The translations under genes and the position numbers were made by a program. The notes beneath the pieces were generated by a model. That model searched no databases. It saw only the letters and a list, made by a program, of their open reading frames with translations, and was not told the DNA's origin. Shown piece by piece: positions 1 to 64,000 of a stretch of DNA of 64,000 bases. The DNA comes from Octopus sinensis (Eukaryota): positions 95,108,001-95,172,000 of the forward strand of contig NC_043003.1 in assembly GCF_006345805.1 (NCBI RefSeq). Reading direction: 5' to 3'. Position 1 is the stretch's first letter; every line of letters starts with the position of its first letter.

Positions 1-141
1 AATGTAATCAGTTATATTTGTGTGTCCCTAATGATATGTAAATGCATATATTCACTTGATATTGTCATCAGACAAGATAAAAATAGTCAATGTTTTTAGA
101 CTTATTTTTATTTATTTATTTCCAAAATTATCTTTCCTTCA

Positions 142-204
<63 letters not shown>

Positions 205-929
205 CTTCTCTCATCTGAGCATTTAAACAGATTTCAAGTAATGTCACTGTGACATTTTTTTTTTAAATGTAGATTTTTTTTCTGCAAATGTATTTAACTG
301 AAATAAATGACTGATTGTAAACAGATTTTACTAAAATAAGCCATATAACTTATTAAGAAAATAATAACAAAGCAAGCTAAGATAAACAAAACGTCTGTCA
401 AAGGCTGACATTAATGTGTAGCTTCAGTTAAAGATGTTTTATCATAGCATTAATTCTTGTTTCAATAAACACTTCTGCTATCTTCTTTCATTGACCTCTC
501 ATCATTATAAACAGCACTCTTGTATTGTTTGATAATATTCTTACTTTCTTTAATATTACTCTCACCCTTTTTAATACTTCTCTCATTCTGTTTTCTGGTA
601 TTTGTACTTTTATATAATAATACCGTTGTGGATTTTTCTTAGTAATTTGTATTTTTTAAGCAATTTCCAAATGCTGGTATTCATGTTTTTTTTTTCTGTT
701 GTTTTTTAGCTGTTTTCTTTTCCCTTTCTATTGTTTGTCATTCTTTTGAGACTGTTTTCATATATTATTTTATGGAATTCTTCTACTTAAAGATAATTCA
801 TGTTTTTGATAATGCTATCATATCAGTTGATTATATCCTAATTTTATTTAGATATCACTCTCTCGCACCTTATTCAGTATACTAACAGAATTAAGAACTA
901 AATAGCCCTAAATTCTTGGAGTTCTTTTA

Positions 930-1812
930 TGAGGTCTGATCAATAAGTATCCAGACTGTTGCTAAAGTAACACTAACAAAGTAACATAGTAATGAAGCTA
1001 AAGCATACAGAGTGAAACCGCTTGGCACAGCTTGACTTTGAACCCTGTTGTGCATGCACTCTAAGTTTTAATATTCTAGCTCACTTCTGCTGTTTACAGC
1101 AGTGCTTAGAAGGAAGGTGTGTAGTGTCTGATCGCATTGACCCTAAAAGAGTAAGTTGAGCAGAGAATCTGCATCAAATTTTGCCAAAAGCTTGGCAATA
1201 CCTGTCCAGAGGCCTATGCAAAGTTTTCAAAATATTTTCATCGTTCTCAACACAATCAACGAGATCTTGTACAACTGAAACCCGAGTGTCTTTATGATCA
1301 GCTGAAAGCAGTTTTGGCACAAACTTGGCAGACATGTGTCTCATACTCAAATCTTCATTGATAATGGACTGAACTGAACCATAACTAATCTGTACATCAT
1401 CTGATAACTCACAGTTAGTGATTCGACAATTTCCCCCCACACAGCTGCATGCACATCTGCGATGTTTTTCTCAATTCTGCTGGTTGTCAGTCTCCCAGAA
1501 CATTCATCAATATTGACACTTTTTAGTCCATCTTGGAAATGTCTGAACTACTCATACACTTTCCACAACTTTGCACAGGCCTCTGAGCAGGTATTGCCAT
1601 GACAACTTTCTCTGTCATGGTCAATGTGATGATCACATGCTACATACCTTCCTCCCAAGCACTGCTGTAAACAACAGAAGTGAACTACAATATTAAAACT
1701 TAGTGCACATGCACAGCAGAGTTTAAGGTCAATCTTTGCTAAGCGGCTTCACTCTGCATGCTTTAGCTTCATTACTATGGCAACAGTCCGGATACTTATT
1801 GATCAGACCTCA
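930..1812 (-). mobile_element. Internally deleted mariner DNA transposon with TIRs
   Basis: TA|TGAGGTCTGATCAATAAGTATCCAGACTGTTGC at the left is inverted as GCAACAGTCCGGATACTTATTGATCAGACCTCA|TA at the right (TA TSD). Minus ORF 1174-1440 (ISYGSVQSIINEDLSMRHMSAKFVPKLLS) is a mariner transposase HTH/WVPxxL-region fragment. Confidence 0.85.
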
Positions 1813-4758
1813 TATTTGGTTGATAGTAGTTGATTATGTATATTTTATCATGGAAGTGTATTTGTTATTTTTTAATGTCATCTATCTCTATCCTTAAAAT
1901 TTGGTCATGCAAATTTTGAAACCTATCAGATTTTATGATACTAATTATTTCGATTAATTTATAGATGAAAATAATTTCCAATATGTACTTTTACTCTACT
2001 TTTTGATCAGTTTGATCTCTCATTATTTATTAACCCTTTTAATACCAACCCTGCTGAGACTGTCATTGGTTTTATGATGCACACTAAATCTAAAATTAAA
2101 TCTAAAAATTTTCTGTCAAAATTTCACTCCAAACACCAACTTTATAATGATTAAGTAATTTTTCTATATTCTTCAATATTTTCAAAATTATTTGAAATGG
2201 AAACTGTATTTCAGCAGAAATATGGTAACAAACAAGTTAAGCATTTTATTCTTGGATATACATAGTACCAATCTGGATTCAAACTAATAGAAACTAACCT
2301 ACTAGTCCACTAGAAATCTGTACTGATTGGAATATGAAACTGATTGGGATCTTGTGTAGATATAAATAATAACTTTTAGTGGTGAGGCCACTAGTCTGTT
2401 GAATGTTTAGTCTTATCAACAACTGTTAATCTCAGATATATAGATATCAAGGCTGTGTGATTTTCAGTTTTTCTTGGTTTCACATTGGTCTGAAAGGTGT
2501 TGGTACAAAGTTTTTCCAGTCATAAATTCAGCTCTAGCATTGCTAATTACTATCATTAAAAAAATTACAAATATTTTATTTCATAGTTTTTATACACAGC
2601 TTTAATTTCACTTTTGTTGGGTGAATTTTTATGACTAATTATATTTTTTTAAAAAGATATTTGATTTTGCATCTACATTTGGAATTCCCTTTTCATTTTT
2701 ATCAATTGAAAAACAAAATCAAAACTGAATTTTTCTTTTTTTTTTTTTTTTTTTGTGACAGTTATGTGATTTAGTTTCAGTAAAAACAAAACACTTGAAA
2801 TATATCCCCTAAACATGTTTTTGTGACCTATGCTCATGTTTTCCACATGGATACCATCTGATCAAAACATACAGATACATCTAATATCTTAAAATGTTAG
2901 AATTTGTGCTTAACTATTTATTATACAGTTTCTAGTGGAGCTGCTGTAGGAAAAGAACCACTATTTTTCAAACTAACAAAATGAGCTAAAAGCAAAAATT
3001 TAAAAAAAACAGTAAAATTTTTGCTGAATCTGAATGTGACTATTTGAATAAATAAATAAATTGCTAATTTTAAAGATATCTTGAATTCTTTTTCATATTT
3101 TTTTACAAATAGTTGGGAGCAGTGTACTATCTGAAATACAGATTTTGAATCATTGGAGTTATACACTTCTTAAAATCATCTTAGATTTTTTTATTTGTTA
3201 AATTATTTATGTCTTGATGTAATTTCTTAGACTTTGTTTTGATGCTACCATCTAAAGAATTTTATTAATGTTTACAAGGCAAGGTTTGACATTTGAACAA
3301 TAAATGTTGAGATGATTAAATGTGACTTTTATTTTACAATAGAAACACTTTACAACTAAACTGTCTTTGTTATTGATTAATGATGTGAAAAATAATATTG
3401 ATCTGTGAATAAAAGAAAAACTACTGAATTATATAATTGTATTTTTAATTTTTGTTTAATGCCAGATGTTATTAACTCTTATGTGTTTAATATCTGATAT
3501 CTCATTTTATTCAGACTAAGATATATCTATATATGAGTTTTAAGGCTACAAGGAATTTATTTATTGAATTATATCTCATTTACTTAATCATACCCACCAA
3601 ATCTGTTTCCTGTCTTTCTGTAATTCATCAGATATAATCCCTTATAATAAAAACCATGGTAATTATTTTATTTTATTTTATCTTAAGCAAATAAAATTAA
3701 AGTGATTAAATGAAATGAAACAGATATTCAACCTTGGAATGTTTGGTTAGGAATTTTTACTCTGAAAATCTTTTAATATTTCTATGATTTCTGCTAATTT
3801 TAGAATGCCAAAGTGTTCCTTACACAACCAAAGCAGCTTCCATTGAGATCTGAGTAATTAAAAGAATTTTAATTTCTAGACAGAAATTGGTGGCTGAATT
3901 AAATTATTTCCCATTTAACATCACAATGATTAATTAGAATTTTGGAATATAAGATTAATTAATTAATTTATTTATTTCTCTTTCAGTGATTGCTTTTGGA
4001 TTGCTGAAAACTCTGCTGGTTTCCCAAAACTATGGAACAGTCATTGGTAGTGTGTTCTTTGCTCTGGTATCTCTTCACTTTTACTGGTCATTGTCAGGTT
4101 GTTCTGGTTCTGCTAGGAATTCCCAAAACTCCAACATAACAAGCACTGGTGTTGAATGTACATCTTTTGGATCACCAAGTTCTGGAACTTCACGACTGTT
4201 TGACTCCTTGCCTGAAAGAAAAGAAATTGATAAAAACAAATAGTTGTAAAAGACATTTCTGTTGAGCTATTTATTTTAGTAGTTAACCAACTTCTAAAAT
4301 AATTTCAACAACTATCAAAATAAAGATGGTGGTGGGACAAAACAAAAAAAAAAATATCATTATGATTTAGTTATATCTTCTTTGATATTAGAAATTAATC
4401 TTCTGTTATAATTCATACATATATACATACAAACACACACATATAAATATAATATATGCTACAGTGTTAAGACTGAGAATTAATGCTATGTATGAACCTC
4501 TGTTAATGTCGTCATGTTAATGGTTTTGTTCTTGAAAACACCAATAACCATTTGTTATTCATTGTCTCATTTTTTTAATCAATGGAGCCTTGAAGACAAT
4601 ATAATCTTATTTTCGTTTTTCTTTTTTTTTTTATTAAGAATTGTTGAAACGCTGCTTTTTGTTTTGTTTTTTTCAGTATGTGTATTTTGTGTTCTTTTTT
4701 GTGAAAAGTATTAAACCAAGTTAAAGTCAAGTTTGGACTGTTCTTTGTGTGTATGCAA

Positions 4759-4805
<47 letters not shown>

Positions 4806-4974
4806 TCATATATACAATTTTAGTTGTAAATCACATAAGATTTTGCCTGTGGCCTGTCATGGGTTTTCTTAATTGTACAATAAGTTAATCATTAAAATAA
4901 ACTTCACTTTTCTTTGGTTGCTATTATTTATTTATTTATTTATTTATTATTGTTGTTATTATTATTATTATTGA

Positions 4975-5585
4975 AGATGGCGAGCTGGCAGAATCATTAT
5001 CATGCCAGAGAAAATACTTAGTGGCATTTCGTTCCGCCGAGGTCGACTTGGGAGTCATTAAACTACATACCAGTTAAGTACTGAGGTTGATGTAATCAAC
5101 TACCCCTCCCCCCTCCAGGTCCCCAAAATTTTCAGCTTTGTGCCTATAGAAGAAATTATGTGTAGTGAGCTGGTAAAAATCATATAACTGTTGGAAAATA
5201 CTGAATAGTATTTATTCCAGCTCTTTCTATTCTCAGGTCATTTTTACCTTTCTACCTTTTTAAGGTCAATAAAATAAAGTACTTGTCTAGGTCCTGGGGT
5301 CAGTGGTATCAACTAACCCTTTCCCCTTAAAATTACCGGCATTTTGCCTAATCTAGAAACCATTAAGAATAGTGAGCTGGCAGAATCGTAAAAGCGTCAG
5401 AAGAAATGCTTTGCAGTATTTTTTTTTTTTGGCTCTTAACATTCTGAGTTCAAATCCCACAGATCAACTTTGCCTTTCATTTTTTCAGGGTGAATAAAAT
5501 GAATTAGCAGTCAACAACCAGGGTTGATGTTAACGACTAACCCCGTCCCCTCAAAGCTGTTGGCCTTGGACTTAATTTAGGAACA
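4975..5585 (+). mobile_element. Three diverged head-to-tail copies of SINE family B (tRNA-derived)
   Basis: Repeated GAGCTGGCAGAATC...GAGTTCAAAT...CCTTTCAT...GGGGTCGATGTAATCGACT-like units. Confidence 0.6.
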
Positions 5586-6149
5586 ATTATTATTATTATT
5601 ATTGCTATTGTTGTTATAATTATCTGATCAGATCATTTTCTTTCTCAGTACATCACACTCTGTTGTGTTTATTTTTTTCTTTTTGAGGCCATGCTGGCAA
5701 ATAAAGAAATTATTGTTATTATTATTATTTTCCCTTTTTATTGTGTGGTACTAAAAAAAAAATTAGCAATAGTTTTCTTCTATTCCATAAACCCTGTAAA
5801 TTATACATGGAAAATTATCAATTGAAAAAATTAATTAACTTCTCCTTTATTTAATTTAAATGATAATAGGCAGTATTGGTAAAATGACCTTCTCAACATA
5901 CGACAATACTGTTGATAGTATAAGCACCTATCTGAGGTATGAGAACAAGTGTTTGTTTAATTTGGTGTGCTATTGGTCGATATGTTGTTCCCTATGATTC
6001 ATCTCCCATCAGTAAGTCTAGTGGTGGGTGGGGTTATCTTATATCACAGCTTGTATTGTCTAATATGTATCAAATTAGTTATCTTAGTTTCATAAAATTT
6101 TTGTGTGTGTGTGTGTGTGTGCCTATATGGACGTATGTATATAAGTATG

Positions 6150-6450
6150 TATGAATGACCATGGGATTACACTTAGAAAGTTCCCCTCCAAGGCACAAGT
6201 CTGAGCAAGGTTGTTTATGGAAGACCAGTCTCTCCTCTCCACGATACCAATGTTATTCAAAGGAAAGGAAAAAAACCAATGCAGCCTAACATCAGAGATG
6301 CTGCAATTCATTTCTACAGCTGAGAGAACTGGAGCAATGTGAAATAAAGTGTCTTGCTCAATAACACAACACACAGCCCAGTCTGGGAATCGAACTCACT
6401 ACCTCATGATTGTGAGCCCAATGCTCTTACCACTGAGCCATGCACCTTCA
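6150..6450 (-). mobile_element. SINE family C (tRNA head), diverged
   Basis: CAGCTGAG..ACTGGAGCAATGTGAAATAAAGTGTCTTGCTCAA..GAATCGAACTC..CCACTGAGCCATG; matches 30897-31215. Confidence 0.7.
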
Positions 6451-7461
6451 TTGTATGTGTGTGTATATCCATCCATTCATGTATTATACTAAATATGTAT
6501 ACCCTATTGAAGGCATGGAGCTCTGGAATTGTCTCAGATAAAATCTCTTCAAAGTTTGTGGTGTTAAAAAAAAATGTACTTCAGAGTGAGATGAACATTG
6601 CTGCTGTAGTGTGTGTGTGTCTATATCCACTTTTCCATGCTTGCCTGAGACAGATGGAATTTGTTGGGGCAAATTTTCTATAGCCAGTCACCAACTCTCA
6701 CTTCCTTCAAAGCAGAGTAATATTTCCCCATAACCAGACATGAATCAAAAACTAAGAAACAAAGGTCACTGCTTGCTTATAATTATCATATGGATGTCAA
6801 GGAAAGGAGACAAAAGCATACATACATCTTTTACTTGTTTAATTCATTTGACTCTGGCCAAGCTGGGGCAACATCTCGAAGCTTTTTATTAAAACACATT
6901 GACCATAGGATTTTTTTTCCCTCAAGTCTGTCAGTTTCTTCTGCCAAACCTCTAAGTTAAAGGGTCATAAACAAACACGGGTTATCAAGCCATGGGGTGC
7001 GGACAGACACACTCATATGACAGGGTTCTCTAAGTTTCCATCCACTAGATCTACTCAAGGCTTTGATCAGCCCAGGAATATAGAAGACACCTGCCTATGG
7101 TGTCATGCAATGCGACGGAACCTGAAACCATGTGGTTAGGAATCTACTTTCATACCACACAGCCAAATGGCACAGTCATTGGAGGGTCAGCTTGATTGCT
7201 TTGCCATAATTGTTCTGACTGTTTTATAATCTGTGCTCAAATCTCACTCAAGTCAACTTTAATTTTATTTTTGGTATCGATAAACAAATTTCTTAGTCCT
7301 ATACTGGTGCTGAAATTTTTTTCATTTGCTAGAAGAAATTGACAGAACTGGAGACATGGATTCTGCAAAGTCTAAAATGCCTGTCACACTGCTTCTATGA
7401 TGTCAAGGTAGTTAAGGACCCAAAGCATGGTGTGTATATATGTATATATATATATATATAT

Positions 7462-7660
7462 GTAGTCAGTCCAAACAAGAACAAGCAAGACAAAGAACAA
7501 CAATGCGAGGATGTGGAACAAGGCCTGTGTTACTGGATGCTCAGGAAAGGAAAGAAAAGAAAGAGAATTTCATGTTTCGAGTGGAGCTCTTCATCAGAAA
7601 GATAGAAAAAGTCCAAAGAAGGGACGATGCAAAGAAAATCGTCAACGATCCGCTGTTGCA
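7462..7660 (-). mobile_element. PLE pLTR-like fragment next to (TA)n, with decayed hammerhead motif
   Basis: Minus strand 7600-7568 reads TTT-CTGATGA-AGAGCTCCACTC-GAAA-CATG-AAA; abuts a (TA)n tract. Confidence 0.5.
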
Positions 7661-7854
7661 TATATTCCCCCCTGGACGAGACACTGGTCCGTCGCAGCAT
7701 TACTCATTTTTTGCCAGCTGAGTAAACGAGAGCAATGTGAAATGAAGTGTTTTGCTCAAGAACACGACACGTTGCCTGATCCAAGAATTGAAACCACAAT
7801 CTTAGGATCACGAGTCCAACTCCCTAACAACTAAGTCACTCACACACACATTTA

Positions 7855-8418
7855 CTCCTTTGAGTAATCTATTTTGTAAAATCCGTTCTGTCTGTCTGTG
7901 TCTGTGTCTTCTAGGATCTCAGGCATCCTCCATCCGATTGCACTCAAATTTGATATGTAGATACCGACGGTATCAGGGCATGTATAAGTGTTGAAAAAAT
8001 TATAAAAATCGATTCCAGGTGAGAATGCGATCGATAAAGTCATGGGAACGTGCATTTGTACGTGCAAGTACATCAGCTGTTGCAATCGATACTATGCATA
8101 CGCGAGAAAAATGCACATGCAGTTTGCACAAACAAGCCAGCTGGCTTGAAATAATGCCACAAAATGCAGTATATTTAAGAGACCAAAAAAGTAAGATGCA
8201 AAAGAGATATTTTCTTCAAACTTAGCATGAAGGAAGGAAAGACTATTTGGTTTCTCAAGAAGTTTTTTATGTTTTGCCTTAACTTCGTTTAACATAACCC
8301 AAAATTTTATTGAAATAAAGGCATGCTTAATTTTTTTTTTAATGAAAAGAAAACACTGCTTTTTATTCAGCAGATATGATTCAGCACTGACAATTGGACG
8401 GAGGGGCGTTTTGCTCGT
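7855..8418 (+). mobile_element. HINE/DINE-1-like (Helentron-derived) non-autonomous element
   Basis: (CTGT)n followed by ATCCGATTGCACTCAAATTT, typical of DINE-1-like cores; GC-rich 3' terminal segment GGACGGAGGGGCGTTTTGCTCG. Confidence 0.4.
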
Positions 8419-8637
8419 ATATATATATATATAAAATATGAATTAGAGATAAAACCACTATTATGCAACTCAAACAGTGATAGACATAAACCAATACATA
8501 ACAAACAAATAATATAAATATAATTAATATAATATATATATATATATTAAGTTTGGAGCTATACTCCCTAATATTATTATTATTCATATATATATATACA
8601 CACATATACATACATGTATACATGCATACATACAAAC

Positions 8638-8673
<36 letters not shown>

Positions 8674-9353
8674 TAAATGTATACATGCATACATACAAAC
8701 ATATATATATATATACTTACATTGATACATGCATGCATACATGTGAGTGTGTGTGTGTGTAATTTTACAGTCTTGAATAACATTAGATATATACATATTC
8801 AACAATACTACTTTCGCTCTGATATAATAAAATCAAATGGCTTGGAGGCCTTTTAACCTAAAGCTTATTTCCTACCAAGACTTCCTTCTGTTAAACAAGT
8901 ACAACATAAACCATCAATACAAACAGGAACTGAAATTAAAATTTAAAGCATCTAAATAGAGAATTAGCAACAAACAGTCAAAATTGGAAACTCTATCCAA
9001 ATGTAAAACCTATTAAATATGACGATTTTAAATAGCAACAATTGATGTATTTATATGTACATTTATGTTCTGCAATCATTATGAGCAGTAACACATTAAT
9101 GGATGTCATCTTTAAATAACCTTACTCCAGTGTTCTTTTATTGCACTTATAAATGCCTATAACAAGGTCGATAAATGAAAATAGTTTCATTATATTAAAT
9201 AATAGATGAATCCACTAGCAAATTAGACATTTTAAATGACAGTATTTTCTCTAATCACAATTCAGCTCAGTATTATATATATACATATTAATATATATAT
9301 ATATGTACATATATATATATTTACAGACACACACACACACACATATATATATG

Positions 9354-10101
9354 CAAACTTAAGGTTAGTTAAAATATGTTTGTGACATATTTGAACTTCT
9401 AAAGGCAAATTCACTACAGTTACTATGGAGAACTAAAGCTTCTTATGATAAAAGCACCATCTCTGCATATTTACCAAGTGTTACCCTCTCTCAAATTTCC
9501 AGACACACCGTTTCTGCCTCTTCGGCCTTCCTCGATGAGAAATATCGAAGGGAGGTAACTCTGAGTAAATTTAACGCCATTGCTTTTAACTATGTATATA
9601 TAAAAAATAAAACAGCCAGCAACATTGATTGAATTGCACTGTTGGACTGCTCGGTCGGGAAAAATCCAACGGTATCAGCGCCAAGCAGGTGATTAGGCAT
9701 ACGCGAACTTTAGGTTAGTTAAAATATGTTTGTGACATGTTTTAACTGCTAAAAGTAAATTCACTGAAGTTACCGCAGAGAAAAAAAATAATTTCTTATG
9801 GTAAAAGATGTAAAAACACCTTTAATTAATTGCTTCTTTTGCATTTTTGTTGTTTTTTTTTTTAACTTAAAACTACCATTTTAAATCTGCTCAGAGTAAC
9901 CTCTCTTTGGTATTTCCCACTGGGGAAGGCTAAAGAGCCGTAAACGCTGCATCTGGAAATCCCACAAAGAGAAGAAACACTGGTCAGATATTGTTTTTAT
10001 ACCTTTTACCACAAGAGAGAAATTTTTGTTCCCCACAGTAACTTCAGTGTGCCTTTAGAAGTTGAAATATGTCACAAACCTGTTTTAACTAGTTCAAAGT
10101 T
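9354..10101. mobile_element. Diverged foldback/MITE with ~230-bp inverted arms
   Basis: 9354-9573 is the approximate reverse complement of 9881-10101 (GTTAAAATATGTTTGTGACATATTT / AAATATGTCACAAACCTGTTTTAAC). A partial direct copy of the left arm lies at 9704-9810. Confidence 0.6.
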
Positions 10102-12534
10102 ACCTTGTCTTTCCGGTCTATTCTGCTCTATGTGTGAAAGATCCACATCTCAAAGGTATCTTTTTTTTATATGTTGGTCTGTACATTATCCAAATTCTTA
10201 ACCTATATATATATGTGTGTATGTTGTGCTTGTAAAAACACACACAGAGATATATGGTTTATTGTCACTTGACTTGGTTGATGTGCTAGTGACAGCCGGC
10301 ATGGAAGCGTGCTTTTTCTCAATAAGATAAAACATATTTGGCCCCTTTTATAGAAAGTCAGGTACTGAGTCTTTTATAGCCAGATATATAGATATAAAGA
10401 GCAAAGAATTAAACAATATTTCATTCTATTTCCTTTAGTAAGTTCAAAGACCTTTTATATTTCTGATTAACATTTCCTCATTATTATCAATATATACTAT
10501 ACTTCGTCTTTATACCCTGAATTCAAATTCTGTCATGATCAATTTTGCCTTTCATCCTTTTGGCGGTCAATGAAATAAGTCTAGCTGAGCACTGGGGTCG
10601 ACGTAATCGACTAGTCACTTCCCCACAAATTTCAGGCCTTGTGCCTGTAACATAAAGGATTGTCATTATACTATTTTGCACACTGTGCAGAACTTTCTAT
10701 TCCTACATATTCTTGAGTGCAAGAATTCAAAATGAATGGACTGCATTCAATATCACAGCCAAAGAACACTATAGATTCAGAGAAGCTTCTTATGGAAATA
10801 TCTGATAAGATGACAATACTTGTTATAAAATTGAATATAATGTTCAAATAGCTTAAATAAAGTTGTAAGTACATTGAAAATACAAGGAGAATACTTCAAA
10901 AACTTCATGCAGAAAATAACCAAGGCTGATAATGGCATTATTCAAACCAAGAACGTAGAACCACTCCCATTTCTAAGAGAAATGAACAATGTGCAAACAG
11001 AAATAGAAGCACTGAGACAAAAGGAAGCAATACATATCCATATACATATATATATATATATATAATTTTTTTAAAAACTTGGAAAAGATCCCTAAACAAA
11101 TGCAAGCAAGCATTTGAAGCAATAACTTTCTGAATATCTATCAGAATTAGTGAAACAAAGGAAAATCAATTCTGCTGAAAAATTTTACTAGAAAATTAGA
11201 AAATAGATGGTGAATACCTACAAGAAATAGAAATACGTGCACATTTAGCATTATGCTATCTAGATACAGAAATTTCCTTTCTACAAGCATGAACGATGAT
11301 ATGAAGATAAATTTAAAACAATAAACAGCTCTATGCTTACCAAAATTTTCAATTAAAATGCTGGTCAAATTCAGTAAAAACTACAAGTTAAGAAACATTT
11401 AGAAAATAAATCTACAAAACTGTATGGAAAACAACAATGCTGGTTTGACAATTATGGTGGAGAAGACTCCACAATGGAAATTAAACCATAGCGGAAAAAT
11501 ATAGAAATGAGGATACAATCAAACAAAAACACGAGATATGTTAGTCAGCAGCTGATTCAATAAAAAAAAAAAAAGGTGAATACGTTACCAACAGTTTTGA
11601 ATAAGAAAATATGAAATTTACCACATTTGGTCTTGGCATCTTTTCTCTTATACACTGAAATCCAGTAGCATAGCTAGTGGGTTGTGAGTGAGATGGGTGG
11701 CACATCTCGGTTGATGGCTTTATGAAGGCGACACTTATATAGAGGTAGCATTTTTATGGGGGTGCCACTTTTAGGTCTGCTGTATAAACTTATATATAGG
11801 GTGGGAGATGGTAAAGTCAAGGGCTGCCCCAAACTGCACATATGCTGGCTACACCATTGAAATCCTTATCGAATCACTCCAGTTTTGTGGAACTGGTAAA
11901 CCATTCCATACATTGACAATTTGTGTGGTGGTAAAATCAGCTGCTATATCCCCACCATGCTTAAAAACCTCAGCTAGTTTATCTTCAGCTTCTGTGAGTG
12001 TGGTGGGTCCCATGTTGATATGTTTAATGGTAATTTTGAATCCTTTAACTTTAGAATTATCACCCATTTTCTCACTAGCATGTTGCTATGGCTGATCTTC
12101 AATAATGTTTTCATTTATTGTGGATGGACTAGAGAAAAATCTGTGAAATGCTCTACCCAACTCTTAGGAATGCCTTCAGTACCACTGATTATTGTAGATC
12201 AATCTTTGGAATGGGGAGGAGCAGTAATTGTTTGGGAAAAGGCGATAGGCGGAAGCCCGACCCAGGCAACGCTCTTATGGGGTTGGCACTTTTGGGTCTA
12301 CTATATAAGCTTTTGTAGGGACAGAGGGCAATGAGGAAGTAAACTCAGAGGCTTTTCCAGATGGCACACGTTCTAGTTATGCCACTGGCACACTCGTCTC
12401 TACTGCATCATTTTCCCAATCTCACCAGACCTACCTCTCATTGTACCTAAATTGATACTGCTAGACATAAAGTTTTGGAATTGACAGGAGAAGGGGAATT
12501 TTTGTTGGTGCGTTTTTGGTCACAGTTGCTGTTT

Positions 12535-12853
12535 GTCTTCTTTCAGTTGATCCAATCAGCGGAACAGCCTGCACGTGAAATTGACATGCAAGTGTTTGAG
12601 CACTCCACACACACGTGACCCCTTAACATAGTTCTCAGATCTTCTGTGAATTCTCAGGGAGACTCAGCGCGATACAGAGTATGACAAGGCCAGCCCTTTG
12701 AAATACAGGTACTACTCATTTTTGCCAGCTGAGTGTACTGGAGCAATGGGAAATGAAGTGTCTTGCTCAAGGGCATAACTCATCACCGGGAATTGAACCC
12801 ATGACCATACGATCATGAGCTGAATACACTAACCACTAAGCCATGTGCCCTCA
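12535..12853 (-). mobile_element. SINE family C-related
   Basis: ACTCATTTTTGCCAGCTGAGT..CTGGAGCAA..GTGTCTTGCTCAAG..AACCACTAAGCCATGTGCC. Confidence 0.7.
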
Positions 12854-14439
12854 CTGCCTTTTTTAACTTGCAGGATATAAGAAAGCTTGTGCCATGCTGG
12901 TGAGCAGTCGGAAAGTTCATGTCCTTTTATTTGATTCACTATCAATTATCCAATCCTGAGTGCTTCCTCACACAGGCTGTCATATGTGTTGTTTATTAAA
13001 GTTATCAATTATTTATTTATTTATTATTGTCATATGTATTGTGAGGGGTACATAACCACAGCAACCTGATATTTGATGGGGTGAGCATTGCTAGGCAAAA
13101 AATGTATGTGTGTGTGTGTGTGATACAGGATAAAACACTAACAGTCTCACAAAGCGTTTAAAGCTATGTTATTTACTAGAGAAGTGATTCATCACAGATA
13201 TCCAGCATTTGGTGGTTTGCACCATAGGTATGATCAACCTGAAATGACCAGGGTTTAATGAGAAGGAAGGAAGGAGAGATATCCAAACAAAAGTTTAAAT
13301 ATTTGTGGGGAAAGAATCAGAAAAAAGAGATTGGAATTTAAGGATTCATCTTCTTGTGCTGAGGGAACCATTCTTTTCATGTTTCCCATTGTAGCAGAGT
13401 GAATAGTTTAAGTACCCGAGGTACTTGCCTGAATATGTAAGGGTAGGTAGTAGAGGAAGTAAGTTAAAGAGTGGAAGAGAGAAAGAGATTTTTAGGGTTG
13501 ACTGCAAAAATAACTTGTACAAAGCTCATACCATTCCTGTGTATGTGTGCCCACATGCCTCAAGTAAGAATAGGTTTACATAAACATCAAAACCATAAAT
13601 ACATACATGCAGACATAGACATACATACGTACGTGCGAACGTATGTATCAGAATTACTGTGTGTGTGTGTGCTTGCATGCATGTATGTAATTGAGTGAAA
13701 GACGAGAAATTGAAAGATAGAAAATAATGGAAAGAGAGAGAATGTGTGAAGGAGATCGATAGACACACACTACATTTACAAACACATTCATACATACACC
13801 ACCCCCCTTATAACCAAAGACGTAAGTGGACTTGTGAAGTTTAACAAATATCTGATGAAGAAACTATTTTTCTTATTGCAGAAATGTCTAGTAAATATTA
13901 TCATAGCTTTTAATAGCAACAAACTTATGTCTTATCAAAATAAGACGTTTTATAGCCGTACTCTCTCGACATACCTATAACTATACGTTGAGCAACCATT
14001 ATTTCATGTTCAGCATTTTTTTTTGTTATATAATGTCACATTCCTTTTAGAGTCACACAATTGTTTAGCACAATAATATGTGTGCGAATATATCGAGGAT
14101 GAATTGTATATTTCTGGTTGGGACTCTCAGGTCTCCTGTACTGAAATTGCCTGGTTAAGAGTTCATACGAGTGCAGAATACAAACAGACACCTTATATGT
14201 ATGTTATGGTATTAACCAGCATAATACAGAAGGTGTTTAAGAAGTCAAAGCAGCATAAGACATCCTCACAAGCACTAAAAACAAAGTGAAGTTGACTGTG
14301 ACTTCATACTAGTCTTCGGATGTTTAGGTGAGCTGCTTATGCACACTTTTCTTAGCTTCTAATGACCGGAAAAGTTAGAGACTGAAAATTATTTGAAACG
14401 AAGACTCAGAAGCAAACTTTGTGACGTCATAATGACGTA

Positions 14440-14748
14440 GAGGCACAATGGCCCAATGGTTAGGGCAGCAGACTCGCGGTTGTAGGATCACAGTTTTGAT
14501 TCCTAGACCGGGTGTTGTGAGTGTCTATTGAGCAAAAACACCTAAAGCTCCACGAGGCTCTGGCAGGGGGTGGTGGCGATCCCTACTGTACTCTTTCACC
14601 ACAACTTTCTCTCACTCTTTCTTCTGTAGGCCAGCTCACTTAGCCAGCAAGGTGGCATTATTTGAAGGCTAAAACAATTTGAAGTGCATTGTGACCAGTG
14701 ATGTGTAGCAGCATCTGATAACCTGGTCAGTCACGGGGATGGCGGTGA
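14440..14748 (+). mobile_element. tRNA-derived SINE
   Basis: AGGCACAATGGCCCAATGGTTAGGGC (A-box-like)...TTTGATTCC (B-box-like)...GAGCAAAAACAC. Confidence 0.6.
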
Positions 14749-15163
14749 TATATACATATATATACATGTATATGTGTGTGTGTGTGTGTGTGTGTATATT
14801 ATATATATATATATATACATATATATATACAGAAAACAAAAGACGAAGACAGGTGAAGGAACAACAAGCAGATGTATTAGTTTAACTTGAGAAGAATGGA
14901 AAAGTCATTGACATTTTGAGCCTATGCTCTTCAACAGAAACTATTGAGAGCAAAACAATGGAGGGAGTAAAAAATGTGTAAGGATTAACGGTTCACATAA
15001 TGAAATATGCATATATATAATACAAACCTACATAGATATATACATACGCATATGATATGTGTATCTATCTATCTACCTGTCTGTCTGTCTTTCTGTCTAT
15101 CTGTCTGTCTATCTACCTACCTACCTATCTGTCTATCTATCTGTCTGTCTGTCTGTCTATCTA

Positions 15164-15256
<93 letters not shown>

Positions 15257-15260
15257 ATAT

Positions 15261-17092
15261 GGTTGAAAGGGAACACGGATTGATATGTATAAAGAAAATA
15301 AGACAAGCTAGAAAATGCTAAAATAATTTTATCATGAAGAATATTTTAGTACTGGTTTCAGTCTTTGTGACTTTTTCCACTGAGAGTAAAGCATGGAAAA
15401 CAAATTAAATTGTGGAAAAACTAAATGAAATGTTTTTAAAAAATATTTCCGTATTTCCTTTTTTCAGTCTTTCTCTGTCTCCCTTTTTTTACTCTTGTGA
15501 GTTCTAGCAGCAGTTAGTAGTAGTTTGATAGGAATTATTGTCTTTGATTGTTTAAGTAGCAGTATTAGGAGGTAGTGAAGAAGAAGAAGGAGGAGAAGGA
15601 GGAGGAGGAGAAGAAGAAGAAGAAGAAGAAGAATGTGGGAGTGGTATGACAGTAGCAGGATGTTGGTAGAATCCTCTTAAATGCTCAAGTGACTTAAAAG
15701 TGACCCGTTGTAGTTAGAACTACCCACCATCACTAATCAATATATGCTTTCAATGTACCCTACAACTCAACATGCACGATCTCAGACATCCCAAATTAAA
15801 GAAGGATTTACAGAAGACCTAACTGGTATATACGTCATCCTAATTGAGGGATCTGAGTTCTCTTTCAAATAGGGTCAATGTTTCACAGTGGAAAGCAACT
15901 TCACATGTGCTTCAGAGAACCTGATATATGTGTTAACCTGCTCTGAGTGTCGTGAGAAATACATAGGCCAAACCAAAACCAGTCTACATCAAAGGATGGC
16001 TCTGCACAGATCCCAGATCAAAATTCTGAAAAACAGAAAAATAGCATTCAGCAAAAACATTCGACATTTGCAGCAATAACAAAAAACCCAGCTTCAGAAT
16101 TTTCCCCCTCTATCAATTCAGGGATGATACAACCTGTAGTCAGCGTATTAATAAAGAGCCATTCTTCATCACAAAATATAAACCCCTTTTGAATGCATCC
16201 ACCACAAATGACTTTTTCACCAGGGCCTTAGAATAACACACATGAAAATATTAAAAATGATATGTTCAAAAGAGTTACTTCACATAAATTTATTCAGAAC
16301 AATTACAATCACTACTATTCCAACCACAACAAGTCACTTTTAGGTCATTTGACCATATAAGAGGATTTCACCAACATCCTGTTACTGTCATACCACTCCT
16401 GCATTCTTCTTCTTCTTCTTCTTCTTCTTCTTCTTCTTCTTCTTCTTCTTCTTCTTCTCTTCTTCTTCACCACCTCATTTATCTACTACTACTGTAAAAG
16501 CACCATCTAAATATGGTCGATGCCAGCCCCTCTGGCTCCCATGCTGGTGGCACGTAAAAGCACCATTCAAGCATGGTCGATGCCAGTCCCCTCAGGCCCC
16601 TATGCTAGTGGCATGTAAAAAGTACCGACTACATTCTCGGAGTGGTTGGTATTAGGAAGGGCATCCAGCTGTAGAAACACTGCCAGATCAGTTTGGATCC
16701 TGGTGCAGCATCTTGGCTTCTCAGACCACCAGTTGAACTGTCCAACCCATACCAGCATGTAAAACGGACGTTAAACGCTGATGATGATGATGATAATGGT
16801 GATGACTGCTGCTTAAACAATCAAAGACAATAATTCCTATCAAACTACTACTAGCTGCTGCTAGAACTCACAAGAGTAAAAAAGAGAGACAGAGACAGAT
16901 TGAAAAATGGAAAACGTTCCTTGCATTTGAAACCTATGGAAATATCTTTAAAAAACATATTTAGTTTTTCCACAATTTAATTGTTTTTCATGTTTTACTC
17001 TAAGTTGAAAAAGTCGCCAAGACTGAAACCGGTTCTAAAATGTTCTTCATGATAAAATTAGTTTAGCATTTTCTACCTTGTCTTATTTTCCT

Positions 17093-17095
<3 letters not shown>
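15261..17095 (+). mobile_element. Penelope-like element relic: GIY-YIG remnant flanked by inverted pLTR copies
   Basis: 15718-16210 is homologous to 35131-35845 with an internal deletion (ESNFTCASENLIYVLTCSECREKYIGQTKTSLHQRMALHRSQI). About 15296-15712 is inverted relative to 16320-17092, which is interrupted by an RTE tail at ~16495-16805. (TA)n on both sides. Confidence 0.85.
17001..17038 (+). ncRNA. Minimal type-I hammerhead-like motif, U3-A8 core variant
   Basis: AG-TTGAAAA-AGTC-GCCAA-GACT-GAAA-CCGG-TT-CT; stem I is weak; decayed inverted copy at 15347-15384. Confidence 0.5.
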
Positions 17096-17130
<35 letters not shown>

Positions 17131-17138
17131 TATATAAT

Positions 17139-17180
<42 letters not shown>

Positions 17181-17184
<4 letters not shown>

Positions 17185-17401
17185 TCATCATCATCATCAT
17201 CATTTAACGTCCGCCTTCCATGCTAGCATGGGTTGGACGGTTCAACTGGGGTCTGGGGAGCCCGAAAGCTGCACCAGTCCAGTCAGATCTGGCAGTGTTT
17301 CTACAGCTGGATGCCCTTCCTAACGCCAACCACTCCGAGAGTGTAGTGGGTGATTTTATGTGCCACCGACACAGGTGCCAGACGAGGCTGACAAACGGCC
17401 A
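17181..17401 (-). mobile_element. RTE LINE 3' tail / RTE-tail SINE with (GAT)n end
   Basis: (CAT)n-TTAACGTCCGC..TTCCATGCTAGCATGGGTTGGAC..CAGCTGGATGCCCTTCCTAACGCCAACC; same tail as the RT-bearing copies at 36955-38083 and 60903-62070. Confidence 0.8.
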
Positions 17402-17683
17402 ATATATACATACATATATATATATATATATATACATATATTTATATATACATATATATATACACAGATATATATATAAATATATATATATAGATAGATA
17501 CACATATATACAAATACATATATACATATGTGTATGTGTGTGTATGATAAATTCAACAAACAAAGTTTGCTTTAGAAGCATTGATGTGTATTGAAAGATA
17601 CAGATAAGGAAATAATTTTATTCTCAAATGCAGAATAATAAAATTATTTCCTTATCTGTATGTAATATATATATATAAATATG

Positions 17684-17760
<77 letters not shown>

Positions 17761-18144
17761 CACACTCATACATACATACATATATATAAATATATATATA
17801 TATATTTATATTCACACACAGACATACACACAGATATGTATGTGTGTATGTGTATATATGTATATATTCACACATGTGTTTGTATATATGATATCCACAC
17901 ACATTTACATACACATGTATATGTCTACGTAACAATCTATCTTTCACTCACTGTGATTGACCGTCTGTATTTGTTGGTGCTATACATAGGTATATACATG
18001 CATAATATAATTAATTTTTCTGTGAGATTACTGAGAACTCATCCCTAACATGGTTGTGATTGTATCAGAATAAGTAGCCCTTCTCTTCAGATTCAGAAAT
18101 AGTCCACTAACCATCAATTTTTTCTACTCTAGAATGCTTATCTA

Positions 18145-18378
18145 TTTCTTTATTACCCACAAGGGGCTAAACATAGAGGGGACAAACAAAGACAGACATA
18201 GGTATTAAGTCAATTACATCGACCCCAGTGCGTAACTGGTACTTAATTTATCGACCCTGAAAGGATGAAAGGTAAAGTCGACATCGGCGGTATTTGAACT
18301 CACAACATAACGGCAGTCGAAATACCGCTAAGTATTTCGCCCGGCGTGCTAACGTTTCTGCCAGCTCTCCGCCTTACA
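18145..18378 (-). mobile_element. SINE family B, full length with TSD
   Basis: Reverse complement of GGCGGAGAGCTGGCAGAAACGTTAGC...CCCCTTGTGGGTAATAAAGAAATAG; TSD AATGCTTATCTA at 18133-18144 and 18379-18390. Confidence 0.85.
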
Positions 18379-18390
18379 ATGCTTATCTAA

Positions 18391-18705
18391 GGCCTGAAGT
18401 TGAGTACTGTTCTCACATCTGTGAGAGTGCAGCTACTGCTCACTCTGACATACTAGACCTTATCCAGAAATAGGCCTTCCACCCATGAAGCATAGCTAGA
18501 GATAAGGACTGATCCGCTTCAGGCAACACTTTTGGGCCTGTTGTATAAATATGCCTTTATGGGGACAAACTCAAGTGTTACCATGGGTATCACACTCTAG
18601 CTATGTCACTGCTGCCAAAGTCAAAGAAAGCATTAAGATAAATCCCTAATGTGCAGGTTTGTGACTTGTGTCATCTCTCAAGTCGTCAATCTGCATATGT
18701 TACCT
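18391..18705 (+). mobile_element. Old non-LTR retrotransposon RT C-terminal relic (CR1/L2/I-like)
   Basis: AGGCCTGAAGTTGAGTACTGTTCTCACATCTG translates RPEVEYCSHIC, resembling the RPxLEYCSxVW motif. Confidence 0.4.
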
Positions 18706-18710
18706 CACAC

Positions 18711-18935
18711 CTATTTCTTTACTACCCACAAGGGGCTAAACACAAAGAGGACAAACAAGGACAGACAAACGGATTAAGTCGATTATATCGACCCCAGTGC
18801 GTAACTGGTACTTATTTAACTGACCCCGAAAGGATGAAAGGCAAAGTCGACCTCGGCGGAATTTGAACTCAGAACGTAACGGCAGACGAAATACCGCTAA
18901 GCATTTCGCCCAGCGTGCTGACGTTTCTGCCAGCA
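18711..18935 (-). mobile_element. SINE family B
   Basis: High identity to 18145-18378 and 62503-62736. Confidence 0.85.
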
Positions 18936-20950
18936 CACACCAATCATCAAAGAACCTTGTAAGAACAGTATGGATAAAGCTGGTTATTTTGTGTTATTCT
19001 TAATAAATACCTCACAGAAATATTAGTGACAGATGAATACTGCTCTCTAAGTTTCAGCTTTTGTGATTTTGACGACTAATGATAAAGGTAATTTATGATG
19101 TGGATTGTTGATAATACAAGTTGTTACTAGTGTTGCAAATAGCTTGGTTGCTTGGATAATGGAGAAATAATGATATATTTTGCTGGCTGCATGAATAATA
19201 ACTGTAGCAACTCATGAACATTTAGCTGAATATTTAGTACTGGACATAAAGATATTTGGTGTTGGCTATTTACAATGAACAATATTAATAATTGCTGCCT
19301 GAGAGAGAGAGAGACAGACTACTCTGAAATTATAGAAAGCTATCTGTATGACAACATGTGGTTGGTCCAAAAATATACTAAGTCAACTGCTCAAATCTCT
19401 ATGGTGACAGATGTCCTTGACCGGCTGAGATGGCAAAAATAAAGGCACATATTGCTCAGCCTTCTTCAACATTCTATGTTTAAAAAGTGCCAAAAGCGGT
19501 CTTTTACAGGAAACAAGAAGAACATTTCAGAAGACCATATCATGCTACAATCTCACACTGATAGGTCACAAAACGGACCAATTATGTGATACAAGCCAAA
19601 TTGCATGTGGATACAATAGTTGTTGTAACAGCTATATTTTTCAGTCAAAATGGAACGAAAATTAATAATGATAGAAAAAAATTTTTAATAGTGAAACAGA
19701 ATACACACACATCCACACACATTTGTATATATATTTATATACATATACACACATACAAACACATTTATAGAGAAGCAAAGAAAAAGAGAAAACAGTTTTT
19801 CTTTCAAATATATTGTATTAAAGACATTACTATGATCAAATTCAAGTTTAAACTAGTGTTTATTAAGGATATTTTTATGTATACCTAACAGGATATATAA
19901 TTCCTGTATTGATAACTTTATCAGTTATAACACTGTTTTCATAATACTTGGAGACTTCCTGCAAAATACACAACTTACCCTCTCCCCCAAACTTGCTGTC
20001 CTTCTGCCAAAATTTGAAACCAATATTATATATCATATCATATATGCTGTGTCTTGGACCTTCAACAACTTGATGGAAGCCATAGCAGCTCTACTAGGCT
20101 GAATCAGAGAAAAAGAGGAAGGAAGGAAGAAAAGAAGAAAGAAAGAAAGAAAGAAAGATGTGAAGAATCTGTCCTAACACAGACTGGTACTTTATTTATT
20201 TATCAATAACCCCAACTTCCTCCCACTCCACAAAATAAAAAAATAAAAACACAAACAGCAAAGTGACTTCAGGTAGGATTTGAAACCAAAACACAAAGAT
20301 CATGAATAACCACTTCAAAGCAATCTATCCGATGTTCTGAAGATTTCACCAAATATTTATTTAGGTTTTCTTTTTCCCCCATGCCACAAAGTTTTTATGG
20401 TAACGAGGATAAAACTGACATATATGCTGAAACTTTGTTATATTTTCTCAGGTCAAAATAAAGATACACTTGACTCTTTCCCTCTTCAATGAAATTTTAT
20501 TTCTATTATAACTCTTAATGATAATATTTCTCATGTCCAACAATATTTAACTTCATTTGATTGTTTCTTTACAAATATTTGATGACAACTTTTGCATTCC
20601 TAGATTGCAGTTTCTTTCATTTATAAAACTCCTATAGAAGACACAACTTCCTTGAAATGAGATAAGAAAGGAGAAAAGGAGACATTTCAGCATTTTACAT
20701 GGCTTCGGCAAATCAATGTTGTGGTTTAATAACTTTTGTTTACTATGACAGATACAGAGATGGTTTTTACTTTTCTAATATGTCTGTGATGTGTGAATGC
20801 ATAAAATATATACAAAATCAAACACACACACACACACACACACACACATACTTACGCACGTATAATATATATATATATATACTTAGGCATATATATACAT
20901 ATATACTTATACATATATAATATATATATACACACACATACTTATGGATG

Positions 20951-21032
<82 letters not shown>

Positions 21033-21082
21033 TATATAAGTATATATATATAAGTATATATATATATAAGTATATATATATA

Positions 21083-21115
<33 letters not shown>

Positions 21116-21656
21116 CTATATATATATAATATATATATATACATACACACACACACATGTATTAGCATATGCATGTATGTATGTAATTGTGAAAATAAAC
21201 TGCTTTTACTTTAGTGAAGCAAAATTCAACAACGTTGGCTTCTATGAAACAAGTGTTGTTGTTGCTGTTGATGATGATAATGATGATGATGATGATGATG
21301 ATGATATATATATAAATATATGTATGTATATGCAGACACACATATATTTATATAGACATAAAATAGGTGTATATGTATGCGTGTCCATATATTTGCATGA
21401 GAAATAAATGTTAAAAGAAGTACAATAAAATAAACATTAATTAAAATAAGATTTAAGCTGAAGATATAAAACATGAAAGATTTCTGGCTGGTTGAGTTAG
21501 GGCACATCATAATCTTGTTTACTTAACCAGTCCTCAAACCCTGTTTGGGTTTGACTAAATGCACCAGGAAGCATTTTTGAAACATTTGATTTTGAAAAAT
21601 ATCAATATCTTGAGGGTATTCTCTTTTTAATTTTGGGAAAATGTTTTAATTTTAAT

Positions 21657-21914
21657 CAATAATAAATCTCTGAACGAGGTATAAACAGTAACTGCACGAC
21701 AATGTGAGGTGATAACAGGTAAAAACCTAGAAACTGCAGTCCGTGCGTATCACATAGGTTGACGAGGGAAGGGTGACCTCCCTTTGCAAATACCATAAGG
21801 GCCCAGAAAGTGTGCCTAAAGCCAGCTGGAGGAGAAGTTCTCTTGGGGCTACAAGCTACAGTAACACCCACCTTTAGTGGTTAGCCATATTGAGATGGCA
21901 AGTATACCTCACAT
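21657..21914. mobile_element. Unclassified 258-bp insertion with 15-bp TSD
   Basis: Exact direct repeat TGTTTTAATTTTAAT at 21642-21656 and 21915-21929 flanks a GC-richer block. Confidence 0.55.
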
Positions 21915-22240
21915 TGTTTTAATTTTAATTATAGTAGTAATCTATCTTTTTCGTGTTGTTTATATTCTGAATATAACTGTTTTTGTGACATCATTGTGTT
22001 TTCACAAAGTCTGTGGCACCATAGAAGCATAATTTTGTAAAGTAACTGCTTGTTTGATTTTTAAAGAATAGGGGGTCTCACTACAGTTTGACTTGGTTTT
22101 GTAGCACTCATTATTGAAACTTGGATCATAGACCTAGATTTTGCTAGTGACACAGTTGCATTTGCTGAGTTTCTGGATGTCTTAAGGAGTGCTGTCCTTT
22201 CACTGAATAAGGAAGCGGAACCACTTAGCCTTAGGGTGTT

Positions 22241-22301
22241 TGGCAAGAGTGCTTAGCAAGAGTGCTTGGCAAGAGTGCTTGGCAAGTTTGCTTGGTAAGA
22301 G
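22241..22301. repeat. 13-bp tandem repeat (TTGGCAAGAGTGC) x~4.5
   Basis: Directly visible. Confidence 0.85.
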
Positions 22302-22710
22302 ATGAGTTTTGTTCTTTTTGGATGCCATCAGATTTTAGTGCTGAACTCCTTAAATTCAAAAAAAAGGATGCGATTCTCAAGGACACTTGAGATGGTGTTC
22401 TAAGTGATGGTGTGATCTGCTACAAGCCAATTGGACAATAAATACAGAGTTTACTAAAAGAATTCATGTCTCAACTTTGACTCACTCATGATAGTTAACT
22501 GATAATTCAGAATAACGAGTTCAAATCCAAGGATCCACTACACCTTGAAGCATTTATTCTTTCAGAAAATTACTCTGTATCAAAAATTTTATGTAAGAGA
22601 ATGTTTGTGAAGGATATCATTCAGTTCTTCAAATCTATACTTGACATCATATGTACATGTGTAACTATTGTTTTTGTTGTTGATATTATCACTTGGTGTA
22701 TTTAAACTTA

Positions 22711-22941
22711 CTCTTACTCTTTTACTCTTTTACTTGTTTCAGTCATTTGACTGCGGCCATGCTGGAGCATTGCCTTTAGTCGAGCAAATCGACCCTGGGA
22801 CTTATTCTGTGTAAGCCCAGTTTTTATACTATCGGTCTCTTTTACCGAACCACTAAGTGACGGGAATGTAAACACACCAGCATCGGTTGTCAAGCAATGC
22901 TAGGAGGACAAACACAGATACACAAACACACACACACATAC

Positions 22942-23002
<61 letters not shown>

Positions 23003-23147
23003 TACGACAGGCCTCTTTCAGTTTCCGTCAACCAAATCCACTCACAAGGCATTGGTCAGCCCGGGGCTATAGCAGAAGACACTTGCCCAAGATGCCACAC
23101 AGTGGGACTGAACCCGGAACCATGTGGTTGGTTAGCAAGCCACTCCT
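22711..23147 (-). mobile_element. SINE family A (tRNA head, central microsatellite, (AAAGAGT)n tail)
   Basis: Reverse complement of the 27606-28023 sequence. Confidence 0.85.
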
Positions 23148-23384
23148 GCACCTTGTCGTTAAAATATTAAGGTTTTGTTTTTGTCCATGCTGACTATTAA
23201 TATTTTGCATCGCAATTAAAATACTTGTTTTCTGTGTGTGAAATAATGTTATTTTATACATTTTCAATTTTATTTTTGTGAGTGAGGCATAAAACATTCA
23301 TAGACGTGTCTTGTATGTCGATAATGTGAAGCCTAAAACGAACTTCGTCCATATATAACAACACAAAGATTATTTATTTATATC

Positions 23385-24150
23385 TCAGCTGCAGTGATGG
23401 TTCTGGGAGTTGTGAGCAATGATGGAGATGTCATGCCTCCTCACAGTTTTCACAGGGCTTAAGAGTCAATGCTGCTGTGCACACAGAAGTGTTGGAGAAA
23501 ACTGTGAGGCCCTGGACAGAGAGTACACTATTGAAGATTGTACATCTTCCATGCACCATCTCATAAGGCTAAGTTATTTTCTTCTAATTTGTGTATAGTT
23601 GACTTTAAAATGGATATTCAGAAATTGATTAAATGAAGTGCAGCAAATACATAAATAGATATATTTATTTGTTATTTCTGCAAGCTGGACCTGTTCAACT
23701 CATCTAATTTTCTTTTTCTCATCCCATTGTCTTTTCCTCTTCAGGGATACAAGGATATCTTACTATCAGAAAGGAGTGATGGTGGGGAGGGTAAGAAAAT
23801 GAATTGGGGAATAAATGATACAACAACATTTATATAATTAAACAATGGGAAAGAAATAAACTTCCTTCTGAATCAGTGTGGATGCATGCCAATCTCCATA
23901 ATCATGTTCTTCCAGATACATGGCCTCCTAGCCCACCAAACCCCAATCCACTGCACTTATACTTTTGGGGCGTAGTTGAGAGAGAGAGAGGGAGGGTTAA
24001 TCAACACCCCATAATACCATAGAATCTTTCAAGGCTGCCATAACTAGCATATGTCCAAAATTGATGATAATCATCTGATTCAGGCATGTCAATGCTTCTA
24101 ACTCCACTTTGAAGCAGCCATTGATGTTAACGGTGGATTTATTGAATAGG
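23385..24150 (+). mobile_element. Degraded Tc1/mariner (maT/DD37D-like) transposase fragments
   Basis: VMVLGVVSNDGDVMPPHSF at ~23394 and WPPSPPNPNPLHLYFWG at ~23921; homologous to 48900-49540. Confidence 0.6.
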
Positions 24151-24479
24151 TGTGATAAAAGGATTCTTAAGATTATTTGTACCGTTCTACTTTCAAAGAA
24201 AGCTTTTCTTTGATAAGCTTTGCATTTTTTCTAAATTCATTCAAATGACCTCAAGAAACTGATGTACCCTATATTTCCACCCTTTTCAATATTTTCTTTC
24301 AGGTAGAGACCCTTCTTTCCATCATTTTGGCACAGTAAGCTATAGACCAATTTTTAGCTTGATTTTTCAGCCTCTTCACATTTCATGTTGTTTTTTTCTT
24401 TCTCTCTTCAACACTTTGTCACTTCAGTCTTTACTTTGTCTGTTGACTTCCAAAAAGACAAAGAACAGTATTTTGCATA

Positions 24480-24960
24480 ATTCGTGTGTTGAAGCTATTT
24501 GACTGCATTGGTTTGGACATGTAATGCAGATGGATGCCAACAGCTCCATAAAGTGCTGATATTTCAAAGGGGATGGAACTTGTGGAAGAGGGAGACCCAG
24601 GAAGACATGGGACAAAATATTGAATGACAACCTCAAGACACTGGACCTTTCAGACAAGATGACAAAGGATCAAGGTACCTGGCAGCTTGCTGTACTCAAG
24701 AAGACCCATCCTCTGCAGGAGAAGTGTAAAGGCCACTCCCCATGTGCCATGTAAAAACCACTCATACTGGTGCCATGCGAAAGCTGCCACATTAAAAGCA
24801 CCAAGTACACACCGTAAAGTGGTTGGCATTAGGAAGTGCACCCAGCCATAAAAACCAAGCCAAATCAGACTGGAACCTGGTGCAGCTCTCTGGCTTACCA
24901 TTTATGATCAAACCATCAAATCTATGCCAGCATAGAAAGTGGACATTGAACGATGGTGGT
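24480..24960 (+). mobile_element. RTE LINE 3' fragment, degraded
   Basis: Encodes WFGHVMQM..GTCGRGRPRKTW; followed by the RTE tail and GAT-rich end. Confidence 0.75.
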
Positions 24961-25622
24961 CGTAGTGGTGACGACGACAATGATGACGATGACAACGATG
25001 ATGATGAGGAGGAGGAGGAAGAGGAGGCGGTGGAGGAGGAGATATTTTTGTAATTCCACTGTGGATATTTTACAATAGCTTTCTCATTGCATTAAACCTT
25101 TTCACCTGATATTCACAGGAATTCTAACCTCATCAGATTTTTGGTAGGTTATTCAATTCTTGCCTTTTTTTTTTCTTCAGTATCCAGCTAGGAATAATTA
25201 TAACGAGGACAGCTAGAGTACTGGTGACTATTCCCTTATTTTTTTACATTTAGATCTATTTTTAGTGTTAATCTAACTTGTCTAAAATATGCCTTCCTAC
25301 TAAATATTTTTTTCCATTTTTATGTATGTTGTACTCTACATTATTTATTCCTGAGTATTTGTAATCTGTGATTTTCTGGATTCTCTTATCTCTGTCTTTG
25401 CATTTTGTAGTCTAACATGATATAAGTATTCTTAATTAAATTTCCTATCTTCAAATATGCCTTAACACATTTTCCTAATCTCAATCTCACATCTACTATT
25501 TAGTAAATTTATGCGTTAACTCTACCAGTGTATCATACTATTATTATTGTTATTATTGTTGTAGCAGTTGTTGATGTTGTTGCTGTCATTGTTGTTGTTA
25601 TTATTATTATTGTTATTATTAC

Positions 25623-25688
<66 letters not shown>

Positions 25689-25692
25689 CATT

Positions 25693-26550
25693 GTTAGCAC
25701 TCTGGGCAAAATGATTAAAGGCATTTTGCCTGGCTTTACGTTCTGAGTTCAAATTCCGCTGAGGTCAATTTTGCCTTTCATCTTTTTGGGGTCGATAAAA
25801 TAAGTACTAGTTGAACATGGGGGTCAAATGTAATCATTTTACCCCTTCCATGGAATTGCTGGCCTTGCGCCAAAATTTGAAATCATCATCATCTTCATCA
25901 TCAGCATTATCATCATCATCCTGGCAGAATTGTTAGCGCACTGGGCAAAATGCTTAGCAGCATTTCGTATGTCTTTATGTTCTGAGTTCAAATTCTGCCG
26001 AGGTTGATTTTGCTTTTCATCCTTTTGGGGTTGATAAATTAAATACCAGTCAAGTCCTGGGATTGATGTGATCAATTGTCTCCCTCCCCACAAAAATCCA
26101 GGCCTTTTGCCTATACTAGAATAGCTTATCGTTATTACTGTTATTATTAAAAGCAGTGAGCTGGCAGAATTGTTAGCCCGCTGGATGAAATGCTTAGCAG
26201 TATTTTGGCTGTCGCTATGTTCTGAGTTCAAATTCCATTGAGATCAACTTTGTCTTTTATCCTTTCTGGGTCGATAAATTAAGTAGTCCCCTCCCCTCAA
26301 TTTCAGGCCTTGTGCCTACAGTAGAAAGGATTATTACCATTATTATTATTACCAAGCATGTGAACTGGTAGAATCATTAGAGCATTCGACAAAATGCTTT
26401 TTATGTTCTGAGTTCAAATATTGCCTAAGTTGACTTTGCCTTTCATCCTTTCGGGGTTGATAAAGTGAAGTACCATTTGAGCTCTAGGGTTGATGCAATA
26501 TACTTATGCAACCCTTCAATATTGCTGGCCTTCTACCAAAACTAGAAATC
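25693..26550 (+). mobile_element. Head-to-tail array of ~4 SINE family B-like units
   Basis: Units begin ~25693, 25921, 26153 and 26355; each contains TTCTGAGTTCAAAT..CCTTT..GGGT[CT]GATAAA; linkers are (ATT)n/(CAT)n. Confidence 0.75.
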
Positions 26551-26767
26551 ATTATTATTATTATCACCATCATAATCATTATCATAATCATTTTTGCTAA
26601 TATCGATGTCATATCATCAACATCATTCACACTGTTACCATCATTGTTATTGCCATTACTGTCATCATCATCATTATCATAACCATCACTATCATAAAAT
26701 TCCTCAGTGAATATATCAATTCACCCATATCTTATATGAGAAGAAATTTGCAAAGAATGCATCCAAA

Positions 26768-27071
26768 TCTCTATATATAAAACTGAAGTTGTGTGAGAGT
26801 CTGTCTCCTCCGATTTAGATTCATAACTATTCCCACATTTTGTGGTGCAGTTTAACCAAAAGTGGGTATCTTATAGTCGTGATTCATATCGAGCCCATCT
26901 GGGTATTAGCGCACGTCTACGATGAGTCTATGATTTAAAAAAAAATTTACCATCATTTTTTCGTTTTTCAATGCATTTTTTGCTCGGTTTATATAAGGGA
27001 AGTAACTCTTTAAAAATGCTTATATAGTTATTTCCCTTACAAATCCGAGCAACGCCGGGCGATACTGCTAG
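26768..27071 (+). mobile_element. Non-autonomous Helitron
   Basis: A|TC 5' end, 3' hairpin CCGAGCAACGCCGGG, CTAG|T end; copies at 42735-43129 and 63473-63756. Confidence 0.85.
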
Positions 27072-27605
27072 TATAGAATGTAATAGCTTTCCACTACATG
27101 TGGTATGCCCTTGGTGGTTAACTATCATAGAAGAGACATCCCTTCTTTGATTATGTAAAGACAGATTCGGAAGTTTAAATCAAAGTTTAACTCAAATAAA
27201 TCAATCCCAGTACTTATTCTACTGTTTTTTTTTTTTTGCTAAGCCATTAAATTATAGGGACATAAACATACCAACACTGCTTGTCAAGTGGCGCCAAGAG
27301 ACAAATGTGCACACACACACACACACATGTATACAATGGGTTTCTTTCAGTTTCCATATATCAAATACACTCACAAGGCTTTGGTCAGCTGGAGGCTATA
27401 ATAGAAAATATGTACCCAATGTGCTGCACAATGGGACTGAACCCAGAGCCATGTGGTTGGGAACAATCTTGTTACCACCCAGCCATGTCTGTGCCTGAAG
27501 CAAATAAATTATTCTAAATTAAACAAGGCTACACAATTTTTATATAGAAAAAAAACTTTGCAATTTAAGACGTATTCATAGAGTCTTTATTTTATTTTCA
27601 TCATA

Positions 27606-28023
27606 GGCGCAGGAGTGGCTGTGTGGTAAGTAGCTTGCTTACCAACTACATGGTTCCGGGTTCAGTCCCACTGTGTGGCATCTTGGGCAAGTGTCTTCTG
27701 CTGTAGCCCCAGGCCAACCAATGCCTTATGAGTGGATTTGGGAGACGGAAACTGAAAGAAGCCTGTCGTATATATGTATATATATTTATATATATGTATA
27801 TGTGTGTATATGTTTGTGTGTCTGTGTTTGTCCCCCTAGCATTGCTTGACAACCGATGCTGGTGTGTTTACATCCCCGTCACTTAGCGGTTTGGCAAAAC
27901 AGACCGATAGGATAAGTACTGGGCTTACAAAGAATAAGTCCTGGGGTCGATTTGCTCGACTAAAGGCGGTGCTCCGGCATGGCCGCAGTCAAATGACTGA
28001 AACAAGTAAAAGAGTAAAAGAGA
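27606..28023 (+). mobile_element. SINE family A
   Basis: GGCGCAGGAGTGGCTGTGTGGTAAG (A box)...GGTTCAGTCCC (B box)...GACTGAAACAAGTAAAAGAGTAAAAGAG tail. Confidence 0.9.
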
Positions 28024-28570
28024 GAGAGAATATTAATAGTTCATGAATAGAATAAGAAGGGAGAGAACTGGGAGATTATATACTGATCAAAATTACCAGG
28101 GCAAGTCTCATTATGTCTTCTTCATTTAGTCTTTCAACAAGTGTTTGTTTGGATTGTCATCCATCCACTTTACAATAAGAATTACAATAAGGATAAAACT
28201 CAAATATCGCAATAATTTTTCATTACCATTCTCTGGTCAAAATAAAGATTCATCTGAATGTTTTCTTTTCTTCTTTGGAATTTTATTGCTATATAATAAC
28301 TGTTAATGATAATGTTTCTGGGGTCCAACAATATTTAACTTCTTTTTCATTGTTCCATTACAAATATTTGATGACAACTTTTGCATTCCTGGATTGTGGT
28401 TTCTTTCATTTATAAAAATTCTATAGAAGACACGACTTCCTTCAAATGAGATCAGGAAAAAAAAAGGAGATATTTCACAGTTTTAGATGGCTTCAGGCGA
28501 ACCTATGTTGTGGTTTAACAACTTCTATTTACTAAGGCAGATATAGAAATAATCACGCACACTCACATAC

Positions 28571-28950
28571 ATCATCATCATCATCATCATTTAACATCCG
28601 CTTTCCATGCTAGCATGGGTTGGACAATTTGACTGAGGACTGGTGAACCAGATGGCTGCACCAGGCTCCAATCTTGATCTGGCAGTGTTTCTACAGCTGG
28701 ATGCCTTTCCTAACGCCAACCATTCCGAGAGTGTAGTGGGTGCTTTTACGTGCCACCAGCACGAGGGCCAGTATGGTGGTACTGGCAATAACCTCACTCG
28801 AATGTTTTGTTCATGTGCCACTGGCACATGTGTCAATGAGGCAACGCAGGTAATGATCACGCTCAAATGGTGCTTTTTACATGCCACTGGAAAGGAAGCC
28901 AGACAGCTGTTAGCACTCCACTGGCATGGGTGCCAATCATCAAATTTGGT
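28571..28950 (-). mobile_element. RTE 3' tail fragment
   Basis: Same (CAT)n-TTAAC[G/A]TCCGC tail as other RTE copies. Confidence 0.8.
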
Positions 28951-28983
28951 TCAATTTCCGTATATATATATATATATGTATAT

Positions 28984-29550
28984 ATTTAAATGATGAGGGA
29001 GATATACACATGTATTAGAATTTTCTCTGATTTTTCAGATTTTTTGTATGGTAGACTACTGGTTTTAAATTGATATTAAAATTAATATTAATTTATCTCC
29101 CTCATTATTTAAATATTGAAATAAATACGTTCTCTAGTAGCAAGCACTAACCGCAGTGAATTATTTACTGCAGTTCTTCACTTCAGGAATTTTTTAGCGC
29201 ACCGGAATTAAGACATTTGAAATTTTATCCCTAATGTAATCATAAAACTAAACACGTGTCTGTTTTGGCACAGAAAGCTGGGGTTAGTTTTTTCAGAATG
29301 CATTTACACTGAACGATTGTACTGATGAGGCCACGGACATTTGAATTATGTAAGTAATTCTTTTGTTAAAGGCCGAAACCGAGGTATGCAATTAATTCTG
29401 ATTTTTATATAAATTTTCATCTGTCCTGCCCGCCAAATTTGGTTCTGGTGTTCGCTGAATTTTTCCTCTAGAGAACTTTCTTTGTAGTTTGATCGTTGAT
29501 GATCTATTTCTAGCATGCGGCCGACTACCTAGCAGTCTTGCCCTGTCAAC
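28984..29550 (+). mobile_element. PLE pLTR-derived element in (TA)n with short 5' inversion
   Basis: ATTTAAATGATGAGGGAGATA (28984) is inverted at 29094-29114; contains a canonical hammerhead; TA-rich tracts on both sides. Confidence 0.65.
29316..29392 (+). ncRNA. Type-I hammerhead ribozyme (canonical core)
   Basis: ATTGTA-CTGATGA-GGCC-(38-nt loop)-GGCC-GAAA-CC-GA-GG-TA^TGCAAT; stems I, II and a short III all pair; predicted cleavage after 29386 (GUA). Confidence 0.8.
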
Positions 29551-29595
29551 ATATACATATATATGTATATATATATATCCACATATATAATTATT

Positions 29596-29660
<65 letters not shown>

Positions 29661-29747
29661 GTAGGTCCCGGGTTGATTCGGGGTTAACCACAGTAAATAA
29701 GGTACTCAATACATAGCAGAGTAAAATTAATTTATTATATAGAAGGA

Positions 29748-29796
29748 GCTTCTACAGGACTAGAACTGTTTCATTCAAGAGAAATCATCAGGAAGC
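29748..29796 (-). ncRNA. Type-I hammerhead ribozyme (canonical core)
   Basis: Minus strand GCTTC-CTGATGA-TTTC-TCTT-GAAT-GAAA-CAG-TTCTAGTC-CTG-TA^GAAGC; U.U mismatch at the base of stem II; lies within inverted repeat 29734-29860. Confidence 0.7.
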
Positions 29797-29853
29797 ATTT
29801 CTCTTGATGATTTCTCTTGAATGAAACAGTTCTAGTCCTGTAGAAGCTCCTTC

Positions 29854-29904
<51 letters not shown>

Positions 29905-30095
29905 TATAGTTTCAGCCTGCTTAGTCTTCAAGCTCATGAGTGTCAACTCTGTTCTTGTAAAAGAATAACAAGCATATACTCTACAAAAAGTATTTATTAA
30001 TCCTTTAGTTTCATATAAAACTGTGTTTTTATTATAATTCCACATAAAAACAAACATTAACATATATGTGCGTGTGTGTGTGTGCGCACACATAT

Positions 30096-30125
<30 letters not shown>

Positions 30126-30126
<1 letters not shown>

Positions 30127-30311
30127 CTTTATTTAAAAGCAGTTACTCGGAGTTTCACGCTCCCATTCGTCAGACAGAACGGGAGCGTGAAACTCAGAGT
30201 AACAGGTTTTGTTGAATGTCTACTGCTTTTAAATAAAGCATATTACTCTACCCCTGGTATTTGAGTACTCTTTTTTTCCACCTTGTTTCACATTTATGTG
30301 TTTACTCCGGC
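30126..30311. mobile_element. PLE pLTR fragment with inversion and split hammerhead
   Basis: Minus 30177-30142 reads CTGT-CTGACGA-ATG-GGAG-CGT-GAAA-CTC-C-GAG-TA-AC; plus 30179-30205 reads ACGGGAGCGT-GAAA-CTC-A-GAG-TA-ACAG; (TA)n on both flanks. Confidence 0.65.
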
Positions 30312-30443
<132 letters not shown>

Positions 30444-30896
30444 TATACATATATATATGTATATATTTAAAAAGTGTACATTTAAACACAAGAGAAAACT
30501 ACCTTTAATAAGGTAATTTTTACATGCTAGAAATAGCAGCCAACACAGCCAAAACCATGATTTAATAGCAATTTTCGAAGGGATTGAAAAATAAAAACTT
30601 TTACTTTGTTATTTATTATCGGTTATACTATGGTTTCGAAATTTCTTTAGCAAACAATATTATTTGCCATCCTTTAATAGGTAATTTAGCAAAACAATAT
30701 TATTGCAAGGCAAATTTCTCGTCAGTAACCGACCTCAATAACTAACTTATGAATATGTTGTCTATTGACTATTTATACATGTTAGACAACTGGTAGTGAT
30801 ATTTATAACGAATATTCGCTACCCTATATATGTATCTTATGTATATATATATATATATATACACGCACACACACACATACACACATATATATATAT

Positions 30897-31215
30897 AGGG
30901 TAAAAGGTAAAGACCCACTAAGAAACTTCCCCTCCGAGGCACAAGTCCAGGAAGGTTGTTGATGGAAGACCAACAGTCATGCTTCCATACCAGTCTCCCC
31001 TCTCCACGCCACCAATGTTATCCAAGGGAAAGGCAAAGGCTGACACAGCTTGGCACCAGTGATGGCGCAACTCATTTCTACAGCTGAGTGAACTGGATCA
31101 ATGTGAAATTAAGTGTCTTGCTCAAGAACACAACACAGAGCTTAGTCCAGGAATCGAACTCACTACCCCATGATTGTGAGCTCTAGCCTCTAACCACTGA
31201 GCCATGTGCCTTCAC
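30897..31215 (-). mobile_element. SINE family C
   Basis: Matches 6150-6450; tRNA-like head at the right end. Confidence 0.75.
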
Positions 31216-31643
31216 ATGTGTTTGTGTAGGTGTGTGTGTGTGTGTGTGTATGTGAGCACACATGTGAATGAATGAGTGTGAACACATATAAAGATATCTG
31301 TGCTTTGTTCAAATTTTCTCTCTAAAGGATATAATCAAATTTTCTCAGAATTTCTACCAATTATGCTGAATTCTAAATTTGCACCGAACATGTTTTCAAT
31401 TGTTTTGCAATGGCTGTATCAAGCATTGTTCTTTGTCATTGATTTCTGTGCTCTTCGTGCTTTTTAACAGTGTGTGCAAATTTCATCTACAGATGCATGC
31501 ACTTTTATATATGTGTGTGTGCATAGTGTAAGTCACTGTTATATGTGCATATATATATCCAAGATAGAAAATGTTTGTTGGTTTATTGCATTATTCATAT
31601 ACATTTTTCATCAAATATTCACATTGTTATAATATGTATATGC

Positions 31644-31734
<91 letters not shown>

Positions 31735-31972
31735 TAATAATTGTTAATAAATTATAAAAATATGGTAAAGTAAAAAAATTCACTTTACCACACACCGAAC
31801 TTTTCAGAAATAGCAGCCAAAAATTTGGCTATTTCTTCAACGGGAATAATAGATCTCATTCGTATTTTTGGATTCGCTAGTACTGGGTGTCTGGCATGGT
31901 TTGTCCGATGTTACAGATATCGGACGGGTATGTTTGATTCTTAGTATTTTCAAATCTAAATCAGAAGAAATC

Positions 31973-32034
31973 TCTGAGCTGATGAAGGAAAAGTGGCGTT
32001 TTACCCACAAATCCAGAAACAGACTGTCCTCGGG
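31973..32034 (+). ncRNA. Minimal type-I hammerhead ribozyme, copy 1
   Basis: TCTGAG-CTGATGA-A-GGA..GTGG..CCAC..TCC-A-GAAA-CAG-A-CTG-TC^CTCGGG; GUC site after 32028; 1-nt loop III. Confidence 0.7.
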
Positions 32035-32532
32035 TATCGTATATGGATGTGATCTTTCATTGTTTTTCCCTTATACCTATGTGAGTTATTTTCTGAATAT
32101 GCATTGTCTGGAGACTTTTATTTGCAGTTGAAGAAATAGCCAAATTTTTGGCTGCTATTACTGAAAAGTTCGGTGTGTGGTAAAGTGATTTTTTTTTCTT
32201 TACCATATTTTTATAAATTAATACTTCAAATATACCGTAAATGGTCTTTACATACCGAATACTGCTTGGTCGAATTTATTAACAATTAATTAATTCTACC
32301 CCTTTTTTACTGACAATATAATGCTTTCTCTCCAAGAATTTGAACTACAGTTTTTACCTCTGTAGAAATGTACTACACTATGACTCACGTGGGTGGACAG
32401 GGAGAATAATAGATCTCATTTGTATTTTTGGATTCGCTAGTACTGGGTGTCTGGCATGGTTTGTCCGATGTTACAGATATCGGACGGGTGTGTTTGATTC
32501 TTAGTATTTTCAAATCTAAATCAGAAGAAATC

Positions 32533-32594
32533 TCTGAGCTGATGAAGGAAAAGTGGCGTTTTACCCACAAATCCAGAAACAGACTGTCCTCGGG
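32533..32594 (+). ncRNA. Minimal type-I hammerhead ribozyme, copy 2
   Basis: Identical to 31973-32034; GUC site after 32588. Confidence 0.7.
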
Positions 32595-32776
32595 TATCGT
32601 ATATGGATGTGATCTTTCATTGTTTTTCCCTTATACCTATGTGAGTTATTTTCTGAGTATGCATTGTCTGGAGACTTTTATTTGCAGTTGAAGAAATAGC
32701 CAAATTTTTGGCTGCTATTTCTGAAAAGTTCGGTGTGTGGTAAAGTGAATTTTTTTTCTTTACCATATTTTTATAA

Positions 32777-32817
<41 letters not shown>

Positions 32818-32837
32818 ATATTATATATATATATATA

Positions 32838-33562
32838 GAACTTCTGAAATTGAGGGCCCAAACGAATGAGGATAAAATAAAATCCACCGATGAAGATATC
32901 AACGAAGAAATTCGCAAAATGACCCAAGGCCCAGATCAAGAGAAGTTCTCCAAACTATGGAAAGAGGACTGTGAAAAAGAAGAACTAAAATCTCTCCAAC
33001 GCTGGGAGAAAAGCGCCACTTGGTTCTCAGACTATGAAGCCGTCTTTCAAACAGAGCACGCCTCCAACAACCCTTTCCAGAAAATAAGAAAACCAAAACA
33101 ACACCCAAACACCGATACACACCTGTCTAAAAATCGGAACCTTCACTACTATCAAAAAAAGAATACAGGACCTAACCCTAACTCTGTAAGCAGCCAGCGA
33201 TACAATATCAGGAATACCCCCACTTCAAGCAGAGAAAGGATAAATCAACACCCACAGCATAGACACTGCAACCTCATCCCCACCCAAAGGAGTTACCAAC
33301 GAAATCTTCGTCCCATTAACGGTTAAACAACCATGCACAACAAACCCACACCACTTGCAATGATTACCAACGAAGGCCTCCTAGAACACCACACCCGAAT
33401 ATGGGATATCGGGATGCTCTCCTCAATACTGCTCCAAGAACACACACCATAAATCACAACAGGAGACCCCTAATCAACAAAGAACAACTATATACTAGCT
33501 ACCATCCCAACCACCGCATTCAATTTTTAGACCCAATACGCAAACACAGAGACACAAGATAG
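32838..33562 (+). pseudogene. PLE upstream ORF (coiled-coil then low-complexity), truncated, one frameshift near 33320
   Basis: Frame 3 ELLKLRAQTNEDKIK...LWKEDCEKEELKSLQRWEK to TAA 33326; continues in frame 2 (DYQRRPP..GYRDAL..IQFLDPIRKHRDTR*) to TAG 33562. Confidence 0.55.
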
Positions 33563-35852
33563 CACCAAACAAGCAGGAGGAACCAAAAGTAATAAAAATT
33601 ATTAATCTAACTCACAAGGAAATAACAGCAAACCAAATAAACATACTTTCCAAAGGACTCAAGTTTACACCCACCCCACAACACCCCAACTACAATGAAA
33701 TGAAAGAAGACATCGCAGAATTCTGCAGAAAATTAAGACTTACTGAGGAGCTATACGATAAATACAATGAGGACGAATCGTTAGCCAGAAATAGGAGTAA
33801 CTACACCCCCTCGAAAGGTAAGAATAAAACACTTGATGATTTCTGTGACCACATATCAAATTACCCATATCAACATATGCACAAACAAAAACACAAACCA
33901 AACTTCAGCAAAAAAGAATGGGCTGAGTTGAACAAATTAAAACTAGATAAAACAATAACAATCAAAGAGGCCGATAAAGGGAGTGCTGTTGTCTTAATGG
34001 ATACGACATTTTACATAACTTTGGTACTTTCTATGCTGGAAGACACAACATACTATGAAAAGGCACAAAACTACAGTCAACAAAAAATAATGAGGGAACT
34101 AAAATCCATATTAAACCCATACAAAGCAGGGCTCACCGACAAAGAATATGATTATATGACCAATTTCACAAGTAAAACTAGCCAATTCTACGGTATACCT
34201 AAGATCCACAAAAGTGAAAAAATAAGCAACGCATGCAAGATAGCTACAGACAAAATAATTAAAGTCCCTAATCCTAATGACCTCAAATTGAGACCCATAA
34301 TAGCAGGTCCCGCATGCGAAACCCACCGCCTCAGTAACTTTTTAGACACCCTGTTAAAACCACTCCTCAAGCATGTCAAAAGCTATATAAGGGACGACTT
34401 AGATATGCTCAATCACCTACCGAATACTATAAGCAAAAACACCATACTGGTATCCTTCGATGTAGTCAACCTCTACTCCAATATCCCCCACAACCTAGGA
34501 CTAGAGGCAATCCAATTCTGGCTAGAGAATCACGCCAACGAACTACCACACCGCATCAAAAAAGAATTTGTGATGGAAGGGGTTAAATTCATCCTGGAAA
34601 ATAACTTCTTCGCCTTCAATGACAACTTCTACCGACAAAAATCGGGGACTGCGATGAGTACACGAATGGCCCCCTCCTTTGCCAACCTAGTCATAGGATA
34701 CCTAGAGATCAGTCTGTATCGTAAGGTTCTAGAAAGATATGGCAGCCCTTTCTCCATCTACATAGAAAACAACTGGAAGAGATATCTAGATGACTGTTTC
34801 ATCCTTTGGCATAAAAATATAGAAAAACTCATAGAATTCCAGAAAATTTTAAACGGACTGGACGTAAACATCCAATTCACGATGGAATATAGCCACAACA
34901 ACTCCCCTTCCTCAATATCCTCATTAAGAAAGCTAATAATATAATAGAAACAGACATATACTATAAGCCTACAGACTCTAAGCAATATCTTCCATTCAAT
35001 TCATGCCACCCCAGACACACCAGGATGAATATCCCCTTCAATCTAGCAAAAAGGATATGCACTATAGTCTCTAACGCAAACACCAGAGACACACGACTAC
35101 AAGAACTAAAAGATACCCTAATCACCAGGAACTATCCACCTTCACTTATTGACAAGTGCATTCAACGTGCCCTTCAACTTAACATCAAGGAACTGAGACA
35201 TCCCAAATCAAAGAAAAACTTACAACCAAAAGCCTTACCATACATCTCCACACACAACCCTCTCAATAACGAAGCCTTCGACACCATCCTCCACAACATA
35301 CCCCTCCTAAAAAAAGACCACAGAATGAACACAATCCTCCAAACACACACAATCATAAAAAGCAAAAGACAACCTAGATCCATGAAAAGTCTCCTTACAC
35401 AAGCCCGAATTCACTCTTCAACACAGAAGCCGACAGTAAAGAAATGTGGAAGACCCAATTGCGGGATATGCGACTATCTAATTGAGGGATCAGAGTTCTC
35501 CTTCAAACAGGGACAACGGTTTACAGTGAAAAGCAACTTCACATGTACTTCGGAGAACCTAATATACTCACTAACCTGCTCCGGGTGTCAAGAGCAGTAC
35601 ATAGGCCAAACAAAAAATGGTTTGCGTAAACGAATGGCCCTGCACAGATCCCAGATAAAAATTCCCCAAAACAGAAAAATAGCTTTTAGCCAACACATAG
35701 ATACTTGCGCCAACAAAAAAACACCAAACTTCAGAATTTTCCCCCTCTACCAATTTAGGGACGATACAACCTCGAGACAACGAATAAGTAAAGAAAATCT
35801 CTTTATTACAAAATACAAGCCACTTCTTAACGGGTCTACGACAAACAATTAA
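33499..35852 (+). pseudogene. PLE reverse transcriptase - GIY-YIG endonuclease polyprotein, frameshifted near 34900
   Basis: LSKGLKFTPT, KEADKG, FYGIPKIHK, LRPIIAG, SFDVVNLY, GTAMST, RYLDD motifs. After the frameshift: TDIYYKPTDSKQYL, CGRPNCGIC, NLIYSLTCSGCQEQYIGQT. Confidence 0.93.
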
Positions 35853-35957
35853 TATACCTCAACTTTAGAATAAAAGAAAAATATATATACACACACAAAT
35901 ATTACACTCCATAGAATCCATTACTAATCAGCCCCTTCATAGCTATACTTACACCCT

Positions 35958-36225
35958 TTCATATTCTCCCTTCTCTGTTTTTTTCTTCTTCTTCTTCTTC
36001 CTCTTCTTCTTCATCATCATCATTATCATCATCATCGTCGTCATCATCATCACCACCATCATCACCATCTTCTCCTTCTCCTCCTTCTTCTTCTTCTTCT
36101 TCATCATCATCATTATCATCATCATCATCGTCATAATCATCACCACCATCACCATCATCGTCATCTTCTCCTTCTCCTTCTTCTTCTTCTTCTTCTTCTT
36201 CTTCTTCTTCTTCTTCTTCTACTTC
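35958..36225. repeat. (CTT)n/(CAT)n trinucleotide block in PLE 3' UTR
   Basis: Directly visible. Confidence 0.9.
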
Positions 36226-36578
36226 TCCACCCCCTACCCCTTAACTTTGTCACTAATGTTTTTTAGTATAACACCTACGCTAATTCTATAAACAAGCCTG
36301 TCAATATAAATATTCTCCTGAATTGAACTGAGACTGCCAGCCGCCACTGACCATTCAAAATACGACCATCAGGGCACTCCCAGTTTCTCCCACCCCCCTT
36401 TCCTCACCAGCCTTCTTCCTCTACTACCCTACCAAGAACTCACAACGACCTCCAACACTCAAGTGCAAACAAGGGAGTCAGAGAAAGGCAGAATGCCACT
36501 TAAATCTGAACACTACTATAGAAATATTCTTTTAAAAAAACTTTTCTTCTAATTTTTCTAAATTTAATTATTTAATCG

Positions 36579-36622
36579 TTACAGTTGAAAAGGTCTCAAA
36601 ATGACCGAAACCGGTACTGAAA
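36579..36622 (+). ncRNA. Minimal type-I hammerhead-like motif, U3-A8 core variant, at PLE 3' end
   Basis: TTACAG-TTGAAAA-GGTC-TCAAAAT-GACC-GAAA-CCGG-TA^CTGAAA; palindromic stem III ACCGGT. Confidence 0.65.
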
Positions 36623-36840
36623 TGTTCACTATAAAATTATTTTAGCATTTTCTATTTTTGACTTGTTTTTTCATATATATATATATATATGCATATATAT
36701 ATATGCATATATATATATATCGAAATTGCGAGGATGATCCGGTTCTTGACTAAAGATTGAGGGCTTCGAATGTCCCATCCGGGTTTTTTGTATCGTCTTC
36801 TAAATGTTTTGCGTTTTTGTCCCAGTTTGTATTTTTTTAC

Positions 36841-36874
<34 letters not shown>

Positions 36875-36954
36875 ATATATACACATACAAATACATATAC
36901 ATATATACATTCATATATGTATGCATATGTATGAAAGTATATATATATCTATAT

Positions 36955-38083
36955 CATCATCATTCTCATCATCATCATCATCATCATCATCATTGTTTAA
37001 CGTCCGCTTTCCATGATAGCATGGGTTAGATGATTTGACTGAGGACTGGCGAACCAGATGGCTGCACCAAGCTCCAGTCTTAATCTGGCAGTGTTTCTAC
37101 AGCTGGATGCCTTTCCTAACACCAACCACTCCGTGAGTATAGTGGGTGTTTTTATGTGCCACCGGCATGAGGGCCAGTCATGCAGTACTGGCAATGGCCA
37201 CACTCAAATGGTGCTTTTTTATGTGCCACCTGCACAGGAGCCAGTCCAGTGGCACTGGCAATGACCTCACTTGAAAGTTTTTCAGGTGCCACCGGCACAA
37301 GTGCCAGTAAGGCGACGCTGGTAACGATCACGCTCAAATGGTGCTTTTTACGTGCCACCAGCGTCGAAGCCAGTTAGCCGCTCTGGCAATGATCAAGCTC
37401 AGATGGTGCTCTTAGCGCTCCACTAGCCTGGATGCCAGTCATCGAATTTGATTTCGATTTCGATTTCATTTGCCTCAACAGGTCTTCCCATGCAGAGTTT
37501 AGTGTCCAATGAAGGAAAGGTATGCATAAGTGGGCTGGTTACACCCCTGGCATAGGCCACGTGGTTATGGTCTCATTTGGCTTGCTGGGTCTTCTCAAGC
37601 ACAGCATATTTCCAAAAGTCTTGGTCACTAGTCATTGTCTCGGTGAGGCCTAATGTTCATCCCAGGTCTTCTTGGGTCTACCTCTTCCACAGGTTCCCTC
37701 AACTGCTAGGGTGTGGCACTTTTTCAAACAGCTATCCTCATCCATTCTCGCCACATGACCATACCAGCGCAGTTGTCTCTCTTGCACACTACATCTGATG
37801 CTTCTTAGGTCCAACTTTTCTCTCAAGGTACTTACACTCTGTCGAGTATGCACACTGACATTACACATCTATCGGATCATACTGGCTTCATTCCTTGTGA
37901 GCTTACACATGTCCTCAGCAGTCATGACCCATGTTTCACTGCCATGTAGCATGGCTTTTCGTACACATGCATCATACAGTCTGCCTTTTACTCTGAGCGA
38001 GAGGCCCTTTGTCACTAGCAGAGGTAACAGCTCTCTGAACTTTGCCCAGGTTATTCTTATTCTAGCAGCTACACTTTCAGCAC
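36955..38083 (-). mobile_element. 5'-truncated RTE LINE
   Basis: ORF 37650-37868 ERQLRWYGHVARMDEDSCLKK..GRGRPKKTW; 3' UTR with internal GTGCCAC repeats and (GAT)n tail. Confidence 0.9.
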
Positions 38084-38905
38084 ACCCAATTCAAAAGTCA
38101 AGGAAAGAATCAACAGATTCTTGTCCCAGCTGACCTGGGCCCTTGGAAAGGAAGCTTCGCTGTTTGAAAAGAATTGTGAAAAACAAACCCCATTCAAAGG
38201 CTTCTGATATTGCAAAACAGCTAGAAGTTAGTCCAAGAACATGTGTTACATATCTGCATAAGCTTAGATATTATGGAAGAGCCGCTAGAAGAAAACCTCT
38301 CCTTCAACCAATTAATATCATGAAAAGAAAGAAATGAGGAGATGCCAGAAAAATCTAGTTCATTTTAGGATAGAGTGATTTTCTCAGATGAACCAGATTT
38401 GCGTTATTTTCAGACAGTAGACTTGTTTGGGTCTGGAGGCTTCCCAATCCAGAATTTGATTTGAGACAACTCCAACCAACTGTGAAACATGGTGGTATCA
38501 CTGTGATGGTATGGGGAGCTGTCACCAGTAATGGCCGTTCTGAGCTGATTGAATGTGTTGGAACCATAAACTCTGCAAAATACATTCAAATACTTAAGCA
38601 AGGACTACTTCCAATGTATTCACATAGTACCATAACGAAAAATTAGTTTTTATTCATGGAAGATGGGGCTCCATGCCATACAGTGAAAAGGAATCAACAA
38701 TGACTGACTGAAAATGAGATGAAAAAGCTTACTTGGCCCAACCAATCTCTTGACATGAACCCAATTGAAAATCTTTGGAGTATATGAGATAGAGCTATAG
38801 GAAAAACTCGACAGAAACCTAAAGTTAAAGGTGAATTCTTTTGATTGTTGAATGAAAAGTGGGCAGAAATTCCACAAGGCTCATCAGTTCAATGCCAAAA
38901 GACAT
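38084..38905 (+). mobile_element. Tc1 (DD34E-type) transposase pseudogene fragment
   Basis: [55 protein letters not shown], with stops and frameshifts. Confidence 0.88.
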
Positions 38906-39325
38906 GACATGTCGGGAGGATTTGCCAGAGCAGGGCCAATCCATAACATTACATGACATGTCAGATTCGCCAGAGGGGCAGGGCCAACCCATAACATTGC
39001 ATGACATGTCAGAGATTCGCCAGATGGGCTGGGCCAACCCATAACATTACATAACATGTCAGATTCGCCAGAGGGGCAGACCCAAACCATAATATTATGT
39101 GACATGTCATTTGCCAGAGGGGCAGGGCCAATCCATAACATTACATGACATGTCAGAGATTCGCCAGAGGGGCAGAGCAAGCCCATAACATTACATGACA
39201 TGTCAGAGATTCGACAGAGGGGCAGGGCCAGCCCATAACATTATGACATGTCAGATTTGCCAGAGGGGCAGGGCCAATCCATAACATTACATGACATGTC
39301 AGGGATTCGCCAGAGGGGCAGACTG
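38902..39325. repeat. 48-50-bp minisatellite, ~8-9 copies
   Basis: Unit CATGACATGTCAG(AG)ATTCGCCAGAGGGGCAGGGCCAACCCATAACATTA. Confidence 0.95.
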
Positions 39326-39806
39326 AATCTATAACACGATTGACTTCTTTCAGTTTCCATCTACCTAATCCACTCACAAGGCTTTGGTTGGCCTGAGGCT
39401 ATAGTAGAAGACACCCAAGGTGCCAGGACTGAACCCAGAACCACGTGGTTGGGAAGCAAATTTCTTATCATCACACAGCCATGCCCACATAAATATATAC
39501 TCACACATTTGTGATACACTTTCAGATTTCAAATAGAGGATCCACCTATAATAACAAGTGGTTATATTGACAGGAATGATATACACATATAATCATCCCT
39601 GAATGTTTGCTACCTAAACTGGTTAGGTTGTGTCTTGTAAATTGGGGAATATCTGTTGCTAGAAATAAAAGCTGGATCATCCATTCAGGTTATTGAATTT
39701 CATCTTACTCTATTTTATTTTTTATGAAACAATTCAGGAGTAGACAAATAAATTTGAAAAAAAAAAATGTATGAAAGTATCTGTAAATTTCAACTATATA
39801 TATATA

Positions 39807-40180
39807 CTAGCAGTATCGCCCGGCGTTGCTCAGGTTTGTAAGGGAAATAACTATAAAGCATTTTTAGAGAGTTATAGCCAAAAAATGGAAAAAAATGATG
39901 GTAAATTTTTTTTTGAGATTTAAAAAAGGTGGAGTTGCGTCCCCTAGACAGTTTGTGGTTCGTGTTTCTGATTCTCGACTCCATGTCGAATTTATCGATT
40001 TTTTTCAGAACTGGTGGAACTTTTCAAAATTTTCGCTGCGTTAGTTTTGAATTATGACATTGGGCTATGTGTGTGTCAAGTTTCATCAGAATCGGTTGAA
40101 AGCCGTGGTCAGGGTGAGGGTACAAGCAAACAGACACACAGAAACACGCACAGACAAACTGCCGTTTATATATAGAGAGA
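39807..40180 (-). mobile_element. Non-autonomous Helitron (same 3' end as 26768, different body)
   Basis: A|CTAGCAGTATCGCCCGGCGTTGCTC at the left; TATATATAGAGAGA|T at the right (5' TC on minus). Confidence 0.8.
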
Positions 40181-40554
40181 TGCTTTTTTTTTTTCAGTCA
40201 TAGAGTTAGATTTATGAAGGTCTTCAGTAGAAAATCCTTCGAATTCTGACTCGCTGCTTGATATAATGAAATTCGTATCCATTTTTTGTCAGAATTACAC
40301 ATTTTGAAAACACAATAGGAACAAATTTCGGAAAAAAATCTCCCATAATTCACGGAATTAAAATTACACTTCGATTTTTGTACAAAACTGTAGTTGAAGT
40401 GTTTACGAAGTATAATACGTGTTTTCACGAATGTATTAAAGAGATTTGCTCTGATATTCTCATTTAAATATGAATAGGTAAATTCGGGCGGCTTGGTAAC
40501 TATATATAAGTGTCGTCTGTTTATACATAAACACTGTTTCATACTGCAATTATA

Positions 40555-41927
40555 GGTACTTGTCTATTGTAGTGGTCGTGGTTTCGCACACGCGAATACG
40601 CGCGCGCGCGCGCCAGACCTAGGTGCTCGATACTCGAGATCCTATGAGGTGACTTGCGCATGCGCAGTGCAGAATTCGCGCATGCGCGTTAACCCCCCTC
40701 TGAAAAAAAAAGGATTTTTTTCGATACCTTTCTGCTTTTTAAAATATATATGTGTGTGTGTGTGTGTGTGTATATATAACATTTTCAATTTTACACAAAA
40801 AAATTACATAGTCGCTTTCCTCGCGGATTTACAGATAAATGAATTAATTACTATTTTACAGAATAAAATTAATGAATTAATTATATAAATTAAATAATTC
40901 TTGAAAATTAATTAATATTAATAATATTTTTTGAACAAAGTAAATAATTTATAAAACTTGGTTAATAATTTTTTTTACACAAACGCGAACGTATATAATT
41001 TGTGAAACTTTTTTTTTTTTACAGACGTATATAATTTGGTAAACTTAATGAATTAATTTCTTCTAATCATCATCATTGTTTAACGTCCGTTCTCCATGCC
41101 AGCATGGGTTGGACGGTTCGACCGGGGATCTGGGAAGCCAGAAGGCTGCACCAGACTCCAGTCTTATCTGGCAATGTTTCTACAGCTGGATGCCCTTCCT
41201 AACGCCAACCACTCCGAGAGTGTAGTGGGTGCTTTTTACATGCCACCCGCACAGGTGCCAGGCGAGGCTGGCAACGGCCACGGTCGGATTGGTGCCAGTT
41301 GAGGCGGCTCTGGCATCGGCCACGATTCGGATAGTGCTTTTTACGTACCACCAGTCCAGGGGTCCTGGCATCTGCCGAGTGCCACACTTGCCCCAACATG
41401 TCTTCGCAAGCAAAGGGGGTTGGCATGGGTGCCTGTCGTGGGATGAGGTTCCAAATTTACCAAATTATATACGTCTGTAAAAAAAAAAAAAGTTTCACAA
41501 ATTATATACGTTCGCGTTTGTGTAAAAAAAAGTTTTATAAATTATTTACTTTGTTCAAAAAATATTATTAATATTAATTAATTTTCAAGAATTATTTAAT
41601 TTATATAATTAATTCATTTATCTGTAAATCCGCGAGGAAAGCGACTATGTAATTTTTTTGTGTAAAATTGAAAATGTTATATATACACACACACACACAC
41701 ACACATATATATTTTTAGGGAAATCCAACACCTTTTTGTCTTAAAAAGCAGAAAGGTATCGAAAAAAATCCTTTTTTTTCAGGGGGGGGTTAACCTGCAT
41801 GCGCGAATTCTGCACTGCGCATGCGCAAGTCACCTCGCAGGATCTCGAGTATCGAGCACCTAAGTCTGGCGCGCGCGCGCGCGAATTCGCGTGTGCGAAA
41901 CCGTGACCACTACAATAGACAAGTACC
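40555..41927. mobile_element. Mutator-like foldback element, ~490-bp TIRs, 9-bp TSD
   Basis: GCAATTATA|GGTACTTGTCTATTGTAGTGGTC ... GACCACTACAATAGACAAGTACC|GCAATTATA; arms ~40555-41046 and ~41455-41927. Confidence 0.88.
41066..41447 (-). mobile_element. RTE-tail SINE/fragment nested in the foldback centre
   Basis: (CAT)n-GTTTAACGTCCG..CAGCTGGATGCCCTTCCTAACGCCAACC. Confidence 0.8.
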
Positions 41928-42464
41928 GCAATTATATATACATATATCTATATATAATATTATATAATAAAATATATACAGAGTAAAATAAAAACCAATT
42001 TACCTTTTCTGTCCGTCCGTGTGTCTTTGCAAATGTGTTGGAATGATAAGTGAGTTGAGTTTTGGCGCCTTTTTTACTAATAACAAACACACACGTGTTT
42101 GTATGTAGTTGTATGTGTATGTAGTTGTATGTAGTTGTATATGTATGTGTATGCGTGTGTGTGAGGAATGACACACACACACTCACGCACGCACACATGT
42201 ACATCAATGCTTTCGGAGTGATATGTTAAAATATTGAGTTTTCTCGAATTTTGCCTTAATTGGTGGTAAAATTGAAAGAAATGTTTTATGGCATCACCCA
42301 CTGAAGTACTCTGAAAAATCTTAGGTAAATTTTAATTGAAGAAATTGTGTGAGGAGTAAATGGTTATGTATTTATTTGTTTCTGTTTGCTGTGTTTTTTT
42401 TATTTTTTGAGTAGTGGTTTAAATACTTTCAGTTTAGTCTTCCTCAAATCACTCTGTCGCTATT

Positions 42465-42734
42465 TACTTTCATTTTATTCGTCGCACACTGTGTGTGTGC
42501 GTTTGCGTGTGGTGTAAACCAGACTAAGAAAAGCATTTGACACACACACCAGAATGTGAATTTTCTGTAAATTTTGCTTAATTGGAGTTTAAATTTTAAA
42601 AACTGGACCTGGCATGACGCGATGCATTCTACTCTTAAAAATGCTAGGTAAATTGTAATTGAAGAAATCCTATATTGTAGATTTCTATAACTCCCAAAGA
42701 GAGGCAGATAAAATCTGCCTTTTATAATAAGAGA
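42465..42734 (-). mobile_element. Helitron-like family B 5' portion; second copy at 44425-44694
   Basis: Near-identical ~270-bp direct repeat; minus-strand start TCTCTTATTATAAAAGGCAG. Confidence 0.6.
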
Positions 42735-43129
42735 CTAGCAGTATCGCCCGGCGTTGCTCGGGTTTGTAAGGGAAATAATTATATAAGCATTTTTAGAGAT
42801 GTAAAGTATAATAGCCATCTCAATATGGCTAACCACAAAGGGGGAGGGGTGTTACTGTAGCTTTTTACGTTCTGAGATTTAATAATAAATTTTAGAGAGT
42901 TACTTCCCTTATATATGTCAAAAATGGATGAAAAATGGGAAAAATTGATGGTAAATTTTTTTAAAAATCGTAGACTCATCGTAGACGCGCGCTAATACCC
43001 AGACGGTCTCGATATGAATCACGACTATAAGATACCCGGTTTTGGTTAAACTGCACCGCAAAATGTGGGAGTAGTTAGGAATCTAAATCGTAGGAGACAG
43101 ACACACAACCTCACTTTTATATATAAAGA
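42735..43129 (-). mobile_element. Non-autonomous Helitron with ~100-bp extra insert
   Basis: Reverse complement of the 26768-27071 family; extra segment ~42800-42898. Confidence 0.85.
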
Positions 43130-43228
43130 TTTCCTCTATTTACATAATATTGAGGTCTCTTTCTTTCTTTTGTTATCTTACTGTTTTTACCAATATACAT
43201 ATATATATATATATAAATATATATATAG

Positions 43229-43551
43229 TTACAGAGATGTACTTGCATAGCAAGTGACTTGATCTGAGATCGTGTGCTGGAACGAAAACAGTTGCAGCGT
43301 TGAAGGTGTTTATAAGCCATTTAAGAAACACACACAAAAACCGTTAGATTCACTTCAACATTTAAATTTAATTTGTCAAAATATTTTCGTCGCTTTGAGA
43401 CCGCGACCTGTTAGCACGATATTTTTGTCAGTGAACAGGTCGCGGTCTCAAAGCGACGAAAATATTTTGGCAAATTAAATTAAATGTTGAAGTGAATGTA
43501 ACGGTTTTTGTGTGTTTCTTAAATGGCTTACAAACACCTTCCACGCTGCAA
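43229..43551. mobile_element. PLE pLTR-like element with ~120-bp inverted arms in (TA)n
   Basis: 43292-43412 is inverted at 43434-43551. Confidence 0.7.
43424..43474 (+). ncRNA. Hammerhead-like motif with swapped G3-C8 core pair
   Basis: TTTGTCA-GTGAACA-G-GTCGC-GGTCTCAAA-GCGAC-GAAA-ATAT-TT^TGGCAAA. Confidence 0.55.
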
Positions 43552-43914
43552 TATATATATACACACATATATATATATGTATGTATGTATGTATGTGTGT
43601 ATATGTGTATGCATGTATGTGTGTGTGTGCGTGTCTGTGCTTGTGATTGTCCTCCACCACTGCTTGATAACGAATGTTGGTTTGTTTACATCCCTGTCAC
43701 CTAGTGGTTTGACAAAGGAAACAGATAGAATAAGTACAATGCTTACAAAAATAAAACTGGAGTTGATTCATTAAACTACAATTCTTCAAGGCATTGCCCC
43801 AGCATGGCCACAGACCAATGGCTGGAAAAAGCAGAAGAATAAAAGAATACATTCTCTGCTTTGGTCTTATGTTCAAGGCATGAGAAAGCTTGAGTTTACA
43901 TGAGAAGGCTTAAC

Positions 43915-44180
43915 AGACCTGGTAGAAACAGCAGCCAAATCTCCCTCAAATCACACCTTACTGTCTTATGTATGTATATATATATGAGCCAATGAGGGGG
44001 ACCTCTACATGGTAGCTAGACCTGGTAGAAATAGCAGCCAAATTTCCCCCAAATCACACCTTACTGTCTTATCTATGTATATATGTATGTATGAGCCTAT
44101 GAGGGAGACCCCTACATGGCAGCTAGACATGGTAGAAATAGCAGCCAAATCTCCCTCAAATCACACCTTACTGTCTTATC
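43915..44180. repeat. ~105-bp tandem repeat x2.5
   Basis: GGTAGAAA[C/T]AGCAGCCAAAT..CAAATCACACCTTACTGTCTTAT three times. Confidence 0.85.
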
Positions 44181-44693
44181 TTTCTGCTACTTGGATATAG
44201 GTCTTATATTCGTCGTAAAAAACTTTCCTGTCACACACTCACGCACACGCACACACACACACACACACGCACCCTCACACACACACACACGCGCACACAC
44301 ACACACACACACACTCACACACACGCACGTTAGCTTACAATTTTATTTATATATTTGCGTGTCTATGTGTGGAAAGAGGAAGTGGGAGGCAGAGTGAAAG
44401 AATCACTCACTACAGTAAGTGAATTACTTTCATTTTATTCGTTGCCCACTGTGTTTGTGCGTTTGCGTGTGGTGTAAACCAGACTAAGAAAAGCATTTGA
44501 CACACACACCAGAATGTGAGTTTTCTGTAAATTTTGCTTAATTGGAGTTTAAATTTTAAAAACTGGACCTGGCATGACGCGATGCATTCTACTCTTAAAA
44601 ATGCTAGGTAAATTGTAATTGAAGAAATCCTATATTGTAGATTTGTATAACTCCCAAAGGGAGGCAGATAAAATCTGCCTTTTATAATAAGAG

Positions 44694-44738
<45 letters not shown>

Positions 44739-44744
44739 TATATA

Positions 44745-45094
44745 CTAGCACTATGACCCAGCAACGCCGGGTCATAGTGCTAGTGCATGCATATACTGCT
44801 GTGTGTGTGCACACATACACACGAGTACTGTCCAAATCTCCGACCAATCTCTGGCATTCAATTGGCGTATCAAGTTATGGGCATTTTAATTGGATTTTGG
44901 ATAGAAAATTCACAAAAAGTCACTTCTATTGATTTTTTAATGGCTTTGCGGGGTGACTGGGGAAATGTAAAGATGTGCATGACCACCCTTGGACAGTTTT
45001 GAATGATCATAGAAAGTGTGAGCCCTCTAACTGAAAAATTGTGGATTTGCATAAAGGACACGCACACAGACATTTTGCCATTTATATATATAGA
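44745..45094 (-). mobile_element. Helitron-like element with extended terminal palindrome
   Basis: CTAGCACTATGACCC-AGCAACGCC-GGGTCATAGTGCTAG at 44745-44783; TATATATATAGA at the right end. Confidence 0.6.
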
Positions 45095-45313
45095 GCTATA
45101 CACATATAAAGTTATATATTGTGTATATATACAGAAAACTTTCTCTCTCTCTCTCCCTATATACATATATGTATGTATGTATAACTAGAGAGAGAGAAGA
45201 TGAGTATGTGTCATATATGCGTACATGCATGCACACACACACACGAACACACCTATACACATGCACACACATGTACACACATATCTACACACATGCACGC
45301 ACAGACACACTCA

Positions 45314-45352
<39 letters not shown>

Positions 45353-45892
45353 TTCAATGACATAAGGTCAATTATCTGAATGATTTTATTCATTCAGCGT
45401 AATCAAAAATTCAAATTCTATAAATGCTTTACCAAACCAAATTCAAACTAAATTCAATGGACTGGAATATTTCTTTATATTTGTGTTTGTTCCTTTTGCC
45501 ATTAGTTCATAGTTTGAAATATCAATACCTGGTGAGTAATTTGAAAGACCAATTACCATAAACATTCAAATATCAACTAACGAACCAGTTAATGTGTCTT
45601 CTGTATGGTGTAAATATTACATATGCTATTAAATATAAATTGTTACCTTCAAAACCTTTTGTTTAACACTAACACTTGAAATAGCATACTGTATCTGTGC
45701 ATTGTTATTGTTGCTTTTGTTTTTGTTCCATCTGTTGCTGTTATTTTGCTGTGGTTCAAAGAGAGAGAGAGATTATCTATAACACACACATATATATATG
45801 TATGAATGTATGCATGTATGAATACACAGAAAGAGAGATATACAAATGTTATAAATATTTATATGTATATATGTATTTATATATATATATAT

Positions 45893-46126
45893 TTATTTCT
45901 TTATTGCCCACAAGAGGCTAAACATAGAGGGGACAAACAAGGACATACAAAGAGATTAAGTCAATTACATCGACCCCAGTGCGAAACTGGTACTTTATTT
46001 ATCGACCCCGAAAGGATGAAAAGCAAAGTCGACCTCGGCGGAATTTGAACTCAGAACGTAACGACAGACGAAATACTGCAAAGCATTTCGCCCGGCACGC
46101 TAATGAGTCTGCCAGCTCGCCGCCTT
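45893..46126 (-). mobile_element. SINE family B
   Basis: Full-length match to 18145-18378. Confidence 0.85.
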
Positions 46127-46151
46127 CAGTATTTATATATATATAGATATA

Positions 46152-46566
46152 GGCACAGAAGTAGCTGTGTGGTAAGTAGCTTGCTTACCAACCAGATGGT
46201 TCTGGGTTCAGTCCCACTGCATGGCACCTTGGGCAAGTGTCTTTTACTATAGCCTCGGGCTGACCAAAGCATTGTGAGTGGATTTGGTAGACAGAAACTG
46301 AAAGGAGCCCATCGTATATGTGTGTGTGTGTGCGTGTGAATGCGTGTGTGTGTGTGTGTGTTTGTGTTTTTGTCCCCCCCAACATCACTTGACAACCGAT
46401 GCTGGTGTGTTTACGACTCCGTAACTTAGTGATTCAGCAAAAGAGATCTGATAGAATAAGTACTAGGTTTACAAAGAATAAGTCATGGGGTCGATTTACT
46501 CGACTAAAGGCAGTGCTCCAGCATGGCCACAGTCAAATGACTGAAACAAGTAAAAGAGTAAAAGAG
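46152..46566 (+). mobile_element. SINE family A
   Basis: Match to 27606-28023. Confidence 0.85.
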
Positions 46567-46713
46567 TATATTAATTATTTATTTATTCTTATATCTATAA
46601 AAATCCATAATTTATAGACATTAAGAAATAAATAAAATATCTGACACATGTTTCTGCTGAGACTTACTTTATATCTACCTGGACTTATCTCCTAACTCTG
46701 ATAATTATATATA

Positions 46714-46747
<34 letters not shown>

Positions 46748-47018
46748 TGGTAAAAACGGTAAGATAACAAAAGAAAGAAAGAGACCTCAATATTATGTAA
46801 ATAGAGGAAATTTATCTATAAAATAATATGTTACAATTATTCAATAGTCAAGATAAAAGTCTGAGTTTCAGATGCCGAAGTGGAAAACCACAACACCATC
46901 TCTTCGGTTATCTGGCCAGATAACCGAAGAGATGGTGTTGTGGTTTTCCACTTCGGCATCTGAAACTCAGAGTTTTATCTTGACTATTGAATAATTGTAA
47001 CATATTATTTTATAGATA
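46748..47018. mobile_element. PLE pLTR-like element forming a 206-bp near-perfect palindrome (46813-47018)
   Basis: Centre TGG|CCA at 46915/46916 with one mismatch seen; 46748-46811 matches the reverse complement of 43130-43192; (TA)n flanks. Confidence 0.8.
46919..46979 (+). ncRNA. Hammerhead-like motif, U4C variant (mirror copy on minus 46852-46912)
   Basis: GATAA-CCGAAGA-GATG..GTGGTTTTCCAC..CATC-T-GAAA-CTC-A-GAG-TT^TTATC. Confidence 0.55.
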
Positions 47019-47410
47019 TATATATATAATATTGACCTTCAGACAGTTTTGAAATAGCCAACACCATAGAGTCTCAATTTCGTTGTTTGTAAATGATCTT
47101 TATAGATATTCAAAATCAATTGTGCAGTGATGTAGGTTTGACAATAAAAGTCTAGCATTAATTAGTTTTTACATCAAAGTTATTTTAGAGAGTGACTAAA
47201 TATAAATATTCTTGTTCAGGTGTACTTCAAGCAACTGAAGTTTATGATACTAAGAAATCAATATTGGCAAACATCTGGTGGTATATAGTCACATACTTTC
47301 ATGTTCTGGGTCCAAATCTTACCAGAGTTGACTTAACCTTTTATCCTTGTATGGTTGACAAAAATAAGTAGTAGTAAGATACTGGTGTTGCTTTGATTCA
47401 TTTTTTTTTT

Positions 47411-47805
47411 ACCTGTTTCAGTCATTTGACTGCAGCCATGCTGGAGCACCGCCTTTAGTCGAGCAAATCGACTACGGGACTTATTCTTTGTAAGCCCAGT
47501 ACTTATTCTGTCAGTCTCTTTTGCCGAACCGCTAAGTGACGGGGACGTAAACACACCAGCATCAGTTGTCAAGCGATGTTGGGGGGACAAACAGGGATAC
47601 ACAAACATATACACACACATACATATATATATGTACATATATACGACAGGCTTCTTTCAGTTTCCGTCTACCAAATCCACTCACAAGGCATTGGTCGGCC
47701 CGAGGCTATAGTAGAAGACACTTGCCCAAGATGTTACGCAGTGGGACTGAACCTGGAACCATGTGGTTGGTTAGCAAGCTACTTACCACACAGCCACTCC
47801 TGTGC
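47411..47805 (-). mobile_element. SINE family A
   Basis: Reverse complement match to 27606-28023. Confidence 0.88.
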
Positions 47806-48361
47806 CAAATTGTTTGTTTTTTTTTCTACAATGTACATGGTTGAGTTACATTGAATTATTTGTAAGAATTTGAAAGGTTTTTCTTTAGTTTTAGAGCAAA
47901 AAGAAAAAAAAGGATTTACTGGAGACCTGGGTTATGCATCAGGAACAACAATCCACCAATGAGAAATTTGGTGTAAATTGTGTTGTTGCACTTAACGTAA
48001 GCAAATTCAACTGAATCCTGAACCTGGGAAAGAAAGGGGCTTCAAAGGACTTGGAGTAAAATGGTGAAGACTGATGTGAAAATGGTTGAATACCAGAAAG
48101 GAGACAATAAAGAAACAATATTAATTTGTAATACACAGTGTGGGAGAAGACTAATTCACTTACGTAGGATTTGGCAAAACAAATATCAAACCTGATCTTG
48201 ATGGAGGATGGGAGACATAACTTACATACAGATACATACATATTATGTCTGTACGTGTGTGAGTGTGTGTGTGTGTGTGTGTATGTGTGTGTACATATAC
48301 ATAATATATGTAAATATATATATATATGTGTGTGTATATATATACATGCATACATTATATA

Positions 48362-48407
<46 letters not shown>

Positions 48408-48899
48408 TATGTATATATATATATATACATACATACATATATATATATATATATGATTAATATATTTGTTGGTTATGGTCAGTCAGGGAGTTACCATTGG
48501 TTTCACACCTATAAAGTTCTTCTGGCCAACAAGTCTGACAAGTCACCTGTACCACTAAGAACTTTATAGCTGCAAAACCAATGGTTACTCCCTGATTGGT
48601 TATAACCAGCAACTATATTAATTATTACTACTTTATACTTTTAGAGTGAGCTTCTTTTCAGACTTATGGACTTCCAACCTATCATCATCACCAGCATCAT
48701 CATCATCATCATCATGGGTTGGATGGTTTGTCAGGAACCAGCCAGGCAGGAGCCAGACTTCTGTATCTGTTTTGGCAGAGGTTTTACAGCTGGATGCCCT
48801 TCTTAACACCAACCACCCAGCAGAGTGGACTGTGTGCGCGCGTGCACGTGCATGTGTGCGTGTGTGAGAGAGTTGGGCACTGTCTGTGAGAAAAACAGC

Positions 48900-49545
48900 A
48901 CCATGATGCAATTCACTCGGCCAAAAATTTGGAATTGACTTGCTGTACTGCAGGGCATTCAGGCCAGAAGCTCCAATATGAACATTTCAGAGTGTTTGGG
49001 TGTCAATCTGAGGACAGTGCAATCTGAGGACATGTGCCGAGAGTTATAAAAATCAAATATCCAGTCAACATCATGGTGTTTGGAGTGATTACTCCTGATG
49101 GTGACATTATGCCTCCGTTCATCTTCCCACATGGCCTCGCACTCAACACGGAGGCCTACATCAAGAGCCTAGAGGAGGTAGTGCTGCCCTGGGTCAAGAG
49201 GGTGGCTGCTGGAAGACTCTATGTCTGGTAACAGGACTCTGTACCATGCCATACATGCAGGAGAACCCATTCATGGTTGTCAGACAATTTCTGTGACCAC
49301 ATCACCCCTAACATCTGGCCACCTAACTCCTCAGACTGCGACCCCCTTGATTATTATGTGTGGGGTGCAGCTGAGCTCGAGACCTACAAAACCCTTTATA
49401 ACACCAAAGATGAACTGGAAACAAGGATTATGGCAGCATTCATCAACTTAAAGAAATAGATCATCCAGAAGAGTTGCAGGAGATTGCGAAGTCATTTGGA
49501 GGCTGTAGTTGAAGCCAATGGCGATTTTATTCAATAAATTTACTC
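48900..49545 (+). mobile_element. Tc1/mariner (maT/DD37D-like) transposase relic
   Basis: NIMVFGVITPDGDIMPPFIF..VW*QDSVPCH..IWPPNSSDCDPLDYYVWG; the third catalytic residue is D. Confidence 0.82.
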
Positions 49546-49671
49546 TTTAGTATTTCAAGGTGCTCCAGCATGGCCACAGCTCTAAGTTGAAACTACGAAA
49601 AAAATATCTGTTAAAATGAGATGTCCGTGTTATTTTCATTTTTGCATAATTTAGACGACATCACACCCTCT

Positions 49672-49707
<36 letters not shown>

Positions 49708-49716
<9 letters not shown>

Positions 49717-50052
49717 GTAATGAGGTACTCAGAAAATTGGATGGTTTATATTTACAGATATTTATTTGTATATTACATTTTTTATACATCATATAACTTA
49801 GATCATGTATTAGCACTTTCTTACATTCTAGTGGGGTTTTCAAATCAAACTAACTTCTTGTGTGAAAAGTTTTGACCATTTTATAGTGGTATTGAGTTTG
49901 TAGTGGTGAAAGCACTAATACATGATCTAAGTTATATGATGTATAAAAAATGTAATATACAAATAAATATCTGTAAATATAAACCATCCGATTTTCTGAG
50001 TACCTCATTTCTTCTAATATAAAATACCTGTACATCATCTCCAAACCTTCCA
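49708..50052. mobile_element. PLE pLTR-like element with ~110-bp inverted arms in (TA)n
   Basis: 49708-49820 is inverted at 49908-50020. Confidence 0.65.
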
Positions 50053-50145
<93 letters not shown>

Positions 50146-50636
50146 CAGAGAGAGAGAGAGAGAGAGGTGACAGTGGTGGTGGTGGTGGTGGTGGTGGCAG
50201 TACTGGTGATGGTAGCAGTGTCATTGGCAGTGGTGGTGGTATTGATGATGATAATGATGGTGGTGGTGGTGGTGGTGGTCAGTGATGATTAAAATGGAAA
50301 AGAAACCTTACATGCAGTAGAGGCTATGATTTTACTAAGGCTGAGAGTTGTTGAAGATGTTGCTTATACTAAATTTAAACGTACAATGTACCATGAGCAT
50401 TACGGTTCAGTTGGACACTTCTTTCAAAAACCTTGGGTTTAATAGATAAAGGGCAAAAGAAAAAAACAAAGATTCTTTCCAGGATGAAGGAGGAATAGTA
50501 TTACTGAAGACAGAATATGGATGTGATGGCTGACTGCTGCTGACATTTTAGAAGAGGTTGTGTCGATAAACATTCATTCTTTCTATTGAAACAAAGAGAA
50601 ATTTTCTCATAAGATAATCTATATGAGATAATCTAG

Positions 50637-51077
50637 GTGGCTGTGTGGTAAGAAGGTAAGGAGGTACTTCTCAACCACATGGCTCTCACTACATGGCACT
50701 TTAAGCAGGTGTCTTCTTCTAAAGCCTTGGGCTGATCAAATCCTTGTAAGTGGATTTGGTAGATAGAAATAGAAAAACACCTGTTGTATATGTGTGGTGC
50801 ATGTGTGTGTGTGTGTGCGCGTATGAGTGTGTCTTTGTGTATATGTTTGTCTCCCACCATCAACACCACCACCACTTGACAATCGATGTTGATGTGTTTA
50901 CACATCACCTGTAACTTAGTGCTTTGCGAAAAGAGACCCATAAAATAAGTACTAGGCTTAGCAAAAAAAAATAAATATTGGGGTTGATTCATTTGACCAA
51001 AATTCTTCAAGGTGGTGCCCCAGTATGGCCATAATCTAATGACTGAAACGAGAAAACAAAACAGAAAAAGATAAAAA
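50637..51077 (+). mobile_element. SINE family A, diverged
   Basis: Colinear similarity with 27606-28023. Confidence 0.7.
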
Positions 51078-51691
51078 GATTTCGATTTATTGATTTTCAC
51101 TAGGTTGATCAAGACGTGTTTTGCTGGTATTATAATATCATAAAGTTTTCTTATTACAGTAATTAGCTTTATCTTATTATATTTTGAGTTCAAGAACCTG
51201 CATAATGAGTTAGTTTATACCTTCAATTCCATTTTTCCTATAAGACAAACACCAGAAATATACTGTAGCTCATTTTATTTCACTATACCTTCTATTCTAT
51301 AAAATTCAATTCTTGGCAAAATAAGAAAATGTGAGCATAATAAATATAAAAATATAATTATTGAATTTTGTAAAGTAATTTCTTTTGAGAATCACCTTAA
51401 CTTTATATTTAATCAGTATTCCAAAAATAGATTATAAAACAATCTGATTTATGAAAATTAGCAGAAAAATCATTTTAAGATGAAAGGCAGTGTTTATCTG
51501 ATCAGATATTTATAATCTTCAATGGATGCGAAGTGCAGATGCTAATATCATGTATAGGGAAGGTCATAGATATTTATATATGCATACATATAAATGCATG
51601 TGCTTTTACACATTTACATACTTACACATACCTACACACATTACATATTTTTACAAACACATATACATGCACAAACAGATATGTAAATGCT

Positions 51692-51950
<259 letters not shown>

Positions 51951-52153
51951 AAGGTGGCGAGCTGGCAGAGACGTTAGCACGCCAAGCGAAATGCGTAGCC
52001 GTATTTCGTCTGCCGCTATGTTGTGAGTTCAAATTCCGCCGAGGTCGACTTTACCTTTCATCCTTTCGGGGTCAATTAAATAAGTACCAGTTACGACTTA
52101 ATCCGTTTGTTTGTCCTCTCTGTGTTTAGCCCCTTGTGGGTAGTAAAGAAATA
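51951..52153 (+). mobile_element. SINE family B (small internal deletion)
   Basis: Match to 62503-62736. Confidence 0.85.
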
Positions 52154-52399
52154 GTATATATATATGTATGTATGCAAGTATGGTAGTCATGCATGAATGT
52201 ATGCATGTGTGCGTGCGTATACGCATATGTGTATGTATGTCTATCTATCTATCTATCTATATAGATATATATATCTGTGTCTCTGTGTGTGTGTATGTGC
52301 TTTTACATATCTCCTTACTTATTTACACATACCTGCACATATGTACATATTCGTACAAACACATATACATGCACAAACGGATATATGTAAATGTTTATT

Positions 52400-52447
52400 T
52401 ATGTATGTATGTATGTATGTATGTATGTATGTATGTATGTATGTATG

Positions 52448-52478
<31 letters not shown>

Positions 52479-52600
52479 TGTATGTATGTATGTATGTATT
52501 ATGTATGTATGTATGTATGTATGTATGTATGTATGTATGTATGTATGTATGTATGTATGTATGTATGTATGTATGTATGTATGTATGTATGTATGCATGC
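52400..52600. repeat. (TATG)n microsatellite
   Basis: Directly visible. Confidence 0.95.
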
Positions 52601-52632
<32 letters not shown>

Positions 52633-52711
52633 GTATGCATGTATGTATATATAGCTATATCTATATCTATCTAGCTATCTCTTTCTCTATATATATATGT
52701 ATATGTGTGTA

Positions 52712-52744
<33 letters not shown>

Positions 52745-53301
52745 TTATTTATATATTTATATATACATATACATATATATATATATGATTTATATATACA
52801 TATACATATATACACACATATATATATATACATGTCTTTTAACTAAAACTACAATACTTTAACAAGCTGAGTGTGCATGTGTGTGTGTGTTTGTGTGTGT
52901 GCGTGTGTGTGTGTTGATGATGTGTTGTTTTCACTTACAGCTAACAAAACACACCTGCATAGTTTTTTTCCTGAGCTTTTATCTTTTTTTACAGAATCTC
53001 TTCATATGTAACTTTGAAATATTTCATCAACTCATGAACAACAAACATTTAGGAGAAAAATATAGCATTTTTATAGCAAAGTTTTATTTTCATATCAACT
53101 AATTTATTATCGTTCATTTTCTGTTGAAACCAAAACGTTTTATTCAATCAATGCACATTATTTGACCTGATTATTAATGACTTTTTTACTTTGTACTAAG
53201 TGAGCACATGCAGCCTAGTGTTTAGGGTGTTGCACCAATGATTGGGGGACTGGGTTCAATTCCAAGACTGGGCCATGTGTTGTGTTCTTGGGCAAAAAGC
53301 T

Positions 53302-55736
53302 TTACTCTCTTTACTCTTTTACTTGTTTCAGTCATTTGACTGCAGCCATGCTGGAGCACCACCTCTAGTTGAGCAAATCGACCCCGGGACTTATTCTTTG
53401 TAAGCCCAGTACTTATTCTATCGGTCTCATTTGCTGTACCGCTAAGTGACGGGGACGTAAACACACCAACACTGTCATGCAGGAGTGGGGGACAAACACA
53501 GACACACAAACACACACACACACACACACACAAACACACATGCATGCACACATTCACACATGCATGTAAGCATAACTATGCATGCACACCCACACACACA
53601 TGCATGCATACACACACATATGCATGCATAAACATGCACACACACACATACACACACACACACTCGCGCATACATGCACACATACACAATGAGTTTCTTC
53701 CAGTTTCTGTCTCCCAAATCTACTCACAAGGCTCTGTTTGTCCTGAGGCTATTGTAAAAGACACTTGCCCAAGATGTCACACAGTGGGACTGAACCTAGA
53801 AACATTGTGCCTGGGAATCAACCTTCTTACCACACAGCCACTCCTGCACCTCCCAAAAATTTTCCTATGAAATTACTCCCTGATTTTCTGTGTATTAACT
53901 AGACCTATATGAAGTGTCACAACGATACATTAAAATACTTTTGATATATTTTATTTTTGTTGTGTGTATATTATTGTGTGCATATAAAATGCATGTATAT
54001 AAAATGAATGTAACCTATGAAATGAAATATTTAAAGGCATAGGTGTAGCTGTGTGGCAAGAAGCTTGCTTCCCAATCACATGATTCCAGGTTCAGTCTCA
54101 CTGCATAGCTCCTTGGGCTAGTGTCTTGTACTATAGCCTTGGGCCGACCAAAGCCTTGTGAGTGGATTTGGTGATGGAAACTGAAAGAAGCCCATCATAC
54201 ATATATGTGTGAGTGGGGGGGGAGAGTATTTGAGTCTGTGTTTGTCCCCCACTATTGCTTGACAACCGGTGTTGGTTTGTTTATGTCCCCATAACTTAGC
54301 AGTTCGGCAAAATATACTGATAAAATAAGTACTAGGCTTAAAAAAGAAAAAAAAGTACTGGGATTGATTCATTTGACTAAAGGTTGTTTCAGGCGATGCC
54401 CCAGCATGGCCACTGTCTAATGACTGAAACAGATACTACATAAAAGATAAATTAAGATTATTGTGTGTATATGATGTGTATAAAATGAATATAACCGATT
54501 AAATAGATGCAGGAGTGGCTATGTAGTAAGTAGCTTGCTTTACGAACCACATGGTTCCGGGTTCAGTCCCACTACGTGGCACCTTGGGCAAGTATCTTCT
54601 ACTATAGCCTCGGGCCGACCAAAGCCTTGTGAGTAGATTTGGAAGACAGAAACTGAAAGAAGTCCGTCATACGTATGTATGTATGTATGTATGTATGTAT
54701 GTATGTATGTATGCATGCATGCATGTATGTATGTATACATGCATTCATGTATGTATGTATGTATGCATGTATGTATGTGTGTGTATGTTTGTGCGTTTGT
54801 TTGTGTGTGTGTTTGTCCCCTACTATCGCTTGACAACCAATGTTGGTGTGTTTATGTCCCTGTAACTTAGTGGTTCAGCAAAAAGAGACTGATATAATAA
54901 GTACTAGGCATACAAAGAATAAGTTCTGGGGTCGATATGCTCGACTAAAGGCAGTGCTCCAGCATGGCTGCAATCAAATGACTGAAACGAATAAAAAGAA
55001 TAATGATAAAATAAATGTTAAAAATACACTGAAATGCTATATTTTTTTCTTTTTCTTTTTAATGGATTTTTAAAATTTGGAAATTTATTCCATACTGAAA
55101 TTTTCCAGTCATTCATATAAAATCATGATGTGTTCATGATGAGGTGGTATTTCAACATGAACACATCATTCAAAATATTGCCTAGATTTACCTGGGATTA
55201 CACCTAAGGGCCTATACCTTCATGGAAGTATGGGCCAACTTGCATGCCATCTGTAAAAAAGATGAACTGTGAACTTTATTCTCCTGTCTGTATTCTCCTA
55301 TCAACTTTTAATCTTTATTCTTCTATTTTATTCTTTATAATCGCCTATAATATAGGCGCAGGAGTGACTGTGTGGTAAGTAGCTTGCTTACCAACCACAT
55401 GGTTCCGGGTTCAGTCCCACTGCGTGGCACCTTGGGCGAGTGTCTTCTGCTATAGCCTCGGGCCGACCAATGCCTTGTGAGTGGATTTGGTAGACAGAAA
55501 CTGAATATATGTATGTGTGTATATGTTTGTGTGTCTGTGTTTGTCCTCCCAACATTGCTTGACAACCGATGCTGGTGTGTTTACGTCTCCGTCACTTAGC
55601 GGTTCGGCAAAAGAGACCGATGGAATAAGTACTGGGCTTACAAAGAATAAGTCCTGGGGTCGATTTGCTCGACTAAAGGCGGTGCTCCAGCAGGGCTGCA
55701 ATCAAATGACTGAAACAAGTAAAAGAGTAAAAGAGT
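53302..55736. mobile_element. Cluster of four SINE family A copies (53302-53849 -, 54036-54450 +, 54506-55000 +, 55355-55736 +)
   Basis: Each is colinear with 27606-28023. Confidence 0.85.
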
Positions 55737-55925
55737 ATATATATATAGGGGTATGGTGATACAAACAGGAAAATAGAACTCTAAATATGAGTATGTCTAT
55801 ATTTTTATTAATATTTAGCAGAAGTAGCAGAGTGACTCAAGGTCTGAGAGTTTTGTGTGTTGGCACTTATCGCATTTTTAACATTTATTATATTTCATTG
55901 ATTATATTCACATTACACACACACA

Positions 55926-56010
<85 letters not shown>

Positions 56011-56604
56011 GACAGGCTTCTTTCAGTTTCCATCTACCAAATCCACTCACAAGGCTTTGGCCTGTTCGTGGCTATAGTAGAAGAGACTTTCCCAAGGTGC
56101 CACATAGTGGAACTGAACCTGGAACCATATAGTTGGGAAGCAAGCTTCTTACCACACAGCCAGACTGTGCCTTGATGATGATGATGATGATGATGATGGC
56201 ATATATATATTTATATATATGTATATCATATATACATCATATATCTAATATATATATAGGTAAATTAAAAATTAAGAATAACAAAAGTCAAAAGGATGTA
56301 CACATGGAATGTATGATCAATATAAGATGAATAAAAGAGTTAGTGTATACTGTTTTGAGTGTGGCTCATTTTCAATCCCAAGCCATCGATGAAGCCCAGA
56401 GGTACAACAGCAGACACTTGCCCAATGTGTCTGTTATGGGAGAATCTTGAGCACCCCCACATAGCTGAAGGTGGATTAACAAATTATGATATATAAGAAC
56501 TGAGTGAACTGTCAGTGGGGTAGTTGATGGTGTTAGTTCGACCCTGTTAGTTTACCATGTTACTTTGACGTGTGTTGGTTTAACAATTGGTTGTTGAACA
56601 GTGA

Positions 56605-57119
56605 GTGGAGGCACATGGCTTAGTGGCTAGGGTGTCAGCACCATGATCGTAAGATTGTGGTTTCAATTCCTGGACCAGGCGACGCGTTGTGTTCTTGAGC
56701 AAAACACTTCATTTCAGGTTGCTCCATCCACTCCGCTGGCAAAAATGAGTAAAGCTGCGATGGACTGTTGTCCCATCCAGCTGGGGAACACATACGCCTT
56801 AGAAACCGGGAAACTGGGCCCATGAGCCTAGCTAGGCTTTAAAAAAGGGTGCATTTATTTGTGGAGGCACGTGGCTTAGTGGTTAGGGTGTCAGCATCAT
56901 GATTGTTAGATTGTGGTTTTGATTCCTGGACCGAGCAACGCGTTGTGTTCTTGGAGCAAAACACTTCATTTCACGTTGCTCCAGTCCACTCAGCTGGTAA
57001 AAATGAGTAAAGCTGTGATGGACTGGCATCCCGTCCAGCTGGGGAACATATACGCTTTAGAAACCAGGAAACCGGGCCCGTGAGCCTGGCTAGGCTTTAA
57101 AAGAGCGCAAAAGAAAAAA
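56605..57119 (+). mobile_element. Dimeric SINE family C insertion with one flanking TSD
   Basis: Two GTGGAGGCAC..CTAGGCTTTAAAA units; GTTGAACAGTGA at 56593-56604 and 57120-57131. Confidence 0.85.
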
Positions 57120-57896
57120 GTTGAACAGTGAATCCTGAGTATCATACCTACGTTTTAGTAGCATGGACTGCATTCTGCTGTGTTAACATATATTTCTGTG
57201 ATAGGTTATTTTTAGATAACCGCACGCGTATACCTATGTCATAACAGTGTCTTACAGTGGAAAAGTACCCAGAACTATGTCACAGCAAAGCCAAGTTCTT
57301 AGTTATATAGTTTTGCCTGCTGAGAATCTCCAACCTTTTTCTAAATAATCAAGAGAAAACTGCAGCAAAGATAACCAAGGTGGACTTGTGCATACTGGTT
57401 TGGATTTATTAAGGGAGAGAACACTGAAATGGATTTGCAGAATATGGACTTAGAGTGCTTTTTGTTATTGCTTTTGTTTGTCTAGTTCAGTTAAAAGCGA
57501 TAGTTATTTCAACATGGTGTATCATTCAAGAAGGTGGTTGCTATATCTATGTATTTACAAGTTGGAAGATGCAGGCTTCTTATTGTAGAGGTTAAGTTAC
57601 GATTCTGAACACTAACTGTATGCATATAGCCCTACAGCCTAGTTCAAGGGAGATAACTATTGTTTACCACGGCTGACTTTTTATTCGCTTTTATTTCTTT
57701 ATTTCTTTAACAATAGGAAAATAAAATGTTTATGCAGTGATACAATTTGACTATATATAAAATCAATTAACAATTAGTGATTAGATCAGTGTTATGTATA
57801 AACGAGTAATAGGATCTATTGATCATTTCCCCCAAAATTTAATACCTATTCTTTAGTTAAGTAAACTGAAGCAATCATTATGTTGCCATATAGAGT

Positions 57897-58316
57897 TACT
57901 CTCTTTTACTCTTTGCTCTTTTACTCTTTTACTTGTTTCAGTCATTTGACTGCGGCCATGCTGGAGCACCGCCTTTAGTCGATCAAATCGACCCCAGGAC
58001 TTATTCTTTGTAAGCCCAGTACTTATTCTATCGGTCTCTTTTGCCGAACCGCTAAGTGACGGGGACGTAAACATACCAGCATCGATTGTCAAGCAATGCT
58101 AGGAGGACAAACACAGACACGCAAACACATACACACATACATATACATATATACGACAGGCTTCTTTCAGTTTCCGTCTACCAAATCCACTCACAAGGCA
58201 TTGGTCGGCCCGGGGCTATAGCAGAAGACACTTGCCCAAGATGCCATGCAGTGGGACTGAACCCGGAACCATGTGGTTGGTTAGCAAGCTACTTACCACA
58301 CAGCCACTCCTGCGCC
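57897..58316 (-). mobile_element. SINE family A (young, CpG-retaining)
   Basis: Reverse complement match to 27606-28023. Confidence 0.9.
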
Positions 58317-58458
58317 TCTTCAGAAACGTAATAAAAAAAAGTTTAAATAAGATTTAAACTCACTTTTCATGATTTATCATTATCAACATCAGTATCATCA
58401 ATTTTATCTTTATTTTTTTTCCATGTTAAATGGACAGGTCTTCTATATACGGGTTTAT

Positions 58459-58852
58459 CAGGAGTGGCTGTGTGATAAGTAGCTTGCTTACCAACCACAT
58501 GGTTCCGGGTTCAGTCCCACTGTGTGGCACCTTGGGCAGGTGTCTTCTTCTATAGCCTCAGGCCGACCAAGGCCTTGTGAGTGGATTTGGTTGACGGAAA
58601 CTGAAAGAAGCCCGTCGTATATATGTATATATATGTATATGTGTGTGAGCATGTATGTTTGTCCCCCTAGCATTGCTTGACAACCGATGCTGGTGTGTTT
58701 ATGTCCCCGTCACTTAGCGGTTCGGCAAAAGACACCGATAGAATAAGTACTGGGCTTACAAAGAATAAGTCCCGGATTCGAGTTGCTTGATTAATGGTGG
58801 TGCTCTAGCATGGCCGCAGTCAAATGATTGAAACAAGTAAAAGAGTAAAGAG
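58459..58852 (+). mobile_element. SINE family A, inverted relative to 57897-58316
   Basis: Match to 27606-28023. Confidence 0.9.
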
Positions 58853-59558
58853 TATCACAATCCTTTATCATCTATTTTATAAGATTTAACCTCTTGAGAT
58901 AAGCTTTAACTACTTCTTCCCATGTTTTATTTGGCCTTGTTTTTCTGGAGATTCATTCAATTTTTATTGATATCAAATTTTGACCCTAGGCCAGTGTCAT
59001 ACTACATATGAAGTCCTTATCTCTCAACCTGTCTGTGATTTCACTACATTTCTTGTACCCCCTATTATTTACACAGTACAGTGTTTCTATGAACTCCTTT
59101 TTGGCACAATGAACATGGCTTCTCCCCAGATGGCAGTAGAATCCAATTTTCTCTCTTACAAATTAAAACCTGACTTTGCTAGACTTTTTTTCTATGGAGG
59201 TGGGGTGTGTTTTGATTCTAGACTTTACTTCCGTGTTTGGAATTTCATCTTTAATTCTTCAATAAATTTAGGTATGTCATTAGTATACAAGAATTCCCAT
59301 GAGAAACCAGACTTAAATATTTCAGTTACAGATCAAAAGAACTATAATAAGCAGGAAAAGATTGAGAACTGACCCCTGATGGATCTCTATCTACACCCTT
59401 AATTCTTTGCTGAACTCATTCATTGCTAACTCTCATTTTGCTGGCAGAATCTCTATATATGGCTTATATGGTTCTCACAAGCCATTCATCTAAGATTAGT
59501 TTTCTTAGCATACACCAGACAATAAAGAGTAGTACCCTACCAAAGGTTTTCTCTAGAT

Positions 59559-59777
59559 CAGTGCTTTTCAAACTTTTTGCTGGCGCGGAACCCCAAGGAA
59601 ACATTCCACTGGCTCAAGGAACCCCTGTGCAATAATTTAATTGTCTTATGCACACATATCTGCACAGGAGAATTAAAAATTACTGCCGCTTTTAGCAGTT
59701 TTGTAACTTCTTGCGGAACCCCTGGACTGTACTGGCGGAACCCTAAGGTTCTGCGGAACCCTGGTTGAAAACCACTG
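59559..59777. mobile_element. hAT (Charlie-like) MITE
   Basis: TIRs CAGTGCTTTTCAA / TTGAAAACCACTG; 8-bp TSD CTCTAGAT on both sides; subterminal GCGGAACCC repeats. Confidence 0.9.
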
Positions 59778-59957
59778 CTCTAGATAAATACATGCTGAGC
59801 ATAGTCGCTCACTACAAGAGCCATCTGAGAGCATTTCTCTAGTTGTCTCACTAGAACGAGGGCCTCAATGCCACCCTGTCCTGGCATAAACTTAAACTGC
59901 ATCTTGACTAAGCTTAATTTCCTTCTTGTTAACTCTTTCTCTTACTTTCTTAACATA

Positions 59958-60174
59958 CAAGGAGGCACTGAAAAGTTCCTGGCTTTGGGTAAAAGAAAAA
60001 ACAGGAAGATCAGTTAATTATGAACTTATTCAACATATTCCCCACTCAGTTTCACACACTTATTGCAACAGTCCTTCATTTTTACTAAGCCCTGTAAAAG
60101 AACTTGGAAAGTTGGGCCTGCAGCCAGGCCTTTCATGATACTTTTAAAGCCAGGAACTTTTCAGCACCCCCTTG
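59958..60174. mobile_element. Mariner-derived MITE
   Basis: TA|CAAGGAGGCACTGAAAAGTTCCTGGCTTT ... AAAGCCAGGAACTTTTCAGCACCCCCTTG. Confidence 0.75.
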
Positions 60175-60902
60175 ATTATATTCCATCAGTTTGTGAATTC
60201 AGTAGTCAATATTTTTCTAGAAAACCATTGCTCTTGTAACTGTCAACGACGATAGTGTTATATTAGTCATTGAGTATGATACTTCCCTGTACAACCTAAA
60301 ACTTGTCGGTAATTGTCATACATTCTACTTTGTTGGATATGTTCAGCATCTCAGTGACTATTCCTAGTGGTACAACTACCTTCTTTAATATTTAATCACA
60401 CTTCTTACCACATAATTCTCGACTTCAATAATAGGTTCCTATTAGATCTAAATCATGTATTCCCCACCTTTCTCTCTTTCATTCTCTCACAGATTCTCCT
60501 CATTCACCGATGGCTTGTAGCAATATTTCTATGCCATATTTTGTCTTAGCGTCTGTGATGACAAGTGTACTATTATGAATCTGTACACACTCTTCATCAA
60601 TGATGTCTTGATTTATGGTGACATACTGTCTTGCATTCAGGAATATTTCAAGTGTTTGTTAGGCAGACCAATTATATCTATTCAGCCATTTCATTTCTGC
60701 ACCTAATATTTGTGTCTTTTACTTAACAAATGATTAATTTTGAAATTCCTTATTTTAATTTTACTAAAACTAGAATATAATTTTTATTTGAATCTGCTAG
60801 CTTAATTCCAAGGGTTTGATTCAATTACTTAATAAAATGATTTCATGAAAATTGAGATTAGCTGAAGTGAGGACAATTATTTGTCCAAAAAATAATGGCT
60901 TG

Positions 60903-62070
60903 CAAACCAGATGGCTGCACTGGGCTTCAATCTTGATCTGGCAGAGTTTCTACAGCTGGATGCCATTCCTAACGCCAGCCACTTCAAGAGTGTAGTGGGT
61001 GCTTTTACGTACCAGTCAGGCAGTACTGGCAATGACCTCACTCGAATCTTTTACACATGCCACCAGCACAGGTGCCAGTAAGGTGATGTTGGTAACAATC
61101 ATGCTCGAATAGTGTCTTTTACATGCCACTGGCACGGAAGTCAGATAGCTGCTCTGGCAACGATCATGCTCGGATGGTGCTCTTAACACCTTACTAGCAC
61201 GGGACTCGAGTGCCAGTAAGGTGACGCTGGTAATGATCACGCTCGAATGGTGCCTTTTATGTGCCATTGGCACAGAAGCCAGTTAGCCACTCTATCAACG
61301 ATCACACTCATATGGTGCTCTTTGCACCCTGCTAAGGAAAAGGTACGCATAAGTGGGCTGGTTACGCCCCTGGCATAGGCCACGAGCTTATGGTCTCATT
61401 TGGCTTGCCAGGTCTTCTCACGCACAGTGTATTTCCAAATAGTCATATCCTTGGTGAGGCCTAAAGTTCGAAGGTTGTGCTTCACCACTTCATCCCAGGT
61501 CTTCCTGGGTCTACCTCTTCCACAGGTTCCCTCAACTGCTAGGGTGTGGCACTTTTTCACGCAGCTATCCTCATCCATTCTTGCCACATGACCATACCAG
61601 TGTAGTTGTCTCTCTTGCACCCCACATCTGATGCTTCTTAGGTCCAACATTTCTCCCAAGGTACTTACACTCAGTCGAGTATGAACACTGACATTACACA
61701 TCCATTGGATCATACTGCCTTCATTCCTTGTGAGCTTACTCATGTCCTCAGCAGTCACAGCCCATGTTTCACTGCCATGTAGCATGGCTGTTCGTACACA
61801 TGCGTCATACAGTCTGCCTTTTACTCTGGGTGAGAGGCCCTTTGTCACTAGCAGAGGTAAGAGCTCTCTGAACTTTGCCCAGGTTATTTTTATTTTAGCA
61901 GCTACACTTTCAGTGCACCCTCCCCCGCTACTGACTTGGTCATTTAGGTAATGGAAGCTGTCAACTAATTCTAGTTTTCCTTCCTGGAATGTGGCAGAAG
62001 TTGTTCTCTGCGCATTTTCAGAGTTTATTGCTCCCGACTTCCTACGCAACCGCTGAGCCTGGATGCACAT
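60903..62070 (-). mobile_element. 5'-truncated RTE LINE (RT C-terminus, ORF 61396-62070)
   Basis: LELVDSFHYL..KGRLYDACVRTAMLHGSETW..LHWYGHVARM..GRGRPRKTW. Confidence 0.92.
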
Positions 62071-62502
62071 TCATCCACCTGTCGATGCTCTCAGTGTCGG
62101 GGATTGACCTGCTTTCTCTTCTGCGGGTCTTACGAATAGCAAAGGACCACATTTCGGACTTCTCCCATCTTGCGAGCTCTGGGATGAAGACCGTTCGCTC
62201 AACAGCAACAGCAGCAACAACAACATAATTTCAAGATGTTTTATTAACTTGCACCACTAATTTCTAACTTTATGTGTTAGAAAGGAGAGTGAAAGTTAGA
62301 CTAACTTTCATGGATATTGTTATAAAGGATGGAGAGTTGGCTGGCAGTCCAATTTTCAAAATTTTTCCTGATAAGGATAATTTAATCAATTTTGTCATAA
62401 ATCTATTTACTGTTCGTGTTCATTCATTGAGTATGATATTTCTAATATATAAAGGTGGCAAGCTGGCATTGTTGATAGAATGCGTTATTATAAGTTGTTA
62501 TA

Positions 62503-62736
62503 AGGTGGCGAGCTGGCAGAAACGTTAGCATGCTGGACGAAATGCTTAGCGGTATTTCGTTTGCCATTATGTTCTGAGTTCGAATTCCGCCAAGGTCGAC
62601 TTTGCCTTTCATCCTTTTGGGGTCGATAAATTAAGTACCAGTTACGCACTGGGGTTGATGTAATCGACTTAATCCATTTGTCTGTCCTTGTTTGTCCCCT
62701 CTATGTTTAGCCCCTTGTGGGCAATAAAGAAATAAG
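62503..62736 (+). mobile_element. SINE family B nested in an older B-like copy (62452-62950)
   Basis: Full-length unit; the older copy's head at 62452-62483 resumes at ~62738. Confidence 0.82.
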
Positions 62737-63472
62737 AGTTGTTAGAATGCCAAGCAAAATACTTAGCAAGTTTTCCTCGGCATGCTAACAATTCTGCCTG
62801 ACTTTTTGCTCTGAGTTCAAATTCCACGAAGGTCGACATTGCTTTTCATCTTTACAGGGTCAATAAAATAAATACCAGTTGAGTACTGGGGTCAGTGTAA
62901 TTGACTTACCCACTTTCCCTAAGTTGCTGGCCTCGTGCAAAAATTTGGAGTCAATACATATATTTATTCTTTTACTTGTTTCAGCCATTTGACTGTGGCC
63001 ATGCAGGAACCCGGCCTTTAGTCAAACAAATCAACCCCAATATATATTGTGAGTTCAGCATTTTGTTTCCCTGTTCTAATCCTACTTTAAAATAAGTACT
63101 TAATTTTTCTCCTTTCTCAATTACTTTTTCTTTGAAAGACAAGGATTCCTACATTGGTTTATGTTGTTGTTGTTGATATTTAGCGATAGATCAGTTCTAA
63201 TTAAACAAATAAAAAAGCATATCTTGATTTTGTTAAAACTTATGCTTGTACATATATGTGCATATGTCTATGTATTCGTGTGTGTGTGTGTGTAAGCATT
63301 TGTGTGTGTGTCGGTGTGTGTGTGTGTGCGTGCGCACATGCATATGCATTTGCTAAGGATGAATTGAGCCAGCCACTGAACCCACAGCTTTGCAAACAAA
63401 AGCCAAACGTGCTTGGTACATAATGATCTTCTGACATGGTGCTCTTCAACCGGACACAATTTCAATGAAAAA

Positions 63473-63756
63473 TCTTTATATATAAAATTGAAGTTGTGTA
63501 TGTGAGACTCTGTCTCCTCCGAATTAGATTCCTAACTACTCCCACATTTTGTGGTGCAGTTTAAACAAAACTGGGTATCTTATAGTCGTCATTCATATTG
63601 AGCCCTTCTGGGTATTAGCATGCGTCTACGATGAGTCTACGATTTTCCGCATTTTTTATGATTTTTGCTCGGGTTATATAAGGGAAGTAACTCTCTAAAA
63701 ATGCTTATCTAGTTATTTCCCTTACAAACCCGAGCAACGCCGGGCGATACTGCTAG
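63473..63756 (+). mobile_element. Non-autonomous Helitron
   Basis: A|TC start, CCCGAGCAACGCCGGG hairpin, CTAG|T end; same family as 26768-27071. Confidence 0.87.
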
Positions 63757-64000
63757 TACCATATAAATGATGACCAGATATCAATTAAACTTTTAACATT
63801 CAGGTTACTCAATCAAATATATTCCTTATTTATTTATATTGTTTTGAATTAATCATGCATTATCATGTAGCTTTGAGATTTCAATTAGGTGTTTGTTTAT
63901 TTTTAGAATGAAATTGTGGGATAGGTGTGAGCGCCTGCTTCTAGTCAGTTTGATTGTAGAACGGGTAGAATACTTGGGTGTGATATGGTTGGTTTGAATA

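What the first reader, a model, noticed from the sequence alone, without database searches (positions are those of the whole stretch)
43424..43474. Apparent natural G3-C8 swapped-core hammerhead ribozyme
Seen: 7-bp stem I (TTTGTCA/TGGCAAA; the inverted arm preserves the perfect TGACAAA), 5-bp stem II (GTCGC/GCGAC), GAAA and palindromic stem III (AAATATTT), but the core reads GUGAACA instead of CUGANGA. Established: positions 3 and 8 form a tertiary Watson-Crick pair, and the engineered G3-C8 double swap rescues activity. Inference: both changes together suggest selection on function, and standard CUGANGA searches would miss this family. Caveats: UUU cleavage triplet, one extra G before stem II, and stem III probably needs dimerisation.
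Basis: partly seen in the sequence, partly recalled or inferred. Interest (0 to 1): 0.8.

Follow-up and report, generated by a model that had tools for sequence, protein, structure and literature searches.

The report
Swapped-core hammerhead ribozyme in octopus retroelements
A whole lineage of Penelope-like jumping elements in this genome (likely an octopus) carries thousands of copies of a hammerhead RNA motif whose two paired core letters are swapped (G3-C8 instead of C3-G8) while sister lineages keep the normal pair, so it is likely a naturally selected, still self-cutting variant, though cutting is untested and the copy in this window is probably an inactive passenger.

Summary
The motif is real. 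It is the type I hammerhead in the pseudo-LTR of an RT + GIY-YIG Penelope-like element (PLE); a full-length copy has it in both direct repeats, 4.36 kb apart. In one sequence frame the genome holds 4,314 G3-C8 copies, 143 with position 3 changed and 277 with position 8 changed (controls 0). A core-independent sample gave G3 in 30/30 and C8 in 29/30. An older subfamily shares G3-C8, with different N7, loop II, helix III and a compensatory stem I pair. Sister PLE families have C3-G8 or U3·G8, and metagenomic outgroups are canonical, so the swap is derived and arose once (trees). The window copy is a truncated, inverted insertion carried by a 2-kb Helitron-like composite and is predicted to be locked in a hairpin. 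Cleavage is untested. I found no natural G3-C8 in print, but a key paper (Lünse 2017) was unreadable, and this scan noted the swap before in phages and protist PLEs. New variant of a known kind.

The parts
43424..43474 (+). Type I hammerhead motif with G3-C8 core, from the pLTR of a Penelope-like element
   Evidence: matches L186 pLTR at 90% over 130 nt
43424..43430 (+). Stem I, 5' strand (pairs with 43468-43474)
   Evidence: pairing kept across subfamilies
43431..43437 (+). Core box 3-9, G3 U4 G5 A6 A7 C8 A9 (G3-C8 in place of C3-G8)
43438..43457 (+). Extra G between 9 and 10.1 (43438), then stem II (43439-43443 / 43453-43457) with a 9-nt loop
   Evidence: extra nucleotide is typical of PLE motifs (PMC4209133)
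43458..43467 (+). G12-A13-A14, self-complementary helix III (43461-43466) and U17; predicted cut between 43467 and 43468
43413..43551 (+). Right arm: 5'-truncated PLE pLTR fragment without the tail; holds the ORF start codon at 43523
43229..43412 (-). Left arm: inverted pLTR copy truncated inside the core, with the ~63-nt one-sided tail (43229-43291)
43193..43227 (.). (TA)n target flank, left; a (TA)-rich flank also follows 43551
42734..44695 (+). ~2-kb composite repeat with fixed ends that carries this PLE fragment as a passenger (non-autonomous Helitron-like; that label is recalled, not tested)
   Evidence: (5' end motif in 25 of 30 loci, 3' end motif in 20 of 30)
42464..42733 (+). Extra copy of the composite's last ~270 bp, head-to-tail in front of it

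Best explanation
The motif is the hammerhead of a Penelope-like retroelement lineage in which the core pair 3-8 is inverted to G3-C8, and it likely still self-cleaves, weakly, after U17 in the element's transcript. Shown: location in both pLTRs of an RT + GIY-YIG element, fixation of G3-C8 across young and old subfamilies, canonical C3-G8 in sister families and outgroups, and retention of every other core base. Inferred: G3 pairs with C8 and keeps the 2'-OH of nucleotide 8 in place for catalysis, as in engineered swaps; the 2-bp helix III cannot close alone, so two motifs (5' and 3' pLTR, or tandem units) pair through the self-complementary AAUAUU, or the element's protein assists folding; cleavage would fall about 55 nt upstream of the ORF start and trim or circularise unit-length RNA. 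The copy in this window is likely inactive: it is a truncated insertion whose inverted arm is predicted to bury it in a ~120-bp hairpin, and it spread as cargo of a 2-kb composite repeat.
For: Full-length L186 has the motif at 1477 and 5838 around an ORF starting at 1569; L151 shows RT (YVDD), a Cys-rich linker and a GIY-YIG end; relatives hit RVT_1 (5 of 30) and GIY-YIG (4 of 30). Counts: G3-C8 4,314; position 3 not G 143; G3 with position 8 not C 277; controls 0. Core-independent anchor: G3 30/30, C8 29/30. With 3 and 8 both free, 67 older copies split into G3-C8 31, C3-G8 20, other 16, and the C3-G8 ones are separate PLE families with RT 45-49% identical. pLTR tree with 3 and 8 masked: all G3-C8-type copies form one side of a 99/99 branch of 0.37 changes per column; RT tree split 100/100 with canonical outgroups L290 and L294. 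Young and old subfamilies differ at 25 of 110 non-ribozyme columns and in N7, loop II, helix III length (AAUU to AAUAUU, both palindromic) and stem I pair 6 (G-C to U-A), yet not in the core. Pair 3-8 is a standard pair in 36 of 38 rows. In L186 stems I and II fold with probability 0.94 and 1.0. Engineered rescue: PMC11167929 (PLE hammerhead, partial), PMC9901934 (the only rescue in the CUGA motif).
Against: No cleavage was measured. Published rescue is partial, PLE hammerheads are slow even as dimers (PMC4209133), and in the Anolis PLE cleavage needed protein and was dispensable for insertion in vitro (PMC11167929). The intermolecular helix III is barely stable by itself (-0.2 kcal/mol for the 6-mer) and the modelled active dimer (-27.2) is not the lowest-energy dimer (-31.3). 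The swap is one evolutionary event, so covariation counts are not independent. The old and sister families were found with patterns that demand the core, so a family that lost it would have been missed. Retention of positions 3 and 8 alone over the old-to-young step is weak evidence (about 0.77 squared); it is the whole core that is unlikely by chance (0.77 to the 13th power, about 0.03). C8-to-G single changes are common among decayed copies (roughly 45 of the first 100 listed) and unexplained. No copy with both pLTRs and an unbroken ORF was seen among 32 regions read. One short, long-branch outgroup row (L303) fell beside a G3-C8 row in the RT tree.
Confidence: 0.7

Rival explanations
1. The hammerhead fold is kept for a non-cutting role (binding of the RT-endonuclease protein, positioning of reverse-transcription start, or control of translation at the nearby ATG), and cleavage is negligible.
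For: Cleavage was not needed for PLE insertion in vitro and no reads ended at the cut site in Anolis (PMC11167929); low activity of PLE motifs (PMC4209133); this PLE clade tolerates several core variants (U3·G8 family; U15.1-A16.1-like motif in L288).
Against: The changes seen are the ones compatible with catalysis (3-8 pair kept, G5, G12, A13, A14, A15.1-U16.1 and a non-G at 17 kept, helix III kept self-complementary through a 2-nt insertion), which a simple protein-binding hairpin would not need.
Confidence: 0.2
2. The ribozyme died or became dispensable when the swap arose, and G3-C8 persists only by descent in a retroelement lineage that no longer needs it.
For: One origin only; Naiad PLEs proliferate without any hammerhead (bioRxiv 10.1101/2021.04.23.441226); the double change could have arisen by one templated event with no selection.
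Against: After the swap the lineage changed about 23% of flanking columns, replaced loop II, changed N7 and made a compensatory stem I change, with no change in 13 core positions; stems I and II remain intact in young copies.
Confidence: 0.08
3. The window copy itself is a working ribozyme that serves the 2-kb composite repeat, as in a retrozyme.
For: The core is unchanged in the 30 best-matching loci, and some composite copies lie in tandem (L003, L021/L022).
Against: Those loci were picked for near-identity to the query; the inverted arm is predicted to form a -186 kcal/mol hairpin with stem II probability about 1e-25; the composite has fixed DNA-element-like ends rather than ends at the cut site.
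Confidence: 0.02

Closest known systems
Minimal and short-helix-III type I hammerheads in pLTRs of metazoan Penelope-like elements (Cervera and De la Peña 2014, PMC4209133)
   Same: Type I topology, position in both pLTRs, extra nucleotide between 9 and 10.1, G10.1-C11.1, palindromic helix III, frequent U17 (about 23 of the 56 motifs in Fig. S3 by my reading), 3' splice-site-like signal just upstream.
   Different: Core pair is G3-C8; their 56 representative motifs have C3-G8, U3-A8 or (one) U3·G8, none G3-C8. Their descriptors fix the catalytic boxes.
Natural U3-A8 core covariants (Perreault et al. 2011, PMC3088659; S. mansoni Cercyon, PMC4209133)
   Same: Natural covariation of the 3-8 tertiary Watson-Crick pair.
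   Different: U3-A8 is reachable by two transitions through a U·G wobble; G3-C8 needs two transversions through a mismatch, or one templated event.
Engineered C3G/G8C hammerheads (Poseidon PAc of Anolis, PMC11167929; pairwise mutagenesis, PMC9901934)
   Same: Identical double substitution; single changes kill activity and the double restores part of it.
   Different: Those are laboratory mutants; this one is natural and fixed in a lineage with over 4,000 genomic copies.
EN+ Penelope-like elements with a Cys-rich linker (Neptune/Nematis type; description from bioRxiv 10.1101/2021.04.23.441226)
   Same: [quoted passage not shown]
   Different: Tail is about 63 nt rather than 30-40; clade not placed with named references, so the Neptune/Nematis label is inferred from the linker only.

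Membership tests
Type I hammerhead ribozyme (PLE-associated) | Stems I and II around the core, type I order | tested here: met
Type I hammerhead ribozyme (PLE-associated) | Core bases U4 G5 A6 A9 G12 A13 A14, pairs G10.1-C11.1 and A15.1-U16.1, non-G at 17 | tested here: met
Type I hammerhead ribozyme (PLE-associated) | Watson-Crick pair between positions 3 and 8 | tested here: met
   G3-C8; standard pair in 36 of 38 rows across families
Canonical-consensus hammerhead (CUGANGA box) | Literal C3 and G8 | tested here: not met
   G3 and C8 in 4,314 copies; filed as a variant, not as a canonical member
Type I hammerhead ribozyme (PLE-associated) | Extra nucleotide at 9/10.1 and short palindromic helix III | tested here: met
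   PMC4209133
Type I hammerhead ribozyme (PLE-associated) | Site-specific self-cleavage after N17 | not testable with these tools
   only assembled contigs were available, which cannot show RNA ends
Type I hammerhead ribozyme (PLE-associated) | Stem I / loop II tertiary contacts | not tested
   none modelled; not recognisable in most PLE motifs per PMC4209133
Rfam hammerhead families | Covariance-model match | tested here: inconclusive
   no hammerhead hit at gathering or E<=10, but canonical relatives L311 and L290 are missed too
EN+ Penelope-like element | Single ORF with RT and C-terminal GIY-YIG endonuclease | tested here: met
   in family members L151, L185, L186; the window holds only the first codons
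EN+ Penelope-like element | Direct pLTRs, inverted 5'-truncated copy, one-sided tail, AT-rich target | tested here: met
   (23 arms with tail, 26 without, 12 other)
EN+ Penelope-like element | Spliceosomal intron in the pLTR | tested here: inconclusive
   branch-point-like and AG signals ~20 nt upstream of stem I; no spliced joint could be seen
Non-autonomous Helitron (carrier composite) | Fixed ends with terminal hairpins, captured fragments, partner Rep/Helicase element | tested here: inconclusive
   fixed ends and captured pieces seen; partner element not searched; label recalled

The most novel reading that the evidence does not exclude
The first natural G3-C8 hammerhead lineage in an animal: an active ribozyme whose catalytic-core pair was inverted in a single template-switch event copied from its own stem II strand (the canonical sisters carry exactly that inverted template), then kept by selection through thousands of retrotranspositions, showing both that Penelope hammerheads must cut in vivo and that a hidden class of swapped-core hammerheads is missed by standard searches.
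Probability: 0.2. Interest if true: 0.75.

Novelty: new variant of a known kind. Interest (0 to 1): 0.55.

Why it matters
The 3-8 pair in the hammerhead active site was inferred from a crystal structure and from engineered rescue; in the papers I could read, nature had shown only U3-A8. Here a dated natural series sits in one genome: C3-G8, U3·G8 and G3-C8 families with homologous pLTRs and RTs. That gives phylogenetic support for the tertiary pair, argues that Penelope-element hammerheads are under selection for a catalytic core (their function is still open), supplies matched natural constructs to measure what the swap costs, and shows that CUGANGA-based descriptors miss over 4,000 motifs in one animal genome, which could make some PLE families look ribozyme-free.

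Tried and rejected
Rfam: no hammerhead hit for the window or for canonical relatives; hits are generic hairpins and microsatellites. Near-identical copies as evidence of conservation: rejected, all but a few belong to one composite and were picked by similarity; only 1 match had the same 5' context without the exact junction and it was a composite variant. Search for the ORF by extending the tail: 30 of 123 loci read, none continued; the ORF was found through the upstream anchor instead. Protein-coding constraint on the core: rejected, the ORF starts about 55 nt after the cut site behind an in-frame stop and loop II length differs by one base between subfamilies. RT of the old G3-C8 subfamily: not found in 40 loci, only traces of the ORF start. 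Expression: no RNA holder on record; four contig sets, three only guessed to be RNA, cover the pLTR and ORF start but cannot show ends, strand or level, so they are not used for or against cleavage. Metagenome relatives: 18 loci, 4 with a clear canonical motif, none with G3-C8. Pfam on the single L151 protein: 0 families. First look-up of earlier notes by sequence: nothing. Literature searches for a natural G3-C8: and six exact strings in 11 supplements of PMC3088659 found none; Lünse 2017 (PMC5785218), Przybilski and Hammann 2007, Martick and Scott 2006, Nelson and Uhlenbeck 2008 and Scott 2013 were not held, and supplement file 1 of PMC4209133 could not be searched, so the novelty claim is incomplete.

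Full report
Observation. The window is G000:C7:95108001-95172000 of a 2.72-Gb genome; I infer an octopus from genome size, repeat content and a best named protein relative from Octopus vulgaris (56%). A descriptor with positions 3 and 8 free finds only this site in the window and none in 40 resampled windows. Rfam gives no hammerhead hit, but it also misses canonical relatives, so the miss is not caused by the swap alone.

Local context. The motif lies in the right arm of a head-to-head inverted repeat (43229-43412 on the minus strand, 43413-43551 on the plus strand) between (TA)n runs. The left arm starts inside the core and carries about 63 extra bases. This whole unit sits in a ~2-kb composite repeat (42734-44695) with fixed ends (5' end motif in 25 and 3' end motif in 20 of the 30 best loci). 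Its ends resemble non-autonomous Helitrons (recalled, not tested). The 30 best loci all have the same core, but they were chosen by similarity and share one junction, so they show descent from one captured insertion. If the left arm is transcribed too, the motif is predicted to be buried in a -186 kcal/mol hairpin. The window copy is therefore probably a passenger.

The source family. Excluding the composite's loop gave 406 further G3-C8 matches (control 0). The 30 loci read are short independent insertions with an inverted copy, a one-sided tail and AT-rich targets, the layout described for Penelope-like elements (bioRxiv 10.1101/2021.04.23.441226, passages). An anchor upstream of the core matched 415 places; of the 30 read, 30 have G3 and 29 have C8. 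Following long copies led to L151, with a 722-residue frame holding RT, a Cys-rich linker and a GIY-YIG end, and to L186, a full-length element with the motif in both direct repeats (1477 and 5838) and an ORF from 1569 that has one frameshift. Of 32 RT-bearing regions read, 10 had a G3-C8 motif, 2 a G3-G8 copy, 1 only an unrelated descriptor hit and 19 none within 10 kb. In a fixed frame the genome holds 4,314 G3-C8 matches, 143 with position 3 changed and 277 with G3 and position 8 changed (controls 0); only 1 match has C3-G8 with this stem II, and it belongs to another family. Contigs under three organism labels show the same core in loose ends.

Evolution. A pattern with N7 not A gave 209 matches (control 11), including an older subfamily whose copies are about 80% identical to their column majority. 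It has N7 = C, another loop II, a 4-nt palindromic helix III and G-C at stem I pair 6 where the young family has U-A. With 3 and 8 both free, 67 matches split into G3-C8 31, C3-G8 20 and 16 single changes (counted by hand). The 20 C3-type loci read belong to sister PLE families with homologous pLTRs; 3 carry RT pieces 45-49% identical to the G3-C8 family. A third family has mostly U3·G8 (7 of 10). In a tree of 81 pLTR copies with 3 and 8 masked, the 54 G3-C8-type rows are one side of a 99/99 branch of 0.37 changes per column and the young family a 100/100 group inside it (bootstrap not fully settled, flanks partly non-homologous). The RT tree of 17 rows (L305 left out) splits G3-C8 from canonical octopus and metagenomic rows at 100/100, apart from one short long-branch row, L303. 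Among 18 metagenomic relatives, L290 (50% identical) has a canonical C3-G8 motif with the same extra G, short palindrome and U17. So G3-C8 is derived and arose once. Column majorities outside the ribozyme differ at 25 of 110 positions between young and old and 48 of 97 between young and canonical A, while the core differs only at 3, 7 and 8. Old and sister families were found with patterns that demand the core, so this shows that conserved families exist, not that none lost it. On 38 rows, pair 3-8 is standard in 36 (one row misaligned, rows related, so not independent).

Mechanism. Positions 3 and 8 form a tertiary Watson-Crick pair. C3G and G8C each abolish cleavage of an Anolis PLE hammerhead and the double partly restores it; that ribozyme needed the element's protein, and cleavage was not required for insertion in vitro (PMC11167929, passages and section 3 part 2). 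In pairwise mutagenesis the G:C swap was the only rescue in the CUGA motif (PMC9901934, passages). A review gives the same partial rescue (PMC8495972, one passage). PLE motifs normally have the extra nucleotide and a palindromic helix III and cleave weakly as dimers (PMC4209133, main text parts 1-2 of 4); about 23 of its 56 listed motifs have U17 (supplement file 2, parts 1-2 of 3). In L186 both stems fold well, a monomeric helix III cannot close, and a double-hammerhead dimer is feasible but not the lowest-energy state. I therefore infer weak, dimer- or protein-dependent cleavage after U17 (0.7), against a non-cutting structural role (0.2), a dead relic (0.08) or function of the window copy itself (0.02).

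How the valley was crossed (speculative). In 15 of 17 canonical sister copies the bases from 9a to 10.5 are the exact inverted complement of the swapped box, against under 1% in shuffles, so one template switch could have made both changes. These copies are one or two lineages, the idea is post hoc, and the G3-C8 and U3·G8 families mostly have G at 10.4 where the template needs A.

Novelty. Natural U3-A8 is published (PMC3088659, sections 8-9; PMC4209133). My searches found G3-C8 only as an engineered mutant (also PMC3884650, passages). Five relevant papers, above all Lünse 2017, were not held. Earlier AI notes of this scan report G3-C8 motifs in phages and, with an extra base, in protist PLEs; I did not test them. 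What this case adds is an animal lineage with thousands of copies, a full-length element, canonical sisters and outgroups. Verdict: new variant of a known kind, interest 0.55.

Noticed in passing
L273-L280, L252, L031 (e.g. L277:983-1035 minus strand): A sister PLE family whose hammerhead has mostly U3·G8 (7 of 10 copies), a wobble version of the 3-8 pair; one such motif is in the published list (Saccoglossus).
   Followed up: partly
L288 about 4975-5030 and L289 about 2490-2540: Metagenomic PLE relatives (RT 47-49%) with other odd cores seen by eye: one with C3-G8 and an apparent U15.1-A16.1 swap, one with a U3-A8-like box lacking A9. This clade seems to have unusually plastic cores.
   Followed up: no
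genome-wide: Among decayed copies C8-to-G is about as common as C8-to-T (roughly 45 and 42 of the first 100 listed), across several loop II subfamilies; cause unknown.
   Followed up: no
window 32700-35852 +: A second, unrelated-looking PLE with RT (481-aa frame) and GIY-YIG (319-aa frame) split by a frameshift; no hammerhead found by my descriptor in the window.
   Followed up: partly
window 42734-44695: The 2-kb carrier is a mosaic: a short element with Helitron-like ends (42734-43130), the PLE fragment, a SINE-like piece (about 43630-43820), a 107-bp tandem (43915-44181) and a second 3' end; copy number not counted.
   Followed up: partly
L151:4259-7004: An element with 597-bp direct repeats (97.8% identical) and no long ORF is inserted in the 3' region of this PLE copy, inside a further insertion.
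   Followed up: no
L186:900-1456 and 4782-5818: The PLE's 3' region and putative intron are largely (CATA)n/(CA)n microsatellite, about 1 kb, ending in a branch-point-like and AG signal just before the hammerhead.
   Followed up: partly
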